Made by a program: the position numbers and the translations under genes. Of a stretch of DNA of 64,000 nt, positions 1-64,000 are shown piece after piece. The stretch is taken from positions 992,001-1,056,000 of the forward strand of contig OZ252287.1 of assembly GCA_965250085.1 (NCBI GenBank). Reading direction: 5' to 3'. The DNA comes from Candidatus Altimarinota bacterium. Its GTDB lineage: Bacteria > Patescibacteriota > Gracilibacteria > CAIRYL01. Below the pieces are notes generated by a model. That model saw only the letters and a program-made list of their open reading frames with translations, searched no databases and had not been told where the DNA came from. How positions within the stretch are numbered: the stretch's first letter is position 1; each line of letters begins with the position of its first letter.

Positions 1-2
1 AT

Positions 3-920
3 AAAATTGAATTTTTGGTACACGCAGGAAAAAGTTATGGCGCTCTTGCCGCCGGTATTGAAGGATTTAAGAGATCTCCAGGGCATCCTCTGGCAAAACT
101 CACAGTAGCCATTGCAGTAGCAGGAACCACTTGGATTGCAGGAGATTATGTGAGTGGAAAACTGGACAAGTGGATGCCCAATAGAAATCAGGATGTTACT
201 GGATGGATTCAGGCTCAAAGAGGATTTGAGTCACTCGGAATGACGCTTGGCGGAGGAGCGATGTCTCTCATAGACCTTGGATTTGAATCTGCTGGGATCA
301 AGGGCGGAGTAGATGAACACATAGATCCATTAGAGTATCTCAGTAAAACGGTAACCCTCGGCTCCCGATTTCGGAATTATAGAGAAGGAGTGTTTGCAGA
401 ATACCTGACTCGAAATATGACAAAGCTGAAACAAGAAACACAAAAGACTCTCGATGAATACAATCGTCAACTGGGACGTCTTGATGAAGAATTGCAACAT
501 ACACAAGTTGATGGTTGGGAAAAGCGGGCTGATTACCTTAGAGAACAAGCGATACCAAAGCTCACATCATTTATCGATGGCACTTGGGTCGAAGAGAAGC
601 AATTAGAGCTTCTGATACAGCAAGATATGATCCTGCAGCCAGCAACAGATGCATTCATTCAGAAAGCTGAAGAGATTGATCCAGAACAGGGGAAAGATTT
701 TATTCCACATCTTCTCAATCGAATTGAAAGAAATTCAGCACTTGTGACATCGGACTCAGAAAATGTACTTTGGGGAAAATTGCTCGAAACATCAGTTGAA
801 ACAACGGGACACAATATAAACTTCAGAGATTATGTTTCCTACTACACACTTTTGAGCAGTCAACTTCGAAAAATTGGAGAGATTCAAAAAGAAGGGAATA
901 TTTCTGGAAAAAGACTGTAA
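3..920 (+). CDS. Hypothetical protein, 5'-partial, with hydrophobic Gly-rich segments and a coiled-coil region
   Basis: Frame is open back to the window edge and ends TAA at 920; no recognisable motif. Confidence 0.7.
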   Translation, partial: KIEFLVHAGKSYGALAAGIEGFKRSPGHPLAKLTVAIAVAGTTWIAGDYVSGKLDKWMPNRNQDVTGWIQAQRGFESLGMTLGGGAMSLIDLGFESAGIKGGVDEHIDPLEYLSKTVTLGSRFRNYREGVFAEYLTRNMTKLKQETQKTLDEYNRQLGRLDEELQHTQVDGWEKRADYLREQAIPKLTSFIDGTWVEEKQLELLIQQDMILQPATDAFIQKAEEIDPEQGKDFIPHLLNRIERNSALVTSDSENVLWGKLLETSVETTGHNINFRDYVSYYTLLSSQLRKIGEIQKEGNISGKRL

Positions 921-996
921 TTAAAAAAAGAAAAACGTTCCTCTCGACAAGAAATTATGACACACTTGGTGAGCGTTTTTAGGGCAGTCAAATAAC

Positions 997-1479
997 ATGA
1001 TAGAGGCACTTATCGAATGGGCGAAAGAAATGATGCTGGAGTACGGGCTCTGGTTTTTGGCGTTTTTTAGCGTTACAGAAGCTTTTATTCAGCCCATTCC
1101 AGTAGAGCCGGTGTTAGCTGCTTCAGTAGGATTTAATATTGCTTCTCCTCTCGTGATACTTCTGGTTGCCGGTGGAGCTTCTGTGCTCGGGGGATGTATT
1201 GGATTTCTTTTGGGACATAAATATGGACACCCAGCATTTCTCTATGTATTTCGAAAAAATGGAAAAAAATGGATGAGCACAGGAGAAATTTTTTTTGAAA
1301 AATGGGGAATATGGGCAGTATTTTTCTGTGCTTTTACTCCTATTCCATTCAAAGTGGCAGCATGGCTTGCAGGTATTTTTGAAATGTCGTTTCCAGGATT
1401 TCTTCTTGCGGCTGCACTAGGACGATTTTTGCGTTTTGCACTCGTAATTTATGGATTAGATTTTTTCTTTGGATTATGA
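997..1479 (+). CDS. YqaA/DedA (VTT-domain) family membrane protein
   Basis: FFSVTEAFIQPIPVE, AFTPIPFKV and GRFLRF motifs; stop overlaps uppP start (ATGA). Confidence 0.85.
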   Translation: MIEALIEWAKEMMLEYGLWFLAFFSVTEAFIQPIPVEPVLAASVGFNIASPLVILLVAGGASVLGGCIGFLLGHKYGHPAFLYVFRKNGKKWMSTGEIFFEKWGIWAVFFCAFTPIPFKVAAWLAGIFEMSFPGFLLAAALGRFLRFALVIYGLDFFFGL

Positions 1480-2234
1480 GTTTTTTTGAGTCTATTATCC
1501 TTGGCATAGTACAGGGAATTACAGAATTTCTACCGGTATCCTCTTCCGCGCATCTCTGGATATTCGAGGAGCTTGTTTTTCAGAAAAATTCCAATCTGGC
1601 CCTGGAAGCATTTTTACATTTTGCAACCCTGCTCGCGGTAGTTATCTTTTTTCGAAAAAAACTTTGGAGTCTTTGTAGAGGATTGTTCTCTTCACAAAAA
1701 GATCGTGTGTTTGTAGGGAAGCTCGCACTCGCAACAGCTTGTACCGTCATTGTTGCCCTTTTTCTCAAGCCCTTTTTAGAATCGGAACTTACTAAAAACG
1801 TAGTTATCATTACTCTTCTGGTTACGGGTATATTGGTATTTTTTTCTGACAAATACTCTCTCTCGTCCATAAAAAATTTTTCATGGAAAACAGCTCTTAT
1901 TCTTGGCATTGTGCAAGGTGTTGCAGTGATACCAGGGATTTCTCGATCAGGAATCACCATTGCACTCCTTTTGTTTCTGGGTTTCGAGCGAAAAAAAGCA
2001 GTAGAAATTTCCTTTCTTCTCTCTATTCCTGTGATATTGGGAGCATTTGTTTTTCTTTTCTCAGATCTGACATCCGCAAATTTTTCTGCCCCCACTCTGT
2101 TTTTCAGTGCAACGGCAGCATGCGTATCGGCAATTTTTGCTATTTGGGGAATGCTTCAATACATAGAAAAATATTGGAAATATTTTGCTCTTTGGTGCTT
2201 TGGCGTTGCAGGAATGCTCCTGACATTCTCTTAG
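1476..2234 (+). CDS. uppP: Undecaprenyl-diphosphate phosphatase
   Basis: LGIVQGITEFLPVSSSAHL and PGISRSG motifs. Confidence 0.95.
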   Translation: MSFFESIILGIVQGITEFLPVSSSAHLWIFEELVFQKNSNLALEAFLHFATLLAVVIFFRKKLWSLCRGLFSSQKDRVFVGKLALATACTVIVALFLKPFLESELTKNVVIITLLVTGILVFFSDKYSLSSIKNFSWKTALILGIVQGVAVIPGISRSGITIALLLFLGFERKKAVEISFLLSIPVILGAFVFLFSDLTSANFSAPTLFFSATAACVSAIFAIWGMLQYIEKYWKYFALWCFGVAGMLLTFS

Positions 2235-5200
2235 ATATTTTCTGCCAGAAAAAAGAATTCATACACTCCAGGAAGAGCATTTTCCATTTTGAGTCTTATC
2301 AGCTCATGATCAGCGCCTTCAAAGATGACTCCTTTTTCGATTGAAAGCGGAGCGACAAATTTTTTACCCTGAGGAAGTATCTCGGATATGTTCACAAGAG
2401 GGGTCTCTTCGGACACGAAAATAAGCAGTCTGCCTTTTATCTCGTCCCCTCTGGAATCTTTATCTTCCAAGAAAAGGAGAAGAGTTTCAAAAAATTCAGA
2501 AGACGCTGCTCTTTCTTTCCCGACTTCAGCAGTTTGTATTTCTGCGAGTTTAGAATTTGAAATTCTAAAATCTTGAGAAACTTCTCCCACAAGTGTGTCA
2601 TCCGTGAGAGCAATAGCATATATGGTGTATTCAGTACTTTCTCCTGGAAGCAAAAAGGAAAATTCGGATCTTCCATTTTCATCAGTAGAAATATTTGGAG
2701 CAACAAAATGAGTATGAAGAGATGGGAAGATTTCAGTTTTTTCCTGCACATGTTCTTGCTTTGGTGCAGAAGAGTTTATCACTCCAAGGGTATCTGAAGT
2801 TTGGACGTCATGAAAACGAGTACTCCAAAACACACCTCCCACATCCTGGTGCCGAATTTTTTCTGAGGGCGTGTCTGTGACAAACACAGATATATGTGAG
2901 GGAACACCAGTCCCATAGACGTCTTTTGTTTTTATGTTCATACGAACTATATTCTGAGAATTGATGCGCACGTTTTTTGCTTCAAGAGTTATATCAATTT
3001 TTTTCTCCTTTGTGCTCATGGGAAGTGATGTTAGTACTGATGCAACTTTTGGAATAAAACGTACAGGGTTCATGCCGGAAGTAATTCGTGAAAGGAGGCT
3101 CGCCTTTTGTTCTTCAGGAATAGTATCGCCCAGTTTTTGTATTTCTTCTTCGAGCATTCCACTCTCTTTTTCAAGAGAGACAATCTCTTCCTGCACAGCA
3201 ACCAGTCGTTCGCGTGCTGTTTCCTCGCGAACAGTCGCCTGTCTCAGCTCGAGATCAGCAGCATTAAACGGAAGGATTAAAAGATCTTTCTGAAATACTT
3301 CCCATTTTTTTTGAAGAGAAACCTCTTCTTCTTTTTTTTCAAAAATAACTCTTTGTGTCATCATTTTTTGATACGCTATATCTTGAAATTCGTTCAAATT
3401 CTCCTTTCCCTGTACGGCAGAAATCGAAACAGTAGTACTGGGAAGCAAATTTTTGAGGACCGGTATCTCTAAGATATTTTCTGCATTCAGAGTGAGTATT
3501 TGTGTCTCAAGAATGTCTTCTTGTTCTAAAGAAAACAAGGCATGTACTGGCTTCAGAAATGGCGATACTACAAAAAGCTCTGCAGTATCTCCTACACTAT
3601 ATTCCTCTTGATCAAAGGCGACTGTAAGCTGAGGAGAAGTTTTTTTCTCTTCAAAAGGAATCTCTGAAAAGTGTCCTGACTCGATGTCGCCTATGAAGAA
3701 ATACTTTGAAAAAAATAATGAAGAGTCCACATTCCCAGAGAGAAAATATTCCCCGGAAGAGAGAGATGAATCGAGAGAAATACTCCCCCAGAAAGCTCCA
3801 TTTTTATCTACAGGCACGGTTATGGCATGAAATTCTTCCATAGATTCGTTCTGAAGAACAACAGTCACCTCTTCCGCCTCGGAGAATTGGAAAAGACTCC
3901 CTTCCCTTTGCCGTAGAGCACCTGTAAAGAAAACATGATCATTGGGCTGATAGAGAAACCGATCAGAGGTGAGAAATCCAGAAATGTTTGAAGGACTTGA
4001 TTTTTCTAATAGAGCAGATTCGTTTATAAGTTCAGGGCTCATAGCAAAAGAAGCAAAAGCACCATTTTTCTTTCCCAGAATAAAATACTCCTGATGAGTT
4101 TCGTTGCTCCTGGCGACAGAAGCAAGACCATCCGTATCGCTTAAGAGAGTATCGAAGAGAGTAAAGGTATCAGCGTCCTTTGCGAATATATGGAACTCCA
4201 TATTGGACATTGGCTTTCCTGATTGAAAATCTGTTGCCCAAAGAAGAAGAGATTTTAGAGATTGTTTCAGAACTATTTCACTTTCCGTAACAGCAAAAAT
4301 TCCAGTGAGAGGGTCTTCTGAAGGCAAAAAAGAAGCCTCATATGCATAGATACCTGATACTATTTCGAGTGTCTCGGGAAAGGGAATACTCTCTTTTTTT
4401 GGATGAGAGTCTGAGTCTAAGGAAGCCTTCCAAAGAGTTCTCTCACGAGGAGAACCATCTGTGCATGGATTCCCTAAAGAAGAAATATTGAGCTCATGTT
4501 GAATCAATTCATCTTCCGATATTTTACAAACGGAAAAGGAGACATCTCCTTTAAAATTACGGTGCTCAGTAGTGATCTCAACAAATCCTCCTAAGTCAAC
4601 TGCGGATACATGCTTCCCAGGTACAGGAGAAAGAATACGGAACTCAGGCACATCTTCTCTAACCGTAAACATTTCTTGCACACTTTCTGCAAGTACTTCA
4701 TGAGGAAAGCTTTCACTCTGTAAAGCTGAATCAATAAACCAAGTATATTGCTGATTTTTTAAGAAAGGGGCATGTATTTGATAGGTATACTCTCCCTTTT
4801 TTTCTTCCAAGAGTTTTATATCCATATTTTCTGGCGCAATATCTGGAGAAAAGGAAAGATGTTGCAGTACTTGTTCAGGAAGAACCCTTCTGTTAAATGT
4901 GAGTGCCATAGCATTATCTGTAGTCATCGCTCCCTTCTCTTTTGGCCAAAAAGCAGTCATCCTAAAATCAGAAAGAGTCATGAAAGAAAAAATGGATTTG
5001 GCAGTGCTCACCTTATTTCCCGTTCCACTTTTCACACCTGGTGACACTGTGAGATGGACTTCTGCACTTTTAGGAAAATATGGATCGAAGCTCACAAAAA
5101 ATGTATTTAGAGCTCTGTCTTGATCCCACTCTACTTTGAGATTTCGCGATGTATCGGAAGGGAGATCAGGAGTGATAGACAAATGATTAAAGAAGGACTG

Positions 5201-6082
5201 ACTTTCAACCGCTTGATTCCATGTCACTTGGATACGTGATGTGGGAGCAATATTTTCAGAATCATATTCCGGCGTAATACCCAGAATTTTTGGCTCTTCT
5301 GTCTCCAAGTGCCATATGATTTCTTGATCTAAGTGGCTTCCATCAGCAAAAAAATTGTCTGTAGAAATAGTCGCAGTGAGAGTGTTTCCAAAAGGAAAAG
5401 CCTGTTCTTCAGGGATAAATTCTAAAACATGAGTGCTGAGTAATTGGAATTTTCCAGAAAGAGAGGGAGAAAAATGGATAACATCAGAAAAATTAGATGA
5501 AAACTGAGGAAATTGAGACACTTGTTTTTCAAAAACTAATGGTCGATTAAAAACAAGCACAATAGAATCATGGGGATTGAACGAAGGGAAAGAAGAAGGA
5601 TCAGAACCTCCTAAAGAAGTGATTTCATTTTGAATACTTTGCACATAATCCCATTCTGCTGAGGAGATAGGAGAAATAAGTTGGACCCGAGGAGGTCCTA
5701 CGACAGTAAATTTTTGTGAAAAATTAGTTTTTATATGTTTCCCAAACTTGTTTTTTGCCCCTGTTCCAATCTGCACTTCAAATACTTCATTTTCGACGAA
5801 AGAATCTTTTGGTTCAAAAACAAAGGAAGTAGGATTCTCCCAAACAAAATCTCCATGTCTCTCAGGGGAAAGGGTGAAGGCGTTTTCTACACTGCCTTGG
5901 TTCATGGATTCAGAAAACTCAAATCGCAAAGGAGCATTTACAGATATCTGATACATATCGCCCTGTGGAGCATTCCAAAACATGACAGGCGACTTTATGC
6001 TCACAAAAAAGAGAACGATCCCTCCTAAAAAAAAGAAAAAAGCGAGAAGAGCAAAAAGAAGTGTTTTTCGAGAGTATCGCAT
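2231..6082 (-). CDS. Membrane-anchored Ig-like (Big_5) / alpha-2-macroglobulin-like protein, C-terminally short
   Basis: N-terminal TM; Big_5-like repeats (FEFSESMN, VTWNQAVE, LTFNRRV); TSDRFLYQPNDHVFFTG (MG2), FDQEEYSVGDTAEL, TDENGRSEFSFLLP; start at MRYSRK (6082) preferred over 6121. Confidence 0.75.
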   Translation of the reverse strand: MRYSRKTLLFALLAFFFFLGGIVLFFVSIKSPVMFWNAPQGDMYQISVNAPLRFEFSESMNQGSVENAFTLSPERHGDFVWENPTSFVFEPKDSFVENEVFEVQIGTGAKNKFGKHIKTNFSQKFTVVGPPRVQLISPISSAEWDYVQSIQNEITSLGGSDPSSFPSFNPHDSIVLVFNRPLVFEKQVSQFPQFSSNFSDVIHFSPSLSGKFQLLSTHVLEFIPEEQAFPFGNTLTATISTDNFFADGSHLDQEIIWHLETEEPKILGITPEYDSENIAPTSRIQVTWNQAVESQSFFNHLSITPDLPSDTSRNLKVEWDQDRALNTFFVSFDPYFPKSAEVHLTVSPGVKSGTGNKVSTAKSIFSFMTLSDFRMTAFWPKEKGAMTTDNAMALTFNRRVLPEQVLQHLSFSPDIAPENMDIKLLEEKKGEYTYQIHAPFLKNQQYTWFIDSALQSESFPHEVLAESVQEMFTVREDVPEFRILSPVPGKHVSAVDLGGFVEITTEHRNFKGDVSFSVCKISEDELIQHELNISSLGNPCTDGSPRERTLWKASLDSDSHPKKESIPFPETLEIVSGIYAYEASFLPSEDPLTGIFAVTESEIVLKQSLKSLLLWATDFQSGKPMSNMEFHIFAKDADTFTLFDTLLSDTDGLASVARSNETHQEYFILGKKNGAFASFAMSPELINESALLEKSSPSNISGFLTSDRFLYQPNDHVFFTGALRQREGSLFQFSEAEEVTVVLQNESMEEFHAITVPVDKNGAFWGSISLDSSLSSGEYFLSGNVDSSLFFSKYFFIGDIESGHFSEIPFEEKKTSPQLTVAFDQEEYSVGDTAELFVVSPFLKPVHALFSLEQEDILETQILTLNAENILEIPVLKNLLPSTTVSISAVQGKENLNEFQDIAYQKMMTQRVIFEKKEEEVSLQKKWEVFQKDLLILPFNAADLELRQATVREETARERLVAVQEEIVSLEKESGMLEEEIQKLGDTIPEEQKASLLSRITSGMNPVRFIPKVASVLTSLPMSTKEKKIDITLEAKNVRINSQNIVRMNIKTKDVYGTGVPSHISVFVTDTPSEKIRHQDVGGVFWSTRFHDVQTSDTLGVINSSAPKQEHVQEKTEIFPSLHTHFVAPNISTDENGRSEFSFLLPGESTEYTIYAIALTDDTLVGEVSQDFRISNSKLAEIQTAEVGKERAASSEFFETLLLFLEDKDSRGDEIKGRLLIFVSEETPLVNISEILPQGKKFVAPLSIEKGVIFEGADHELIRLKMENALPGVYEFFFLAENI

Positions 6083-6153
6083 ATTTCGTGTTACGAGGGA
6101 GATATACAAAATGTACCACAAGAGAGAAATGGAATTGTATCTGTTTAAAAATA

Positions 6154-6627
6154 TTAAGTAGCAGTAAGGGCAATTGCCAAAGCATCAGCCGCGTCATCTG
6201 GCTCTGGCAGAGCATCAAGAGAAAGTATTTTCTGGACCATGGTTTGTATTTGAAGCTTAGGAGCTCCACCATTACCGGTAACCGCTTTTTTTACCGCTGT
6301 TGGTAGAAATTCTTGTATAGGAATTTTAAAAAATTCACTTCGTTCAAGAATGATGCCGCGAGCTTGCGCTACCAGAAGGCCACTCGTCACATTTTTCACA
6401 AATACCAGTTTTTCAACAGCAATCAAGTCAGGTTTCCACATGTGAATGATTTCTTCAAAGTCTTCTCGTATTTGACAGAGTCTTTTGGGAAGAGAAGAAG
6501 TTTTTCGAGTTATGAATATCCCAAAGTCTTTGGAGATACAAGAATTTTTAGTCACTTCGATTACTCCAAAACCAGTTTTTTCCAATCCAGGATCAATGCC
6601 GAGTATAATTTTTGATTTTTTTTGCAT
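6154..6627 (-). CDS. ruvC: Holliday junction endonuclease RuvC
   Basis: ILGIDPGL, AVEKL, VKKAVTGNG, DDAADALAIA motifs. Confidence 0.95.
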   Translation of the reverse strand: MQKKSKIILGIDPGLEKTGFGVIEVTKNSCISKDFGIFITRKTSSLPKRLCQIREDFEEIIHMWKPDLIAVEKLVFVKNVTSGLLVAQARGIILERSEFFKIPIQEFLPTAVKKAVTGNGGAPKLQIQTMVQKILSLDALPEPDDAADALAIALTAT

Positions 6628-6729
6628 GTTGCAAGCAAATTTTCTGCAATTTTCTTAAAAAAAGCGACAGAATATCATTGATAATACCGTAAGAATATGC
6701 TAAAATAGAGGGAAAAATAGAAAAAACAT

Positions 6730-9570
6730 ATGCTTCATGAAGAAATGCCACATTCTCAACCTTCTCCAGGAAAAAATATCCTTCCTGATATAAATTCTCA
6801 CGAGAAAAAATCTGCTCCTCAAAATCTTGATGAACTTCTGAAAGCCCCGCGTAAAGAAGCCCAAACTTCTTTATTCACGAAAAAGAGAAAAAATCATAAG
6901 CAAAAAAGAAAAGCAAAAGAACGGGATAACTCTTTTGAGTTTTTGAATGTTTCTTATTCTCCTCTTTACAGGTCCTTTCGCGCAATTTTTGGCTTCCTTC
7001 TTCTGATGCTTACGATTTTTATGGGGGTGGTTTTTGCAAAAGAACAAGTTGATGCAGAAAGATCGATCTTACTTTCTATACGAAGAGGGCAAACGTTTGT
7101 TTCTGATGAATTTCAAAATAAAGAAATACAAGTGAGAGGGACCGAATACACACTTTCTTCTGGAGAAAAAGTCAGAACGGAAGGAGAAGAATCAGAAATT
7201 CTTTTGGATGTAGCAGGTCAAGCAGAGATACGAGGGTATGGGGCAACAGACTTTATTTTTAAGAAAGATGGAGGAGTAATTACTATCGATCATTTTGCAG
7301 GAGACATATGGGTATTTGCTCCTCAGACAGTAAAGATTTCCTTTCAGCCATATTCTTTTACACTTCAAGATGGATCGGCGCGTTTTGTTGCTCAAGAAAA
7401 TATGATGATAGTAAAAGCTTGGGAAAACAGTGTGACAGCTGTTTTGCGGGACGAAGAGACAGAAGAAGAGTTTCAAATCGTTTTAGCTCCTATGAGCCAG
7501 GCAATATTTCCAATTTCAGAAAAGAATCTTCCAGAAATGGATGTTCTCAAGCAGCTTAGATTCTCAAAACTTTTAAAAGAATTTCATATCACGAGCATCT
7601 CAGAAGACAGAAAAGATAAAAAAAACTTGCGTCGTGACGAGTATCTTTCTCAAGAAGTTGCTCGAAGTATATTGCAGAATGGAAAAAAAACTGGGGACAT
7701 TAGAGAATTTCTTAATAGATATTTTGCATTTTTCCCTTCTCGCCGAAAGGCAGCAGCAGAGAGAACTGTTGAAGGTCAATATACAGCGCTTTTGGAATCG
7801 ATTTTCTTAAAAACATTTCAAGAAAACCAAAATATAGATTTTTCTGGAAGCAAAGGAGACCTTCTGAGCTTCCTTTGGAAATTACAGATGGTGGAGGATG
7901 TCTCTCTCGCAACGGATTTACGACATCAAACGGAGGATGTCATCCTTTTACAAAGCAGGGAAGACCAGAGACCTCAATTTGAGAAAATAGCACTGCAAAA
8001 TGCAACCCATGCTCTTCAAGAGGCGTTCACAAGGCAAGATGCTCAGTGGGCAGACCTTGAAATACAGAGAATCCAATATTTGTGGCCCAATATCCAGAAA
8101 AGACATTCAAAAGACCCATCTTTTTTGAGCTTTTATCGAGAAGTATTTTTCAGATTATTTCTTTCATATCCAGAACAAGTAAGTGAACGGCTTTTTGCTT
8201 TTTTAGATTCGCTTGATACAAATGAAGTTGCTGTAGCATTTGGAACAGAGAGAGCAACTACCCTCATTGAGATTATCCAGAAAAATCTTTCACTTTCTCA
8301 AGCTCTTACGGTTTCAAAAAACCTTACCTTAGCGCAGGATATCTTGAGAAATGCAGATAAAAAGATAGATCGTATTGCGGTACTTGAGGATGACCCCTTA
8401 TATCGCAACACGCTTCAGCAAAGAGAAAATGTAATGATACGACTTAAAGTATGCCGCATATTTGATCAATGCGCAGATGCAGATTTTGCTAAATGGAGAA
8501 AAAAACAAAAAGTTTTAGCATGCCATATTGATAATATTTGCACCTCAAATGGATTTTCTGAGTGGCTCAGAGAATATGTGTCAGATGGAACACTTAAGGC
8601 ATCTCCAATTGAGTTTGATGAGACACCAGAAGACATAGATGTCGCGATTATAGGACAGCAAATGTTACAAGCAGCTGAAATCGAGATACACAGTGGATAT
8701 ACTACAGACAACAACTTTTTCTTTATCTCAAAAGCCATAACAAAAAATGGGTTTGAGTTCTCAGGACGCCTTTCCGTAGAGCACGGATACTTGGAAGATG
8801 TACTCTTGCTCCAAGATCCTCAAGTAGAAGTTTCAGGAAGACATACTCTTCAGACACTGGAGAGAGCTATTTCTTTTACTCTTTTTCCAGAAGAAGAATA
8901 TGAGCCACCTTCAGAAGAAATATTGTCTTCAGCACCGACTCTTGACCCGGTGGTTGCAGATGTGACCATTCGTAATCTCCAGAAAGAATTGGCAGAACAG
9001 AACATCATCGTACTACTCATAGATATGAATCCTCTCAGCACTCGAAATGTTTTGATAGACCATGCTATCGTGGGGGAACAACAAATCCCAGTACAATTTG
9101 AGTATGTGTTTCGAAGTTCTACAGGAGAACATATCTTGAAAAACATAATTCTCAAAAGCTATTCAAATGTATCAACAGAAGAAGTCGCTCTTAGCAGAGC
9201 CGTTCAGCACATTTATATTCTCGATGAACAAGGCCAAAGAAATAATACTCTTATTCAAATGGCCAGAGGGCTTCTCGTAGATGCCCGTTTCCAAATATCT
9301 GAAGAAGACTTCTCAATGAAGGTTGAAGAAAATCATATTGTTTTTTCTGCAGTCAAAGATATGTATAACAACAGAATTAAAGGAGAATTAGAAGTCGAAA
9401 CAGCCGTATTTCTTGAGGTGCAAAATATGGATAACTCATGGTCAGCACAAAATATTACTCTCAGTGGATACGAAAACTTTTTAAACCCTCCTGAGGCCGT
9501 CGAAAATGTCTTAGGGAACGTGTCTGAGGACGACTTGGCTCTTATAGATGATATTTTGAATCAAAACTAG
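6730..9570 (+). CDS. Large single-pass membrane hypothetical protein (FecR-like beta region, helical middle, repeated C-terminal domains)
   Basis: 946-aa ORF; TM near aa 85-103; LSSGEKVRT-like segment resembles FecR. Confidence 0.65.
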   Translation: MLHEEMPHSQPSPGKNILPDINSHEKKSAPQNLDELLKAPRKEAQTSLFTKKRKNHKQKRKAKERDNSFEFLNVSYSPLYRSFRAIFGFLLLMLTIFMGVVFAKEQVDAERSILLSIRRGQTFVSDEFQNKEIQVRGTEYTLSSGEKVRTEGEESEILLDVAGQAEIRGYGATDFIFKKDGGVITIDHFAGDIWVFAPQTVKISFQPYSFTLQDGSARFVAQENMMIVKAWENSVTAVLRDEETEEEFQIVLAPMSQAIFPISEKNLPEMDVLKQLRFSKLLKEFHITSISEDRKDKKNLRRDEYLSQEVARSILQNGKKTGDIREFLNRYFAFFPSRRKAAAERTVEGQYTALLESIFLKTFQENQNIDFSGSKGDLLSFLWKLQMVEDVSLATDLRHQTEDVILLQSREDQRPQFEKIALQNATHALQEAFTRQDAQWADLEIQRIQYLWPNIQKRHSKDPSFLSFYREVFFRLFLSYPEQVSERLFAFLDSLDTNEVAVAFGTERATTLIEIIQKNLSLSQALTVSKNLTLAQDILRNADKKIDRIAVLEDDPLYRNTLQQRENVMIRLKVCRIFDQCADADFAKWRKKQKVLACHIDNICTSNGFSEWLREYVSDGTLKASPIEFDETPEDIDVAIIGQQMLQAAEIEIHSGYTTDNNFFFISKAITKNGFEFSGRLSVEHGYLEDVLLLQDPQVEVSGRHTLQTLERAISFTLFPEEEYEPPSEEILSSAPTLDPVVADVTIRNLQKELAEQNIIVLLIDMNPLSTRNVLIDHAIVGEQQIPVQFEYVFRSSTGEHILKNIILKSYSNVSTEEVALSRAVQHIYILDEQGQRNNTLIQMARGLLVDARFQISEEDFSMKVEENHIVFSAVKDMYNNRIKGELEVETAVFLEVQNMDNSWSAQNITLSGYENFLNPPEAVENVLGNVSEDDLALIDDILNQN

Positions 9571-9637
9571 AACAGGGAAGATCACTCTTTCTTTTTCTTA
9601 TTTTGCCATACAATGTGTAAGGTTCTTATTGTAAAAT

Positions 9638-10075
9638 ATGAATATTCTAGCGCTTGATCTCGGAGAAAAAAGAATTGGCATTGCCCATGGGAGTACTCGA
9701 GAACGAATTGCTTTTCCTACTCAAGTTATTGAAAAAGAAATTTCCACGAGAAAAGAGGATATTTTTAAAGAAATTGTAGAGATCTGTCATAACAGACAGA
9801 TACAAAAAACTTTGATAGGACACCCTGCTCCACTCTCAGAAATTGGATCCCATCAAACACAAACGTGTCGTGATTTTGCAGATGATCTAGAAGATTTTTT
9901 TGTTTTTCAAAAAGAGGATATTTCAGTGGAATTGGCAGATGAAACATTTTCCACCAAAATAGCTCAAAAAAAACTCAAGGATATCGGGTATTCCTCAAGG
10001 GAGCAAAAGTATAAAAAAGACGCAATTGCAGCGGCAGAATTCTTACAAATGTATTTTGATCTTCAAAAAGCCTGA
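9638..10075 (+). CDS. ruvX: YqgF/RuvX family pre-16S rRNA nuclease
   Basis: ILALDLGEKRIGIA, DETFST, DAIAAAEFLQ. Confidence 0.92.
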   Translation: MNILALDLGEKRIGIAHGSTRERIAFPTQVIEKEISTRKEDIFKEIVEICHNRQIQKTLIGHPAPLSEIGSHQTQTCRDFADDLEDFFVFQKEDISVELADETFSTKIAQKKLKDIGYSSREQKYKKDAIAAAEFLQMYFDLQKA

Positions 10076-10081
10076 CAAAAA

Positions 10082-10158
10082 TGGTGTCCCCGATGCGATT
10101 CGAACGCACGACCTTCAGATCCGCAATCTGACGCTCTATCCAGCTGAGCTACGGGAAC
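10082..10158 (-). tRNA. tRNA-Arg (anticodon GCG)
   Basis: Reverse complement GTTCCCGTAGCTCAGCTGGATAGAGCG-TCAGA TTGCGGA TCTGA-...GTTCGAATC...ACCA folds as a cloverleaf. Confidence 0.93.
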
Positions 10159-10170
10159 ATGATTCGTGAA

Positions 10171-10265
10171 GAATGGTCCTTCGACAAGCTCAGGACATTC
10201 GACTTTTCACGCATTATTCGGTCGGAGACCATGAGCGAATCTGAGGTTGTCGAAAGCGAGTCGAA
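10171..10265. repeat. Palindromic (REP/REPIN-like) element at the tRNA-Glu 3' end
   Basis: Inverted pairs TCGACAAGCTCAG / CTGAGGTTGTCGA and CATTCGACT / AGTCGAATG; related copy at the tRNA-Leu 3' end. Confidence 0.7.
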
Positions 10266-10340
10266 TGGTAGCGCCAAGGGGAATCGAACCCCTGTTACCA
10301 GGATGAAAACCTAGCGTCCTAACCACTAGACGATGGCGCC
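10266..10340 (-). tRNA. tRNA-Glu (TTC)
   Basis: GGCGCCATCGTCTAGTGGTTAGGAC...TTTTCAT...GGTTCGATTCC...ACCA. Confidence 0.95.
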
Positions 10341-10389
10341 ATATAAAACCGCTTGGAATAATGTAAAGAACAGTACGAAAGAAATCAAG

Positions 10390-10464
10390 TGGTGGGTGAG
10401 GTGGGGATCGAACCCACGGCCAATGGCTTAAAAGGCCACTGCTCTACCACTGAGCTACTCACCC
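10390..10464 (-). tRNA. tRNA-Lys (TTT)
   Basis: GGGTGAGTAGCTCAGTGGTAGAGC...CTTTTAA...GGTTCGATCCC...ACCA. Confidence 0.95.
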
Positions 10465-10522
10465 AAAATCGGCAGAAAGTCTAAAGTAGAACGACAAAAG
10501 TCTCAACTTTTTTTTCTGTATT

Positions 10523-11086
10523 TCACTCTTCTGTTCCAAAAAGACTAGAGATCATAAAGACAATCGCGGGAAGTGCAAACCAGACACTGTAGTTGGATAT
10601 CATGGTTCGCACCAATGAAGACTGTTCTGCAATACCAATAATAGGGCTTTCTCCAAGTTCTATAAAGGGAGCAGTGAAAATAGATATTCCAGAAATATAG
10701 ACGAGTATCGTACTGACAATAAGTCCTGCGCTCAGGATGCCATATGCGCCTGTCAAAAATATAGAAAAGAACCGGGAGCGATCCTGCAAGAGATCAATTT
10801 CAAATGCACCTCGGATAGTGAGCAAAACAGTAAGCACCACAAAAATAGAAATTTTCATAATAATAAAACCGCTATTGTCTGTTTGGATAGAAATAATATC
10901 GAGAACAGGATCTGTTCCTAAAAAATATTTTTGCACTAAGTTCCCTACTCCATCTGCCGCAAGAATAGCAACATAAGAGCTGAGAATCACTTTCATAGTC
11001 TGATTCTTTCCAATAACAAAACTATAGGCAACAATTACCAGAAAAAATACAATTACAAAGAGGTCCCAGGTCAGATTGATTTGCAT
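10523..11086 (-). CDS. Multi-pass membrane protein (CvpA-like topology)
   Basis: About 5 hydrophobic helices; WDLFVIVFFLVIVAYSF..G start. Confidence 0.65.
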   Translation of the reverse strand: MQINLTWDLFVIVFFLVIVAYSFVIGKNQTMKVILSSYVAILAADGVGNLVQKYFLGTDPVLDIISIQTDNSGFIIMKISIFVVLTVLLTIRGAFEIDLLQDRSRFFSIFLTGAYGILSAGLIVSTILVYISGISIFTAPFIELGESPIIGIAEQSSLVRTMISNYSVWFALPAIVFMISSLFGTEE

Positions 11087-11155
11087 GTATCGCTTTTGAA
11101 GAAGAAAGAGTTTTCAGCGCATAGTATAACGAGATAATCAAAAATGAGGCAACTC

Positions 11156-11416
11156 TTAAGTCTTTTGAGAGTTTGTTTTCACCAAAAGCTCTTTTTTCTT
11201 CTTTGAGAACTGCTTCACTTGGTATTCACGCTTTCTTGCCGCAGTATCACTTTCAAACTCTTCGATATGAATCATTTTTATGGGAAGCCGAGACCTTGTG
11301 TACTTTGCTCCTTTGCCAGAATTATGAGCCTTTTCCCTCTTTGCAGGATTTGTGCAGTACCCAGTATAGAGCGACTCATCGTTGCAACGAGCCACATAGC
11401 AATAATATTTTTTCAT
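11156..11416 (-). CDS. Small GIY-YIG nuclease (UPF0213/YazA-like)
   Basis: YCYVARC..LYTGY...R...HNSGKGAKYTRSRLP...A.KRE. Confidence 0.92.
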   Translation of the reverse strand: MKKYYCYVARCNDESLYTGYCTNPAKREKAHNSGKGAKYTRSRLPIKMIHIEEFESDTAARKREYQVKQFSKKKKELLVKTNSQKT

Positions 11417-11709
11417 TTTTTAGTTCTTCTGGTTATATTTGAATGTTTTGTCCATCGCTGTCCACCACACTCCTGAATTTACGCAAAGTTCTCCATTATA
11501 ATGAGCACAATCGTTTTCTATGAGGTTTCCATGCCTACAAGACCGGAAGGTCAACCCCCTTTCTCCATCCTTCGCTTTCAGCTTTGGAGGGCACTACAAA
11601 GGGGATTTCATTTCATGATTCGGGTCGCACAAAAGCTTGACATTACAGATAATAAGTCACAAGATACTATCTTTTAGATAGTTTTTAAAATTTTCCTATC
11701 TTATTGCCT

Positions 11710-12987
11710 ATGTCAAAAACACACGAAATGCAATCAAGTCAAGTAACTGTTCCTGAACCGGATGGACCTGAAATTACAAAACTTCTCGTTGGACCGGCTA
11801 AAATACATCCCGTTTCTCCGGAACAAAGGGTAGAATTCTTCGCTGCTCATTCAATGTCACACAGAGGAGAGTTTGCCAGAATACTTATAAAAAGTGTAAA
11901 TGCAGGAGTGTTTGATATGATAGGAGTGCCGTTGGAATTACGAAATCATGAATTCACTAGTCTCTCGGAAACTCCGGAAGGTTGGCATGTTCTTCATACG
12001 GGAGGAGGAACCGCAGGAATGTATGCAGCAATTGCGGGTGCATGTTTGCCCGAAGGAACGCTTTTGGTAGACAATGGGTTCTTCGCAAACCTTGCCGGAG
12101 AGAAGATGGTAACAACGGGAAGATCGATTCAAGAAACAGTAAAATTTGAGAGAGGACAAGGACTTATTATTGGTTCTCCTGAATTTAATAAAATTGCTAC
12201 AAAAATTAGAGAGAGGAGCATCAGCTCCATATATTTGGTAGAAAATGCTACTACTACCGGAGTCAATCAATCCAAAGCCATACAAGAATTGGTAAAAATT
12301 CGGAATGAAGCAGGAACAGATGTAATTATTATTGTTGATGCTGTATCAGGATTCATAATGGGAGGAGAAGAAGAAAGAGAACAATTACCAGATATTATTT
12401 TTTGGGGCAATCAAAAGCAGACAGCCATAGGAACAGGAAGTGGAGAACTTTTATTTAATAATCGCGCATTGTCAAGGGCTATACAGATAGAAGATATACT
12501 ACACCTTGATGCTGGAAGATCATTTGGCATTCGAGGCGCTTACGGCACGGAGCAAAATCGCATGGCAAAAAGAGGCCAAACAAAAAATACTCCTCCGATG
12601 GCAGAACTATATAGACAATTATTGGTGCTTCAAAATATGTACGGGGAAAATCAAAAATGGAGAGATATAGCAGAAATGCAACTGGAGGCAAGGAAATTGG
12701 TTCATGAATCTCTTTGTGAAGGAGGAGCATTAGGAGGATTTGGATTGGAATTATTGACTTCTGAATCAGATTTGCAATCCTCTACTGTTCATGTTCTAAA
12801 ATTTCCTGAAGGAGTAGATGCAACGAGAGTCTTAGAAAAAGCTCTAGAATTAGAGGGTGTGAAAATTGCTCCCGGATTTGGCCCAGAGAGAGAAAGAGAA
12901 GTAAGGATTGGTGTGTATTCTGCGAATCTAGTAGGAGAAGTGGCTAGAGGCATTAAAGGTATGACAAGAGGATTGGAAGCCATTTAG
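11710..12987 (+). CDS. Divergent class-V PLP-dependent aminotransferase (SerC/AGT-like)
   Basis: VGP, SHRG, GGGTAGM, ENATTTGV, VDAVSG, GNQK (PLP lysine), NTPP motifs. Confidence 0.8.
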   Translation: MSKTHEMQSSQVTVPEPDGPEITKLLVGPAKIHPVSPEQRVEFFAAHSMSHRGEFARILIKSVNAGVFDMIGVPLELRNHEFTSLSETPEGWHVLHTGGGTAGMYAAIAGACLPEGTLLVDNGFFANLAGEKMVTTGRSIQETVKFERGQGLIIGSPEFNKIATKIRERSISSIYLVENATTTGVNQSKAIQELVKIRNEAGTDVIIIVDAVSGFIMGGEEEREQLPDIIFWGNQKQTAIGTGSGELLFNNRALSRAIQIEDILHLDAGRSFGIRGAYGTEQNRMAKRGQTKNTPPMAELYRQLLVLQNMYGENQKWRDIAEMQLEARKLVHESLCEGGALGGFGLELLTSESDLQSSTVHVLKFPEGVDATRVLEKALELEGVKIAPGFGPEREREVRIGVYSANLVGEVARGIKGMTRGLEAI

Positions 12988-13050
12988 TCAATAAATGCCA
13001 CTTGGTAGCACCAAGAATTTATTAGATGATTTGCAGGGAATTTTAGAAAA

Positions 13051-13094
13051 GCATTCAAGTGAAAAATACTTGAACGAACGGCGGGCTTTCCGAG
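13051..13094 (+). repeat. Hairpin motif copy 1 (TTCRAGT-loop-ACTYGAA-CGAACG)
   Basis: Matches copies at 14830-14875 (inverted) and 14898-14959 (direct). Confidence 0.75.
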
Positions 13095-13293
13095 AGTATG
13101 AAAATCTAGAAGATGATCGTATGGTTCATTTTCTGAGTAATGCTTTGTTGAATATGGATGGTGTTCTTTACGCCATACAGGAAGAGAGGTGTGCTTAAAA
13201 GAGAACAATTCCTCTTTTTTCTTCCTCCGTGCTATGATTCTGTTACATATTTTTTCTTTAAATATGTCTGATCTTGTTTTATAACTATATTTT

Positions 13294-14691
13294 ATGACAA
13301 AGAAAATATCCATAACTGATTTTACGAGATCAAAGAACCAATTAGCGTTAACTTATTTTGCAGACGATATTAAATTTACTGCTTCACATTGGTATCCAGA
13401 CATAGATTTTTTCGAGCTTGAGAAAGAATATGGTTATCCTTTCATGGAAAAAATATATTTCCACATAACAATCTTCAATTTCAGTCAGCTTATTAATTTA
13501 CGTCCGGAAACGGTTGATCTTGGTCCTTTCTCAAAATATCATACTGCTGATTTTGAGATGTTGTGGAACTCTATATTTAAGGGGGGTTGGGCTCAGTGGC
13601 GTTATGAAAATGACCTCCCCAATTATAAAGGTCCTAAATTTATAAGTAACCAAGCGGATGTATCCATACCTCCAATTTCTATTGAAGTAAAGGAAGTGGA
13701 AGTTCTGAATCTAGTGGGCGGTGGCAAAGACAGTCTTGTATCGATGAAATTATTTGAAAAAGCAAAGATTCCATTTTCTACCTTTGCAAGATCTCAATCG
13801 AAGATGGGGCGGGCAATAGTTCAGCACGACCTCATTGAAACGAGTATAAAAGGATGTTCGTCTAAACAACACCATAAGTACTATGTATATGATGATTTTT
13901 TGGATTCCCCAATCGCAGATTTACATCCTGAATATGAATCAAAGCGTTTTGATTTTCCTGAGACAGTGATGTGTGTGTTTTCAGTGTTTCCATTGATGCT
14001 TAAATATGGTTATAAGTATGTATCAATGGGAAATGAACGCAGTTCCGATGTAGGAAACCTTGTTTGGAGTGAGACTGGAGAGGAGATTAATCATGCGTGG
14101 GCAAAAACATTTGAGGCAGAGAAGCTCTATAATGAATACATTAACAAACATTTGATTACAAATTTCTCATCTTTTAGTATACTTCGCCCGATATATGATG
14201 TTCTTATTTTTGGATTACTTAGTGAAAATGAATCACTAGTAGAAAATATTTTCTCATGTAATATTGAGAAACCATGGTGTTATAAATGTCCGAAGTGTGC
14301 GTATATCTGGCTTTGCTACATGGCATATTTACCAACGAGTCTTGTTAATACAATTTTCCAAAATAGAAATTTGTTTGATGTTGAGGAAAATCAAGAATGG
14401 TATGCTCAGCTTCTTGGTTTGGACGAGCATAATGCATTTGAATGCGTTGGACAAATTTCCGAGTCGCAATTAGCTTTTGAAATGTGTAGCCGGAAGGGAA
14501 TCACTGGAAAAGCAATGGATCTCTATCATCAAAATATAAAAGATGTTGATTTTACAAAAATTGTAGACAAGTATCTGAATGTCGCCACAGACACTCACAT
14601 GATTCCAGAACCACTTTCTAAGATATTTGATATTTTTTATGATTCATCAGCCCGAACAAGAATGAAAATTTTAAAGGGCATTGCCAATTAA
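13294..14691 (+). CDS. MurL-like UDP-MurNAc-L-Ala-L-Glu epimerase family protein
   Basis: GGGKDS PP-loop, GNERSS, EINHAWAK, FSCN...WCYKCPKC, FECVG motifs typical of the MurL family. Confidence 0.7.
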   Translation: MTKKISITDFTRSKNQLALTYFADDIKFTASHWYPDIDFFELEKEYGYPFMEKIYFHITIFNFSQLINLRPETVDLGPFSKYHTADFEMLWNSIFKGGWAQWRYENDLPNYKGPKFISNQADVSIPPISIEVKEVEVLNLVGGGKDSLVSMKLFEKAKIPFSTFARSQSKMGRAIVQHDLIETSIKGCSSKQHHKYYVYDDFLDSPIADLHPEYESKRFDFPETVMCVFSVFPLMLKYGYKYVSMGNERSSDVGNLVWSETGEEINHAWAKTFEAEKLYNEYINKHLITNFSSFSILRPIYDVLIFGLLSENESLVENIFSCNIEKPWCYKCPKCAYIWLCYMAYLPTSLVNTIFQNRNLFDVEENQEWYAQLLGLDEHNAFECVGQISESQLAFEMCSRKGITGKAMDLYHQNIKDVDFTKIVDKYLNVATDTHMIPEPLSKIFDIFYDSSARTRMKILKGIAN

Positions 14692-14829
14692 AAAAAATAT
14701 AAAGCAAGTTCTTTGTGGATAAAAAGTAGAATAGTGGCTTCTATCATGCGAATTGTCCTTGAGTAGCAGTATGTTTTTCGATGAAATCAAGCGAAAGAGT
14801 CTCTCACAAGAGATTATTGACGCCTTCGA

Positions 14830-14875
14830 CTCGGACTGGTCCCCTCGTTCGTTCGAGTCTTTTGGACTCGAATGC
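14830..14875 (-). repeat. Hairpin motif copy 2 (inverted)
   Basis: Minus strand reads GCATTCGAGTCCAAAAGACTCGAACGAACG. Confidence 0.7.
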
Positions 14876-14897
14876 TAGTGGATATTGACAATTAAAG

Positions 14898-14959
14898 TTC
14901 AAGTGAATTTATCCGCCTTTGGAGGAAAATACTTGAACGAACGGAGGAGCCCACACGAG
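14898..14959 (+). repeat. Hairpin motif copy 3 with a ~19-nt CCGCCTTTGGAGG-containing insert in the loop
   Basis: TTCAAGTGAA[tttatccgcctttggagga]AAATACTTGAACGAACGG versus copy 1 TTCAAGTGAAAAATACTTGAACGAACGG. Confidence 0.75.
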
Positions 14960-14984
14960 GCGGGGTTACTACAGAAGAGGTCCT

Positions 14985-15076
14985 CTTCGGCTCCCCCGAC
15001 TTCGTCGAGATCGCTCAGGACACAGTATCTTTCCGATTCGCTTCCTCTCCCGCCAAGGCGGGATCGTCGCTCATCG
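14985..15076. repeat. Cluster of nested palindromic repeats downstream of tRNA-Gly
   Basis: CTTCGGCT...CGCTCAGGACA with an internal CGACTTCGTCG hairpin; TCCCGCCAAGGCGGGA palindrome. Confidence 0.55.
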
Positions 15077-15088
15077 CAAATTCAACTC

Positions 15089-15163
15089 TGGAGCGGGTAA
15101 CGAGACTCGAACTCGTGTGACCGGCTTGGAAGGCCGGGGCTTTACCAACTAAGCTATACCCGC
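15089..15163 (-). tRNA. tRNA-Gly (TCC)
   Basis: GCGGGTATAGCTTAGTTGGTAAAGC-CCGGC CTTCCAA GCCGG-...GTTCGAGTC...TCCA. Confidence 0.93.
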
Positions 15164-15203
15164 AAAAGAGCAGATGAATTGTAGCGAAGAATTTTTAGAC
15201 TGG

Positions 15204-16061
15204 TCAAGAACTTTCTTTGTCCTGCCTCTCTTTGGCATGTATGGTGTTTTCAATCAGTTTTGCGACTGTCATGGGCCCCACTCCTCCAGGCACAGGAGAA
15301 ATATGGCTCGCCTTTTGAGCAACGCCCTCATACTCTACATCGCCCACAAGTTTTCCGTCTTTATTTCGATTAATACCCACATCAATCACAACAACACCAT
15401 CACTCACCATGTCAGAGGTGAGAATATTTGGTTTTCCCACAGCAACTATAATAAGGTCAGCACCGAGTGTGTATTTCACAATATCTTTCGTATGAACATG
15501 ACACGTGGTTACTGTTGCATTTCTGTTCAGCAACATCATAGAAATTGGCTTTCCGACGATATTTGAATGACCAATCACTACTACATCCATTCCTCGAACA
15601 TCGATATTATATTCTTCCAAAAGTCGCATAATACCTGCTGGAGTAGCAGGAGGAAGATCTTCAAACTCTGGAGAGAGAAACATTTTTCCTAAATTATACG
15701 CATGGAATCCATCTACATCTTTATGCGGATCAATAGCACGAATAACATCGGGGACATATAAATGATGAGGCAGGGGAAGCTGGACAATCATCCCTGTGAC
15801 GCTTTTATTGGTATTTAATTCCTTAATTTTTTGAACGAGTTCTTCTTGCGTAGTGCTTTCGGGCAAATCTAAGATCTCTGAATCAATACCAGCCTTTTGG
15901 CATGCCTTTTGCTTGTTTTTTACATAGAGAGAGCTCGCGGCATTTTTTCCCACCATGACAACTACTAACTTTGGAGGCACATCAAATTTTTGCACCTTTT
16001 GCGACGCTTCAGAAATCATTTTTTGAGAAAGCTTTTTGCCATCAAGAACAATTGCACTCAT
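15204..16061 (-). CDS. folD: Bifunctional methylene-THF dehydrogenase/cyclohydrolase
   Basis: YVKNKQKAC, VQLPLP, KDVDGFH, SNIVGKP, PVPGGVGPMT. Confidence 0.97.
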   Translation of the reverse strand: MSAIVLDGKKLSQKMISEASQKVQKFDVPPKLVVVMVGKNAASSLYVKNKQKACQKAGIDSEILDLPESTTQEELVQKIKELNTNKSVTGMIVQLPLPHHLYVPDVIRAIDPHKDVDGFHAYNLGKMFLSPEFEDLPPATPAGIMRLLEEYNIDVRGMDVVVIGHSNIVGKPISMMLLNRNATVTTCHVHTKDIVKYTLGADLIIVAVGKPNILTSDMVSDGVVVIDVGINRNKDGKLVGDVEYEGVAQKASHISPVPGGVGPMTVAKLIENTIHAKERQDKESS

Positions 16062-16095
16062 TTTTTTTCAAAAAAACTTTGAAAGGAACCCAAGG

Positions 16096-16686
16096 TTACA
16101 TGAGAGAAAATTTCTTTTCCACCACATCGAAAATCTCAGTACCAAGATCTTCGATACTCCTTGTTCCATCGAGAACGACAGAATGAGGGTCTTTTGATTG
16201 TAGTTTCAAGAAGACGTCTCGTACTTTTTGTAGTTTCTGGTGTTCTTCAAAAAGTTCATTCTTCTTCCCTCTCTTTTCTATTCGCTGTAAACAGTCTTTG
16301 ACTGGCACATCGAGAAAAAAAGTATAATCAGCAGCCCGAAAAGTCCTATTTATTTCACTCAGCCACTTTTGATCACATGACAGCGCCCCATAGGCAAGAG
16401 TACTCCAAATATATCGATCACATACAACAGTCGCTCCTTGGAGCAAAGAGGGGTCTATTTTATTTGCTATGTGATGTGCTCTGTCGGCGGTAAAGAGAAG
16501 CTGGAGCGCCTCAGGAGCAGGGGTCCATTCTTTTTGTAACGCACTTCTTATAAAAAGACCAATCGTATCTTCTGATGGTTCAGAGGTGTGAAAAGCGGTA
16601 ATACCTTTCTTCTGTAGGTTTTTTACGAGCAGGGCTGCTTGTGTGGTAGATCCACTGCCATCAAGTCCTTCAAAAACAAGAAACAT
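16096..16686 (-). CDS. tmk: Thymidylate kinase
   Basis: FEGLDGSGSTTQ P-loop, LLFTADRAHH, CDRY. Confidence 0.93.
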   Translation of the reverse strand: MFLVFEGLDGSGSTTQAALLVKNLQKKGITAFHTSEPSEDTIGLFIRSALQKEWTPAPEALQLLFTADRAHHIANKIDPSLLQGATVVCDRYIWSTLAYGALSCDQKWLSEINRTFRAADYTFFLDVPVKDCLQRIEKRGKKNELFEEHQKLQKVRDVFLKLQSKDPHSVVLDGTRSIEDLGTEIFDVVEKKFSLM

Positions 16687-16694
16687 AGGGTATA

Positions 16695-19600
16695 TTAACG
16701 ATTTTTTAAAAATTGGTATAAAGCTCTGGCGACTTCATATCGAGAAAGTTCGTGCGCTGGAAAAAGATAAGATCCCCTGTCAGGAAAGAGCTCATATTTT
16801 TGCGCTATGCCAACATATGGAGCGAACCAATCGTTTCCATTGACATCAAAATATCGAAAAGGAAGATTTGTTTGGAGGTCGAAGGTGAGGGTTAGCATTT
16901 TTAAAAATTCAACAGTATTGACGGTATTTGCCGGGCGAAAGGTTTTGTCTGGATATCCATTAATAATTCCCATATTTGTGGCCATATTTACGTATCGGAT
17001 ATACCATGCGTCATGGTCTGTATCAAGATATCGGAACCCACTTTTTTCGTCAGAAATATCTTCTTCTGCATATTTTGTAAGGAGCAAAAACTTTGCAGAT
17101 TGCACCCTGTTGACACTTTCTTCTCCTTTAAAGTCTCCATCAGGGAAACCATTAATGACACCTCGTCGGAAGAGTTCGAGGGCAGATTTCCCCTCTTCAG
17201 AAGTAATATTGATATCTGGAAATGGTATTTGAAATCCTTCAAAACTCTCCATCACAATGTCTTCGAATCGCGCTGATGGAATATCAGGTAGCTTTTCAAT
17301 GCATTCACCGTCGTATTGAAAATATGCAAGATCTTCACGGAGTTTGCACTCATTTATGTATGTTATTTCTTTTGTCAGACATGGAAACTCAGAACACGTT
17401 TCATATATTTTTCCACAGACAGGTGCTGAAACAGTATCGCAATACAAATTTGTTTTATAAAATATAACTGTCGCAGCCGGAAGAGAAAGAGGAAAGTTCC
17501 CCATAATATTCGCATCACCCCCACCAAATCTTTTCGCATCTATATATCCTGGAGAGACAATGCTCAGCTGCAAAGATTTCCCTAGGTCGACGTCCCGGGA
17601 AATATCAGCTAAAAATGTCACCACTTTTTCTTCACCAGGTTGAATACGGATAGTCTCTTCGAAATCATCAAAAATAATGATTTCATTTTCAAATACACCA
17701 TTTTCTTGTGCTAACAGTTCTCCCAATTCACCTCGTAGAGATATGCGTTCGATACCCCTATAAACTTCTCCAATTTGCTGCATAATAAGTTTTTCTATCA
17801 TCACCTCTTTCGGTTCGGTGTTGCGCATTGCTAATTGTCCAAGGAAAACATCAGAAGATCCTCTTGTGACATTTTCTGGAGGAACACCTCGAGAAGAGAA
17901 AAACACACCTGATTCAAAGGAACTTTGCTGAGGAGTAACTTGAAGAGACTGCATTGGAAAATTGCCTACTACGCTTGCAGTGACGTGCGGCTGAATATTT
18001 TTTATCGTGACATTTTTTGGTGATGTAATTTGAAAAGAAAGAGTTCTTCCAGACGAGGCATTGCCAAGATCTCCATAGAGAAAAATCTCTTTTGAAGAGT
18101 TCTCTCTTACAGGGAGAAGAAAGTCAAAGACAAGAAGATTGTCTGTAATTTCTTTCCTTGCAGAAAGTATATGTCCAAGGTTATCCCTGAAATGAAGATT
18201 TGTTATTTCATCTGACAAAAAAGAGCCATTATAGGAAAGAATTATTTGAGAAAGCTCGATATCACTTTCCCGAGCTTGTAAAAAAAGTTTGGACAAAGGA
18301 ACATTTTGAGAATTAGCTGAAAAAATTCTATTTTGTGGCTCATGTGGAACAAAAGAAACTTCGAACACACCTTTACTCTCCTGATTGGAAGTAGTCATAA
18401 TGTTTCCTTGGAGAGGAAATTCGCCCTGGATGTCTACATTGTATTCATCTTTCACCGTCGTGATTCGTATATCGCGAGCAGATTGCATCTCATATCCAAT
18501 GCTTTTTCCAACCGGAAGACCATAGTCAAAACTTGCTTTCAGCAAGAGTGATATCTCTTCAAAAGGTTCAAGTTTTAGAATCCCTGTAAAAGTAATAGCA
18601 TCTTCCAAAGAAAGCTCCAAGGAATCCATAAGGGTTTTTCCATTGATGTCAGTGATTTTTAGCCGAGAGAGAGTACTGGGGTTCAAACTCCCTCTCTTGT
18701 GGAGCGTAATCCTTGAGAGAGTGACGGGCTCTGTGCCAGCATGTAACGTAAAGAGAGCGAGAGGGACACCACTTTCACCACCTGTAATAATTCGCCCCTG
18801 TGGAGTTTCAGAATTGAGCTCAAACCTTACAAAGGGATCAGAAAGTGTAAAAAGGGGAGTTCGGAGAGGAAATGTATCTCTCAAGACAAGAGTAGTATCT
18901 CCATCATCTGGCACCGCTGTAACACCTGCTCTGGAAAAGATTTGAAATCCCACCGTTTCTCCATTAACGGCAAAAGATGAAACATCTCCCCTTAAAAAAA
19001 ATATTTTTTCTTCTCCCTGCTCAAGTGTCAGTACGTCTGAAAAATATACCTTCCCCTCTTTATAAAAAGAAGGAGTTGAAATAATACTTCCAGAACTATC
19101 AGCAAAATGAAGATTTTGTATAACATTTTCTGGAGTACTTCCGAATCGTTCCAATATGATTTTCTGAAAAGAAATACCATCTATTCCATGAGTAGAAAAT
19201 TGAAATTCACCAAGCACTGCTTTTTCTTGCCCGCGAAAAATTTGTGCAATTGTGTTTTCTGTATTTTGCAAGGAGAAGGAAGCAATTGTGTCGGTTTGAG
19301 AATCAATTGCAGAAACCAATTGTGTTTGGGCTGGAAAATTTATAGAGACTTCAGCATTTCCGCCAAAATCTTCTTCAGCTTCAATATTGCCATTACTGGC
19401 GAAGTACAATCCGAACTCATCTCCTTCTGGAGTACTGGGGGTAATTTCTGCAAAAATTTTAAAAGTGCGAGTTGTCCCTGAGGGCACCATAAAATCCTCT
19501 ATGAATACCGCAACATTCCCTTCTGCATTTTCGGGGCCGAGAGTGATACCCCCCGGTTCTTTCAGCCATATTTGATGAATATTGCCACTTTTCATATCTC

Positions 19601-19844
19601 CGTATGGAGAAAAAATCATACGATTGACATCAATCGAACCAGATTCTGCAGTAAGAGCAAGAGAACCAATTTCCGTCTCTTGACCACGGACAATAACATC
19701 CGGCAAGCCATGAGAAGACAAGGAAACATGCAGTGTTGGAGTTATTGCTGCAAAAGTTGAAAAAGCACTTATAACGCATACAACACTGAAGACAAGACAG
19801 AGCTCTATGTAATAATATTTAAATTTTTCTAAGAGATGACGCAT
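16695..19844 (-). CDS. Secreted S-layer homology (SLH) protein with ~5 beta-rich repeats and a Kazal-like domain
   Basis: Signal peptide; ~150-aa repeats ending FP; C-terminal GVINGFPDG.F and GIINGYPDKTFRP SLH motifs. Confidence 0.85.
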   Translation of the reverse strand: MRHLLEKFKYYYIELCLVFSVVCVISAFSTFAAITPTLHVSLSSHGLPDVIVRGQETEIGSLALTAESGSIDVNRMIFSPYGDMKSGNIHQIWLKEPGGITLGPENAEGNVAVFIEDFMVPSGTTRTFKIFAEITPSTPEGDEFGLYFASNGNIEAEEDFGGNAEVSINFPAQTQLVSAIDSQTDTIASFSLQNTENTIAQIFRGQEKAVLGEFQFSTHGIDGISFQKIILERFGSTPENVIQNLHFADSSGSIISTPSFYKEGKVYFSDVLTLEQGEEKIFFLRGDVSSFAVNGETVGFQIFSRAGVTAVPDDGDTTLVLRDTFPLRTPLFTLSDPFVRFELNSETPQGRIITGGESGVPLALFTLHAGTEPVTLSRITLHKRGSLNPSTLSRLKITDINGKTLMDSLELSLEDAITFTGILKLEPFEEISLLLKASFDYGLPVGKSIGYEMQSARDIRITTVKDEYNVDIQGEFPLQGNIMTTSNQESKGVFEVSFVPHEPQNRIFSANSQNVPLSKLFLQARESDIELSQIILSYNGSFLSDEITNLHFRDNLGHILSARKEITDNLLVFDFLLPVRENSSKEIFLYGDLGNASSGRTLSFQITSPKNVTIKNIQPHVTASVVGNFPMQSLQVTPQQSSFESGVFFSSRGVPPENVTRGSSDVFLGQLAMRNTEPKEVMIEKLIMQQIGEVYRGIERISLRGELGELLAQENGVFENEIIIFDDFEETIRIQPGEEKVVTFLADISRDVDLGKSLQLSIVSPGYIDAKRFGGGDANIMGNFPLSLPAATVIFYKTNLYCDTVSAPVCGKIYETCSEFPCLTKEITYINECKLREDLAYFQYDGECIEKLPDIPSARFEDIVMESFEGFQIPFPDINITSEEGKSALELFRRGVINGFPDGDFKGEESVNRVQSAKFLLLTKYAEEDISDEKSGFRYLDTDHDAWYIRYVNMATNMGIINGYPDKTFRPANTVNTVEFLKMLTLTFDLQTNLPFRYFDVNGNDWFAPYVGIAQKYELFPDRGSYLFPAHELSRYEVARALYQFLKNR

Positions 19845-19880
19845 GCAAAGTAAAAAAGATAGAACAAATGATCTTCACAA

Positions 19881-20951
19881 TTATAGTCCACTGCTCTGCA
19901 GCCTCTTGAGGCGTTCAGCCTCCTGAAGAGACTCGATGAGGGCATTTAAGTTCCCTTCCATAATACTGGGAAGGTTAGAAAAATTTTTTCCAATGCGATG
20001 GTCAGTGACACGATCTTGAGGAAAATTATATGTTCTAATTTTTTCACTTCTATCGCCCGTACCGATTTGGGCCAGACGCTCAGCACCAGCTTCTTTTTGT
20101 CGCTTTTCTTCCTCTATTGCATAGAGTCTGGATCTGAGGACCTTAAAGGCTTTTTCTTTATTCTTGTGTTGTGATTTCTCATCCTGACAGGTCACGATTA
20201 TTCTAGTAGGAACGTGTGTGAGGCGTACTGCAGAGTCAGTTGTATTGACTGACTGCCCTCCTGGCCCAGAGGAACGAAATACATCTACTCGTACATCGGC
20301 AGGAGCTATTTCAAATTCAATTTCTTCTATTTCCGGCAGGACAATAACAGTGATAGTAGAAGTATGCACACGCCCCTGAGATTCAGTCTTGGGAATACGT
20401 TGGACCCTATGGACACCACTTTCAAATTTTAATGCAGCAAATGCGCCTTCACCGCGTACAGCAAAAATCATTTCCTTGACCCCCCCTGATTCAGAATCTT
20501 GTTTGGAGAGCAACTCCACATTATATCGATTCTCTTCTGCGTACCTGAAAAGAGCACGAGCGTATTCTGCGGCAAAAAGTGAAGACTCTTCTCCTCCAGC
20601 AGCTGGTCGGACTTCTATGATGACGTCTTTGTGGTCATGCGGATCCTTAGGAATAAGGGCAATTTTTACTTTTTCTTCTAAGTCCTGAAGAGATAACATC
20701 TCTTCCGTTAACTCTGCTTTTGCCATCTCAGCTACCTCAAGGTCAGCGTCTGTTTGGAGCTTTGTGAGTTCTTCAATATTTTTTTGTTTTTCCAAGTATT
20801 CTCTGCCAAGTTCAACTATTTCTCTCAGGGAAGAAAGCTTTTTTCCTAAAACTTTCATTTGAGAAGGGTCAGAGGTAACTTCTGGGGAACTCATTTGTTT
20901 TTCCAGATCTTCGTATTCAGTGATGAATGAGGTGAGCTTTTCGGTAAGCAT
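19881..20951 (-). CDS. prfA: Peptide chain release factor 1
   Basis: GGQ motif, PKT anticodon-mimic tripeptide, IRTYNFPQ. Confidence 0.97.
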   Translation of the reverse strand: MLTEKLTSFITEYEDLEKQMSSPEVTSDPSQMKVLGKKLSSLREIVELGREYLEKQKNIEELTKLQTDADLEVAEMAKAELTEEMLSLQDLEEKVKIALIPKDPHDHKDVIIEVRPAAGGEESSLFAAEYARALFRYAEENRYNVELLSKQDSESGGVKEMIFAVRGEGAFAALKFESGVHRVQRIPKTESQGRVHTSTITVIVLPEIEEIEFEIAPADVRVDVFRSSGPGGQSVNTTDSAVRLTHVPTRIIVTCQDEKSQHKNKEKAFKVLRSRLYAIEEEKRQKEAGAERLAQIGTGDRSEKIRTYNFPQDRVTDHRIGKNFSNLPSIMEGNLNALIESLQEAERLKRLQSSGL

Positions 20952-23843
20952 TTATTTCTGTGAAAAAAACCACTTCTTCAAAAACTGTCCGGTATATGAT
21001 TTTTTTACTTCTGCTACTTCTTCAGGAGTGCCAGTAGCGAGGACTTCACCTCCATTATCTCCTCCTTCTGGTCCTAAATCAATGAGGTGGTCACAGCTTT
21101 TAATAACGTCTAAATTGTGTTCGATTACAAGAACCGAGTTTCCTTTTTCTACCAAAGCACTGAGAACATTTAGAAGTTTCTGCACATCTTCAAAATGAAG
21201 CCCAGTAGTTGGTTCGTCAAGAATAAAAAAGGTTTTCCCAGTGCTTCGCTTAGAAAGCTCTGTGGCCAATTTTACCCTTTGCGCTTCTCCTCCGGAGAGA
21301 GTGGTAGCGCTCTGTCCAAGGTGAATGTAGCCAAGGCCGACATCTTCCAATGTTTGCAATTTATTCTTGATATTTGGAATTTTTTCAAAGTATTCCAACG
21401 CTTCTGAGACCGTCATGTTGAGAACATCTGCAATATTTTTTCCTCTCCAAGTGATCTCCAATGCCTCAGCATTATATCTCTTTCCTTTGCACACTTCACA
21501 GGGGACGTACACGTCTGGCAGGAAATGCATTTCTATTTTTACGATCCCATCCCCTTGGCAAGATTCACATCTTCCTCCTTTGACGTTAAAAGAAAATCGA
21601 CCAGCTTTGTACCCTCTGAGCTTCGCCTCAGGGCTTTCTGCGAAGAGATTTCTGACATCGGTAAAAACACCGGTATACGTTGCAGGATTAGATCGAGGAG
21701 TACGACCAATAGCGCTCTGATCAATCACAATCACTTTATCCAAGTGTTCTATTCCCTTAATCTCCTTATGCTTTCCAGCTTTTGTTTGAGCCCTATTGAG
21801 TTTGACGGCAAGAATAGGCCCCAAGATCGTATTAATTAGTGATGATTTTCCAGATCCAGAAACTCCTGTTACTCCGACAAAACATCCAAGAGGAATTTGT
21901 ACGGAAATATTTTTGAGATTATTTTCTTTCGCTCCAATAATTTCTAACTGCTTTCCATTTCCAGAGTGTCTTTTTTTTGGGATGGGAATTTCTTTTTTTC
22001 CAGAGAGATATTCACCAGTACTAGATGAGCCACTTTTCATCATTTCCTTAGGGGTCCCAGAAAAAACAACCTCTCCTCCATATTTTCCTGCCGCTGGACC
22101 TATTTCTAAGATATAATCAGCGCTTCGCATGGTTTCTTCGTCATGCTCTACTACAAGTACAGTATTTCCAATTTCCTGAAGGCTTCTGAGTGTTTCAATA
22201 AGCTTGGAATTATCTCTTTGGTGGAGCCCAATGGATGGTTCGTCCAGTACATACAAAACCCCCTGCAATTTGGATCCTATTTGTGTTGCCAAACGAATAC
22301 GCTGTGCCTCTCCTCCAGAAAGCGTGTTTGCCGCTCTGTTGAGTGTGAGATATTTCAGCCCTACATGGTCGAGAAAAGAAAGACGATCAGTAATTTCCTG
22401 TAAAATAAGCTTTGCAATTTTCATTTGCCGCTCATTAAAAATCTTTGGAAGATGATCAAAAAAATCTCGTGCTTCAGCGATAGAAAAACTAGTGGCATCA
22501 ATAATATTTTTGTCTCCTACTGTGACACCCAAAATTTCTTTTCTGAGCCTTTTTCCTTCGCAGGTGGGACATGTTTCCTGTTCCATAAATTTCTCAATTT
22601 GTTTCCGAGAAAACTCACTTTCTGTTTCTCGATATCTTCTTTCAAGATTTTTGATAACTCCTTCATATTTTGTCGCAAATTCACCACTAAAACGGTCAGA
22701 ATCCATTTGGACTTCATATTCCTCATCACCAGTTCCGTTTAAAATAATATCAATATTCTCTTTTGAGAGATTTTTGACAGGAGTATTCAAATCAAAGCCA
22801 TGTATTTTTGCAACAGCTTCAAGAATTCGGATATACCATGACATTCCCGAAGTACTCGTTGCCCAGGGCATAATAGCTCCTTCAGCAATGGTAAGCTTTG
22901 GATTTTCCAAAATCTTCTCTTGTTGTACTACCAGTCTACTGCCAAGTCCATGACAATCCGTACAAGCACCGTACGGAGAATTAAACGAAAAATTCCGTGG
23001 CTCAATCTCTGGAATGACAGATCCGTGCTCTGTGCAGGCAAACCGTTCAGAAAATGTCTCAAGTGTGCCAGTGTCTGGATTCAGAATAATCATTCGACCT
23101 TCTCCATGTCGAATAGCGAGCTCTATGGAGTCGGCAAGTCGTGTGCGATCTGGATTCGGTTCTTCAATTTTTTCTCCAGTGGAAAGTGTTTTATATGTTT
23201 TTCCAAGATCCTTTACCACCAAACGATCCACCACAGCTTCAATATCATGTTTCTTCTTCGGATCCAAATTCACCTCGTCAGCAATTGAATAAATCTCACC
23301 ATCAACTCTCAAGCGAAGAAATCCAGCCTTCTGAATATTTTCGAGTACTTTTAAATGCTCTCCTTTTTTCCCACTTATGAGCGGAGCAAGGATCATAATC
23401 TTAGAGCCTTCTTCCAGAGAAGCAACTTGTTCAATGATTTGAGAAACACTCTGCTTTTGAACCTCTTTTCCACATTCAGGACAATGAGGAATTCCAACTT
23501 TTGCAAAGAGCAGTCTGAGATAGTCATAAATCTCTGTAACGGTTCCTACGGTAGATCGCGGATTGCGAGAAGCCGTCTTTTGATCAATGGAGATAGCGGG
23601 AGAGAGTCCTTCTATGGTGTCCACTTCTGGCTTTTCCATCAATCCCAAAAATTGCCTCGCATACGTAGAAAGACTCTCTACATACCGACGTTGACCTTCG
23701 GCATAGATCGTATCAAACGCGAGGGATGATTTCCCGGAACCAGATACTCCAGTTACCACCACAAACTGATTGCGAGGGATTTCCACATTTATATTCTTCA
23801 AATTATGCATGCGCGCGCCTTCTACTCGTATGTTTTGTGACAT
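20952..23843 (-). CDS. uvrA: Excinuclease ABC subunit A
   Basis: Two GVSGSGKSS Walker A motifs, LSGGEAQR, Zn fingers; start MSQNIRV. Confidence 0.98.
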
Positions 23844-23934
23844 AGTTTTTATACATATACAAAAAAAGTGCCCTCGTTTTGGCACCCGAGGAGCTTAGCA
23901 AGAAAAAAGGCAGAAAGCAACTTTTCGTTATCCC

Positions 23935-24222
23935 CTAATGAATATTGTTATCGCCAGAAGTGATATTTGCTGCGACAGCCTTCCGAAAGCAACTTGATAC
24001 AGAGGCTGGGTCAATTGCAACATATACTTTCCTTGCATCATTCAAGTTTCGCGTTGCTTCTTCCTCCATTTCGGACGACACTGGTTCTCCATTTTTTCTC
24101 ATAACAGAAGGCACATCGGGATTACTACCTATCCATTCTGATCCTATAGGGGCCCGCTGAGGGACTTCGTCTTTGGGAGCGAAGGTATGACCTGGAAAAA
24201 GGGAGTTTTGGTCTGAAGACAT
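23935..24222 (-). CDS. Small hypothetical protein
   Basis: 95-aa ORF with a consensus promoter directly upstream. Confidence 0.6.
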   Translation of the reverse strand: MSSDQNSLFPGHTFAPKDEVPQRAPIGSEWIGSNPDVPSVMRKNGEPVSSEMEEEATRNLNDARKVYVAIDPASVSSCFRKAVAANITSGDNNIH

Positions 24223-24251
24223 TGTAATGCATTTAAAGAGGCTATATTGGC

Positions 24252-24280
24252 ATTATAATCCTTTATATTTTATGTGTCAA
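24252..24280 (-). promoter_or_regulatory. Consensus sigma-70 promoter
   Basis: TTGACA-17 nt-TATAAT on the minus strand, upstream of 24222. Confidence 0.8.
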
Positions 24281-24357
24281 ATAATTTTAATATATGCCTA
24301 ATAAATTCTTACTCTTTTCTTTAGAAAAAGGCAAGAAATGAAATATGTCCTTTGAGT

Positions 24358-24408
24358 AAAACCCCCTGCCCTCCCTTCCTCCTACGGCGGACAAGTATCA
24401 GGGGAACA
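24358..24408. repeat. Degenerate CCCCCT..AGGGG palindromic repeat with a nested CCTACGGCGG insert
   Basis: ACCCCCTGCCCTCCCTT[cctcctacggcggacaag]TATCAGGGGA just downstream of the leuS stop. Confidence 0.45.
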
Positions 24409-24415
24409 AAAAAAG

Positions 24416-26866
24416 TTATTTCACTACAAATCCTACTATGCGTTCGGGGACAAAAACCTCTTTCACAATTTGACTTTGCTCCAAGTAAGCTTGCACCTTA
24501 GGAAGTTTTTTCGCTTCTGCAATCACCTCATCTTTTTTTGCATCTTTCGCAATCTCAAAATCTCCTCTTACTTTTCCGTTTACCTGCACCGCATATGTCA
24601 CCACATCTTCCACCAGATATTTCTCATCATATTCAGGCCACTTTTCATAGGCGATAGTACCTTCATTTTTCAATACTTCATGCCAGATCTCTTCTGTCAT
24701 ATGGGGTGCGAATGGGGAGAGGAGCAGGGCAAATGTTTGGAGTGCTTGTCTTGGAATTTTGTCTAATTTGGTGAGTTCGTTCGTCAGAATCATCATCTGT
24801 GAAATGGCGGTATTAAACCGAAGTTCATCAATATGATCGGTCACAATTTTAATGGTCTGATGGAGTAAGGGCTGAAAATTTTCAGCCCCTACGAAAGTAC
24901 CTTGTATTGATTTTTGAGACACTCTATACACTCTGTCTAAAAATCTTTTAATTCCTTCCACTCCACCAGTCGACCATACCTTTCGTTGATCAAATGGTCC
25001 CATAAACATCTCATAGCACCGCAGAGTATCAGCTCCAAATTTTACTACAATATCATCAGGATTAATCACATTTCCGAGTGACTTGGACATTTTACGTCCA
25101 TCTTCCGCAAGGATCATTCCTTGGTGTCTCAGTTTTGCAAATGGTTCATCATAATTGATGTATCCATGCTTATGGAGTGCTTTGGTAAAAAACCGTGCAT
25201 AGAGGAGATGTAATACCGTATGTTCTGCACCTCCCACATAGAGATCTATAGGACCCCAATGATTTAAAAGTTTTTCAGAAGCAAATGCGATTTCATTCTG
25301 TGGATCCATAAAGCGAAACATATACCACGAACTGCAGACAAAGGTATCCATGGTATCTGATTCTCGTTTCACAAGTGTTCGGTCCTTTGGCATATCACCA
25401 GATTTTTTGAGTTTCTCTTCAATACGTTTCAAACACTTTGCGTTATGAAATTTTTTCGATTGCTGGAGGGGAGACTCTCCATGCGGCACGAAATCTACAT
25501 CGTTTGGTAAATGCACCGGTATTTCATCTTCTGGAAGGAGATATTCATTTCCTTCATCGTCATAGGCGATAGGAATGGGAGCTCCCCAATATCGTTGACG
25601 TGATACCAGCCAGTCGCGGAGCTTATAGTTTATTTTTTGTTTTCCACATCCATTTTCTTCCAGCCATGCAATTATTTTTTCTTTCGCTTTTGAAGTAGAG
25701 AGATTGTCGAGAAAATCTGAATTCACAGCAGTCCCTTCTCCACTGAAACATTTTTCATCAGTTTTGTGTGATACAACTTCTCGTATTTCAAGTTTATATT
25801 TTTTTGCAAACCCGTAATCCCGCTCGTCATGTGCCGGCACCGCCATAATGGCTCCGGTGCCATAGCCCATCATCACATAATCAGCGATCCAAACAGGAAT
25901 TTTTTCTTGATTCACTGGATTGACAGCAAAAGCTCCGGTAGGTACTCCCGTTTTTTCTTTGCTGAGTTCGGATCTCTCGAGTTCAGATTTGGAAGTAGCA
26001 ATTTGTATATATTTTTGTACAGCGTCTTTATTTTCTTCTGTTGTAATTTGTTCCACGAGTGGATGTTCTGGGGCCAATACAAAGTATGTGGCTCCAAAAA
26101 GGGTGTCTGGACGAGTGGTAAAGACGGTTACTTTCTCTCCATTGATTTCAAAGTCCACTTCGGCTCCTTCACTTCTTCCAATCCAATTCCTCTGTGAAAT
26201 CTTGGTGGAGTTTGGCCAATCTATTTTTTCAAGTCCACTTATAAGTCCACTGGTTTTTCCATCATCTTCAATAAAATCTGTAATGCGAAAAAACCACTGC
26301 TCTAATTTTTTTTGCACCACCTCATTTTTGCACCGTTCACACTTTCCATTTATCACCTGCTCATTTGCGAGCACTGTATTACAGTCGTTACACCAATTGA
26401 CCGGTGCTTTTTTGCGATAGGCGAGATTGTTTTTGTAGAGGAATGCAAAAAACCACTGCGTCCATTTGTAATATTCTGGATAGCAGGTGCCAATCTCTCG
26501 ATCCCAGTCATAGCTAAATCCGAGTTCTCGAACCTGTCTCTTGAATGTCTTTATATTATCCGTTGTACTTTTTTCTGGGTGAACCTTTGTTTTGATCGCA
26601 TAGTTTTCCGCTGGCAGGCCAAAAGCATCCCATCCTATGGGATGGAGCAGTTCATATCCTTCATGGCGTCTTTTTCGTGAGACCACATCGGTGGCGGTGT
26701 ATCCCAGAGGATGTCCCACGTGGAGCCCTGCCCCAGAGGGATAGGGAAACATATCGAGCACATAGTACTTTTCTTTCTTTGAGTCATCTTTAGCTCGAAA
26801 CGTCTTATTTTCTTGCCAAAACTTCTGCCATTTTGCCTCTATCTTGCGATGATCGTACTGATTCAT
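24416..26866 (-). CDS. leuS: Leucine--tRNA ligase
   Basis: MFPYPSGAGLHVGH (HIGH), KMSKS, GTGAIMAVPAHD editing domain. Confidence 0.98.
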   Translation of the reverse strand: MNQYDHRKIEAKWQKFWQENKTFRAKDDSKKEKYYVLDMFPYPSGAGLHVGHPLGYTATDVVSRKRRHEGYELLHPIGWDAFGLPAENYAIKTKVHPEKSTTDNIKTFKRQVRELGFSYDWDREIGTCYPEYYKWTQWFFAFLYKNNLAYRKKAPVNWCNDCNTVLANEQVINGKCERCKNEVVQKKLEQWFFRITDFIEDDGKTSGLISGLEKIDWPNSTKISQRNWIGRSEGAEVDFEINGEKVTVFTTRPDTLFGATYFVLAPEHPLVEQITTEENKDAVQKYIQIATSKSELERSELSKEKTGVPTGAFAVNPVNQEKIPVWIADYVMMGYGTGAIMAVPAHDERDYGFAKKYKLEIREVVSHKTDEKCFSGEGTAVNSDFLDNLSTSKAKEKIIAWLEENGCGKQKINYKLRDWLVSRQRYWGAPIPIAYDDEGNEYLLPEDEIPVHLPNDVDFVPHGESPLQQSKKFHNAKCLKRIEEKLKKSGDMPKDRTLVKRESDTMDTFVCSSWYMFRFMDPQNEIAFASEKLLNHWGPIDLYVGGAEHTVLHLLYARFFTKALHKHGYINYDEPFAKLRHQGMILAEDGRKMSKSLGNVINPDDIVVKFGADTLRCYEMFMGPFDQRKVWSTGGVEGIKRFLDRVYRVSQKSIQGTFVGAENFQPLLHQTIKIVTDHIDELRFNTAISQMMILTNELTKLDKIPRQALQTFALLLSPFAPHMTEEIWHEVLKNEGTIAYEKWPEYDEKYLVEDVVTYAVQVNGKVRGDFEIAKDAKKDEVIAEAKKLPKVQAYLEQSQIVKEVFVPERIVGFVVK
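24865..24892 (-). repeat. GTAG-type REP palindrome in frame within leuS
   Basis: GTAGGGGCTGAAAATTTTCAGCCCTTAC, translated VGAENFQPL. Confidence 0.75.
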
Positions 26867-27030
26867 ACCGCGCAAAAAATCGAATTGATTTTAGCAAAAC
26901 CTCGCTCTCAAATACATTCGTTTTGACCATGACACTTTGCACTGTAGATTTTGTTATACAAAAATCACGGCAATAGATATAAATATTGAATTTTAAATGG
27001 TACATTCTTAAAAGAAGTATGGAGTTTTAA

Positions 27031-27091
27031 TTTTTTGAAAATTAAAAAATTGAATATTGTTTAGAAATTAAAAATTGGGAATTGAAAATTT
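27031..27091. repeat. Degenerate heptamer (AAATT-core) tandem array
   Basis: GAAAATT AAAAAATT GAATATT ... AGAAATT AAAAATT GGGAATT GAAAATT. Confidence 0.5.
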
Positions 27092-27118
27092 TTCAGTTTA
27101 TTTCCATGTAGTGAGTTC

Positions 27119-27152
27119 AAAACCCCGTAGCTTTAGCTCGTGAGTAGTTCAC
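27119..27152 (+). mobile_element. Isolated IS200/IS605-family end-like remnant
   Basis: AAAACCCCGTAGCTTTAGCTCGTGAGTAGTTCAC resembles the AAGCCCC..CTTTAG..GGGGTAGTTCAC subterminal hairpin end. Confidence 0.45.
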
Positions 27153-27170
27153 TTTTTTATCCGCACATTT

Positions 27171-27629
27171 ATGAAACTTCAAAATATATCAAAAACACTT
27201 TTCATCACTGGTTTTTCACTCCTTTTTTTCTGCCTTGATCGAATTTCAAAACTTTGGGCACAAATATCTTTGTTTGATGGAGATATTGCTCTCTGGGGTG
27301 ATGAGATACGCCTTCAATTGGAATATAATGCCAATCTCGCTCTCTCCCTTCCAGTGCCGCTGTGGGCACAAGTTGGCATTTCCTTTGTCGTACTGATTGC
27401 CCTGATTGTCTATATTATTCGAGGGAATCATACCGGAACTGAGATAGAAAAATTTGCTTTTGCCATGATCTTTGGTGGTGCACTCGGGAACCTCTACGAT
27501 CGTGTTACTTTTCACCAAGTAGTAGATTTTATCGCAGTGTGGAAGTTTCCTGTCTTTAATGTGGCAGATACGCTTATATTCTGTGGAGTGTTTATTCTTT
27601 TGGGAAGAGAAATCCTCAAGAGCAAATAA
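27171..27629 (+). CDS. lspA: Lipoprotein signal peptidase II
   Basis: LDRISK, GGALGNLYDR, VVDFI, FPVFNVAD. Confidence 0.95.
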   Translation: MKLQNISKTLFITGFSLLFFCLDRISKLWAQISLFDGDIALWGDEIRLQLEYNANLALSLPVPLWAQVGISFVVLIALIVYIIRGNHTGTEIEKFAFAMIFGGALGNLYDRVTFHQVVDFIAVWKFPVFNVADTLIFCGVFILLGREILKSK

Positions 27630-27636
27630 GATCATG

Positions 27637-28092
27637 TTAGAAAGACCAAACATTTCGATCATCAGGGTTTTGTATAAGTCCTAATTCTTCTAATTTTTTT
27701 ACAAATATTAAAAATTCGTTTTGCTGAGCAATAGAAAACGCAGAATCATCAAAAAATAATCCTGAATTAAAATACCGGTAGAGAGCCATTTTCATAACGT
27801 CCGGATTATTTATGTTTGAAATTCTACGCTCTGCTCGAAAGGCTGCTAGTGCTTCACAGACTGTGAGATGAATAATTTTGGGAGCATTGCTAGCGAGAGC
27901 GCTGATAATTTCGACGCAGTCAGGAGTTTCTAAAATTTCAAGAATATCCAGGTGTTGGAGATGTTGTTTTACACGAGGATCTATAAAGACATGCTTTTTG
28001 GGCGGAACACTGAGCCCTTTCAATGGATAATCGGAATCAAACGGAAATGACAACTCTCCATAATCATAATAAGGTTCTCCAGTTCCTTGCAT
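27637..28092 (-). CDS. Hypothetical protein
   Basis: 151-aa ORF convergent with lspA; TTGACA at 28141-28146 upstream. Confidence 0.6.
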   Translation of the reverse strand: MQGTGEPYYDYGELSFPFDSDYPLKGLSVPPKKHVFIDPRVKQHLQHLDILEILETPDCVEIISALASNAPKIIHLTVCEALAAFRAERRISNINNPDVMKMALYRYFNSGLFFDDSAFSIAQQNEFLIFVKKLEELGLIQNPDDRNVWSF

Positions 28093-28200
28093 ATGTAAGG
28101 ACTAAAACATAGAGAAATAAAATATTACTTTCTACTTATTTGTCAACATCTTCCCCTCTATTTTCTTTTCTGCCATACTGACAGCATCAGCTTTTGTTTT

Positions 28201-28848
28201 ATGAACTCTCCTCTCACCACTTTTCTTACTCGGCTTTTTGCAGGAATTTCCGGAGGATTACTGGGAATGGTTGCTGCGCTTTTAGTATTTCTCCTTTCTT
28301 CATTTGCAAATCCTACAGAAGCAGGGCTTGCAGAGTCATACTCTCTTGTTTCAATTCTTGCTATGGTGTTTGTAGGAACAGTGGTGGCGAATTTGGTAGT
28401 AGGCTTTATATTGGGAAAGTTTGAAAGTCACAAATATCATCAGATGCGGGGAATGATGTTTCAGATCTTTTTCTTTACCCTCAGCCTCTTTCTCTTCATG
28501 ATTCCATTCTATCTCTTTACAACAGAATCACTTCTGACGACGGCTGGAATTCATTTTCTGGCAGGATCGCTTCTCTGTGCTTTGGTATGTGAGATTATGA
28601 GTTCTCGTACTTCAGCTCTCACTGGACTAATGGGAGCTCTGTTAGCGGGGTGCTTTCTTTATGGATTACTCAGTCTCTTATTTTCTGCTGAAGCAACACG
28701 TTCAGTACTTCTCATATTTTTTCTGCCAATGGCTTGGATATGTATTATGACAGGAATATTTCTTGCAGAGGTCTTGCACAGCGGAGTGAAGAATCTGTAT
28801 GGTATAGACCTCTTTGAAGCTGAGCCTTCAGACAACAACCCTCATTAG
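28201..28848 (+). CDS. Multi-pass membrane protein
   Basis: About 6 TM helices; directly upstream of murA. Confidence 0.75.
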   Translation: MNSPLTTFLTRLFAGISGGLLGMVAALLVFLLSSFANPTEAGLAESYSLVSILAMVFVGTVVANLVVGFILGKFESHKYHQMRGMMFQIFFFTLSLFLFMIPFYLFTTESLLTTAGIHFLAGSLLCALVCEIMSSRTSALTGLMGALLAGCFLYGLLSLLFSAEATRSVLLIFFLPMAWICIMTGIFLAEVLHSGVKNLYGIDLFEAEPSDNNPH

Positions 28849-28852
28849 GAAT

Positions 28853-30130
28853 ATGAATGAAAAGTTTTTTATTGAAGGCGGTGCCACATTATCAGGCACG
28901 GTAGAGATTTCCGGCTCTAAGAATGCTGCTTTGCCGATCCTTGCAGCAACACTCTTAGTAGCTGGATCTTCTACGGTGACCAACGTTCCCAACATTGATG
29001 ATATTGCCGCCTTTTTAGAAATTTTAGAGAGCTTGGGAACCCAAATATCTGAAAAAAACGGAACGCGAACCCTAAACACTCAAAACATTGCACCTCATAC
29101 AAAGGCTCTCAATCATCCACATATTCGTTATATGCGGGCGAGCATTCTTCTGCTTGCTCCTCTTTTGGTTCGATTTGGAGAAGTAAAAATTCCTTTTCCA
29201 GGAGGATGCGTACTGGGAAAGCGTTCTGCAGAGAGTCATTTAAAAGCCCTTGTAGGCTTTGGTGCAGAAGTACAAGAATCTTCAGATTCCATTCACCTCA
29301 CCTCTACAAGAGGCCTGACCGCAGGATCAGTGGTACTCCCTGAGCGATCGGTAACAGCGACTGAAAATGCGGTAATGATCGCCTCCACACTACAAGGAGA
29401 AAGTGAGATTCGCATGGCAGCAGCAGAGCCACATGTACAAAATCTTTGCCATTTTCTGGTTTCTGCAGGTGCAAAGATTGAGGGAATTGGAACTCATACA
29501 CTTCAAATCCAAGGAAATCCAGATCTTCAAAACGGAAATATCGCTATTACCCCCGACTATCTGGAGGCGGGAACATTTATTCTTGCTGGAGCGCTGACTG
29601 ACAGCACAATCACAGTACAAAATGTAGAAGAACATCATCTGGATTCCTTTTTCCAAAAACTTTCTGAAGTCGGGATCTCATGCTCATTCGATCACATACA
29701 AAAATCAGTAACAGTTTCTTCCCACTCAGGAGACCTCACTCCAACGAATATTCAAACCGGTGTCTTTCCCGCATTCCCAACGGATCTCCATCCACAATTT
29801 GCAGTACTGCTCTCACAATGCAAGGGGACATCAAAAATATTTGAAACACTTTTTGAACGGAAATTTGGATATCTGCTTGAACTTGAAAAAATGGGAGCAG
29901 ACATAGAAATTATGAACCCTCATCAATTTCTTATTCATGGAAGTAAAAAACTTGTGGGAACTCCTGTTGCCAGCCAGGATATTCGTGCTGGTGCAGCGAT
30001 GCTTTTGGCAGCACTCATTGCAGAAGGAACGACAGAGATTTCCAACATACACTATATCCATCGCGGATATCAGCACATAGAAGATAAACTCCGTGCACTC
30101 GGAGCAAAAATAAAGAGAGTGGAAGGATAA
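28853..30130 (+). CDS. murA: UDP-N-acetylglucosamine 1-carboxyvinyltransferase
   Basis: SGSKNAALP, MRAS, PGGCVLGKR (catalytic Cys), FPTDL, DIRAG. Confidence 0.97.
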   Translation: MNEKFFIEGGATLSGTVEISGSKNAALPILAATLLVAGSSTVTNVPNIDDIAAFLEILESLGTQISEKNGTRTLNTQNIAPHTKALNHPHIRYMRASILLLAPLLVRFGEVKIPFPGGCVLGKRSAESHLKALVGFGAEVQESSDSIHLTSTRGLTAGSVVLPERSVTATENAVMIASTLQGESEIRMAAAEPHVQNLCHFLVSAGAKIEGIGTHTLQIQGNPDLQNGNIAITPDYLEAGTFILAGALTDSTITVQNVEEHHLDSFFQKLSEVGISCSFDHIQKSVTVSSHSGDLTPTNIQTGVFPAFPTDLHPQFAVLLSQCKGTSKIFETLFERKFGYLLELEKMGADIEIMNPHQFLIHGSKKLVGTPVASQDIRAGAAMLLAALIAEGTTEISNIHYIHRGYQHIEDKLRALGAKIKRVEG

Positions 30131-30208
30131 TGAAAATTAAAAACTCCCTCTTTATGAAAAGAAAAGGGGAGAAAAATCTAAAAACACTTTGAAATCCCAA
30201 ATTGAGAA

Positions 30209-30877
30209 TTACGATTTGCTCTTCTCTTTTTCTTCTTGGTGTAGTTCAGCAGAAACCTTCATTCCTTCACGAGAAATATTTTTCCAATCATAAGGGAAGC
30301 GATAGTTCTCTATAGCTCGTACAAGTGAGGCAAATACTTGCCATCCATTGTAGGAAGGAAACAGGAAAGAATTGCCTTTTTCTTGGTTTGGATTATAGTC
30401 CTCGAGGAGGATGGAGGAATCTTCTTTTGCCAAAGGAACCACTCCATAGGACAACATATTTTTTAACGCTTGCTCTCCATTTGTATCATCAGTAAGCAGA
30501 AGCATGGCATCGCTGGCGGAATAGAGTTTTCTCATATTTTCTTGTGTGTTTTCCAAAATTACAATTGAATCATTTTCTTTCGCAAATTCTGTCAGAATCA
30601 TTTGATATTTTTCCGTTCCAATACCAAGAAGTGCTAATTGAATACCAAGAGCTTCAATGCCAGGAAGAATCTTTGCAAGAAGGTCAGCACCACTTTTTTC
30701 TGTCAATGGCATCCCAAAACCCAGCAAAAATATTTTTGATTCTTGCAAAAGTCCAAATTCACTTTGAAACTCTTCTTTGTTTGTCGCTTTTTTTTCAAAA
30801 GTATGTACGGCAAACTTTGCATAGATTTTGTTGTCATACGCCGCCGAAGGCAATTTTATGACTTGAGAGGAATTCAT
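30209..30877 (-). CDS. Stand-alone glycogen synthase (GT5) C-terminal-domain-like protein
   Basis: LTEKSGADLL, LYSASDAML, YGVVPL, GNSFLF..Y, RA...Y...W resemble the GlgA C-domain. Confidence 0.65.
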   Translation of the reverse strand: MNSSQVIKLPSAAYDNKIYAKFAVHTFEKKATNKEEFQSEFGLLQESKIFLLGFGMPLTEKSGADLLAKILPGIEALGIQLALLGIGTEKYQMILTEFAKENDSIVILENTQENMRKLYSASDAMLLLTDDTNGEQALKNMLSYGVVPLAKEDSSILLEDYNPNQEKGNSFLFPSYNGWQVFASLVRAIENYRFPYDWKNISREGMKVSAELHQEEKEKSKS

Positions 30878-31008
30878 ATTTCTTTTTGTGTGATTTTTGA
30901 AAAAAATGTATCTGAACATAATAGCAGAAAACTTCTTTTTGCTGAAGTAAATACCCTTGCCAAACCATGCAGATTTCTGCAAAAAACATATTTCCTATTT
31001 TGTCCAAT

Positions 31009-31602
31009 ATGACCTCTATAAAATCTCAAATTCGAAAAAACATACTCCACAAAAGAAAAGAGCAATCGTTTGAAGACAATAAAACAAAGTCGCATATCAT
31101 ATGTCATTTTCTTTTGCAGAACATCCAAAAATCTCTCCCTCAAGGGGGACGAATACTTCTCTATGCTCCCCGACAATCAGAAGTCGATATTTTTCCTCTT
31201 TTCGAAATGCTAAAACAAGAGAGCACAGTCGAATATCACTGTTTGTTTCCAAAAATAACTGATGAAAGAGCCTGCGCCCTGGAAGCTGTACAGGTTCGAA
31301 ATAGAGATTCATTTACAGACCATGGCAACAGCTTTGGTATTCAGGAGTCAAGCAATACTGACTATGAAGACCCCACATCTCTTGATCTTGTTCTGGTGCC
31401 ATCTATTGCGATTGACACACAAGGCAATCGCATTGGGCATGGGAAAGGATTTTATGATCGATTCTTGAAGAGGATTTTACCAACTTGCTATAAATGGGCA
31501 CCTGTCTTTTTCTTCCAAAGGGTTGAAAAAATTCCAGTCGATTCTTATGATGTTCCTGTCGGTGCTATTATTGATGAAACCGGCTTTTTCTCTCATTTGT
31601 AA
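31009..31602 (+). CDS. 5-formyltetrahydrofolate cyclo-ligase
   Basis: DLVLVPSIAID..GNRIGHGKGFYDRFL. Confidence 0.92.
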   Translation: MTSIKSQIRKNILHKRKEQSFEDNKTKSHIICHFLLQNIQKSLPQGGRILLYAPRQSEVDIFPLFEMLKQESTVEYHCLFPKITDERACALEAVQVRNRDSFTDHGNSFGIQESSNTDYEDPTSLDLVLVPSIAIDTQGNRIGHGKGFYDRFLKRILPTCYKWAPVFFFQRVEKIPVDSYDVPVGAIIDETGFFSHL

Positions 31603-31610
31603 ATTCCCCC

Positions 31611-32861
31611 ATGGATTATTCTGCTATAAAAACTACAGATCCAGCACTGTATGATATTTTGCTTCTAGAAGAACAGAGGCAAAAGGAAGGCCTCGAACTC
31701 ATTCCATCGGAGAACTATACATCACCAGCTGTAATGCAGGCTATGGGAAGCATCCTTACCAATAAATATTCAGAAGGATATCCATACAAAAGGTATTATG
31801 GAGGACAAAAAAACATTGATTCTATGGAAGAACTCGCTATTAAGCGAGCAAAGGAAATTTTTAAGTGTGAACATGTGAATGTTCAGCCATACTCTGGTTC
31901 TCCGGCCAATACAGCTGTATATTTTGCCCTCCTGGAACATGGAGACAAAATCATGGGAATGAAACTCGATCATGGAGGTCATATTACTCATGGCCTTCCT
32001 ATTTCATATTCGGGACGAAGTTATGAAATTGCCCCATACACAGTAAACAAGGAGACAGAACAAATTGACATGGATGAAGTGGAGCAGATTGCACTTCAGG
32101 AAAACCCCAAGATGATCATCGCTGGATTTTCTGCATATTCACGAGATCTTGATTGGAAGCGATTCCGAGAAATTGCAGATAAAGTGGGTGCTATTTTGAT
32201 GGCAGACATAGCTCATATTGCAGGACTCATTGCAGCAGGAGTACTCAGGAATCCATTTGACTATGGCTTTGATGTGGTGACGACGACGACACACAAAACT
32301 CTACGGGGCCCTCGTGGCGGTATGATTATGTGTAAGGAAAAATACGCAAAAGCAATTGATAGAGCTGTTTTTCCAGGATTGCAAGGGGGACCGCACGATC
32401 ATGTGAATGCTGGGAAAGCGATCTGTTTTCAAGAGATTCTCACTTCTGACTTTCGAAAGTATTCTGAACAAATAGTTGCTAATGCACAAAAACTCGCAGA
32501 AGTACTGATAGCTCGAGGGTTTCGAATTTGCTCTGGAGGAACAGACAATCATCTTCTGCTTATTGATCTGACCAATAAAAATGTAACAGGACTGCAGGCA
32601 GAAAAAGCACTCGATAACGCAGAAATTACTGTCAATAAGAACACAATTCCCTATGAAACCAGATCACCATTTGATCCTTCTGGCATTCGACTCGGGACTC
32701 CAGCGGTCACTACGAGAGGAATGGAAGAAGAAGAAATGGAGAAAATCGGTAACTGGATAGCTGATGTGGTGGAAAACTTTGAAGACACTGCCCTGCATGA
32801 AAAAGTGCGGGAAGAAGTCAAAAAATTGGCATTGCAGTTTCCGGTTCCGGGGATTGAGTAA
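31611..32861 (+). CDS. glyA: Serine hydroxymethyltransferase
   Basis: LIPSENY, NKYSEGYP, TTTTHKTLRGPRGG. Confidence 0.98.
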   Translation: MDYSAIKTTDPALYDILLLEEQRQKEGLELIPSENYTSPAVMQAMGSILTNKYSEGYPYKRYYGGQKNIDSMEELAIKRAKEIFKCEHVNVQPYSGSPANTAVYFALLEHGDKIMGMKLDHGGHITHGLPISYSGRSYEIAPYTVNKETEQIDMDEVEQIALQENPKMIIAGFSAYSRDLDWKRFREIADKVGAILMADIAHIAGLIAAGVLRNPFDYGFDVVTTTTHKTLRGPRGGMIMCKEKYAKAIDRAVFPGLQGGPHDHVNAGKAICFQEILTSDFRKYSEQIVANAQKLAEVLIARGFRICSGGTDNHLLLIDLTNKNVTGLQAEKALDNAEITVNKNTIPYETRSPFDPSGIRLGTPAVTTRGMEEEEMEKIGNWIADVVENFEDTALHEKVREEVKKLALQFPVPGIE

Positions 32862-32886
32862 GAATTAAGCAATAAGTAGTAAGCCT
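32859..32886. repeat. Heptamer array (TAAGnnn x4) beginning at the glyA stop codon
   Basis: TAAGAAT TAAGCAA TAAGTAG TAAGCCT. Confidence 0.5.
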
Positions 32887-32901
32887 GTCTACTTGGTATT
32901 T

Positions 32902-32930
32902 GTAGAGGAGGGTTTGAAACCCTCCCCTAC
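32902..32930. repeat. GTAG-type REP palindrome (may act as terminator between convergent glyA and recX)
   Basis: GTAGAGGAGGGTTTGAAACCCTCCCCTAC. Confidence 0.75.
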
Positions 32931-33019
32931 GAATATGGAATCCTCCGTTGGTCGAAGTCTTTTACGCATATAGATGAGTCTTAAAGTCTCTCATGGAGGA
33001 CTTGCTCCTGCGTCAAAAC

Positions 33020-33490
33020 TTATATTTCTTCCAAAATTTCGAATATCACTCCGCTCGCAAATCCACGAGAAGATAAAAAGCGAAAGAGTTTCTCTTTTTT
33101 CTTCTTTTTTTCTAGGTTCTGAGAAAATGATAAGAGCTTTTGTTTTGCTAATTTTTCAACAGCGGTACGCTCATCCTCATCAGAAATTGTTTCCAGAACT
33201 TCAGAAATAATATCGGCATCTACCCTTTTTCTTTGTAACTCCATCCTCAGGGCAAATCGGCCTCGTGGAGAAGTATTTTGGCGATGGTGGATATACATCT
33301 CTGCAAAGGAGCTATCATCCAGTAGCTTTTGCTCTACACATTCTTGAAGTACGTGTTCAATGATTTCAGGTTGATCCGAAAACTTTTTGAGCAATTTTGC
33401 TTTGAGCTCAAATACTGAATGAGCTCTGAGCGATAAAATCTTGAGTGCTTTGTTTCGTATGCGTTGAAGTGTTTTCTTTTCTTCTGTCAT
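33020..33490 (-). CDS. recX: Regulatory protein RecX
   Basis: ALKILSLR.HS..EL..KL, LLDDSSFA, FL.SRGF. Confidence 0.9.
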   Translation of the reverse strand: MTEEKKTLQRIRNKALKILSLRAHSVFELKAKLLKKFSDQPEIIEHVLQECVEQKLLDDSSFAEMYIHHRQNTSPRGRFALRMELQRKRVDADIISEVLETISDEDERTAVEKLAKQKLLSFSQNLEKKKKKEKLFRFLSSRGFASGVIFEILEEI

Positions 33491-33523
33491 ATTTTTCTTC
33501 TGAGAATTCTCAGAGAAGAGCAT

Positions 33524-33556
33524 ACCCCTCTCTTATCTCCCCTAAAAGGGGAGAGG
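33524..33556. repeat. CCCCT..AGGGG palindromic repeat
   Basis: ACCCCTCTCTTATCTCCCCTAAAAGGGGAGAGG between dcd and recX. Confidence 0.6.
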
Positions 33557-34144
33557 CTAATATGATTGAAATTCTGGATCATTTCCAATTTTACTTTCTT
33601 CGGGAAGCTGTTGCCCCTGATATTTAGAAGAAGATTTTTCCCCATATGGCACCTCTGCCGGAGAGCTCATTTGCTCAAAAGCAATCTGACAAATCCTCAT
33701 GTCAGGATAGAGAACAATGGGCATTGTATTAAGATTTGTGATCTCCAGAGTGATCGTACCCTCAAATCCAGCATCAACAAATCCAGCAGTAGAGTGAACT
33801 ACAAGGCCCAATCTTCCCAGAGAGCTTCGACCCTCTACTCGCGCTACGATATCATTGGGGAGCTTAATGCTCTCGAGGGTCACTCCTAAAACAAATTCGC
33901 CAGGTAGAATTTTAAATGGTTCATTTTCTGCAATCTCAACGAGCTGAGTTATATTTTCTGCATTCTGCATTTTTCGTGGATCCAGAATGTCGATTTTTTC
34001 AGGAATGTATTTTTTAAAAAATTTTCCGAGCCGAAGATCCAAAGAAGAGGCATGGACCTGAGAGAGATATTCTTTATGAGGAGAAATTATATGAATATCT
34101 CCAGATGCAATTTTTGCCTTGATATCACGATCAGATAAAATCAT
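33557..34144 (-). CDS. dcd: dCTP deaminase
   Basis: MILSDRDI, SLDLRLG, EGRSSLGRLG, AGFVDAGFEGTITLE. Confidence 0.96.
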   Translation of the reverse strand: MILSDRDIKAKIASGDIHIISPHKEYLSQVHASSLDLRLGKFFKKYIPEKIDILDPRKMQNAENITQLVEIAENEPFKILPGEFVLGVTLESIKLPNDIVARVEGRSSLGRLGLVVHSTAGFVDAGFEGTITLEITNLNTMPIVLYPDMRICQIAFEQMSSPAEVPYGEKSSSKYQGQQLPEESKIGNDPEFQSY

Positions 34145-34244
34145 ATGAGAAATTATAGATTTATAAACGCAAAAAATATCGTGTGACGAAACCATCCGTC
34201 TAAGGGGATTGCACACCCTTTTGAATACGAAGTAAGTATGATAA

Positions 34245-35753
34245 TTATAAAAGTGAAAGCGGACTCTTGGTATATTCCAGATCTCTTTTAGTACGTACAG
34301 AGTCGTTTCTGAGTTGTTCAATACGCATGAGGTAGTCTGTGTTCACATTTCCTGTGCAATATTTGCCATCAAAACACGAGGTATCAAATCCATCAAGCTT
34401 CGGATTTCCTTCTTTTCCAGATGCAATCAGAGCGTCAAGCTTTTGGTAAAACACTCCATCTGCACCGATAAACTTCGCGACCTCATCTTCTGTGAGACCA
34501 TGAGCAATGAGCTCTTGGCGTGAGGGCATGTCAATACCATATACGTTTGGATATCGTACTGGTGGAGCGGCTGAGGCAAAATAAACTTTTTGAGCGCCTA
34601 CCTCACGCGCCATTTGAATAATTTCCTTAGAAGTATTGCCTCGGACAATGGAGTCATCTACCAAGAGGACATTTTTTCCCTTCATTTCAAGTGACACCGC
34701 ATTGAGTTTTTGGCGGATAGATTTTTTACGCATTTCCTGACCAGGCATAATAAACGTACGACCAATGTATCTGTTTTTAATAAATCCTTCCCTATATTTT
34801 GCCCCAAACCTATGAGCCACTTCAAGTGCAGCCGTACGTCCAGAGTCGGGAATAGGAATCACGACATCAACATCCTTTTTTTTGAGTTTTTTTAAGATCT
34901 TTTTTGCTAAGAATTGACCCATCCTGAGTCTGGTTTTATACACAGAAATTCCGTCAATGATAGAGTCGGGACGAGCAAGATAAACATGCTCAAAGATGCA
35001 GGGCATATATTTTGTTTTCTTTGCACAAATGGCACTTTCATACTCTTCTGATCCGAATGGGAAAAAGACACACTCTCCAGGCAAAACATCTCGGATCACT
35101 TCAAATTCTAAAGCATCAAGTGCAACACTTTCAGAAGCGACCATGTAGTCAATTCCACGAGATGTTTCACGTTTTCCAAAAATAAGCGGGCGAATAGCAT
35201 GTGGATCACGAAATGCAATGATGCCATGTCCACCAATGAGTGCGACACATGCATATGCACCATTACATCGTTTATTGAGTCTTGTAACAGCTGAAAAAAT
35301 ATCTTTTGCGGATAATTCAATATTTTTTCTTTGTTCCAGCTCATGAGCCAAAATATTAAGCAAAATTTCAGAGTCTGAACTCGTGTTCAAATGCCTTCTA
35401 TCTTTTTCAAATATTTCTTTTGCCAGACCATCAGCATTGATGAGGTTCCCATTATGCGCAAGAGCAATACCGAATGGCGCATTTACATAAAAAGGTTGTG
35501 CTTCCATAGGAGAAGCGCAACCAGCTGTTGGGTATCGCACATGACCAATGCCAGCCATGCCAGCAAGCTTTTTCATATGGCGAGTCCGAATGACGTCTCT
35601 CAAGAGACCATTGTCTTTGTGTAAGTGGAACTTACCATCAAATGTAGCGGCACCAGCGGCATCCTGCCCTCTGTGCTGGAGAGTCGTCAATGCATCAAAA
35701 ATATCCTGATTGACTGGATATTCGCTGTTAACAAGACCAACAATACCGCACAT
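34245..35753 (-). CDS. purF: Amidophosphoribosyltransferase
   Basis: MCGIVG Ntn start, QHRGQD, VDDSIVRGNT PRT motif. Confidence 0.98.
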   Translation of the reverse strand: MCGIVGLVNSEYPVNQDIFDALTTLQHRGQDAAGAATFDGKFHLHKDNGLLRDVIRTRHMKKLAGMAGIGHVRYPTAGCASPMEAQPFYVNAPFGIALAHNGNLINADGLAKEIFEKDRRHLNTSSDSEILLNILAHELEQRKNIELSAKDIFSAVTRLNKRCNGAYACVALIGGHGIIAFRDPHAIRPLIFGKRETSRGIDYMVASESVALDALEFEVIRDVLPGECVFFPFGSEEYESAICAKKTKYMPCIFEHVYLARPDSIIDGISVYKTRLRMGQFLAKKILKKLKKKDVDVVIPIPDSGRTAALEVAHRFGAKYREGFIKNRYIGRTFIMPGQEMRKKSIRQKLNAVSLEMKGKNVLLVDDSIVRGNTSKEIIQMAREVGAQKVYFASAAPPVRYPNVYGIDMPSRQELIAHGLTEDEVAKFIGADGVFYQKLDALIASGKEGNPKLDGFDTSCFDGKYCTGNVNTDYLMRIEQLRNDSVRTKRDLEYTKSPLSLL

Positions 35754-35900
35754 AGCGATAAAAAAAGTATGTTCATTGTGGAGGAAAGATCAGAAAAGAT
35801 CAATTTTTTTGTGGAGAACTTTTTTTAGGATTTGCGCCAAAAGAGGATTGTAATAATGCTATTATTATGTTATAATAAACATATAAACAAATATAAATAA

Positions 35901-36422
35901 ATGGAAAATATCAATGCTTCGTCAAAAGAAAATGATCAAAATGCTCCTCCTAATAGGAGCGAAAAAATAGCTGAATCTTCTCTTTTAACAGGAATACGCC
36001 TTGATTCCCTGCAAGAAAGTATTGAGGAAAATAATTTTAGAGAAACTCTCAAAACAGATTTCCTGCCTATATTACAAGCCCTTATTGCTCTTCGAGGCAA
36101 AGGAATAAAAGGAGCTCTTTTTGGGGTAAGAAATGGTCCCCTAGGGAGATATTTAGAAAAGATAGAAAGGATAGAAAAAAAATATAAAAACCTTAGAGAA
36201 GTTCCAAAAGATTCAAATATTTTATCAAAAGAAACACAAATCTTAGCGCGCATGGTGATAAGTGATATTCCTTTTGTAGTAAGCGCGTTTTATGAATGTG
36301 GAAAAATTTTAACACCAGAATATAAATCCAAATCAGGCATCAAAATACGCCAACAATTAGCAATATTGGAAGAAATTGAAGAACAAGCCAATCTTATCTT
36401 GCAAGTAAAAGTGCAGGAATAA
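35901..36422 (+). CDS. Hypothetical helical protein
   Basis: 173-aa ORF in AT-rich context with upstream TATAAT. Confidence 0.6.
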   Translation: MENINASSKENDQNAPPNRSEKIAESSLLTGIRLDSLQESIEENNFRETLKTDFLPILQALIALRGKGIKGALFGVRNGPLGRYLEKIERIEKKYKNLREVPKDSNILSKETQILARMVISDIPFVVSAFYECGKILTPEYKSKSGIKIRQQLAILEEIEEQANLILQVKVQE

Positions 36423-36522
36423 GTGAACTATTTTTGATACTTCCAAAAGGGGACTGGTTCAATATTCCCCTTCCAAAAGCTCTTATTTTCTGCTATAATA
36501 GGAAGATTTTTAGAGCATTTTT

Positions 36523-36807
36523 GTGGAATCACCATCTGCTGCTTGGCACGGGAAAACTCATATGACTTCTGCACAAAGAAAAAGAATGAGAAAAAACATT
36601 GTTGCAGGAGGGAAAAAAGCAGATCAAATAAGAGAAATGTCCAAACATCACCATGAGTTACATGAAATCCCACATGCAGAAAAAATAATAGAAAATGCAC
36701 TTCAAAACATCTCTGAAGAGCAAAATACAGAATCTCCTTCACTCCCAAGCAATCACCACACAAAAAACTCTTTTTTTAAACGACTCAAACAGTTTTTTCT
36801 TCCGTAA
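36523..36807 (+). CDS. Small hypothetical protein
   Basis: First gene of a co-directional cluster; start may be 36562. Confidence 0.55.
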   Translation: MESPSAAWHGKTHMTSAQRKRMRKNIVAGGKKADQIREMSKHHHELHEIPHAEKIIENALQNISEEQNTESPSLPSNHHTKNSFFKRLKQFFLP

Positions 36808-36814
36808 TGTCATC

Positions 36815-37114
36815 ATGATCAATACGCAAAAACTCGTCGAATATATAGAATCTGCCCCATTTCCACGGACAGAAAGAGATCGCTTGATTACCTTGGCATG
36901 CGTAGCAGATGAAGAGCACCAACGCCATATTTATCTTCTTGTGAAAAAGTTTGCGGAACGAGTTAAAAATTCCTCCTCCCTCAGAAAAGCTCAACAAATT
37001 CGTCAAAAGGGAAAAGAAATTCGAAGATTTATGCATAAAAAAGCTGAAGAAATTTATGGTGCAGTTGAAAATAATCAATTACAGAATTTAGAACTTACGA
37101 TGAATTCTTTTTAA
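36815..37114 (+). CDS. Small helical hypothetical protein
   Basis: ATG at 36815, closely spaced within the cluster. Confidence 0.6.
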   Translation: MINTQKLVEYIESAPFPRTERDRLITLACVADEEHQRHIYLLVKKFAERVKNSSSLRKAQQIRQKGKEIRRFMHKKAEEIYGAVENNQLQNLELTMNSF

Positions 37115-37122
37115 TTTCTCTT

Positions 37123-38283
37123 ATGCCAGAAGCACAAAATCAACCGGTAGACGCAGGTCTTGATAACGCGAAACAAGCTCTAGAGGAGAATAAGGAGTCA
37201 TCTATTCAAGATTTTGAGAGTGTGAAACAAGGAGTTCTGCATGGAATAGAAAAAGATAAAAGCGAAATATCAAAGCTTCTTCAAGGACTTGAAGAAAATC
37301 CCGAAGCATTACAAGAGTGGGAGACATTTGTACAAAATGATCTTCCAAAGCATATTGCCGAAATAGAGGCCTTACAAAAATCAGAAGATGAAGGAGTGCT
37401 GTCTGGTTTGAAGGTTGCAATAGAGCAATTGGAAGCATCTTGGCAAACACATCAAGCGGTTGCTCAAGAAAGTTCTCATGGGCTGTACGTAAAATCAGAA
37501 AAATATCTAGAGAATACTGCAAAATTTAATGAGCAGATTGACGCTGGACTTGAAAAGAAGCCAATTATGGTAGCTCTTTTTAAAATGATCTCAAAGATGA
37601 TCGGAAAAGATTTTGATGAACTCATTCGTGAACCAGGTTTTATCGGTGATATAGCAAGAGGATTTTTCGAAATGAAAGAGGTAGAGGGTTCTCCAGTCAT
37701 GTCAGAAGACCTCAAAAATAATTTAAAAAAAATGATAAATACTGAAAACGGTGAACCTCTGAGTAATACCATTGACGGAAGTGCAAGCAATGATCCACAA
37801 GTCGCCAACATGCTCGCAGACTTGGGGAAAAGATTTTCTGACTCTACCAAAGGAGAAACCATTTCCGTTGTGGACTCCAAAACATATGGAATATCTTCTC
37901 AGGATCAAAAAAATGCAGGAAAAACTGCTGGAGTAGCAACTCTCCAAGTTTCTAATGCGAATCAAGCTGCGGCAGTTATATTATTTGCACAAAAACGATC
38001 AAAGGATTTGGGAAAAGCTCTTAATGAACGCATCCAAATGGATGGAGAACTCGGACAAGCTCTCAAGGGGTCACTCAAAGATTTAACAAGCTCTGATGTT
38101 AATAAGTATGCGCAAACATATCAGAAAGGCTATCCTGACAATGTAACCGCAAGATATAAAGGCGGTAGTAAAAATGGAGGACATTATGTTCAAGTGCGCT
38201 GGTATACGGATGGTGTCCTAGAACAAAATGAAGATGATACTGATGAGGAATCACCTCAAACTGAAACGAATGAAACCAAATAA
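37123..38283 (+). CDS. Acidic coiled-coil-rich hypothetical protein
   Basis: 386-aa ORF between a small ORF and the NlpC/P60 gene. Confidence 0.75.
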   Translation: MPEAQNQPVDAGLDNAKQALEENKESSIQDFESVKQGVLHGIEKDKSEISKLLQGLEENPEALQEWETFVQNDLPKHIAEIEALQKSEDEGVLSGLKVAIEQLEASWQTHQAVAQESSHGLYVKSEKYLENTAKFNEQIDAGLEKKPIMVALFKMISKMIGKDFDELIREPGFIGDIARGFFEMKEVEGSPVMSEDLKNNLKKMINTENGEPLSNTIDGSASNDPQVANMLADLGKRFSDSTKGETISVVDSKTYGISSQDQKNAGKTAGVATLQVSNANQAAAVILFAQKRSKDLGKALNERIQMDGELGQALKGSLKDLTSSDVNKYAQTYQKGYPDNVTARYKGGSKNGGHYVQVRWYTDGVLEQNEDDTDEESPQTETNETK

Positions 38284-38294
38284 TAATCCTTTTT

Positions 38295-39638
38295 ATGTCT
38301 CTTGATACTACTCCGACGCCGGCTCCAGAAAATGATCTTGAGGGAACTCGCAGAGAAGCACAAAGTGCTCTGTCTGCAGCAAGGGAATCTCGCGAAAAAG
38401 AGGTTCAGAATATGGGCATCAATACATTCCTTCGAAAATCTCTCAATGAAAAACTTACTGCGCTTACAAATCCTCCCTGTCTGCCCGAGTCGCTCACAGA
38501 AGATATGACACTGCGATTTGATTTTTATAACAATACACCTCTCGAAAGGCAAATAAGCTTGGCAGACGTGATGCCACCTGAAGTGAGAGAGGTGATGACT
38601 ACTCAAAAGAACGAAGAACTCAAAGGAACACGCCGTGGGAACACTGGGGAATTTTATAATGCAGAAACTGGTGAACGGTTAAAAATCTTTACCGGCACTG
38701 AAGTCCAAATTTGTAAAATAGACGAGACCCAAGTAGTTCAAATCACAGAAGAGCAAATTGCGACGTATTTGTCCTCACCAGCAGAACAAAATGCAGAGCA
38801 GATTGAAGAACAAAAAAATATAATTCAACTCGCTCTTGAAAAGGGGATCGATCCTCAATTTATTTTGGCCTTACAACAAGTAGAAAATGGAAGAGCTCAG
38901 AGAGCTTTTGGAGTAATGCTCGAAGGAATTGATGATCCTGAATTGCAACTTATAATGGCTATAAAAATCATCGGAAGATATGAAGGTCAATTTGCACGAG
39001 CATATCCAAATATTCCGATTCGAGATAATGATGAAAAGTATACTCCTCAAGCGCTTGCATATTTTTCCGGAAGATATGCTCCAGTAAGCGTGGAAAATGA
39101 TCCTGAAAATCTTAATAAAAATCATCTTCCAAATCTTGCGAATATTTATGGGCAAACCGATGGATCATATACTGCAAATGCACAGGAATTCCTCGCACAA
39201 TATAATGAGAGATTCCGTTCATTCAATGAACCACTAAAACAAGTAACTGCCGATGAAGTGTTACAAGCCGCCCATCGTTATGAAGGACGATCTTATGAAT
39301 GGGGTGGAGAAGGAAGATCTCAAGGGGGAATTGATTGTTCAGGGCTTGTAATACAAGCACTGCGAGATACAGGAGCTATATCTCCAAATTGTGATGCAGG
39401 AGCAGCGTACATTTTTGATATCGCACAAAAAATCCCTCCCATGGAAGGAGAAGAAGGGAACATGCTTTTTTGGGATACACCTGGAAAAGGGATTACCCAT
39501 GTTGCTATTATTGAAAAAAATTTAGGAAATGGAAACTATCTAGTGTTTGATTCTTCTAGAACAACAGGAAGAGTGACAACAAGAGTGGTTCAAGCTGATA
39601 ATATTCACAAAGTCGGGATCCTTCCCCATATTGCTTAA
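38295..39638 (+). CDS. Peptidoglycan hydrolase: lysozyme-like domain plus C-terminal NlpC/P60 peptidase
   Basis: GIDPQFILAL..VENG and RYAP..ENDP.NLN (lysozyme-like); YEWGG..GIDCSGLV..HVAI (NlpC/P60 Cys-His). Confidence 0.8.
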   Translation: MSLDTTPTPAPENDLEGTRREAQSALSAARESREKEVQNMGINTFLRKSLNEKLTALTNPPCLPESLTEDMTLRFDFYNNTPLERQISLADVMPPEVREVMTTQKNEELKGTRRGNTGEFYNAETGERLKIFTGTEVQICKIDETQVVQITEEQIATYLSSPAEQNAEQIEEQKNIIQLALEKGIDPQFILALQQVENGRAQRAFGVMLEGIDDPELQLIMAIKIIGRYEGQFARAYPNIPIRDNDEKYTPQALAYFSGRYAPVSVENDPENLNKNHLPNLANIYGQTDGSYTANAQEFLAQYNERFRSFNEPLKQVTADEVLQAAHRYEGRSYEWGGEGRSQGGIDCSGLVIQALRDTGAISPNCDAGAAYIFDIAQKIPPMEGEEGNMLFWDTPGKGITHVAIIEKNLGNGNYLVFDSSRTTGRVTTRVVQADNIHKVGILPHIA

Positions 39639-39640
39639 AA

Positions 39641-41002
<1,362 letters not shown>

Positions 41003-41220
41003 TTATAAGCATACGAAGGGACAAAAATTCCTTGCAGATTTTTCAAAATCTGAGGAAATATAGAAGTCATAAAAATAGAGTTCTCAACTATATTTTCATA
41101 TGTTTATTATTCCTTCAAAAAAGACACAACCCTCCAAAGGAGTCTCTCCAACTGTGATTTTTTTCACGATTTTTCGAGAGATATGCTACCATTTCCCCCG
41201 TATCCTTTTATCCCTTTTTC

Positions 41221-41832
41221 ATGAAACCATTAAAGGCGCAACAATATTTTGCGGAGTTAATAGGCACGTTTGCCCTTACTTTCGCTGTTACACTTTCTCT
41301 TACAACGAATTTGCCATTGGCAACACCTCTTATAGCAGGTCTTACTCTTGGGCTTTTTGTTTACACTATTGGTGACATTAGTGGTGCACATATTAATCCC
41401 GCAGTAACACTTTCCATGCTCGGTCTTGGAAAAATTGATGTCCGAGACACTATTTTTTATATTATTTTCCAAGTACTCGGAGCATATCTCGCAATGCTCT
41501 TTGCAGAATATCTCATTCCTGGAGGCCTTTCTGGAGCAGGGTTAGTATTTGATGACACAGCGCCAATCGCTCTTGCGGAGGCACTCGGAGTATTTGTCCT
41601 TGTCTTCGGAATATCTGCTGTAGTATTTAAAAAAGTGAATGCTGGAGCTGCAGGGCTGGTGGTAGGAGGATCGCTTCTTTTGGGAATACTTCTCACAGGA
41701 GGAGCTTCTCATGGAGTTCTCAATCCTGCTGTAGCATTTGGACTCGGATCTCGATCACTCATCTATGTTCTGGGACCTGTTATTGGAGGATTTTTGGGAG
41801 CACAGGTGTACGCATACCTCAAAAGCAAATAA
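41221..41832 (+). CDS. Aquaporin / MIP family channel
   Basis: SGAHINPAVT and LNPAVA (two NPA motifs). Confidence 0.93.
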   Translation: MKPLKAQQYFAELIGTFALTFAVTLSLTTNLPLATPLIAGLTLGLFVYTIGDISGAHINPAVTLSMLGLGKIDVRDTIFYIIFQVLGAYLAMLFAEYLIPGGLSGAGLVFDDTAPIALAEALGVFVLVFGISAVVFKKVNAGAAGLVVGGSLLLGILLTGGASHGVLNPAVAFGLGSRSLIYVLGPVIGGFLGAQVYAYLKSK

Positions 41833-41850
41833 GTCTTTATTTATTTTTCA

Positions 41851-41883
41851 TAAAAAGGAGGGTGTAAAAGTCCCTCTTTTTTA
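41851..41883. terminator. Probable bidirectional intrinsic terminator
   Basis: AAAAAGGAGGG..CCCTCTTTTTT hairpin between convergent genes. Confidence 0.6.
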
Positions 41884-41904
41884 GCATATGAAACATTATT
41901 GACT

Positions 41905-42612
41905 TTATACAGACTCTTTTCTTTGCAAGAGATCAAAGAATCTACATATGTTATCCCACAGCATTCCAAAAAGGATTTCTTGATCACAATCCTCAAGTAC
42001 CAATGTGATATTTTCGAACCAATCCTTCCTTAAAGCTCTTAATGCAGAACGAACTACTACCATATTTCTTTCAAAATCAATAGATGCTGGCTCAGCATTT
42101 GTATGCGGGAACATTGTATGAAGAGGAAATGCCAGTCTTTTCGCTGGGGGTATAGTCGACTTCCCGTTGTTCCAACCTTTATGCGCGGTTTTTAAAATAC
42201 CTAAAATTCTTTTTCTGAATACTTCCTTTTTCTCCTTTATCGTAGAGGGCCAGAGTACACCATCCCAATCAAAACCTGCCTCATCAAGGGAGAGTGCATG
42301 AATCAAACTCTTCACACCCGCTTTCTGTAAATCGCATACGCGAGCTCCAGAACTTGTGATAATTTCTCTTCTTCCTGAAGCCTTAAAAATTTTACTCGCA
42401 TAGTCAAAAGGATCATGACCCGATCGATTTGTTGATAAGTTTTTTATCCTTTCTTCGAGAGTCCCGTCAGCAACACTCCTACTAGAAGATCGAGAGATTA
42501 CCAGGGAATCTACACCACGTATAGGAAATTCTCCACTACGAAGAGTTACTGAAGACCCCGAATTACTTACCGTTTTTGTAATATTCAAGGCGCAAGATAG
42601 AATTTCACCCAT
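41905..42612 (-). CDS. Divergent macro-domain-like protein
   Basis: VTLRSGE..VDSLV, GVKSLIHAL, KRLAFP and terminal ITLVL strands follow the macro-domain motif order. Confidence 0.55.
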   Translation of the reverse strand: MGEILSCALNITKTVSNSGSSVTLRSGEFPIRGVDSLVISRSSSRSVADGTLEERIKNLSTNRSGHDPFDYASKIFKASGRREIITSSGARVCDLQKAGVKSLIHALSLDEAGFDWDGVLWPSTIKEKKEVFRKRILGILKTAHKGWNNGKSTIPPAKRLAFPLHTMFPHTNAEPASIDFERNMVVVRSALRALRKDWFENITLVLEDCDQEILFGMLWDNICRFFDLLQRKESV

Positions 42613-42631
42613 ATAAACTTAAAAGAAACTC

Positions 42632-42659
42632 ATTATAATATTTTATATTTCTTTGTCAA
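42632..42659 (-). promoter_or_regulatory. Sigma-70-like promoter overlapping the sufS 3' end
   Basis: TTGACA-16 nt-TATAAT upstream of 42612. Confidence 0.65.
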
Positions 42660-43854
42660 TAAATATATTTTCAGCATCCTGAAGTTCTTCCACAAGAGCA
42701 TCAATATCACTCAGGTCGTTATATATCCAAAAACTTGCTCTTACAGAACCATGTGCGAGTTTTAGAAATTGGTGAGCAGGCTCTGCACAGTGCAAACCAC
42801 TGCGGACACAAATATTTTTGGTATCCAAAAACTGAGCGAGATCATGAGGATGGATTTTTGGATGGAAAAAAGAAATGACACCTGCTCTCTTTTTTGGATC
42901 ATGCGGACCGATAACCCTAAGATCTGGAAGCTTTTTCGCAAACACTTCCAGTGCATGCGCCATAAGCTCTTGATCGTGCGCTTGTATTTTTTGTCTTCCT
43001 GTTTTTTCCAAAAAATCACATGCAACTCCAAGTCCAACTGCTTCTGCAAGAGCCGGTGTGCCGGCTTCAAATCGCTCCGGAGGGAGAAGTGGTATAAATT
43101 TCTCTAGAGAGACAGCATCCACCATATCTCCCCCCAAAAGAAGTGGAGGGAGTTGCTCTAGAAGTTCTTTTTTGCAATACAGTCCTCCAGTACCTCCTGT
43201 TGCCCCCATTTTATGTCCGGTAAAAAATGCCGCATCTACTCCAAGCTCAGCAAAATTTATAGGAAGTTTTGGTGCACTCTGACAAGCATCTAAAAATGTT
43301 TTCGCACCATATGTTTTTGCAAGTTTGGCTATTTCCTGCACTGGAAAAATCTGCCCGGTAACATTTGAAACATGCGGGAAGGTGATAATTTTTGTCTTTG
43401 AAGTGACCAGTTTTTCAAAATCTTCCACAGTAAACACTCCATCCACATCTGGGGTTACAAACTTGAGGACAATTCCGTTCTCATCTCTAAGTCGCATCCA
43501 AGGAAGCAAATTAGCATGATGTTCGGCAATTGTAAGCATGACCTCATTACCTTTTTGTAAAAATTGTGCTCCAAAAGAATGTGCAAAGAGATTGGCGGCT
43601 TCTGTTCCATTTTTGGTAAAAACTATTTCTTCTTTTTTCACTCCAAAAAATGAAGCCACTTTTTGTCGTGCTTCATCGTACAACTTCGTTGCCTCTAGAG
43701 AGAGGGAATACATGCCACGATGAATATTGGCATATTTTGTTTCATGTATCTCTCGCACGGCATCAAGGACTACTTTTGGCTTCTGAGCAGATGCTGCAGA
43801 GTCCAGGAAGATAAGATCTGGGTGGGCTGAGAAGATGGGAAAGAGGTTTTTCAT
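42643..43854 (-). CDS. sufS: Cysteine desulfurase, SufS family
   Basis: FLDSAASAQKP, ANIHRG, TGHKM, FEAGTP, RSGLHCA. Confidence 0.95.
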   Translation of the reverse strand: MKNLFPIFSAHPDLIFLDSAASAQKPKVVLDAVREIHETKYANIHRGMYSLSLEATKLYDEARQKVASFFGVKKEEIVFTKNGTEAANLFAHSFGAQFLQKGNEVMLTIAEHHANLLPWMRLRDENGIVLKFVTPDVDGVFTVEDFEKLVTSKTKIITFPHVSNVTGQIFPVQEIAKLAKTYGAKTFLDACQSAPKLPINFAELGVDAAFFTGHKMGATGGTGGLYCKKELLEQLPPLLLGGDMVDAVSLEKFIPLLPPERFEAGTPALAEAVGLGVACDFLEKTGRQKIQAHDQELMAHALEVFAKKLPDLRVIGPHDPKKRAGVISFFHPKIHPHDLAQFLDTKNICVRSGLHCAEPAHQFLKLAHGSVRASFWIYNDLSDIDALVEELQDAENIFIDKEI

Positions 43855-43934
43855 TGCTTTTTGCTTCGACAAAGTGTAATATATAAACACTAAATGTCCT
43901 TCGGGACCACCCCGTCGTAAGGCGGGGGTAAAAA

Positions 43935-44333
43935 TCAGAGACCAGTAGGCCGTACAAGCTCACTGGTTTTTTTATAGAGTTTTGCAAAATCTTCTTTTGA
44001 TATTCTTCCAATTTTATGAGAAAGCCTTTTGGCATCTAACAAGCGCATTTGCGAAAGGATCGCAACACTTTCTTGCTCTCTAAGAAAGGAAAACTGAAAA
44101 TAGAACTTTCCTGTTTTTGACGTCCTCGTAAGGGGAATAGCTATAAAAACACTATTGCTAAATTTTTTTAATATTACAATTGGGCGCAAAAACTGGCCTC
44201 CTTTTCCATCTTGTTCAAAACCAATGTTTGTTCCCAATGCAGCATAGAAAATATCTCGTTCTCGGAAGAAACGCTGTTTCTTTTGAAGATGAAGATATTT
44301 CTTCTGTCGATTCCATTGGTCGAAATTTTTCAT
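43935..44333 (-). CDS. PemK/MazF family endoribonuclease toxin
   Basis: RDIFYAALGTNIGFEQDG..RPIVIL..IAIPLT..ILSQMRLLDAKRL. Confidence 0.85.
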   Translation of the reverse strand: MKNFDQWNRQKKYLHLQKKQRFFRERDIFYAALGTNIGFEQDGKGGQFLRPIVILKKFSNSVFIAIPLTRTSKTGKFYFQFSFLREQESVAILSQMRLLDAKRLSHKIGRISKEDFAKLYKKTSELVRPTGL

Positions 44334-44340
44334 GCAAGCA

Positions 44341-44889
44341 TTATGACACGATATTTGGGGATTTTAAAAATCCTTGGAGCAACAAATCTTTTCCTTCCTC
44401 AGGAGCAATCCCCCGTGATTCCAGGTAGAAAAAAAGTTCCTCATCAAATGGAGCAATGGTCGCCCCATGTCCAGCGGATGATACGTTTTCTGTTTCCACC
44501 CGGAGAATAGGGAGGGCGTGGCCACGAGCTTCTGGGGAAAAGAGTACAATTTTTTCATTAATCTCCATTCCCCCCGCTTCCGAATCTTTGCCCACCACAC
44601 CACTTCCATCAAATCGAAGAAGAGAGGCATCATCCGCAATTCCCTTGAGATCCAGTTCACCAGATTGATTTTTTCCGTTCAAAGTAATGTTTACTTTCCA
44701 GTTTTTTGTATCTCTTCCACTTGTTTTTACAATACCAAAAACTTTTACGGAAGCATTATTTCCCTCAAGAATGATTTGAAGATCAAAGTCCCGTGAACCC
44801 TCACTGAGATCTTCCAGTAGCAGTTGTAGTGCTTGCTCTTCTTTAAGAGTTATAGTTTTTTGACCCTGTGGGTTTTTCATAATGGCCAT
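44341..44889 (-). CDS. sufD: Short SufD-like Fe-S scaffold protein
   Basis: PILRVETENV..GHGATIA.FDEELFFYLESRGI; position after sufB. Confidence 0.8.
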   Translation of the reverse strand: MAIMKNPQGQKTITLKEEQALQLLLEDLSEGSRDFDLQIILEGNNASVKVFGIVKTSGRDTKNWKVNITLNGKNQSGELDLKGIADDASLLRFDGSGVVGKDSEAGGMEINEKIVLFSPEARGHALPILRVETENVSSAGHGATIAPFDEELFFYLESRGIAPEEGKDLLLQGFLKSPNIVS

Positions 44890-44907
44890 ATATTTGAATT
44901 TGATGAA

Positions 44908-46350
44908 TTACCCCACACTTCCCTCCATCTCCAATTCGATGAGCCTATTGAGTTCTACCGCATATTCCAAAGGAAGAGTCTTAGTGATTTCCTCCAAAAA
45001 TCCATTCACGATGATTCCTTTTGCCTCTTCTTCAGAAAGTCCGCGAGTTTGCAGATAAAACAAAACTTCTTCAGAGATCTTCCCAGCACTGGCTTCATGG
45101 ATCACACTCGCAGAGTCAGCTTCATTCTTAATAGTGGGAATGGTATCACTTACCGACTGATCAAACAGAAGGGCATCACACTCTACGTTCACAATAGCGT
45201 TTTTTGCTGTCTTTTTTACGTCCACTAATCCTCGATAGGTAGAAATACCACCTTTCTTAGAAATGCTCTTAGAAGTAATATAGGCTTTCGATTCCTCTCC
45301 AAGGAGAATGACCTTCGCTCCTGTGTCTTGATTTTGTCCGCCACTGGCAACGGCAATACTCAAATGATCCGCGCGTGCGTTTTTTCCCGAAAGCACGGAA
45401 CACGGATACAGCATTGTCACTTGCGAGCCCATGTTGCCCCCCACCCACTCCATTCGAGCATTTTCTGAGACCAGTGCCCGTTTGGTATTGAGATTATAGG
45501 TATCCTTTGACCAATTTTCGACTGATGAATATCGGAATCTTGCATTTTTCCCAACATACACTTCTACACATCCAGCATGAAGCGCATTTGATCCGTATTT
45601 GGGAGCACTACACCCTTCAATATATTCTGCATCGGCCTCATTTTCAATAATGATAAGAGTATGTTCAAACTGGCCCATTCCCTGAGCATTCATTCGAAAG
45701 TATGCTTGCATTGGTTGCGTTACTTTTACACCCCTGGGCACATAAAGGAACGTTCCTCCAGAAAATACTGCTCCATGTAAAGCCGCATACTTATGATCCG
45801 TATATGGCACACATTTCATAAAATATTTTTTAACCAATTCTTCGTGCTCTCTTACAGCTGTGTCAAAGTCTTCAAAAATAACCCCCTGAGATGCCCATTC
45901 TTCTTTCAAGTTGTGATACACATTTTTACTTTCATACTGTGCTCCAACTCCAGCAAGCATTGCCCGCTCTGCCTCTGGAATTTTTAAGCGCTCAAAGGTT
46001 GCCTTAATTTCTGGATCCACATCATCCCATGATTTTGCATATCCTTCAGTTACCAGTGGATTTGCATAGAAGTAAATTTCGTCAAAGTTAAGATCAGAAA
46101 GGTCCACTCCCCAAGTAGGATTTGGGGTTTTTAAAAAATATTGTAGTGCTTTGAGGCGGTGGTCCAGTAGCCACTCAGGCTCATTTTTTTCAGCAGAAAT
46201 TTTTCGTACTACATGTTCAGAAATACCCCGGTCTTCTTTTTCTATATATTCGGAAGAATTATGTGCGTCTAAATCAACTCGTCCCATGGTTGAAAAATCT
46301 ACTTCGGGAGTTCCGATTTCAGCCGTAATGGGAGAATGAGGAGAATTCAT
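44908..46350 (-). CDS. sufB: Fe-S cluster assembly protein SufB
   Basis: GVGAQYES, YIEGCSAP, YNLNTKR, LPLEYAVELNRL..MEGSVG. Confidence 0.97.
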   Translation of the reverse strand: MNSPHSPITAEIGTPEVDFSTMGRVDLDAHNSSEYIEKEDRGISEHVVRKISAEKNEPEWLLDHRLKALQYFLKTPNPTWGVDLSDLNFDEIYFYANPLVTEGYAKSWDDVDPEIKATFERLKIPEAERAMLAGVGAQYESKNVYHNLKEEWASQGVIFEDFDTAVREHEELVKKYFMKCVPYTDHKYAALHGAVFSGGTFLYVPRGVKVTQPMQAYFRMNAQGMGQFEHTLIIIENEADAEYIEGCSAPKYGSNALHAGCVEVYVGKNARFRYSSVENWSKDTYNLNTKRALVSENARMEWVGGNMGSQVTMLYPCSVLSGKNARADHLSIAVASGGQNQDTGAKVILLGEESKAYITSKSISKKGGISTYRGLVDVKKTAKNAIVNVECDALLFDQSVSDTIPTIKNEADSASVIHEASAGKISEEVLFYLQTRGLSEEEAKGIIVNGFLEEITKTLPLEYAVELNRLIELEMEGSVG

Positions 46351-46359
46351 AAAAAAATG

Positions 46360-47133
46360 CTATTCATGAAAACCATGAGAAATACAATTTTTACAGGCTT
46401 CAAATGCAGAAAATCCTTGAGAGTGAACCTTTTCGGCTACTTCTTTTCCTCCAGAGTGAACAATACGACCATCGCAAAAAATATGAATTTTAGTAGGAGA
46501 GAGGAGATGCAAAATCTTTTCTTGGTGCGTCACTAAGACAACACTTGTGTTTCCTGGTGCTAAAAATTCATTTATCCCATCTACAACTGCCTTGAGGGCG
46601 TCTACATCTATTCCAGAATCAATTTCATCGAGAAATGCAAGCCTCGCTCCCAAAGTGAGAAGTGACACGATCTCCATTTTTCTTCGTTCACCACCGGAAG
46701 CTCCTTCATTAAGATATCTTTTTGCAAATTTTTGGGAGAGATTCATTGCCTTTAAATTTTCTTTCATATTTTTTTTAAACTTCATAATATTCTGAGATTT
46801 TTCGCCTTCAGCAACATACGCTTTTTCAGAAGCTCTAAGAGCGTCTTCTGCAGACACACCCGCAATCGCTGGAGGAGATTGATGCGCAAGAAAAATTCCT
46901 TTCCGAGCTCTTTCCCATGTTTCAAGCTCATCAAGATCTTTACCTTCAAATACCATCTTTCCTTTTGTCTTTTGGTAGAGAGGATGGGCCAGTAGTACTT
47001 TTCCTAAAGTTGATTTTCCGCTTCCATTCGGACCAAGAAGAACATGAAGCTCACCTGGAGAAATCGTAAGATCTACACCTTGCAGAATAGGAGTGTGCTC
47101 AAACTGGGCATAAAGATTTTGAATAACAAGCAT
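46360..47133 (-). CDS. sufC: Fe-S cluster assembly ATPase SufC
   Basis: GPNGSGKSTL, RYLNEGASGGE, LDEIDSGIDVDA. Confidence 0.95.
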   Translation of the reverse strand: MLVIQNLYAQFEHTPILQGVDLTISPGELHVLLGPNGSGKSTLGKVLLAHPLYQKTKGKMVFEGKDLDELETWERARKGIFLAHQSPPAIAGVSAEDALRASEKAYVAEGEKSQNIMKFKKNMKENLKAMNLSQKFAKRYLNEGASGGERRKMEIVSLLTLGARLAFLDEIDSGIDVDALKAVVDGINEFLAPGNTSVVLVTHQEKILHLLSPTKIHIFCDGRIVHSGGKEVAEKVHSQGFSAFEACKNCISHGFHE

Positions 47134-47266
47134 TTTTGTGTATACCAAAATAGACAGATTGTTCCAGACCCAAATGCTATCATGGGCGAGAGAAATATGT
47201 CTAACAAAAACCATGAAGACGTTTTCTCCTCTTTTCTGTCAGGGGATATCTATAATATGAGATCTT

Positions 47267-47641
47267 CTAATTCTGAGAGGTTTCTTCTTCACTCTTCGCT
47301 ACGGCAGAGGTTCCTTTCAGATAGAGTGGAGATTCAGCATTCACCATTTTTTTCACCTGCCCATTTTCTTCAAGATTGTCGAGTGCTTCGGTTCCAGCAA
47401 TTTGCATTGCCAAAACTTCATTCGAAAGCATCAAATCAGCGCGCTGTTCTTGAAGAGTTTTGAGATGAAATCCTTGTGTAGCCTGAGAATTCGCAAAAAA
47501 GAGAAAAGATAACGAAAGCAACGAAAGAACAAGTCCCATGACAATGAGAACCATTGTTATCCCAATTTCTAGCCGTTTCGAGAGAGGTTTTTTGCGAATA
47601 GGAATAGGGGATGATCTTCTGGGCAGAGTGATTATGCTCAT
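47267..47641 (-). CDS. ftsL: FtsL-like cell division protein
   Basis: Single TM plus coiled coil; overlaps the rsmH stop. Confidence 0.6.
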   Translation of the reverse strand: MSIITLPRRSSPIPIRKKPLSKRLEIGITMVLIVMGLVLSLLSLSFLFFANSQATQGFHLKTLQEQRADLMLSNEVLAMQIAGTEALDNLEENGQVKKMVNAESPLYLKGTSAVAKSEEETSQN

Positions 47642-48591
47642 GGGTTATGTAAAGAAAGAGAAGGGGAAGATGTCCTTTTAGCAACCCTCATTCGAGCAGA
47701 TCGAGCTCGAGGATTTTTTTCAATTTCTTTACGAGACGGGAGTATAGCTCGTTTTGTTATGACTCGCAATGGCAATGGCGATGGCTTTTGAACACTTTGA
47801 GAAGAGGGGTATTTTTGCTTTTTTTGGAGAGCATCGCTGTGGGATCGAAAGAATTCTTTTACGAGCCTGTCCTCCAGAGAGTGAAATGAAATGACAACAA
47901 TCTTACCACTTGGTTTCAAGAGATTTACTGCTTGAGGCAAAGCTTTTTGCAAGTTTTCTAGCTCATGATTTACGGCAATTCGTAATGCCTGAAAGATGAG
48001 TTTTGCGGGATGTTTTTTTCTTCCAGAGGAATGAGAAATGATAAATTCGGAAAGATCCTTCGTGGAAGAAAATGGTTGTGAATTACGGCGCTCCACTATT
48101 TTTCGGGAATAAAAGAAGTGCCTTTTTTCTTCTCCAAAGTTTTTAAAAATTTCAGAAAGCTCGTTTTCAGAAGCAGTATTAATAATATCTGAAGCATTTG
48201 TTTGGAGAGAAAGATCCATTCTCATGTCAAGTGGACCATTGTGTCGAAAAGAAAATCCGCGCGCTGGGTCATCAACATGAAGAGATGAAATTCCAAGATC
48301 AAATAAAATGCCATCAACTGTATCAATATTTTTCTTTTGCAACTCAGTTTGCATGCAAGAAAAGTTTTTTGGAATCACTACGAGGGAAGGATATTTTTTT
48401 TTAAGCCGCTTTTCTGCAATCAGTTGATTGCGCTCATCATGCTCAAAAGCGATCAATTTTCCACCAGGGTTGATACGTTTTAGAATTTCTTCTGCATGAC
48501 CACCTGTACCAAGGGTCATGTCTACAAAAATCTGTCCTGGAGAAGGATCAAATGAGCCTAAAACCTCGTGTAGAAGCACTGGAATGTGCAT
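47638..48591 (-). CDS. rsmH: 16S rRNA m4C1402 methyltransferase
   Basis: HIPVLL, DMTLGTGGHA, DLGISS, PLDMRMD, FHSLEDR, NPRARSA. Confidence 0.97.
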   Translation of the reverse strand: MHIPVLLHEVLGSFDPSPGQIFVDMTLGTGGHAEEILKRINPGGKLIAFEHDERNQLIAEKRLKKKYPSLVVIPKNFSCMQTELQKKNIDTVDGILFDLGISSLHVDDPARGFSFRHNGPLDMRMDLSLQTNASDIINTASENELSEIFKNFGEEKRHFFYSRKIVERRNSQPFSSTKDLSEFIISHSSGRKKHPAKLIFQALRIAVNHELENLQKALPQAVNLLKPSGKIVVISFHSLEDRLVKEFFRSHSDALQKKQKYPSSQSVQKPSPLPLRVITKRAILPSRKEIEKNPRARSARMRVAKRTSSPSLSLHNP

Positions 48592-48647
48592 GTACCGTCA
48601 AGAAATTGAAAAAAATGAGAGGTGCTGTTAAGGATCAGAGGAAAAGG

Positions 48648-48678
48648 TGTGAACAAATTGTGAACAAATTGTGGATAA
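48648..48678 (-). promoter_or_regulatory. Three tandem DnaA-box-like 9-mers at 11-bp period
   Basis: TGTGAACAA-at-TGTGAACAA-at-TGTGGATAA; the last is the perfect complement of TTATCCACA. Confidence 0.65.
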
Positions 48679-48886
48679 AAAATTTGATCTCCGATCACGG
48701 TTTGTATTGTGCCAAAGGGGAATATCGCAAGTCAAATTTTTTTTAATTTTGGGATAGCGTTCCGCATAAGAAGTGTTCATTTTTTGTGAACAGCACATTA
48801 AATAAATGGCTATACAGAAACGCATGCAGCGAGTTTTTTCTTATTTTTGAAAATCACTTTTCAAAAACAAAAATTGTTGTAGTATT

Positions 48887-49465
48887 TTATCGGATGCGAA
48901 CTAAATTTGTGTTCTCTGTTTGCCATATTTCAGACTGGCTTTTTGGGGAAAGGTCTCCAGAATTTACGAAAAATATGTCATTTTCAGAAAAATTTTTCCA
49001 AATCTCTCTTTTTGTAAAAAACGAATCTTCTCCAGAGAAATTTGCACTGGTAGAAATAAGAGGTTTTTTCCAAAAATTCAGGAATTTTTGAACTTCTTTA
49101 TCGATTGGAACTCGAATACCCACAAGATCATGCTCTGGAAAGAAATCTTTTAGAATTTTCTTCTTAGGAAGTAAAACAGTGGTCGGAACATCTGCCTCCT
49201 TCCACCTGCGGACAGCAAATGATTTGAGCGGATCTTCCAAGATTCCATACTTTTCAGCTTCGCATTCATTCGTAACCAGTAAGAGAAAAGGCTTTGAAGC
49301 AGAACGATTTTTTATTTTTTGAATTTTTTGAATCGATTCCTTAGAAAAAGGATCAGCAGAAAATCCATAGCTCGTGTCACTGGGAAAGATACATACTTCT
49401 CCTGCACTGAGTTCTTCACAGATGCGTCCAAAGTTTTTTTCCTGGAAAGATATTTCTTTCATCAT
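48887..49465 (-). CDS. tsaC: Threonylcarbamoyl-AMP synthase (YrdC/Sua5)
   Basis: FPSDTSYG, KNR..KP, VGIRVP, PLISTSAN. Confidence 0.92.
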   Translation of the reverse strand: MMKEISFQEKNFGRICEELSAGEVCIFPSDTSYGFSADPFSKESIQKIQKIKNRSASKPFLLLVTNECEAEKYGILEDPLKSFAVRRWKEADVPTTVLLPKKKILKDFFPEHDLVGIRVPIDKEVQKFLNFWKKPLISTSANFSGEDSFFTKREIWKNFSENDIFFVNSGDLSPKSQSEIWQTENTNLVRIR

Positions 49466-49558
49466 GATTTCTGTCTATGTATGGGGAGTATATATCGAGA
49501 TAAAGCATTTGACAAAATATAAAAAATATGAAATATTGACATCCAAATTTATACTCAT

Positions 49559-50575
49559 ATGAAATTTCTCCACCCATTTCCGAGAAAAAGCAGAAAGCTC
49601 GCACTTTCATTTGATTATGTACATGATAGATACATGCTCCTTCCGGGTTATCTGGAAAAATTTGCATTATACCTCAAGATTTTTGCAGTGATTTTGGGGT
49701 GTATTCTTTTCTTTGGATTATGGCGTTTATGGGGAGGGGATTTGATGCGATTTGTAAAACCCCTCTTGCCACAAGGAGCACCAGAGATAACAGTTGTTCC
49801 TCATGTATACACAGCTCACTTACAAGGGCAGCAGGATGCATGGGAGACATGGGAAGCTTCCCTCGAGGAAGTTTCCGTCCACAGTTTAGATGCAGTGCAC
49901 AAGATCCCTCGATATGCAGCAGAAAACGCACATATTTTTACTCCTCAGGTGCACCTTCCTCTCTTGGATATGCACATGTTGCAGTCAGAAGGGTCTACTT
50001 TTGTAGCTGGGTTTGAGCCACGTATAGCCACTATGGCTCGGAATATAATGATTCCTTTTACGTTAGGAAACACAGAGTTTCCTTCGAGATTAGCGGCAGA
50101 ACTCGCGTTACTCAGAACTCTGACAGAATTTAATCGTATTGAGATCCAGCAGTATGTATCTTCGTCGCCATTCAAAAGCGAAAAAATGAATGAGTATCTT
50201 GCGCGAGCAGAGCACTTGAATATTGTCAGTCGCCAAACTCTCGCCAATATCAGTGCACGAAAAAATAAGGAGCAAGAACAGGAAGAAGGGTTTCAAATCG
50301 TAGCGAACCAGAAAGAGGAGAACGTGATAGAAGCTCTACGTGCTTTTGCTGCCCAAAAGACAGAAAAGAACCTCAACGAACTTGTCATGAATAAACAAGA
50401 AGGAGTAGATGCCACAGCTCACAAAGGCCTTTTGAGTACTCTAGAAGAGCAATTTACCTCAGAGCTCAATATACTTGCTCGGTATGTAAATGCTGTGGAA
50501 CAAAACAAAGAAGCTCTTATTGCGGGGGTAACAGTAACGCCAGTACGAGGAGTGGATTTGGGGTTGATTGAATAG
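49559..50575 (+). CDS. Membrane-anchored coiled-coil hypothetical protein
   Basis: TM near aa 38-58, helical C-terminus. Confidence 0.7.
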   Translation: MKFLHPFPRKSRKLALSFDYVHDRYMLLPGYLEKFALYLKIFAVILGCILFFGLWRLWGGDLMRFVKPLLPQGAPEITVVPHVYTAHLQGQQDAWETWEASLEEVSVHSLDAVHKIPRYAAENAHIFTPQVHLPLLDMHMLQSEGSTFVAGFEPRIATMARNIMIPFTLGNTEFPSRLAAELALLRTLTEFNRIEIQQYVSSSPFKSEKMNEYLARAEHLNIVSRQTLANISARKNKEQEQEEGFQIVANQKEENVIEALRAFAAQKTEKNLNELVMNKQEGVDATAHKGLLSTLEEQFTSELNILARYVNAVEQNKEALIAGVTVTPVRGVDLGLIE

Positions 50576-50648
50576 TTTTTTTTATTAAAAATACCCACTC
50601 TTTTTTCGATATTTTCATCCGCAAAATTAAAGACAGTATACATTACTA

Positions 50649-51794
50649 TTAAACAGGGAATTCAATAACTACTATATCAGGATCAGATGACCTTATTCTT
50701 CCTTCAAACTCAGGAGGTGCAATCATGTCCAGATAGGTTTCTCTTTTGTGCAGACCTGTACCGCTACTGGTAATGTGATATGTTTCTCGTTCTCCATCTG
50801 TTACCACAAAGTTTCCGAGATTATAGCGCCTATCCCACTCATTGAGAGGATTCTCTATGCACAAACTTGCAAGAAAATTCTTCAAACGAGGGCTATTGCC
50901 TACTGTTCTATAAAAATCTATGAGTTTTTTACCGCAGCCATGTGTATGACCAGACACAGAAATATTGATATGGATATTACTGTCCATAAAACCTTGTTGT
51001 ATTTGGCGTATTCCAACGGGCTCATGTGTTGAAACAATAGCAATATCATCAGGTGGAACTTTATAATCTACTCCCAGTGCATTTTGTATGATTTCTTTTA
51101 TGTTTCCCATGTCATCTCTCAAATGACTCCCAAGACAAATAAGGTGCATATTTTTTTGACCAATCGGAACAGACATATATTCATTCTGAAGAAACAAAAA
51201 TCCTAGTTCTGACATTCTTTCTCTCAGACCTGGAAGCAATTCTGGTGAAAACCCTTCGTAGTCGTGATTCCCAGGAGTTGCAATAATTGTTCCATCGTGT
51301 TCTGCGAGTGGTTCCAAAATTTTACTAAGGGATAAAAATGAATCTTGAGAGAATTTGTCAGTGATATCTCCGCATAAAATTATTACATCAGCTCTTATTT
51401 TTTTTACAAATTCAATTACTCTTTGTGACATCTCTACATTATACTCTGCAAGATGTAGGTCTGAAATGACCACAAGACGTCGAATGTCTTCTCTTTTTTG
51501 GGGCTGTACGAATGTCTCAGCATCGGGAGAGCAAGCACCTTCATATATAATCCTATTCAAGGAGTATTTGTACCTTTGAATTTTTAAATTCAATGCATCT
51601 CCAGAATTAAATCTTTCATTAATATTATGAATAAATAAATCCCTATAATATTCTGTTTCTCGAAAAAACTGTGCCCCTCCCAATCCGAAGCAACCAGCGC
51701 CAAGTGTTCCCAAAGCTGCCTTTAAGAAACTCCTTCTGGAAGGATTTTTTTCGTTGAGTGATAGGTCTATATTTTCAGGAGAGGATGAAGGCAT
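50649..51794 (-). CDS. Calcineurin-like metallophosphoesterase with a twin-arginine motif
   Basis: SDLH, GD..D, GNHD, HEP, GHTH; N-terminal SRRSFLK plus hydrophobic stretch. Confidence 0.85.
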   Translation of the reverse strand: MPSSSPENIDLSLNEKNPSRRSFLKAALGTLGAGCFGLGGAQFFRETEYYRDLFIHNINERFNSGDALNLKIQRYKYSLNRIIYEGACSPDAETFVQPQKREDIRRLVVISDLHLAEYNVEMSQRVIEFVKKIRADVIILCGDITDKFSQDSFLSLSKILEPLAEHDGTIIATPGNHDYEGFSPELLPGLRERMSELGFLFLQNEYMSVPIGQKNMHLICLGSHLRDDMGNIKEIIQNALGVDYKVPPDDIAIVSTHEPVGIRQIQQGFMDSNIHINISVSGHTHGCGKKLIDFYRTVGNSPRLKNFLASLCIENPLNEWDRRYNLGNFVVTDGERETYHITSSGTGLHKRETYLDMIAPPEFEGRIRSSDPDIVVIEFPV

Positions 51795-51826
51795 TTATGT
51801 TATATATATAAATTAAAGTTTGTTAA

Positions 51827-52861
51827 CTACCAAATCAACATAGCATCACCAAAGGAATAAAATCGATATTTTCCTTTTATCGCTTCCTGATATAGCTTTT
51901 GTGCTTTTTGCACTCCACTTGTCCCTTCAGGATCCAAGAATGCAGCTACGAGCATAATGAGTGTGCTTTTGGGAAGATGAAAATTAGTGAGTAAATGATC
52001 AACAAAGTGAAACTTTGCGGGAGGAGAAAGAAAGAGGTTGGTCTTTTTGGTCTGCGCTGTCAGAGATTGATTGCTATCAATTCCTAAACATGATTCCAGT
52101 GTTCTGAGTGAAGTTGATCCCACGGCGGTAATTTTTTTCCCTGCCTTTTTTGCAATATTCAGTCGCTCCGCTACTTGATCATTCAGTTCCAAATATTCTG
52201 AGTGCATATGATGATCTTCTACATTTTCTGTTTTTACGGGGAGAAATGTTCCCGGGCCCACGTGCAGGGTGACAAATTCAATCTGAACTCCTTTCTTTTT
52301 CAGTTTCTTCAATATGTTTTGAGTAAAATGAAAACCTGCAGTGGGAGCAGCAACAGATCCTTTTTTTTTCGCATATACAGTTTGGTATTGCTCAGACGCT
52401 TTCAGCTTTTTCTGAATATAGGGAGGAGTTGGCATTTTACCGTATTTTTTGAGAAAGGTATCAAAATCAAGAGTTGAGAAAGCAATGTGCCGCCTTCCGT
52501 CCTCTTTCACTTTTTTTACAATTGCTGTTGTATGATCATCGAACTTGAGAATTCGATCAGGAGTAAAAAACTTTCCTCCTCGAACCATGCATTCCCATGT
52601 GTTTTCTGATGTGTTCTGAATTTGCTTTATAAGAAGAATCTCTTTTTTCCCGAAGGCAATCCGTGCTGGAATCACACGACTGTCATTCATGACCAATACA
52701 TCATTCGGTCCAAAAACATCTAGAATGTCAGTAAATTTTTTATGTTCAATACTTTGTCTTTTTCGATCATAAAAAAACAATCGAGAACTTGATCTGTCTT
52801 TACACGGTTTTTGAGCAATGTGTTCAGAAGGGAGATCAAAATCAAATTCACTGAGCTTCAT
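51827..52861 (-). CDS. queA: S-adenosylmethionine:tRNA ribosyltransferase-isomerase
   Basis: FDFDLP..IAQ, PPYI, YQTVYA, AAPTAGFHF, TNFHLPKST, YRFYSFGDAM. Confidence 0.97.
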   Translation of the reverse strand: MKLSEFDFDLPSEHIAQKPCKDRSSSRLFFYDRKRQSIEHKKFTDILDVFGPNDVLVMNDSRVIPARIAFGKKEILLIKQIQNTSENTWECMVRGGKFFTPDRILKFDDHTTAIVKKVKEDGRRHIAFSTLDFDTFLKKYGKMPTPPYIQKKLKASEQYQTVYAKKKGSVAAPTAGFHFTQNILKKLKKKGVQIEFVTLHVGPGTFLPVKTENVEDHHMHSEYLELNDQVAERLNIAKKAGKKITAVGSTSLRTLESCLGIDSNQSLTAQTKKTNLFLSPPAKFHFVDHLLTNFHLPKSTLIMLVAAFLDPEGTSGVQKAQKLYQEAIKGKYRFYSFGDAMLIW

Positions 52862-52871
52862 GTGTACTTGG

Positions 52872-53954
52872 TTATTCTACAGAGACTTTATCAAAGTCAT
52901 CGAGAACAGCAATCCATGTTTTGCCTTTTATAAAAGGCAAAACACCTCCCTCGGCATCAAAAAAGGTGAGATCATCAGATCGGGAGCTTTTTTGCCATGT
53001 TCCTGAAATCATCTGTCCATTTTGGAATGTCATAATTTTTCCACTCCCAGTATTTTTCATTCCCATGCGTCCTTTCGGATCATCTTCTATCTTCCACATG
53101 TCTGCTTCTAACACGATCAAGTTATGCACTTCAATCTCAAGTGGAGATCTGCTTTGGTTTCTTTCAAAGACCCCCTTGTCTTCATTCCATTGCCAAACAG
53201 CCCGATATGCAGGATACGAAAAATCAGTCATCACTTGAGAGATGGGAAGTCTACTCGGCGGAGCACTAAAAACAAATACATCGGAAGAAAGAGGTGCAAG
53301 ACCGTCAGTTTTTTCCTGAGAGAGTAGATGAGAAAAGACATTTTCAGTGCTGGTGAAGAGATTATGCGGTTTATTCAGATCAGTATTTCTCCAGAAAGTT
53401 TCGTCTCCAATGCGTTCATTATCGAGATCAAATATTTCGTTTTGACCAAAAAGTTCTGCCAGAACTTGGTCACTTCCCCCAGCGTGCGCCAGGATTCCAT
53501 GGAGTGGTCTTATAAAATCAAAAAAATATGGTCTTGTACTGCGCACTGGTCCGATAATAGAAATGTCTTGATATGACGAAAAGAGTGCTAAAAATCGAGT
53601 AACTCCACCTTCTGCGAGAGCTTCTATTACAACAGGAGCTTTGTCGAATCCAGTCTGTCCAGCGCGAGCAGGTGTAGCATTATCAATCATAACTCCAATG
53701 ACAAATTCATTGGTGTGTGAAGGGGCTGTGATGCTTGTTCCCGTCAGATGAGAAATAGCTTGTTCAGGAGGAGATACGGAGAAATCTGCCCGAAAGATAT
53801 TTTTGTCATCTTTGAAAGGAGTATCGGCAAGAGAGAGAAGAGATTTCCTCTGGGTCAATACTTCTTGTTCATAAGATCCCTGTTGATATTTCAGGAATAC
53901 AAATCCACCAATCGAGAGCAGGAGAAAACTGAGTATCAGCCAGATAAAACGCAT
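52872..53954 (-). CDS. DUF3048 family membrane-anchored protein
   Basis: VMIDN..AR.GQTG, EGGVTRF, IGPVRSTR, HAGGS, PHNLF. Confidence 0.85.
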   Translation of the reverse strand: MRFIWLILSFLLLSIGGFVFLKYQQGSYEQEVLTQRKSLLSLADTPFKDDKNIFRADFSVSPPEQAISHLTGTSITAPSHTNEFVIGVMIDNATPARAGQTGFDKAPVVIEALAEGGVTRFLALFSSYQDISIIGPVRSTRPYFFDFIRPLHGILAHAGGSDQVLAELFGQNEIFDLDNERIGDETFWRNTDLNKPHNLFTSTENVFSHLLSQEKTDGLAPLSSDVFVFSAPPSRLPISQVMTDFSYPAYRAVWQWNEDKGVFERNQSRSPLEIEVHNLIVLEADMWKIEDDPKGRMGMKNTGSGKIMTFQNGQMISGTWQKSSRSDDLTFFDAEGGVLPFIKGKTWIAVLDDFDKVSVE

Positions 53955-53981
53955 ACTGTACTTCTAAAGAAAATACAAAAA

Positions 53982-54662
53982 TTATTTTTCTTTCTTTTCC
54001 TCTGTTGCCTCTTCTTGTTTTTCTCCAGATTCGGCTCCTTCTTCGCCACTTGCTTCACCTTCCTCTCCTTCGCCCTCAATGTCTTCCTCTTCGTCTGGCT
54101 CTTCTTCTTCAAGTTTTGGAGCAGTAGCAGAAATTACCGTGTCACTTAGTTCATCAAGGACAGTTATACCTTCAGGAAGGGAAATGTCTTTGATACAAAT
54201 ATGATCGTGATACTCTGCGAGACTTGAAATATCAACTTCAATATCGTGTACCAGGTCTTTTGGAAGACACTTCACTGCCAGTTCTGATTTGGAAGTTACC
54301 AAAATAGCACTTTTTTCTTTCACTGCTGGAGCATTCCCTATAAATGTAAGAGGAATATGAGTCGTTACTTCTTGGTTCATATCCAAAGCGTAGAAATCCA
54401 CGTGCTGAAACTCTCCAGAAACTGGATGCAAATCATATGAATGTACCAGGACAGGAATATTTTTCCCCTCTATATCCAACTCGATAATGGTGGACTCTCC
54501 TGTCAAACGAAAAAGCTTCAAAAATACTTTGTAGTCTAAGAATAATTTTTCACTCTCTTGTATCCCAGGACCATATACCACAGCAGGAATACCACCATTC
54601 ATTCGGATAGATTTTGCATCTTGTTGGAGTGTTTTCTGTGCTGAAAGAGCAGGATTTGCCAT
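53982..54662 (-). CDS. rplY: 50S ribosomal protein L25/Ctc
   Basis: IPAVVYG, HPV..FQHVDF, acidic C-tail. Confidence 0.95.
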   Translation of the reverse strand: MANPALSAQKTLQQDAKSIRMNGGIPAVVYGPGIQESEKLFLDYKVFLKLFRLTGESTIIELDIEGKNIPVLVHSYDLHPVSGEFQHVDFYALDMNQEVTTHIPLTFIGNAPAVKEKSAILVTSKSELAVKCLPKDLVHDIEVDISSLAEYHDHICIKDISLPEGITVLDELSDTVISATAPKLEEEEPDEEEDIEGEGEEGEASGEEGAESGEKQEEATEEKKEK

Positions 54663-54711
54663 AGCTCAAGAAGATAAGAATTATATGCTTTCAGAGAAGA
54701 TTTTTTTGGAG

Positions 54712-54755
54712 TGGCTTGCCACGAGCGATCCTGAGCCTGTTGAAAAGGAGTCGAA
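54712..54755 (-). repeat. Palindromic element at the tRNA-Leu 3' end
   Basis: TTCGACTCCTTTTCAACAGGCTCAGGATCGCTCGTGG directly after CCA, homologous to the tRNA-Glu 3' flank. Confidence 0.7.
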
Positions 54756-54842
54756 TGGTGCCGAGAGTGGGACTCGAACCCACACTCCCCGAGAGGAACG
54801 AGATTTTGAGTCTCGCGCGTCTACCAGTTTCGCCACCTCGGC
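54756..54842 (-). tRNA. tRNA-Leu (CAA)
   Basis: GCCGAGGTGGCGAAACTGGTAGACGCG-CGAGA CTCAAAA TCTCG, long variable arm, GGTTCGAGTCCC...ACCA. Confidence 0.95.
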
Positions 54843-54987
54843 AGCGCAGTTTCAAAAAAGCCAAAGGATTCTATGTATTTTCCTGGGGTGAGTCAAGAAG
54901 TCTTTCTTCAAAAAGAGGGGTTCAACACATTGAATTTTTTCTTATTTTTTGGTATAATGGAGCGATGTTATAAGTTATAAAAAAATC

Positions 54988-55518
54988 ATGATTGCCACAT
55001 CATCAAAATCAGATATCGGTCAAAACAAGGACATAGCAGCATTTGCCTATGTATTGGTATTTGCCCCGGTTCTTTTGGTGACTCGACGAGACAGTGTGTT
55101 CATTCAACATCATGCGCTCCAGGCAACATACCTTGGTGTGCTTTTAGTTTTGTTTATACTCCTCCCCGGAAGGCTGAGCTATCTCAATATTCTTGTAGCA
55201 GCAGCGGCGCTTATGGGGTTTTTGGAGGCGCAAGCAGGCAATAAGTACAACATGCCCATTATTTCAGATCTCATTGCAAAAAATATTAATTTTCGAAGTG
55301 GATTTGGTGCTCTTAAAAGATTTTTTCTTTACCTCGGAAGTATTCTCAAGCGAGTATTTACAGAAGGTCCTGGTTTTGCCATACGAGGTACTGCGGAGGT
55401 CATTGAAAAAGCTCGTGGTATCGATGCACTCAAGATACATGGAGAAGTAGAAGACCTTAAAAAAACAGTTCAGCACTTGGAAGAAGAATTGAAGAATCTC
55501 AAAGGAAATCCAGAATAA
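54988..55518 (+). CDS. DUF4870/Tic20-like membrane protein
   Basis: NKDIAAFAY...FIQHHALQA...G..Y.MPII. Confidence 0.7.
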   Translation: MIATSSKSDIGQNKDIAAFAYVLVFAPVLLVTRRDSVFIQHHALQATYLGVLLVLFILLPGRLSYLNILVAAAALMGFLEAQAGNKYNMPIISDLIAKNINFRSGFGALKRFFLYLGSILKRVFTEGPGFAIRGTAEVIEKARGIDALKIHGEVEDLKKTVQHLEEELKNLKGNPE

Positions 55519-55567
55519 AAAGCTTTCATTATGATTCTTTTTAAATGGAGCAATGTAGAATCATTTT

Positions 55568-56947
55568 TTACGTGGCAAATTGATCCACAATTTTTTCCGC
55601 TATACCGGTATACGACATGGGAGTCAGTTTCATCAAGTTTTTTTTGGCATCTTCTGGAATTTCTAAACTTGTAACAAAGTCTTTGTATTTTTCTGGGGTC
55701 AGCTTTTTGCCACGGGTAAGTTCTTTGAGTTTTTCATAGGGTTTTTCAATATTATATTTTCGCATTACCGTTTGTGCTGCTTCAGCAAGCACCGCCCAAT
55801 TTTCTTCCAAGTCTGTCTTTATTTTTTGTGTATTAATTTCCAGTTTCCCCACCCCCTTTTCCAGGCTTTTGAATACAAGATATGTGTGACCAAATGCAAT
55901 ACCGATATTTCTCATCACAGTAGAATCTGAAAGATCACGTTGCCATCGACTAATGGGAAGCTTTTCAGCAAAGTGTCCAAAAAGAGCATTGGCGACTCCA
56001 GCATTGCCTTCCGCATTTTCAAAATCAATTGGGTTGACCTTGTGGGGCATCGTAGAGCTCCCCACCTCTCCTTTTTTGAGTTGTTGAGAGAAATATCCCA
56101 GAGAGATATATCCCCAGACATCACGTGCGAAGTCGATGCAAATTGCATTTACTCGCATCCAATTGTGACAGATCTCTGCTATAAAATCATGAGGCTCAAT
56201 CTGGTCTGTTACCCCCTGCCATGTGAGACCAAGAGATTCCACAAACTTTTGAGAAAGTTTCATCCACTCAACCTTGGGATAGGCGACAGCATGGGCGTTA
56301 AAGTTTCCCGTTGCTCCATTCATCTTCCCTAAGTATTCCTGATTTTTTATGTGCCCAATTTGTCTTTTGAGTCGCTGGGAAAAATTGAGCCAGACCTTTC
56401 CCATGGTTGTCGGAGACGCTGGTTGCCCATGAGTACGAGCCAACATGGCTGCAGATTTCCACTCTACACTTTTTTCTTCGAGAAATTTTTGTAAGTTCTC
56501 CAATGTCGATAAAAGTGACTCTCGCGTTTCATTTTGTACTGCATTTCGCATCATCAGCGCGTAGGACAAGTTATTAATATCTTCTGAAGTACAGGCAAAA
56601 TGAACCCATTCGCCGAGTTCTTCCAGTGATGTGCTCTGTAGTTTCTCCTTCAAAAAATATTCCACTGCTTTGACATCATGATTGGTGGTTTTTTCAATTT
56701 CCTTAATTCTCAGGGCATCGGGCTCGTCAAAATCGTTCTTTATTTTTTCTAAGAGTTTTTGTTCATCCTTTGTGAGACTTCGTACCTCAGAAATTTCCTT
56801 GCATTCGCTCAAAAACTTAAGCCACTCTACTTCTACTTCCACGCGATGCGCCATAAGACCTGCCTCTGAAAAAAAGTGCGCGAGATCTTCCACTGTGTTC
56901 CAGTATCGACCATCAAGAGGGGAGAGTGCGGTGAGCTCTGAGAGCAT
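55568..56947 (-). CDS. purB: Adenylosuccinate lyase
   Basis: LSPLDGRY, TNHDVKAVEY, RTHGQPA, GSSTMPHKVNPIDFENAEGN. Confidence 0.98.
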   Translation of the reverse strand: MLSELTALSPLDGRYWNTVEDLAHFFSEAGLMAHRVEVEVEWLKFLSECKEISEVRSLTKDEQKLLEKIKNDFDEPDALRIKEIEKTTNHDVKAVEYFLKEKLQSTSLEELGEWVHFACTSEDINNLSYALMMRNAVQNETRESLLSTLENLQKFLEEKSVEWKSAAMLARTHGQPASPTTMGKVWLNFSQRLKRQIGHIKNQEYLGKMNGATGNFNAHAVAYPKVEWMKLSQKFVESLGLTWQGVTDQIEPHDFIAEICHNWMRVNAICIDFARDVWGYISLGYFSQQLKKGEVGSSTMPHKVNPIDFENAEGNAGVANALFGHFAEKLPISRWQRDLSDSTVMRNIGIAFGHTYLVFKSLEKGVGKLEINTQKIKTDLEENWAVLAEAAQTVMRKYNIEKPYEKLKELTRGKKLTPEKYKDFVTSLEIPEDAKKNLMKLTPMSYTGIAEKIVDQFAT

Positions 56948-57013
56948 TTTCTTTTTGTAAAAGTACTATGATTATAGCGGAGGTGATTGGAAAGATCGAG
57001 AAATAGAATAAAA

Positions 57014-57097
57014 AAATCCCCCTTGTTCCCCCCTTTGTCAAAGGGGGGAATCAAATTTCTTCCCCCTCTTTACAAAAGAGGGGTTAGGGGAGATTTC
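57014..57097. repeat. Inverted pair of CCCCCTTT..AAAGGGGG palindromic repeats
   Basis: AAATCCCCCTTGTTCCCCCCTTTGTCAAAGGGGGGAA ... TTCCCCCTCTTTACAAAAGAGGGGTTAGGGGAGATTT. Confidence 0.75.
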
Positions 57098-57170
57098 TTT
57101 TCACTGCGGAGATAGAGAAATCTCATCTTGTATTCTTTCCTCAAAAACACTACAATCCACCAGCTTTTTT

Positions 57171-57236
57171 GTGGGAGTGTTTCGATAGACTCAGCACTAA
57201 AAACCTATTCGAGTTTGATCGACATGTTTGCACCAC
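57171..57236 (+). promoter_or_regulatory. Putative L1 autoregulatory mRNA leader
   Basis: GTGGGAG ... ACCAC bracketing just upstream of rplA, like known L1-binding leaders. Confidence 0.5.
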
Positions 57237-57255
57237 GATTTTTTATTTCTTTTGT

Positions 57256-57954
57256 ATGAAACACGGTAAAAAATATCGAGCAGCGCTCGAAAAAATTGGT
57301 GATCCAAATGTCGAACACGGCTTAGAGGACGCCATTACAATAGTTGCAGGAGCTACTACCACAAAATTTGATCCTACAGTAGAGATCCATATTACCACGG
57401 GCTGTGACCCCAAACAGGCGGATGAAGTGGTGCGCACCACTCTAATGCTTCCAAATGGAACGGGGAAATCACCAAAGGTCGCTGTTTTTGCTGAAGAGGC
57501 AAAACAAAAAGAAGCGAAGTCTGCTGGTGCGGATATCGTTGGTGGGGAAGAACTGATAGAAACTGTGGGCAAAGGAAAAATAGATTTTGAGCTCGCAGTG
57601 TGTACTCCGGACATGATGAAACATCTTGCCAAAGCAGCAAAAGTGTTAGGCCCTAAGGGCCTTATGCCATCACCAAAAAACGGAACGGTGACAGATGATG
57701 TCAAAAAAGCAGTAGAACAAATCAAAAAAGGTCGTGTAGAACTAAAAATGGATTCCGAAGGGAATATCCATTCTATTCTTGGAAAGGTTTCTTTTGGCAC
57801 TAAAAAACTCCTCGAAAATGCCAGAGCTCTTCTCAAGACTGCAAAAGAAAATAAGCCATCAGGAGTGAAAGGAAAATATATTAACACCCTTCACTTGTCC
57901 ACTTCTATGGGGCCAGGCATTAAGGTGGAGGTGCAGAGTGCTATGAGTGAGTAA
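57256..57954 (+). CDS. rplA: 50S ribosomal protein L1
   Basis: KHGKKYR, KFDPTVE, LPNGTGK, LGPKGLMPSPK.GTV, STSMGPGI. Confidence 0.97.
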   Translation: MKHGKKYRAALEKIGDPNVEHGLEDAITIVAGATTTKFDPTVEIHITTGCDPKQADEVVRTTLMLPNGTGKSPKVAVFAEEAKQKEAKSAGADIVGGEELIETVGKGKIDFELAVCTPDMMKHLAKAAKVLGPKGLMPSPKNGTVTDDVKKAVEQIKKGRVELKMDSEGNIHSILGKVSFGTKKLLENARALLKTAKENKPSGVKGKYINTLHLSTSMGPGIKVEVQSAMSE

Positions 57955-57955
57955 T

Positions 57956-60900
57956 CTACTCCTCATTTGCACCAGCGAACTCCTTGGATAATCCACGAAA
58001 AGCGATATCTGCATCGTGCAATATTGTTTCGTCAGCGATTCCATCGTTTATCAGATGAAACATCTGTTTTTGCGTTTGAAGATTTTTTCCATGAACTTCG
58101 TCATAGGTTCCCTGTTCAAAGAACATTTCATATGCGGTAGGAAGATCTTCTTTTTTTGCTCTTGCTGCATTACGTTCTTCTTCATAAGCTCCACCTTCAA
58201 CTTTCCGGATCCACCTTTTTTTCATTTTTTGTAAAAATTGTTCTGGATATTGGCTGATAAGGGAAAAATATTGCACGTCATGATGGGTGAAATGATCACT
58301 ATCAATTCGGTGAGCTCTGTCTTCCGCCTGATATTGTTCCACATAATCTTCAGGAAGATCATCAAACACTACTGCTTTTGCTGCCGTAAAGGTGACACCC
58401 ATCGAACCGGCGGAATATGTGGCTATAAGCAATCTGCAATCAGGGTCATTTTGAAATCGTATGCGCTCGTAATCCAAATGTGCCATGGGACGACCTTCAG
58501 TTCCAACGACAGGATGTCCATTGTCTCCTATCTTCCAGCTTCCATCATTATGAGTCTGAAATAGCTGCGGTTTGCCACGCGCATTACGGATCAAGTTTTT
58601 TTTACTCGTCATGCCGGTGTACTTTGCTGGGCGCAAATGGGCAAAGAGACGGGCATACTTCTCCGCTTGTGCTTCATATCTGCAGAACAGAAGGATTTTC
58701 CTCTTTTCCCGCCATGCATACTCTATAATGCGCGCAACTTCTGCATCTTTTGGTGTGTCGTCATGTGCTCCGATATAATCCATATTATTTATGCTTTGCC
58801 GCAATGCGTGTTTTTTTGCAAAAAGGCTTCCTGTATTCACCCCTCTCTTTCTGTTTTTTCGGAGACCATCTACCTTGTTCACTTCGTCATCTGGTATATA
58901 TTTTCCATATTTTTGGCACCATTGGTCCCAGTGTAAAAACATTTCATAGATAGATTCTGCCTGTTCATCCGTCATAACAAACTTTCCCGCTTCTTCTGAG
59001 GAAATATATGTTTTGAGAGGCAGACAGTTGTGTTGTTGAGAAAGAGGCTGGCTTGGATCAATGGTGCTAAGTACATCTTGTTTACGGAAGCGAATAACAT
59101 GCTGCTCCTTGAGAATGCTTAGGGCACGAAGAGCTTTGGGATCATGAAAAGGAAAGACTGCTTCAAAAGCAGTGTCACTCTGATATTCCTTCTTTTCGGG
59201 AAAAAGAGCATGCATCATTCGGCGGAATTCTGTCGGATTTTTGAAAGGGGTAGCTGTCATGAGAAGAGAAAATCGCCCCTGTAATTTTTTTGATCCTTGT
59301 GATTGTTTGCTGTCTGTATTTTTTCTACTATGGGCTTCATCGTAAATGATGACCCCATCTCCACTTCCAGACAGAAGTTCAAATCTTTCGGAATCTTCTA
59401 TCTGGCGAAGGAACTCAATATTCGTAATGGTCCGATCCGGTCTTTGAGAATGGCGTAGCAGTTTTTTTCTTGCTATGGATGATATATTATGCAGGATCAA
59501 CATCTGTGCGTCCTCAAAGAACTTATGATTTTCTTCCATCCAGGTGGTGACGACGCTGTTGGGAGAGATGATCACGTTTTCTTCATCTGCGGTGCTGGCA
59601 AGCGCAACGACTGTTTTGCCAAGCCCCGGTTCATTGGCCAGTATAATGCCGGGAACCGCTTCTTTGATTTTTTGCCGTATTTTTACAACACAGTATTTTT
59701 GGAAGAAATACAATTCTGTTCCTTCTTTGAGGGATGGAATTTTTGACGCTTGGATGGATCTAAAGTTGTTGAGCGCCCTTTTGAGAATCTTACGCACCAA
59801 TGGAGTCGCGGACTCTGCAATGAGTTGTGTGACGTATGCTTCACCTGCGGCAAATGAAGCGGCAAATTGTTTGATGAGAATTTGTTCTGTAAATTGTGCC
59901 AGGATTTCGGTTCTCTGCGGATCCTGCCTGAGATCATCCAATGCCTTTTGTGACATCTGATCGATCATAGCAATGAGCATTTTGACCTCATCGTGTATAG
60001 CGGTTTTGGTTATTTGGAGCAAGCTTTGTTCACTCCTGGTGTGGGACGTGATATCAATACCCATGACCTTGATATCGTTGAGCTTCCCGTGCCGCAAGGG
60101 TACTGTGACTTCAAATGTGCCATCATCTGTTACGTTGACTCTTCTGTTCCAGCATCCAGAAATGTAGATATGTGAAGCCTCCGGGGCATGGCCTGAGACG
60201 GTGACGGTGTTTTCTCCTGTCTGTTCCGGTATTCTGCTGAGTGAAGCTTCCGGCAGCAATAATTCATATTCTGACAGATACTTCTCTTCGCGGGATATGC
60301 CTCTTGGTCCACGAAACCCCCGAAAGCTTGTAATCACCAGCTGGTCTATCTCCTCCTCACTCAGCTCCGGATGCGCCATCTGTATGTACATTTTGAGCTT
60401 AAGTGGATCATGCTGCAAAGCCGCAATCGCATCCTCCAAAGCATACTCCGCTAGCTCTTCAGACTTCTGATCTTCTAGACTCTCTACATCATGCCCGGCA
60501 AGAGCCCTCCACTTTTTCAGTTGCTCAGCTTTACCATCAATCCCAAAAACTTTTCCTATTCGCCAAAGATATCCTGCCACACTAAGAGACTCTCCATTTG
60601 CCAGTTGAAACGGATTTCTTATATATGTAGATACCTTCCCTACATTTGCCTTCGCACAGGCTTCATAATCTTCCCGTGCATGCTCTCTGAAATACTCTTC
60701 GTCGGTTTCTCTATATTCTACAACCTCCGCTAGCTCTTTCCACATCTTGAATTGTTCCTTCCAAGAAGCAATCCCAAAAACTCTTCCGATTCTTCTTAAA
60801 TACGTATCGGGAGTAATAGACTCTCCATTTGCCAGTTGAAATAAATTTTTCCTAGATGTAACAACTTTCCCTCCATTTGCCTTCGCACAGGCTTCATAGT

Positions 60901-61885
60901 CTTCCCGTGCATGCTCTCTGAAATACTCTTTATCGGTTTTCATATATTCCACAACTTCTCTTCCAGTTAGTTCTTTCCACTTGTTGAACTGCTGTTTTCC
61001 AGTTTTTAAATCATATATTTTTCCTATTCTTTTTAGATATCCTAGTATCGTTAACTCCTCTCCATTTGCCAGTTGAAACGGATTTCTCATATATGTAACT
61101 ACCTTCCCTCCATTTGCCTTCGCACAGGCTTCATAATCTTCCCGTGCATGCTCTCTGAAATACTCTTTATCGGTTTTCATATATTCTACAACCTCCGCTA
61201 GCTCTTTCCACATCTTGAATTTTTCTTTCCAAGAAGCAAGACCATATGCCTTCCCTATTCTGATTAGATATCCTGCCACACCAAGAGACTCTCCATTTGC
61301 CAGTTGAAATGGATTTTTCACAGATCCAACTACCTTTCCTCCATTTGCCTTGGCACAAGCTTCATAATCTTCCCGTGCGTGCTCTCTGAAATACTCTTCG
61401 TCGGTTTCCATGTGCTCTACGACTTCCAATCCCGACAATTCCTTCCACTTCTTAAGGCGTTCTGCCGTCGTAGTCTCTCCAAACATTTTTCCTATGCGCC
61501 CAAGATATCCTGAAAAACGAAGAGATTCTCCATTTGCCAGTTGAAATGGATTTTTCATATGTGAAACCACCTTCCCTCCATTTGCCTTCGCACAGGCTTC
61601 ATAGTCCTGCTTTGCGTACTTTTCAAAATACAGCCGCGTTGTCTGTACCCCTTCAATATCTTTATCAAAAAGGATCCTCAGGTCATTCCTCAGCCGATCA
61701 ATATCTGATTCGAGCCCTTGTCCATTTGTTTTTTCTACATCAGAGAGAGCATTTTCTATTTGCTGTTTACTGGATTGGCTCATCTGTTCTATATCGCTTA
61801 CTTTCAATCTTTCGAGAGAATCAATTACATCTGTTCCCGATGTTATAAGTGCTTGCCGGAGATTGTCAGGTATCTCAATACCCAT
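57956..61885 (-). CDS. SNF2-family (SF2) ATPase with N-terminal tandem repeat array and Ig-like domain
   Basis: GIILANEPGLGKT (I), SPNSVVTTW (Ia), DEAH (II), TATP (III), KILLFC (IV), AGSMGVTFTAA (V), QAEDRAHRI (VI). Confidence 0.88.
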   Translation of the reverse strand: MGIEIPDNLRQALITSGTDVIDSLERLKVSDIEQMSQSSKQQIENALSDVEKTNGQGLESDIDRLRNDLRILFDKDIEGVQTTRLYFEKYAKQDYEACAKANGGKVVSHMKNPFQLANGESLRFSGYLGRIGKMFGETTTAERLKKWKELSGLEVVEHMETDEEYFREHAREDYEACAKANGGKVVGSVKNPFQLANGESLGVAGYLIRIGKAYGLASWKEKFKMWKELAEVVEYMKTDKEYFREHAREDYEACAKANGGKVVTYMRNPFQLANGEELTILGYLKRIGKIYDLKTGKQQFNKWKELTGREVVEYMKTDKEYFREHAREDYEACAKANGGKVVTSRKNLFQLANGESITPDTYLRRIGRVFGIASWKEQFKMWKELAEVVEYRETDEEYFREHAREDYEACAKANVGKVSTYIRNPFQLANGESLSVAGYLWRIGKVFGIDGKAEQLKKWRALAGHDVESLEDQKSEELAEYALEDAIAALQHDPLKLKMYIQMAHPELSEEEIDQLVITSFRGFRGPRGISREEKYLSEYELLLPEASLSRIPEQTGENTVTVSGHAPEASHIYISGCWNRRVNVTDDGTFEVTVPLRHGKLNDIKVMGIDITSHTRSEQSLLQITKTAIHDEVKMLIAMIDQMSQKALDDLRQDPQRTEILAQFTEQILIKQFAASFAAGEAYVTQLIAESATPLVRKILKRALNNFRSIQASKIPSLKEGTELYFFQKYCVVKIRQKIKEAVPGIILANEPGLGKTVVALASTADEENVIISPNSVVTTWMEENHKFFEDAQMLILHNISSIARKKLLRHSQRPDRTITNIEFLRQIEDSERFELLSGSGDGVIIYDEAHSRKNTDSKQSQGSKKLQGRFSLLMTATPFKNPTEFRRMMHALFPEKKEYQSDTAFEAVFPFHDPKALRALSILKEQHVIRFRKQDVLSTIDPSQPLSQQHNCLPLKTYISSEEAGKFVMTDEQAESIYEMFLHWDQWCQKYGKYIPDDEVNKVDGLRKNRKRGVNTGSLFAKKHALRQSINNMDYIGAHDDTPKDAEVARIIEYAWREKRKILLFCRYEAQAEKYARLFAHLRPAKYTGMTSKKNLIRNARGKPQLFQTHNDGSWKIGDNGHPVVGTEGRPMAHLDYERIRFQNDPDCRLLIATYSAGSMGVTFTAAKAVVFDDLPEDYVEQYQAEDRAHRIDSDHFTHHDVQYFSLISQYPEQFLQKMKKRWIRKVEGGAYEEERNAARAKKEDLPTAYEMFFEQGTYDEVHGKNLQTQKQMFHLINDGIADETILHDADIAFRGLSKEFAGANEE
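60490..61635 (-). repeat. Five intragenic tandem repeats with alternating 237/231-bp period
   Basis: CCATTTGCCAGTTGAAA recurs at 60594, 60825, 61062, 61293 and 61530. Confidence 0.95.
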
Positions 61886-61906
61886 TGTGTGGATTATAAG
61901 TTTGGC

Positions 61907-61935
61907 AAAATATCATGAAAAAAGCTATACGTCAA
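61907..61935 (-). promoter_or_regulatory. Possible sigma-70 promoter of the SNF2 gene
   Basis: TTGACG-17 nt-TATTTT. Confidence 0.45.
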
Positions 61936-61960
61936 GCTTAGAGCTTTCAGGTAACACTTT

Positions 61961-62536
61961 TTACTGTTGTAATCTTTCAATAATTTTTATTTCTTCCAGC
62001 CTTTTCTCCACTTCCTGAGACACCAGTCCTGAAATATCTTCTCCGTTTCGTATTTTTTCCCGGACCTCAGTTGCCGAGATATTGAGGCGTTTTTCCAGTT
62101 CATAGACTTTTATTTCCCCGTTTGAAAAAGCCTCTCGAAAGAGCTTCATTACAAGTTCGGATCCAGAAAAAATAGCGTCAAACTTTGGGCACAGCTTCAC
62201 CACATGATGTGGCCATTCAGAGTAATTATTAATATCACGAATAGGAATAATCCAAAATTTTGTATCTCCTTCTTTCTCCCCTGCCAGGGGGGAGGTTTTT
62301 AAATCCCCCTCTAATCCCCCTTTGCAAAAGGGGGAAGATCTCAAGGCAAGGTCAATGAGTTCTGCGCGTTCTCCAGCGGTGAGGGGATTATCAGGTTCAT
62401 CATGATTTTCAGCACTGCCAATGCCAATAATAATCTCTGAGTATCCATCAGAATGCTCCAAAACTTGCTTCACAGCATCGAGATGTCCATTGTGAAATGG
62501 TTGAAATCGTCCGATAAAAAGTGCTCGTTTGGTCAT
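61961..62536 (-). CDS. Nicotinamide-nucleotide adenylyltransferase (NadM-like)
   Basis: FIGRFQPFHNGH, IGIGSA, NPLTAGER, ISATEVRE. Confidence 0.9.
   Translation of the reverse strand: MTKRALFIGRFQPFHNGHLDAVKQVLEHSDGYSEIIIGIGSAENHDEPDNPLTAGERAELIDLALRSSPFCKGGLEGDLKTSPLAGEKEGDTKFWIIPIRDINNYSEWPHHVVKLCPKFDAIFSGSELVMKLFREAFSNGEIKVYELEKRLNISATEVREKIRNGEDISGLVSQEVEKRLEEIKIIERLQQ
62264..62340. repeat. Two CCCC..GGGG palindromic repeats in frame within the NadM-like gene
   Basis: CTCCCCTGCCAGGGGGGAG and AAATCCCCCTCTAATCCCCCTTTGCAAAAGGGGGAA, same family as 57014-57097. Confidence 0.8.
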
Positions 62537-62543
62537 AGATCAT

Positions 62544-62590
62544 CAATTTTCAATGTACAATGTACAATGTACAATTCAGAATTACAATTT
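62544..62590. repeat. Heptamer tandem repeat (CAATGTA x3 plus degenerate flanks)
   Basis: CAATTTT CAATGTA CAATGTA CAATGTA CAATTCA. Confidence 0.75.
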
Positions 62591-62598
62591 TCCGAAAT

Positions 62599-63447
62599 AT
62601 GCAAATTCAAAAAGCACTTACATGGGCAAAAAGAAAGCTTGCAGAAGTAGAAACGCCATCTCTTGATGCAGAGATTCTACTCACTCATATTTTGGACTCC
62701 TCTCGAGAATATCTCATCATCCATGCGAATGATGAACTTTCTGATAAGCAACAAGAAGAGTTTCAAAACCTAATACAAAGAAGGAAGGATCATGAGCCAA
62801 TTTCACATATCGTAGGATACAAAGAATTTTTTGATTTCCAATTTTTCATCAATAAGCATGTACTCACTCCTCGTCCAGAAACGGAAATTATGGTAGAAAA
62901 AACACTCGAATTTTTGAAAGACAAAAACGGCTCAACTATAGTTGATATGGGTACTGGAAGTGGGAATATTGCGATCGCACTTGCCAAGTATTTAGGACCT
63001 CAGCATACAATATATGCAATTGAGATTTCTTCTCAAGCACTTGAAGTTGCTCAGAAAAACGCAGTAAGCCTACAGGCTCGTGAGATACATTTCGTCCATT
63101 CCAATCTCTTTCAAAATTTTTCCATTTCCTCAAATCATACTTCCCCCTTGGTCATAGTAGCGAATCTCCCCTATATACCAAAAGGAAACACGTTGATGCC
63201 AGAAGTACAGAAATATGATCCGCATGAAGCACTTTTTGCAGGAGAAGATGGACTTAATATCTATCGTGCATTTTTTGCAGAACTACAGGAACAATTTTCA
63301 AGTCCTAATTTTTGTATTTTTGAATTTCATCCACCTCAACGAAAAATTCTCCAGAAAATGCTGCAAAAAATATTCTCAAGACATACCATAAAATTTCTTC
63401 CAGATTTAAGAAAAAATACACGTTTTTGTATACTACAGAATGTTTGA
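62599..63447 (+). CDS. prmC: Release factor glutamine methyltransferase
   Basis: LDAEILL, EPISHIVG, VLTPRPETE, DMGTGSG, ANLPYI, ALFAGEDGL. Confidence 0.95.
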   Translation: MQIQKALTWAKRKLAEVETPSLDAEILLTHILDSSREYLIIHANDELSDKQQEEFQNLIQRRKDHEPISHIVGYKEFFDFQFFINKHVLTPRPETEIMVEKTLEFLKDKNGSTIVDMGTGSGNIAIALAKYLGPQHTIYAIEISSQALEVAQKNAVSLQAREIHFVHSNLFQNFSISSNHTSPLVIVANLPYIPKGNTLMPEVQKYDPHEALFAGEDGLNIYRAFFAELQEQFSSPNFCIFEFHPPQRKILQKMLQKIFSRHTIKFLPDLRKNTRFCILQNV

Positions 63448-63550
63448 CAAAAACTGAATATATCGCTTAACACAGCCAAAACTATTGAAAAAGAAGGAAA
63501 AATATGAGAGAATGAAAGGAATATCCTTCTCTCTACAAAAATAAATATAT

Positions 63551-64000
63551 ATGAATAGAATTGCCTTCATTCTCTCGCACAAATATACAAAAATTCTCGG
63601 ACTCTTGCTTTTGGGAAGTTTGGCAGCGGGACTTGTGATGCTTATAAGCTCTTCAAATGATCTTTTGGCAGGTATCTTGCCTCCTGATTGGAATACTCCT
63701 TTTGAAAAAGTGAGGGAATTTATTGAAGTTCCGGAGGGGAACGCAGTAGATAAGATCAGAAATTTATTTTGGGATAATATCGTTCCCATCTTTAAGTACG
63801 TTATGGTAGCGGCAGCAATCCTTTTTTACACACTGTACCTCTATCAAATGGTCGTATCATCAGGAGATGAAGAAGGAATCAGTAAATCGTATAAAAATCT
63901 CCTTTGGGGAATACTTGGCTTTGCTGTTATTGCTGTAGCAATTGATGTTGCTGAAGGATTTGACGTGTGGGTCAATGGCGGAGATTTCGTCAATAGAGAT
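63551..64000 (+). CDS. TrbC/VirB2-like pilin-domain membrane protein, 3'-partial
   Basis: Open frame from ATG 63551 to the window end (absent from the ORF track): two TM helices around ..YQMVVSSGDEEGISKSYKNLLWGILGFAVI. Confidence 0.65.
   Translation, partial: MNRIAFILSHKYTKILGLLLLGSLAAGLVMLISSSNDLLAGILPPDWNTPFEKVREFIEVPEGNAVDKIRNLFWDNIVPIFKYVMVAAAILFYTLYLYQMVVSSGDEEGISKSYKNLLWGILGFAVIAVAIDVAEGFDVWVNGGDFVNRD

What the first reader, a model, noticed from the sequence alone, without database searches (positions are those of the whole stretch)
57956..61885. SNF2 motor fused to a five-module repeat array with fixed scaffold and hypervariable patches (candidate modular DNA-recognition system)
Seen: aa ~86-465 hold five 77/79-aa repeats, followed by an Ig-like beta domain (~aa 557-625) and a complete SNF2-type ATPase (motifs I-VI). 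The scaffold (YFREHAREDYEACAKANGGKV, NPFQLANGE, YLxRIG, WKEL) is nearly identical even at DNA level. Variation is confined to short patches. After GKVx: SHMK / GSVK / TYMR / TSRK / TYIR. After NGExx: RFSG / GVAG / TILG / TPDT / SVAG. The x in YLxR: G / I / K / R / W. A later patch: ETTTAER / LASWKEK / LKTGKQQ / IASWKEQ / IDGKAEQ. Knowledge: constant scaffold plus variable residues is the design of TALE, PPR and zinc-finger arrays, and TY.R..FG.SW loosely recalls helical homing-endonuclease-associated repeats. Inference: each module reads a short DNA (or protein) epitope and targets the translocase, for example in anti-phage defence or host manipulation. The gene is a lone insertion ending 2 nt from the rplA stop, with its own putative promoter. 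I do not recognise this architecture.
Basis: partly seen in the sequence, partly recalled or inferred. Interest (0 to 1): 0.88.

Follow-up and report, generated by a model that had tools for sequence, protein, structure and literature searches.

The report
SNF2 motor with swappable repeat array
This gene encodes a DNA-motor protein (SNF2 type) carrying five copies of a small, previously undescribed repeat module, and its relatives carry quite different repeat arrays in the same position, so the array looks like an exchangeable targeting part whose target is still unknown.

Summary
The 1309-aa minus-strand ORF (57956-61885) is real. It has an 85-aa leader, five 77/79-aa tandem repeats (aa 86-476), a helical linker, an Ig-like beta domain and an intact SNF2 ATPase.

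The repeat matches no Pfam family. It defines a family of 53 representative proteins and about 260 units. Each unit folds with high confidence (pLDDT 91.6) as helix, beta-hairpin, helix, helix. No clear PDB match was found; the best Z was 3.8.

The strongest result is comparative. The C-terminal 830 aa form a conserved core found in more than 50 relatives, and their N-terminal parts differ. HNH_repeat-like arrays occur in 18, a second ~95-aa repeat in 15, this repeat in 3, and 16 are unclassified. One genome encodes the core alone, followed by five separate array genes.

Two details of the finding were overstated:
- The scaffold is not DNA-identical (dS 0.23-1.35).
- The variable patches show dN about equal to dS, not an excess.

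No evidence shows DNA binding, a per-module code or a defence role. The gene family is accessory, found in 9 of 401 genomes of the class.

Verdict: a new repeat family on an undescribed SNF2 family with exchangeable arrays. The function is inferred, not shown.

The parts
57956..61885 (-). Whole gene, 1309 aa plus stop codon
   Evidence: ORF list and translation P0001.
61893..61921 (-). Promoter-like site (TTTTCA, 17 nt, TATAAT) in the 75-nt gap upstream of the start codon
   Evidence: 10 of 12 matches. The count of such sites in the region is not above shuffles, so this is only a candidate.
61631..61885 (-). N-terminal leader, aa 1-85, acidic (net -7, pI 4.4)
   Evidence: No match to the leaders of relatives with jackhmmer.
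61394..61630 (-). Repeat unit R1, aa 86-164 (79 aa), the most divergent unit
61163..61393 (-). Repeat unit R2, aa 165-241 (77 aa)
   Evidence: R2 is 78% identical to R4.
60926..61162 (-). Repeat unit R3, aa 242-320 (79 aa)
60695..60925 (-). Repeat unit R4, aa 321-397 (77 aa)
60458..60694 (-). Repeat unit R5, aa 398-476 (79 aa); its tail diverges into the linker
60227..60457 (-). Helical linker, aa 477-553, the start of the conserved 830-aa core
   Evidence: The core is conserved at 32-50% identity over about 98% of aa 480-1309 in more than 50 proteins. Helices were predicted only by the low-confidence model.
60035..60226 (-). Ig-like beta domain, aa 554-617 (resembles Glucodextranase domain B)
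   Evidence: 23 bits, below the 27 cut-off. The same region in relative P0061 scores 27.8 bits and in P0065 20.4 bits.
59063..59707 (-). SNF2 ATPase N-lobe, aa 727-941 (GLGKT and DEAH stretches)
   Evidence: ResIII aa 727-881, SNF2-rel_dom aa 739-941. PDB sequence matches to Fft3, HELLS and Sso Rad54-like proteins, E 6.5e-11 to 7.7e-10. phrog_62 'DNA helicase' matches aa 642-1096 at 2.6e-44.
58304..58456 (-). SNF2 ATPase C-lobe core, aa 1144-1194 (includes QAEDRAHRID)
   Evidence: Helicase_C 32.3 bits against a 23.5 cut-off, profile positions 61-109 only. The lobe probably starts near aa 1040 (my reading).

Best explanation
The gene encodes a cytoplasmic SNF2-type, ATP-driven DNA translocase. 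It belongs to an accessory family that is patchily distributed among candidate-phyla-radiation bacteria of the Peregrinibacteria/Gracilibacteria kind.

The conserved part is the C-terminal 830 aa: helical linker, Ig-like domain and SNF2 motor. The five N-terminal repeat modules are each a helix, a beta-hairpin and two helices. Together they form an exchangeable substrate-recognition part that decides where or on what the motor acts.

The most probable ligand is nucleic acid or a DNA-bound protein. Contacts would be made by the positions that vary between modules: the loop before the hairpin, the second hairpin strand, the first turn of helix 2 and the helix 2-helix 3 loop.

Shown here: the anatomy, the module fold prediction, the exchange of arrays between relatives, the split form, the intact ATPase motifs and the patchy distribution.

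Inferred: that the array binds anything specific, what it binds, and the biological role.
For: 1. The architecture and the intact SNF2 signatures are established.

2. The repeat is a real, selected module.
- The scaffold has dN/dS of 0.02-0.26 despite dS of 0.23-1.35.
- 53 proteins were found among 1.84 billion representatives at E<=1e-3, 21 of them at E<=1e-10.
- About 260 units were recovered in 53 proteins.
- AF2 on a 43-row alignment gives pLDDT 91.6 with the same helix/hairpin/helix/helix in all three modelled units.

3. Arrays are exchanged on a constant core.
- A search with aa 480-1309 gave 94 hits. About 55 cover roughly 98% of the core at 32-50% identity, with N-terminal parts of 0-970 aa.
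- Of 52 relatives with an N-terminal part of at least 60 aa, 18 carry HNH_repeat-like units, 15 carry a ~95-aa 'type B' unit, 3 carry this repeat and 16 are unclassified.
- PF18780 exceeds its cut-off in P0066 (43.8 against 26) and P0064 (26.3).
- One N-terminal leader is shared by proteins with type A arrays (P0077, P0088) and type B arrays (P0081, P0083, P0085, P0089).

4. The repeat travels with other SF2 motors. ResIII is in 7 of 53, DEAD in 6, Helicase_C in 5, SWI2_SNF2 in 4 and SNF2-rel in 3.

5. A fission form exists. In G039 a 1058-aa core homologue (32% identity to aa 468-1288) has no array. It is followed on the same strand by five genes of related repeats that share a roughly 120-aa N-terminal domain of 52-59% identity.

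6. Positions that vary within the window's array are also those that vary within other arrays (Spearman 0.38 against the mean of 38 other arrays).
Against: - No binding of any kind has been shown.
- The array is near neutral (net +3 over 391 aa, pI 8.3), and units across the family average +1.7. This is weaker than most DNA-binding domains.
- Patch dN/dS is about 1 (0.33-1.8), which is also what unconstrained surface loops give. The correlation of variable positions with plain family-wide entropy (0.40) is as high as with within-array variation (0.38).
- The fold has no clear match to any solved DNA-binding domain. Foldseek found 0 hits at E<=1e-3 against the PDB, and the best VIA Z was 3.8.
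- Seventeen of the 53 repeat proteins pair the array not with a motor but with an unknown 240-350-aa domain.
- Most array genes in other genomes sit among housekeeping genes with no motor next to them.
- The window's own leader does not match the shared leader.
Confidence: 0.45

Rival explanations
1. Coded, TALE-like reading. Each module recognises a defined short DNA element through its variable patches, so the order of modules spells out a composite target site for the motor.
For: - The design is tandem modules with a fixed scaffold and variation confined to a few stretches.
- The same positions vary in other arrays.
- Unit number differs between relatives: 3-5 in the core family and up to 10 elsewhere.
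- G039 keeps several alternative array genes beside one motor.
Against: - About 24 of 79 positions vary, not one or two. Many variable residues are hydrophobic (F, V, I, L, W).
- There is no dN excess.
- The charge is near neutral.
- No similarity to a known DNA-reading repeat was found.
- Patch variants recur between units (R2/R4, R3/R5), as expected from block duplication.
- Packing of the modules could not be inspected.
Confidence: 0.12
2. Protein-binding scaffold. The modules bind proteins, such as nucleoid proteins, RNA polymerase, other subunits or proteins of mobile elements. The motor is then recruited to, or removes, a protein-DNA complex rather than reading DNA itself.
For: - The variable patches are of mixed hydrophobic and polar character and the net charge is near neutral.
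- 17 of 53 array proteins carry an unknown non-motor domain, and many array proteins have no enzyme domain at all.
- Small helical repeats commonly mediate protein contacts (general knowledge).
Against: - No partner is known.
- In relatives the array is replaced by PF18780 units, which are described as homing-endonuclease-associated, and by units that to my eye look like helix-turn-helix modules (P0068, P0059, P0074; Pfam gives only sub-threshold HTH hints for P0068). That points more to nucleic acid.
Confidence: 0.25
3. Structural spacer or regulatory arm with no specific ligand. The array is an elongated, duplicating linker, for example for autoinhibition or spacing. The variable patches are simply unconstrained loops.
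For: - Patch dN is about equal to dS.
- Variable positions track general family entropy.
- Units cluster by protein (0.55-0.67 identity within against 0.28-0.42 between), as expected from local duplication.
Against: - Purifying selection on the scaffold is strong over long divergence.
- The module is kept across 53 protein clusters and several architectures.
- Stand-alone array genes are kept beside a motor gene.
- Replacement is by other ordered repeat arrays rather than by disordered linkers.
Confidence: 0.1

Closest known systems
SNF2/Swi2 family ATPases with accessory targeting domains (for example bacterial RapA, eukaryotic Fun30/Fft3, HELLS; Sulfolobus Rad54-like core)
   Same: The same two-lobe ATPase with SNF2-rel_dom and Helicase_C above Pfam cut-offs. 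The best solved relatives by sequence are Fft3, HELLS and 1z63 (E 6.5e-11 to 7.7e-10, ATPase lobe only).
   Different: Nothing outside the ATPase matches. The leader, the five-unit array, the Ig-like domain and the long stretch between the lobes have no counterpart in those proteins. That RapA and the others use accessory domains for targeting is recalled knowledge.
Pfam PF18780 HNH_repeat (homing endonuclease associated repeat)
   Same: A small tandem module of similar size occupies exactly this position in 18 of 52 relatives of the same core. It is therefore the functional counterpart by position.
   Different: The window's repeat does not match it. There is no Pfam hit at E<=1, and profile-profile P is 0.061 over 13 columns against 0.18-0.42 for reversed controls. 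The window's unit has a beta-hairpin. The function of PF18780 is itself unstudied in the papers I could search: one paper, a table row only.
Pfam PF03457 HA (helicase associated domain)
   Same: The concept is the same: a short module found in multiple copies on helicases (description recalled from Pfam). Three weak hits of the repeat profile (P0025, P0041, P0048) look HA-like to my eye.
   Different: The HA model finds nothing in the window's genome at E<=1. It does not appear among Pfam hits of P0001 or among the 25 families listed for 43 array segments.
TALE, PPR and zinc-finger arrays
   Same: Tandem modules with a fixed scaffold and localised variation.
   Different: There is no sequence or fold match. 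Variation spans about 24 positions in four stretches. Nothing here shows a code or nucleic-acid binding.
SNF2 proteins of defence systems (DISARM DrmD, Zorya ZorD, Dpd DpdE)
   Same: Weak PADLOC matches over the ATPase: ZorD 53.4 bits, DpdE 52.9, DrmD 16.1. The family is an accessory gene with patchy distribution.
   Different: NCBIfam equivalog cut-offs are missed by far: ZorD 24.6 against 1500 and DrmD 19.6 against 950. No partner genes are present; the neighbours are L1, adenylosuccinate lyase, a cytidylyltransferase-like gene and PrmC.
LysM domain (PF01476)
   Same: A true LysM protein (P0038) was picked up by the repeat profile. The second hairpin strand, helix 2 and helix 3 align with the first strand and the two helices of LysM.
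   Different: Each LysM unit scores 10 bits or less, and the whole-protein score is a sum over seven units. P0001 has no LysM hit in Pfam. The predicted strand order differs (my reading), and the protein has no signal peptide that I could see.

Membership tests
SNF2 family ATPase (PF00176 + PF00271) | SNF2-related N-lobe above Pfam's gathering score | tested here: met
   63.2 bits against 24.9, aa 739-941.
SNF2 family ATPase (PF00176 + PF00271) | Helicase C-terminal lobe above the gathering score | tested here: met
   32.3 bits against 23.5, aa 1144-1194, second half of the profile only.
SNF2 family ATPase (PF00176 + PF00271) | Catalytic motifs present (Walker A GxGKT, DExH, arginine-rich motif VI) | tested here: met
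   GLGKT, DEAH and QAEDRAHRID can be read. They are invariant or nearly so in the 28-row core alignment. Motif definitions are recalled.
SNF2 family ATPase (PF00176 + PF00271) | DNA-dependent ATPase and translocase activity | not testable with these tools
   Needs a biochemical assay.
HNH_repeat (PF18780) | Match of the repeat to the family profile | tested here: not met
   No hit for P0001 at E<=1. hhalign of the repeat profile against the type A units of relatives gives P=0.061 over 13 columns. Relatives P0066 and P0064 do reach the cut-off.
HA helicase-associated domain (PF03457) | Match to the family profile | tested here: not met
   0 matches at E<=1 in the six-frame search of the window's genome. 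Not among the hits.
LysM (PF01476) | Match to the family profile | tested here: not met
   No LysM hit for P0001. The reverse comparison gives 10 bits or less per unit.
LysM (PF01476) | Beta-alpha-alpha-beta fold | tested here: inconclusive
   The predicted order is helix, hairpin, helix, helix.
TALE/PPR-like coded arrays | Tandem near-identical modules | tested here: met
   Five units with 57-66% identity to R1 and up to 78% between R2 and R4.
TALE/PPR-like coded arrays | Specificity residues at one or two fixed positions, under diversifying selection | tested here: not met
   About 24 variable columns in four stretches. Patch dN/dS is 0.33-1.8, with no excess.
TALE/PPR-like coded arrays | One module contacts one base or short element of a nucleic acid | not testable with these tools
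   No tool here models DNA. Needs SELEX, EMSA or a structure.
Defence SNF2 proteins (DrmD, ZorD, DpdE) | Full-length match above the curated equivalog cut-off | tested here: not met
   ZorD 24.6 against 1500, DrmD 19.6 against 950. PADLOC matches cover the ATPase only.
Defence SNF2 proteins (DrmD, ZorD, DpdE) | Partner genes of the system adjacent | tested here: not met
   The neighbours are L1, adenylosuccinate lyase, a cytidylyltransferase-like gene and PrmC.
New 'C-x-N-G-E' repeat family (defined here) | Unit matches the iterated repeat profile in tandem copies | tested here: met
   Five units in P0001. 261 units in 53 proteins at domain E<1e-3. The window's units seeded the profile, so its own match is by construction.
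Ig-like + SNF2 core family (defined here) | Collinear match over aa 480-1309 | tested here: met
   About 55 proteins at 32-50% identity over roughly 98% of the region. 38 invariant columns in a 28-row alignment.

The most novel reading that the evidence does not exclude
The arrays are a natural plug-in recognition system for SF2 motors in candidate-phyla-radiation bacteria.
- Each module of about 78 aa contributes one sub-site of a composite DNA (or protein) target through its variable hairpin and helix-2 face.
- Whole arrays of unrelated repeat types are swapped onto one conserved Ig-like/SNF2 core.
- Some genomes (G039) keep a cassette of alternative array subunits for a single motor, much as type I restriction systems keep alternative specificity subunits.

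If so, the family would be a new programmable targeting scaffold with a new fold.
Probability: 0.12. Interest if true: 0.9.

Novelty: new variant of a known kind. Interest (0 to 1): 0.62.

Why it matters
SNF2 motors are understood mainly in eukaryotic chromatin. Bacterial ones outside RapA and a few defence systems are poorly known.

This work defines a conserved Ig-like/SNF2 core in candidate-phyla-radiation bacteria whose N-terminal part is a slot filled by different tandem-module arrays. One of those arrays is a repeat family with no Pfam entry, a confidently predicted fold and no clear solved relative.

That gives a concrete, testable system for asking how a prokaryotic SNF2 motor is aimed. 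It also gives a first functional context, 'motor-associated array', for the equally unstudied HNH_repeat family.

If the modules prove to read DNA or proteins in a combinable way, they would be of interest as a new engineering scaffold. If they do not, the result is still a clean description of a new domain family and of domain exchange in reduced genomes.

Tried and rejected
- Single-sequence AF2 of aa 76-576 was useless (pLDDT 40.3). It was replaced by the 43-row alignment model.
- Fold searches gave no clear match. Foldseek against the PDB gave 0 hits at E<=1e-3. VIA-align over 48,161 chains gave a best Z of 3.8 and none at 5 or more. BFVD gave 0 hits at E<=1e-3; the best was a Mimivirus 'putative helicase domain protein' at E 0.047, prob 0.54, 218 columns, 19% identity, which I could not fetch or follow. 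This shows neither that the fold is new nor that it is known.
- The ESM Atlas gave no usable hit for aa 165-397 of P0001 or for the unknown N-domain of P0017.
- A Pfam scan of 43 three-unit segments at E<=10 listed only scattered hits summed over repeats (CENP-S in 11 of 43, BRCT in 3 of 43, and so on). Only the first 25 of 205 families are shown. The BRCT hit in P0001 (24.5 bits, no single stretch passing) is such a sum over a short 'GGKV' stretch, and I reject it.
- Diversity-generating retroelement idea: rejected by eye. Differences between units are not confined to adenine positions. I did not search for a reverse transcriptase.
- Recent homogenisation by gene conversion of the scaffold: rejected, since scaffold dS is 0.23-1.35.
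- Synteny test for an insertion: the flanks of the L1 gene (1.5 kb each side) in 10 relatives of the same family hold none of the window's neighbouring genes, so nothing can be said.
- Phage origin: the phage collection holds only generic SNF2 matches at 25% identity or less over the ATPase, in 30 records, none covering 80% of the query. PHROGs hits to array proteins are sums without a passing stretch.
- PADLOC found nothing for the unknown N-domain proteins P0016, P0017, P0019 and P0037.
- Complex prediction of the G039 core (aa 1-860, 28-row alignment) with the array proteins' N-terminal domain (4-row alignment): no verdict, score 0.00 in both runs, controls not run. This is not evidence either way.
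- Literature: 'SNF2' + 'Peregrinibacteria' returned one paper, on methyltransferases; I saw only the listing. 'Homing endonuclease associated repeat' returned 0 papers. 'PF18780' returned one paper, of which I read one table passage. 'PF03457' returned three papers, listings only. I found no description of this architecture in those searches. Supplements were not consulted.

Full report
WHAT IS THERE

The window holds a 1309-aa open reading frame on the minus strand, 57956..61885 (translation P0001). On one side it converges on a ribosomal protein L1 gene (57169..57954, Pfam Ribosomal_L1 197.5 bits), with 1 nt between the two stop codons. On the other side it lies 75 nt downstream of a cytidylyltransferase-like gene on the same strand. 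Adenylosuccinate lyase and PrmC lie beyond. A tRNA-Leu lies at 54756-54842. G+C content of the gene (0.41-0.49) is close to that of its surroundings. The assembly is one contig of 1,368,807 bases, and the array occurs once in it.

THE REPEATS

Five units are present: aa 86-164, 165-241, 242-320, 321-397 and 398-476, of 79/77/79/77/79 aa. Of 79 aligned columns, 32 are invariant. Tandem Repeats Finder scores the two-unit period (468 nt, 79% matches, score 1343) above the one-unit period (231 nt, 75% matches, score 1058).

R2 and R4 are the closest pair at 78% identity. This fits duplication of a two-unit block. It also explains why R2/R4 and R3/R5 share some of the 'hypervariable' patch variants.

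I computed Nei-Gojobori distances separately for scaffold and patch codons.
- In the 42 scaffold codons, dS is 0.23-1.35 and dN is 0.01-0.16. The scaffold is old and kept by purifying selection, not freshly copied.
- In the 24 patch codons, dN is 0.42-0.86 and dS is 0.45-2.6, with one pair saturated. The ratio runs from 0.33 to 1.8. Because the patch columns were chosen for varying, this is an upper view, and it shows no excess.

THE REPEAT FAMILY

Pfam, NCBIfam and PADLOC give no family for the repeat. A profile of the five units, searched against 1.84 billion representatives, found 53 proteins at E<=1e-3. Of these, 21 are at E<=1e-10 and 5 at E<=1e-30, including the query.

Iterating the profile on those proteins recovers 261 units in 53 proteins, with periods from about 65 to 100 aa, mostly 77-97. 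The conserved core is an aromatic pair at the start, a C-x-N-G-E hairpin, a Y-L-x-R helix and an L-x-x-L-K-x-x-A-G helix.

Among the 53 proteins, ResIII occurs in 7, DEAD in 6, Helicase_C in 5, SWI2_SNF2 in 4 and SNF2-rel_dom in 3. Four that I checked (P0020, P0023, P0027, P0042) are N-terminal ResIII/SWI2_SNF2 helicases with C-terminal arrays. Seventeen share an unknown 240-350-aa N-terminal domain that has no Pfam, PADLOC or Atlas match in the members tested.

Three weak hits (P0025, P0041, P0048) carry another repeat that looks like Pfam's HA domain to me (recalled). One (P0038) is a true LysM protein that scores only by summing seven matches of 10 bits or less.

Units within one protein are more alike (0.55-0.67 identity) than units of different proteins (0.28-0.42), so arrays grow within lineages. 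The positions that vary within the window's array tend to vary within other arrays too (Spearman 0.38). They track overall family entropy equally well (0.40).

FOLD

A 43-row alignment of three-unit stretches was built entirely from references and stored proteins. With it, AF2 gave pLDDT 91.6 and pTM 0.62 for aa 165-397. Each unit is a 15-18-residue helix, a loop, a two-strand hairpin, and two helices of 11-14 residues.

Foldseek (PDB and BFVD) and VIA-align over 48,161 chains gave nothing convincing. The best was Z 3.8, and every row under Z 4 is an unrelated small helical domain. The fold is therefore 'no clear match', not 'new'.

THE CORE AND ITS EXCHANGEABLE ARRAYS

The first homology search drew its words from the first 500 residues. 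It found only two close relatives, P0002 and P0003, both with the same repeat.

Searching aa 480-1309 changed the picture. It gave 94 hits, about 55 of which cover roughly 98% of the region at 32-50% identity. Lengths run from 779 to 1900 aa. A few carry source names: Peregrinibacteria, Peribacteraceae, Gracilibacteria, and single records labelled Bacteroidales, Micrarchaeota and Omnitrophota.

Their N-terminal parts (0-970 aa) are mostly other tandem arrays. I built profiles for two of them.
- Type A, about 66 aa, is present in 18 of 52 relatives. It reaches Pfam's HNH_repeat cut-off in P0066 (43.8 bits) and P0064 (26.3 bits).
- Type B, about 95 aa, is present in 15 of 52 relatives.
- The window's repeat is present in 3 of 52 (P0002, P0009, P0080).
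- Sixteen are unclassified. Some of these look like repeated helix-turn-helix units to my eye, and Pfam gives only sub-threshold HTH hints for P0068.

A roughly 80-aa leader is shared between type A and type B proteins, but it is not detectably shared with the window protein.

Profile-profile comparison gives weak, collinear similarity between the window's repeat and type B (P 0.0024, 50 columns). It gives none with type A (P 0.061). Reversed controls give 0.18-0.42.

SPLIT FORM

In G039 a 1058-aa homologue of the core (32% identity to aa 468-1288) lacks the array. It is followed on the same strand by five genes (597, 363, 239, 404 and at least 263 aa). One is interrupted by masked bases, and the contig ends in the last. 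These genes hold 1-5 related units each. Four of them begin with a common 120-aa domain of 52-59% identity.

Fusion in one genome and adjacency in another is classical evidence of a functional link. The multiplicity suggests alternative subunits. A complex prediction for this pair gave no verdict and is not used.

DISTRIBUTION

The core family was found in 9 of 401 sampled genomes of the class (8 of 229 genera). It was found in 0 of 11 genomes of the window's family and 0 of 8 further genomes of its order, at E<=1e-20. The narrow repeat profile was found in 10 of 401 genomes. These are samples, and several genomes are incomplete. The gene is clearly accessory.

One relative (G060) has 63 in-frame TGA codons. 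Read with table 25, they give glycine at conserved glycine positions. A database translation of the same protein with tryptophan spoils the Walker A motif (P0009).

HOW IT MOST LIKELY WORKS

Shown: an intact SNF2 ATPase; a conserved pre-ATPase region with an Ig-like domain; a selected, well-folded five-unit array; exchange of arrays on the same core; the same repeat on other SF2 motors; and a split form.

Inferred: the array is the part that selects the substrate of the motor. I put 0.45 on this general model. Within it, I lean towards nucleic acid or a DNA-bound protein as the ligand. The reasons are that the partners are DNA motors and that the positional counterparts include homing-endonuclease-associated and HTH-like units.

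The near-neutral charge, the mixed chemistry of the variable residues and the lack of a dN excess keep a protein-binding scaffold (0.25) and a ligand-less arm (0.10) alive. The strict TALE-like code gets 0.12.

Nothing supports a defence role beyond patchy distribution and weak ATPase-only matches to ZorD, DpdE and DrmD. One array gene in another genome lies next to a Cas12a locus, which is a single anecdote.

COMPARISON AND NOVELTY

As an enzyme it is a member of the SNF2 family (features met). Its repeat is not a member of HNH_repeat, HA or LysM by the profile tests run here, although it occupies the place that HNH_repeat arrays hold in relatives.

I found no paper on this architecture in four searches. 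I therefore rate it a new variant of a known kind: an SNF2 motor with an accessory recognition part, where both the part (a new repeat family) and the exchange pattern are undescribed.

Interest is 0.62. It is a clear and testable system, but its function is still inferred.

Noticed in passing
L039 (G039 contig 19) 7742-16877: An operon-like row: a 1058-aa homologue of the Ig-like/SNF2 core without an array, followed by five genes encoding related repeat arrays. Four of them begin with a shared 120-aa N-terminal domain. The contig ends inside the last gene, and one gene contains masked bases.
   Followed up: partly
L044 (G392 contig 4) 7063-9177 and 10109-13954: A 704-aa protein with five units of the repeat lies about 930 nt from, and divergent to, a Cas12a (Cpf1) gene (RuvC_1 275 bits, REC1 158 bits). 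ORFs that look like cas4 and cas1 to my eye follow it. This is a single case.
   Followed up: partly
L003 / L038 (G060 contig 7), gene at L038 9522-13175: The closest genome-held relative (43% identity) has 63 in-frame TGA codons. Table 25 (TGA = Gly) restores conserved glycines such as the Walker A GLGKT. A database translation (P0009) shows W at those places.
   Followed up: yes
P0016, P0017, P0019 and 14 more proteins (N-terminal 240-350 aa): Seventeen of the 53 repeat-bearing representatives share an N-terminal domain. It has no Pfam, PADLOC or ESM Atlas match in the members tested. It is the commonest partner of the repeat and is unexplained.
   Followed up: partly
P0003 (1737 aa, metagenomic): Eight units of the repeat are fused to a different SNF2 ATPase (weak DrmD/DpdE-like matches). 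A long C-terminal region contains what looks to me like a SAM-methyltransferase motif (recalled, not tested).
   Followed up: no
P0038, P0025, P0041, P0048: Weak hits of the repeat profile include a true LysM protein, whose helix pair resembles helices 2-3 of the unit. They also include three proteins with a 65-70-aa repeat resembling Pfam's HA helicase-associated domain. A deep relationship among these small modules is possible but unproven.
   Followed up: partly
window 57169-57954: The L1 gene's listed ORF starts at a TTG, 29 codons before the first ATG. Relatives align only from about residue 17-29 onward, so the true start is probably the internal ATG. Its neighbours are not conserved in relatives of the same family.
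   Followed up: partly
window 57025-57051: A strong terminator-like hairpin (12 pairs, 6 G-C, T-rich tail) lies on the plus strand between the adenylosuccinate lyase gene and the L1 gene.
   Followed up: no
P0062/P0083 and P0081/P0097: Two pairs of core-family proteins come from the same contigs (830,567 and 274,717 bases). Some genomes therefore hold two paralogues. In both pairs, both members carry type B arrays with different unit numbers.
   Followed up: no
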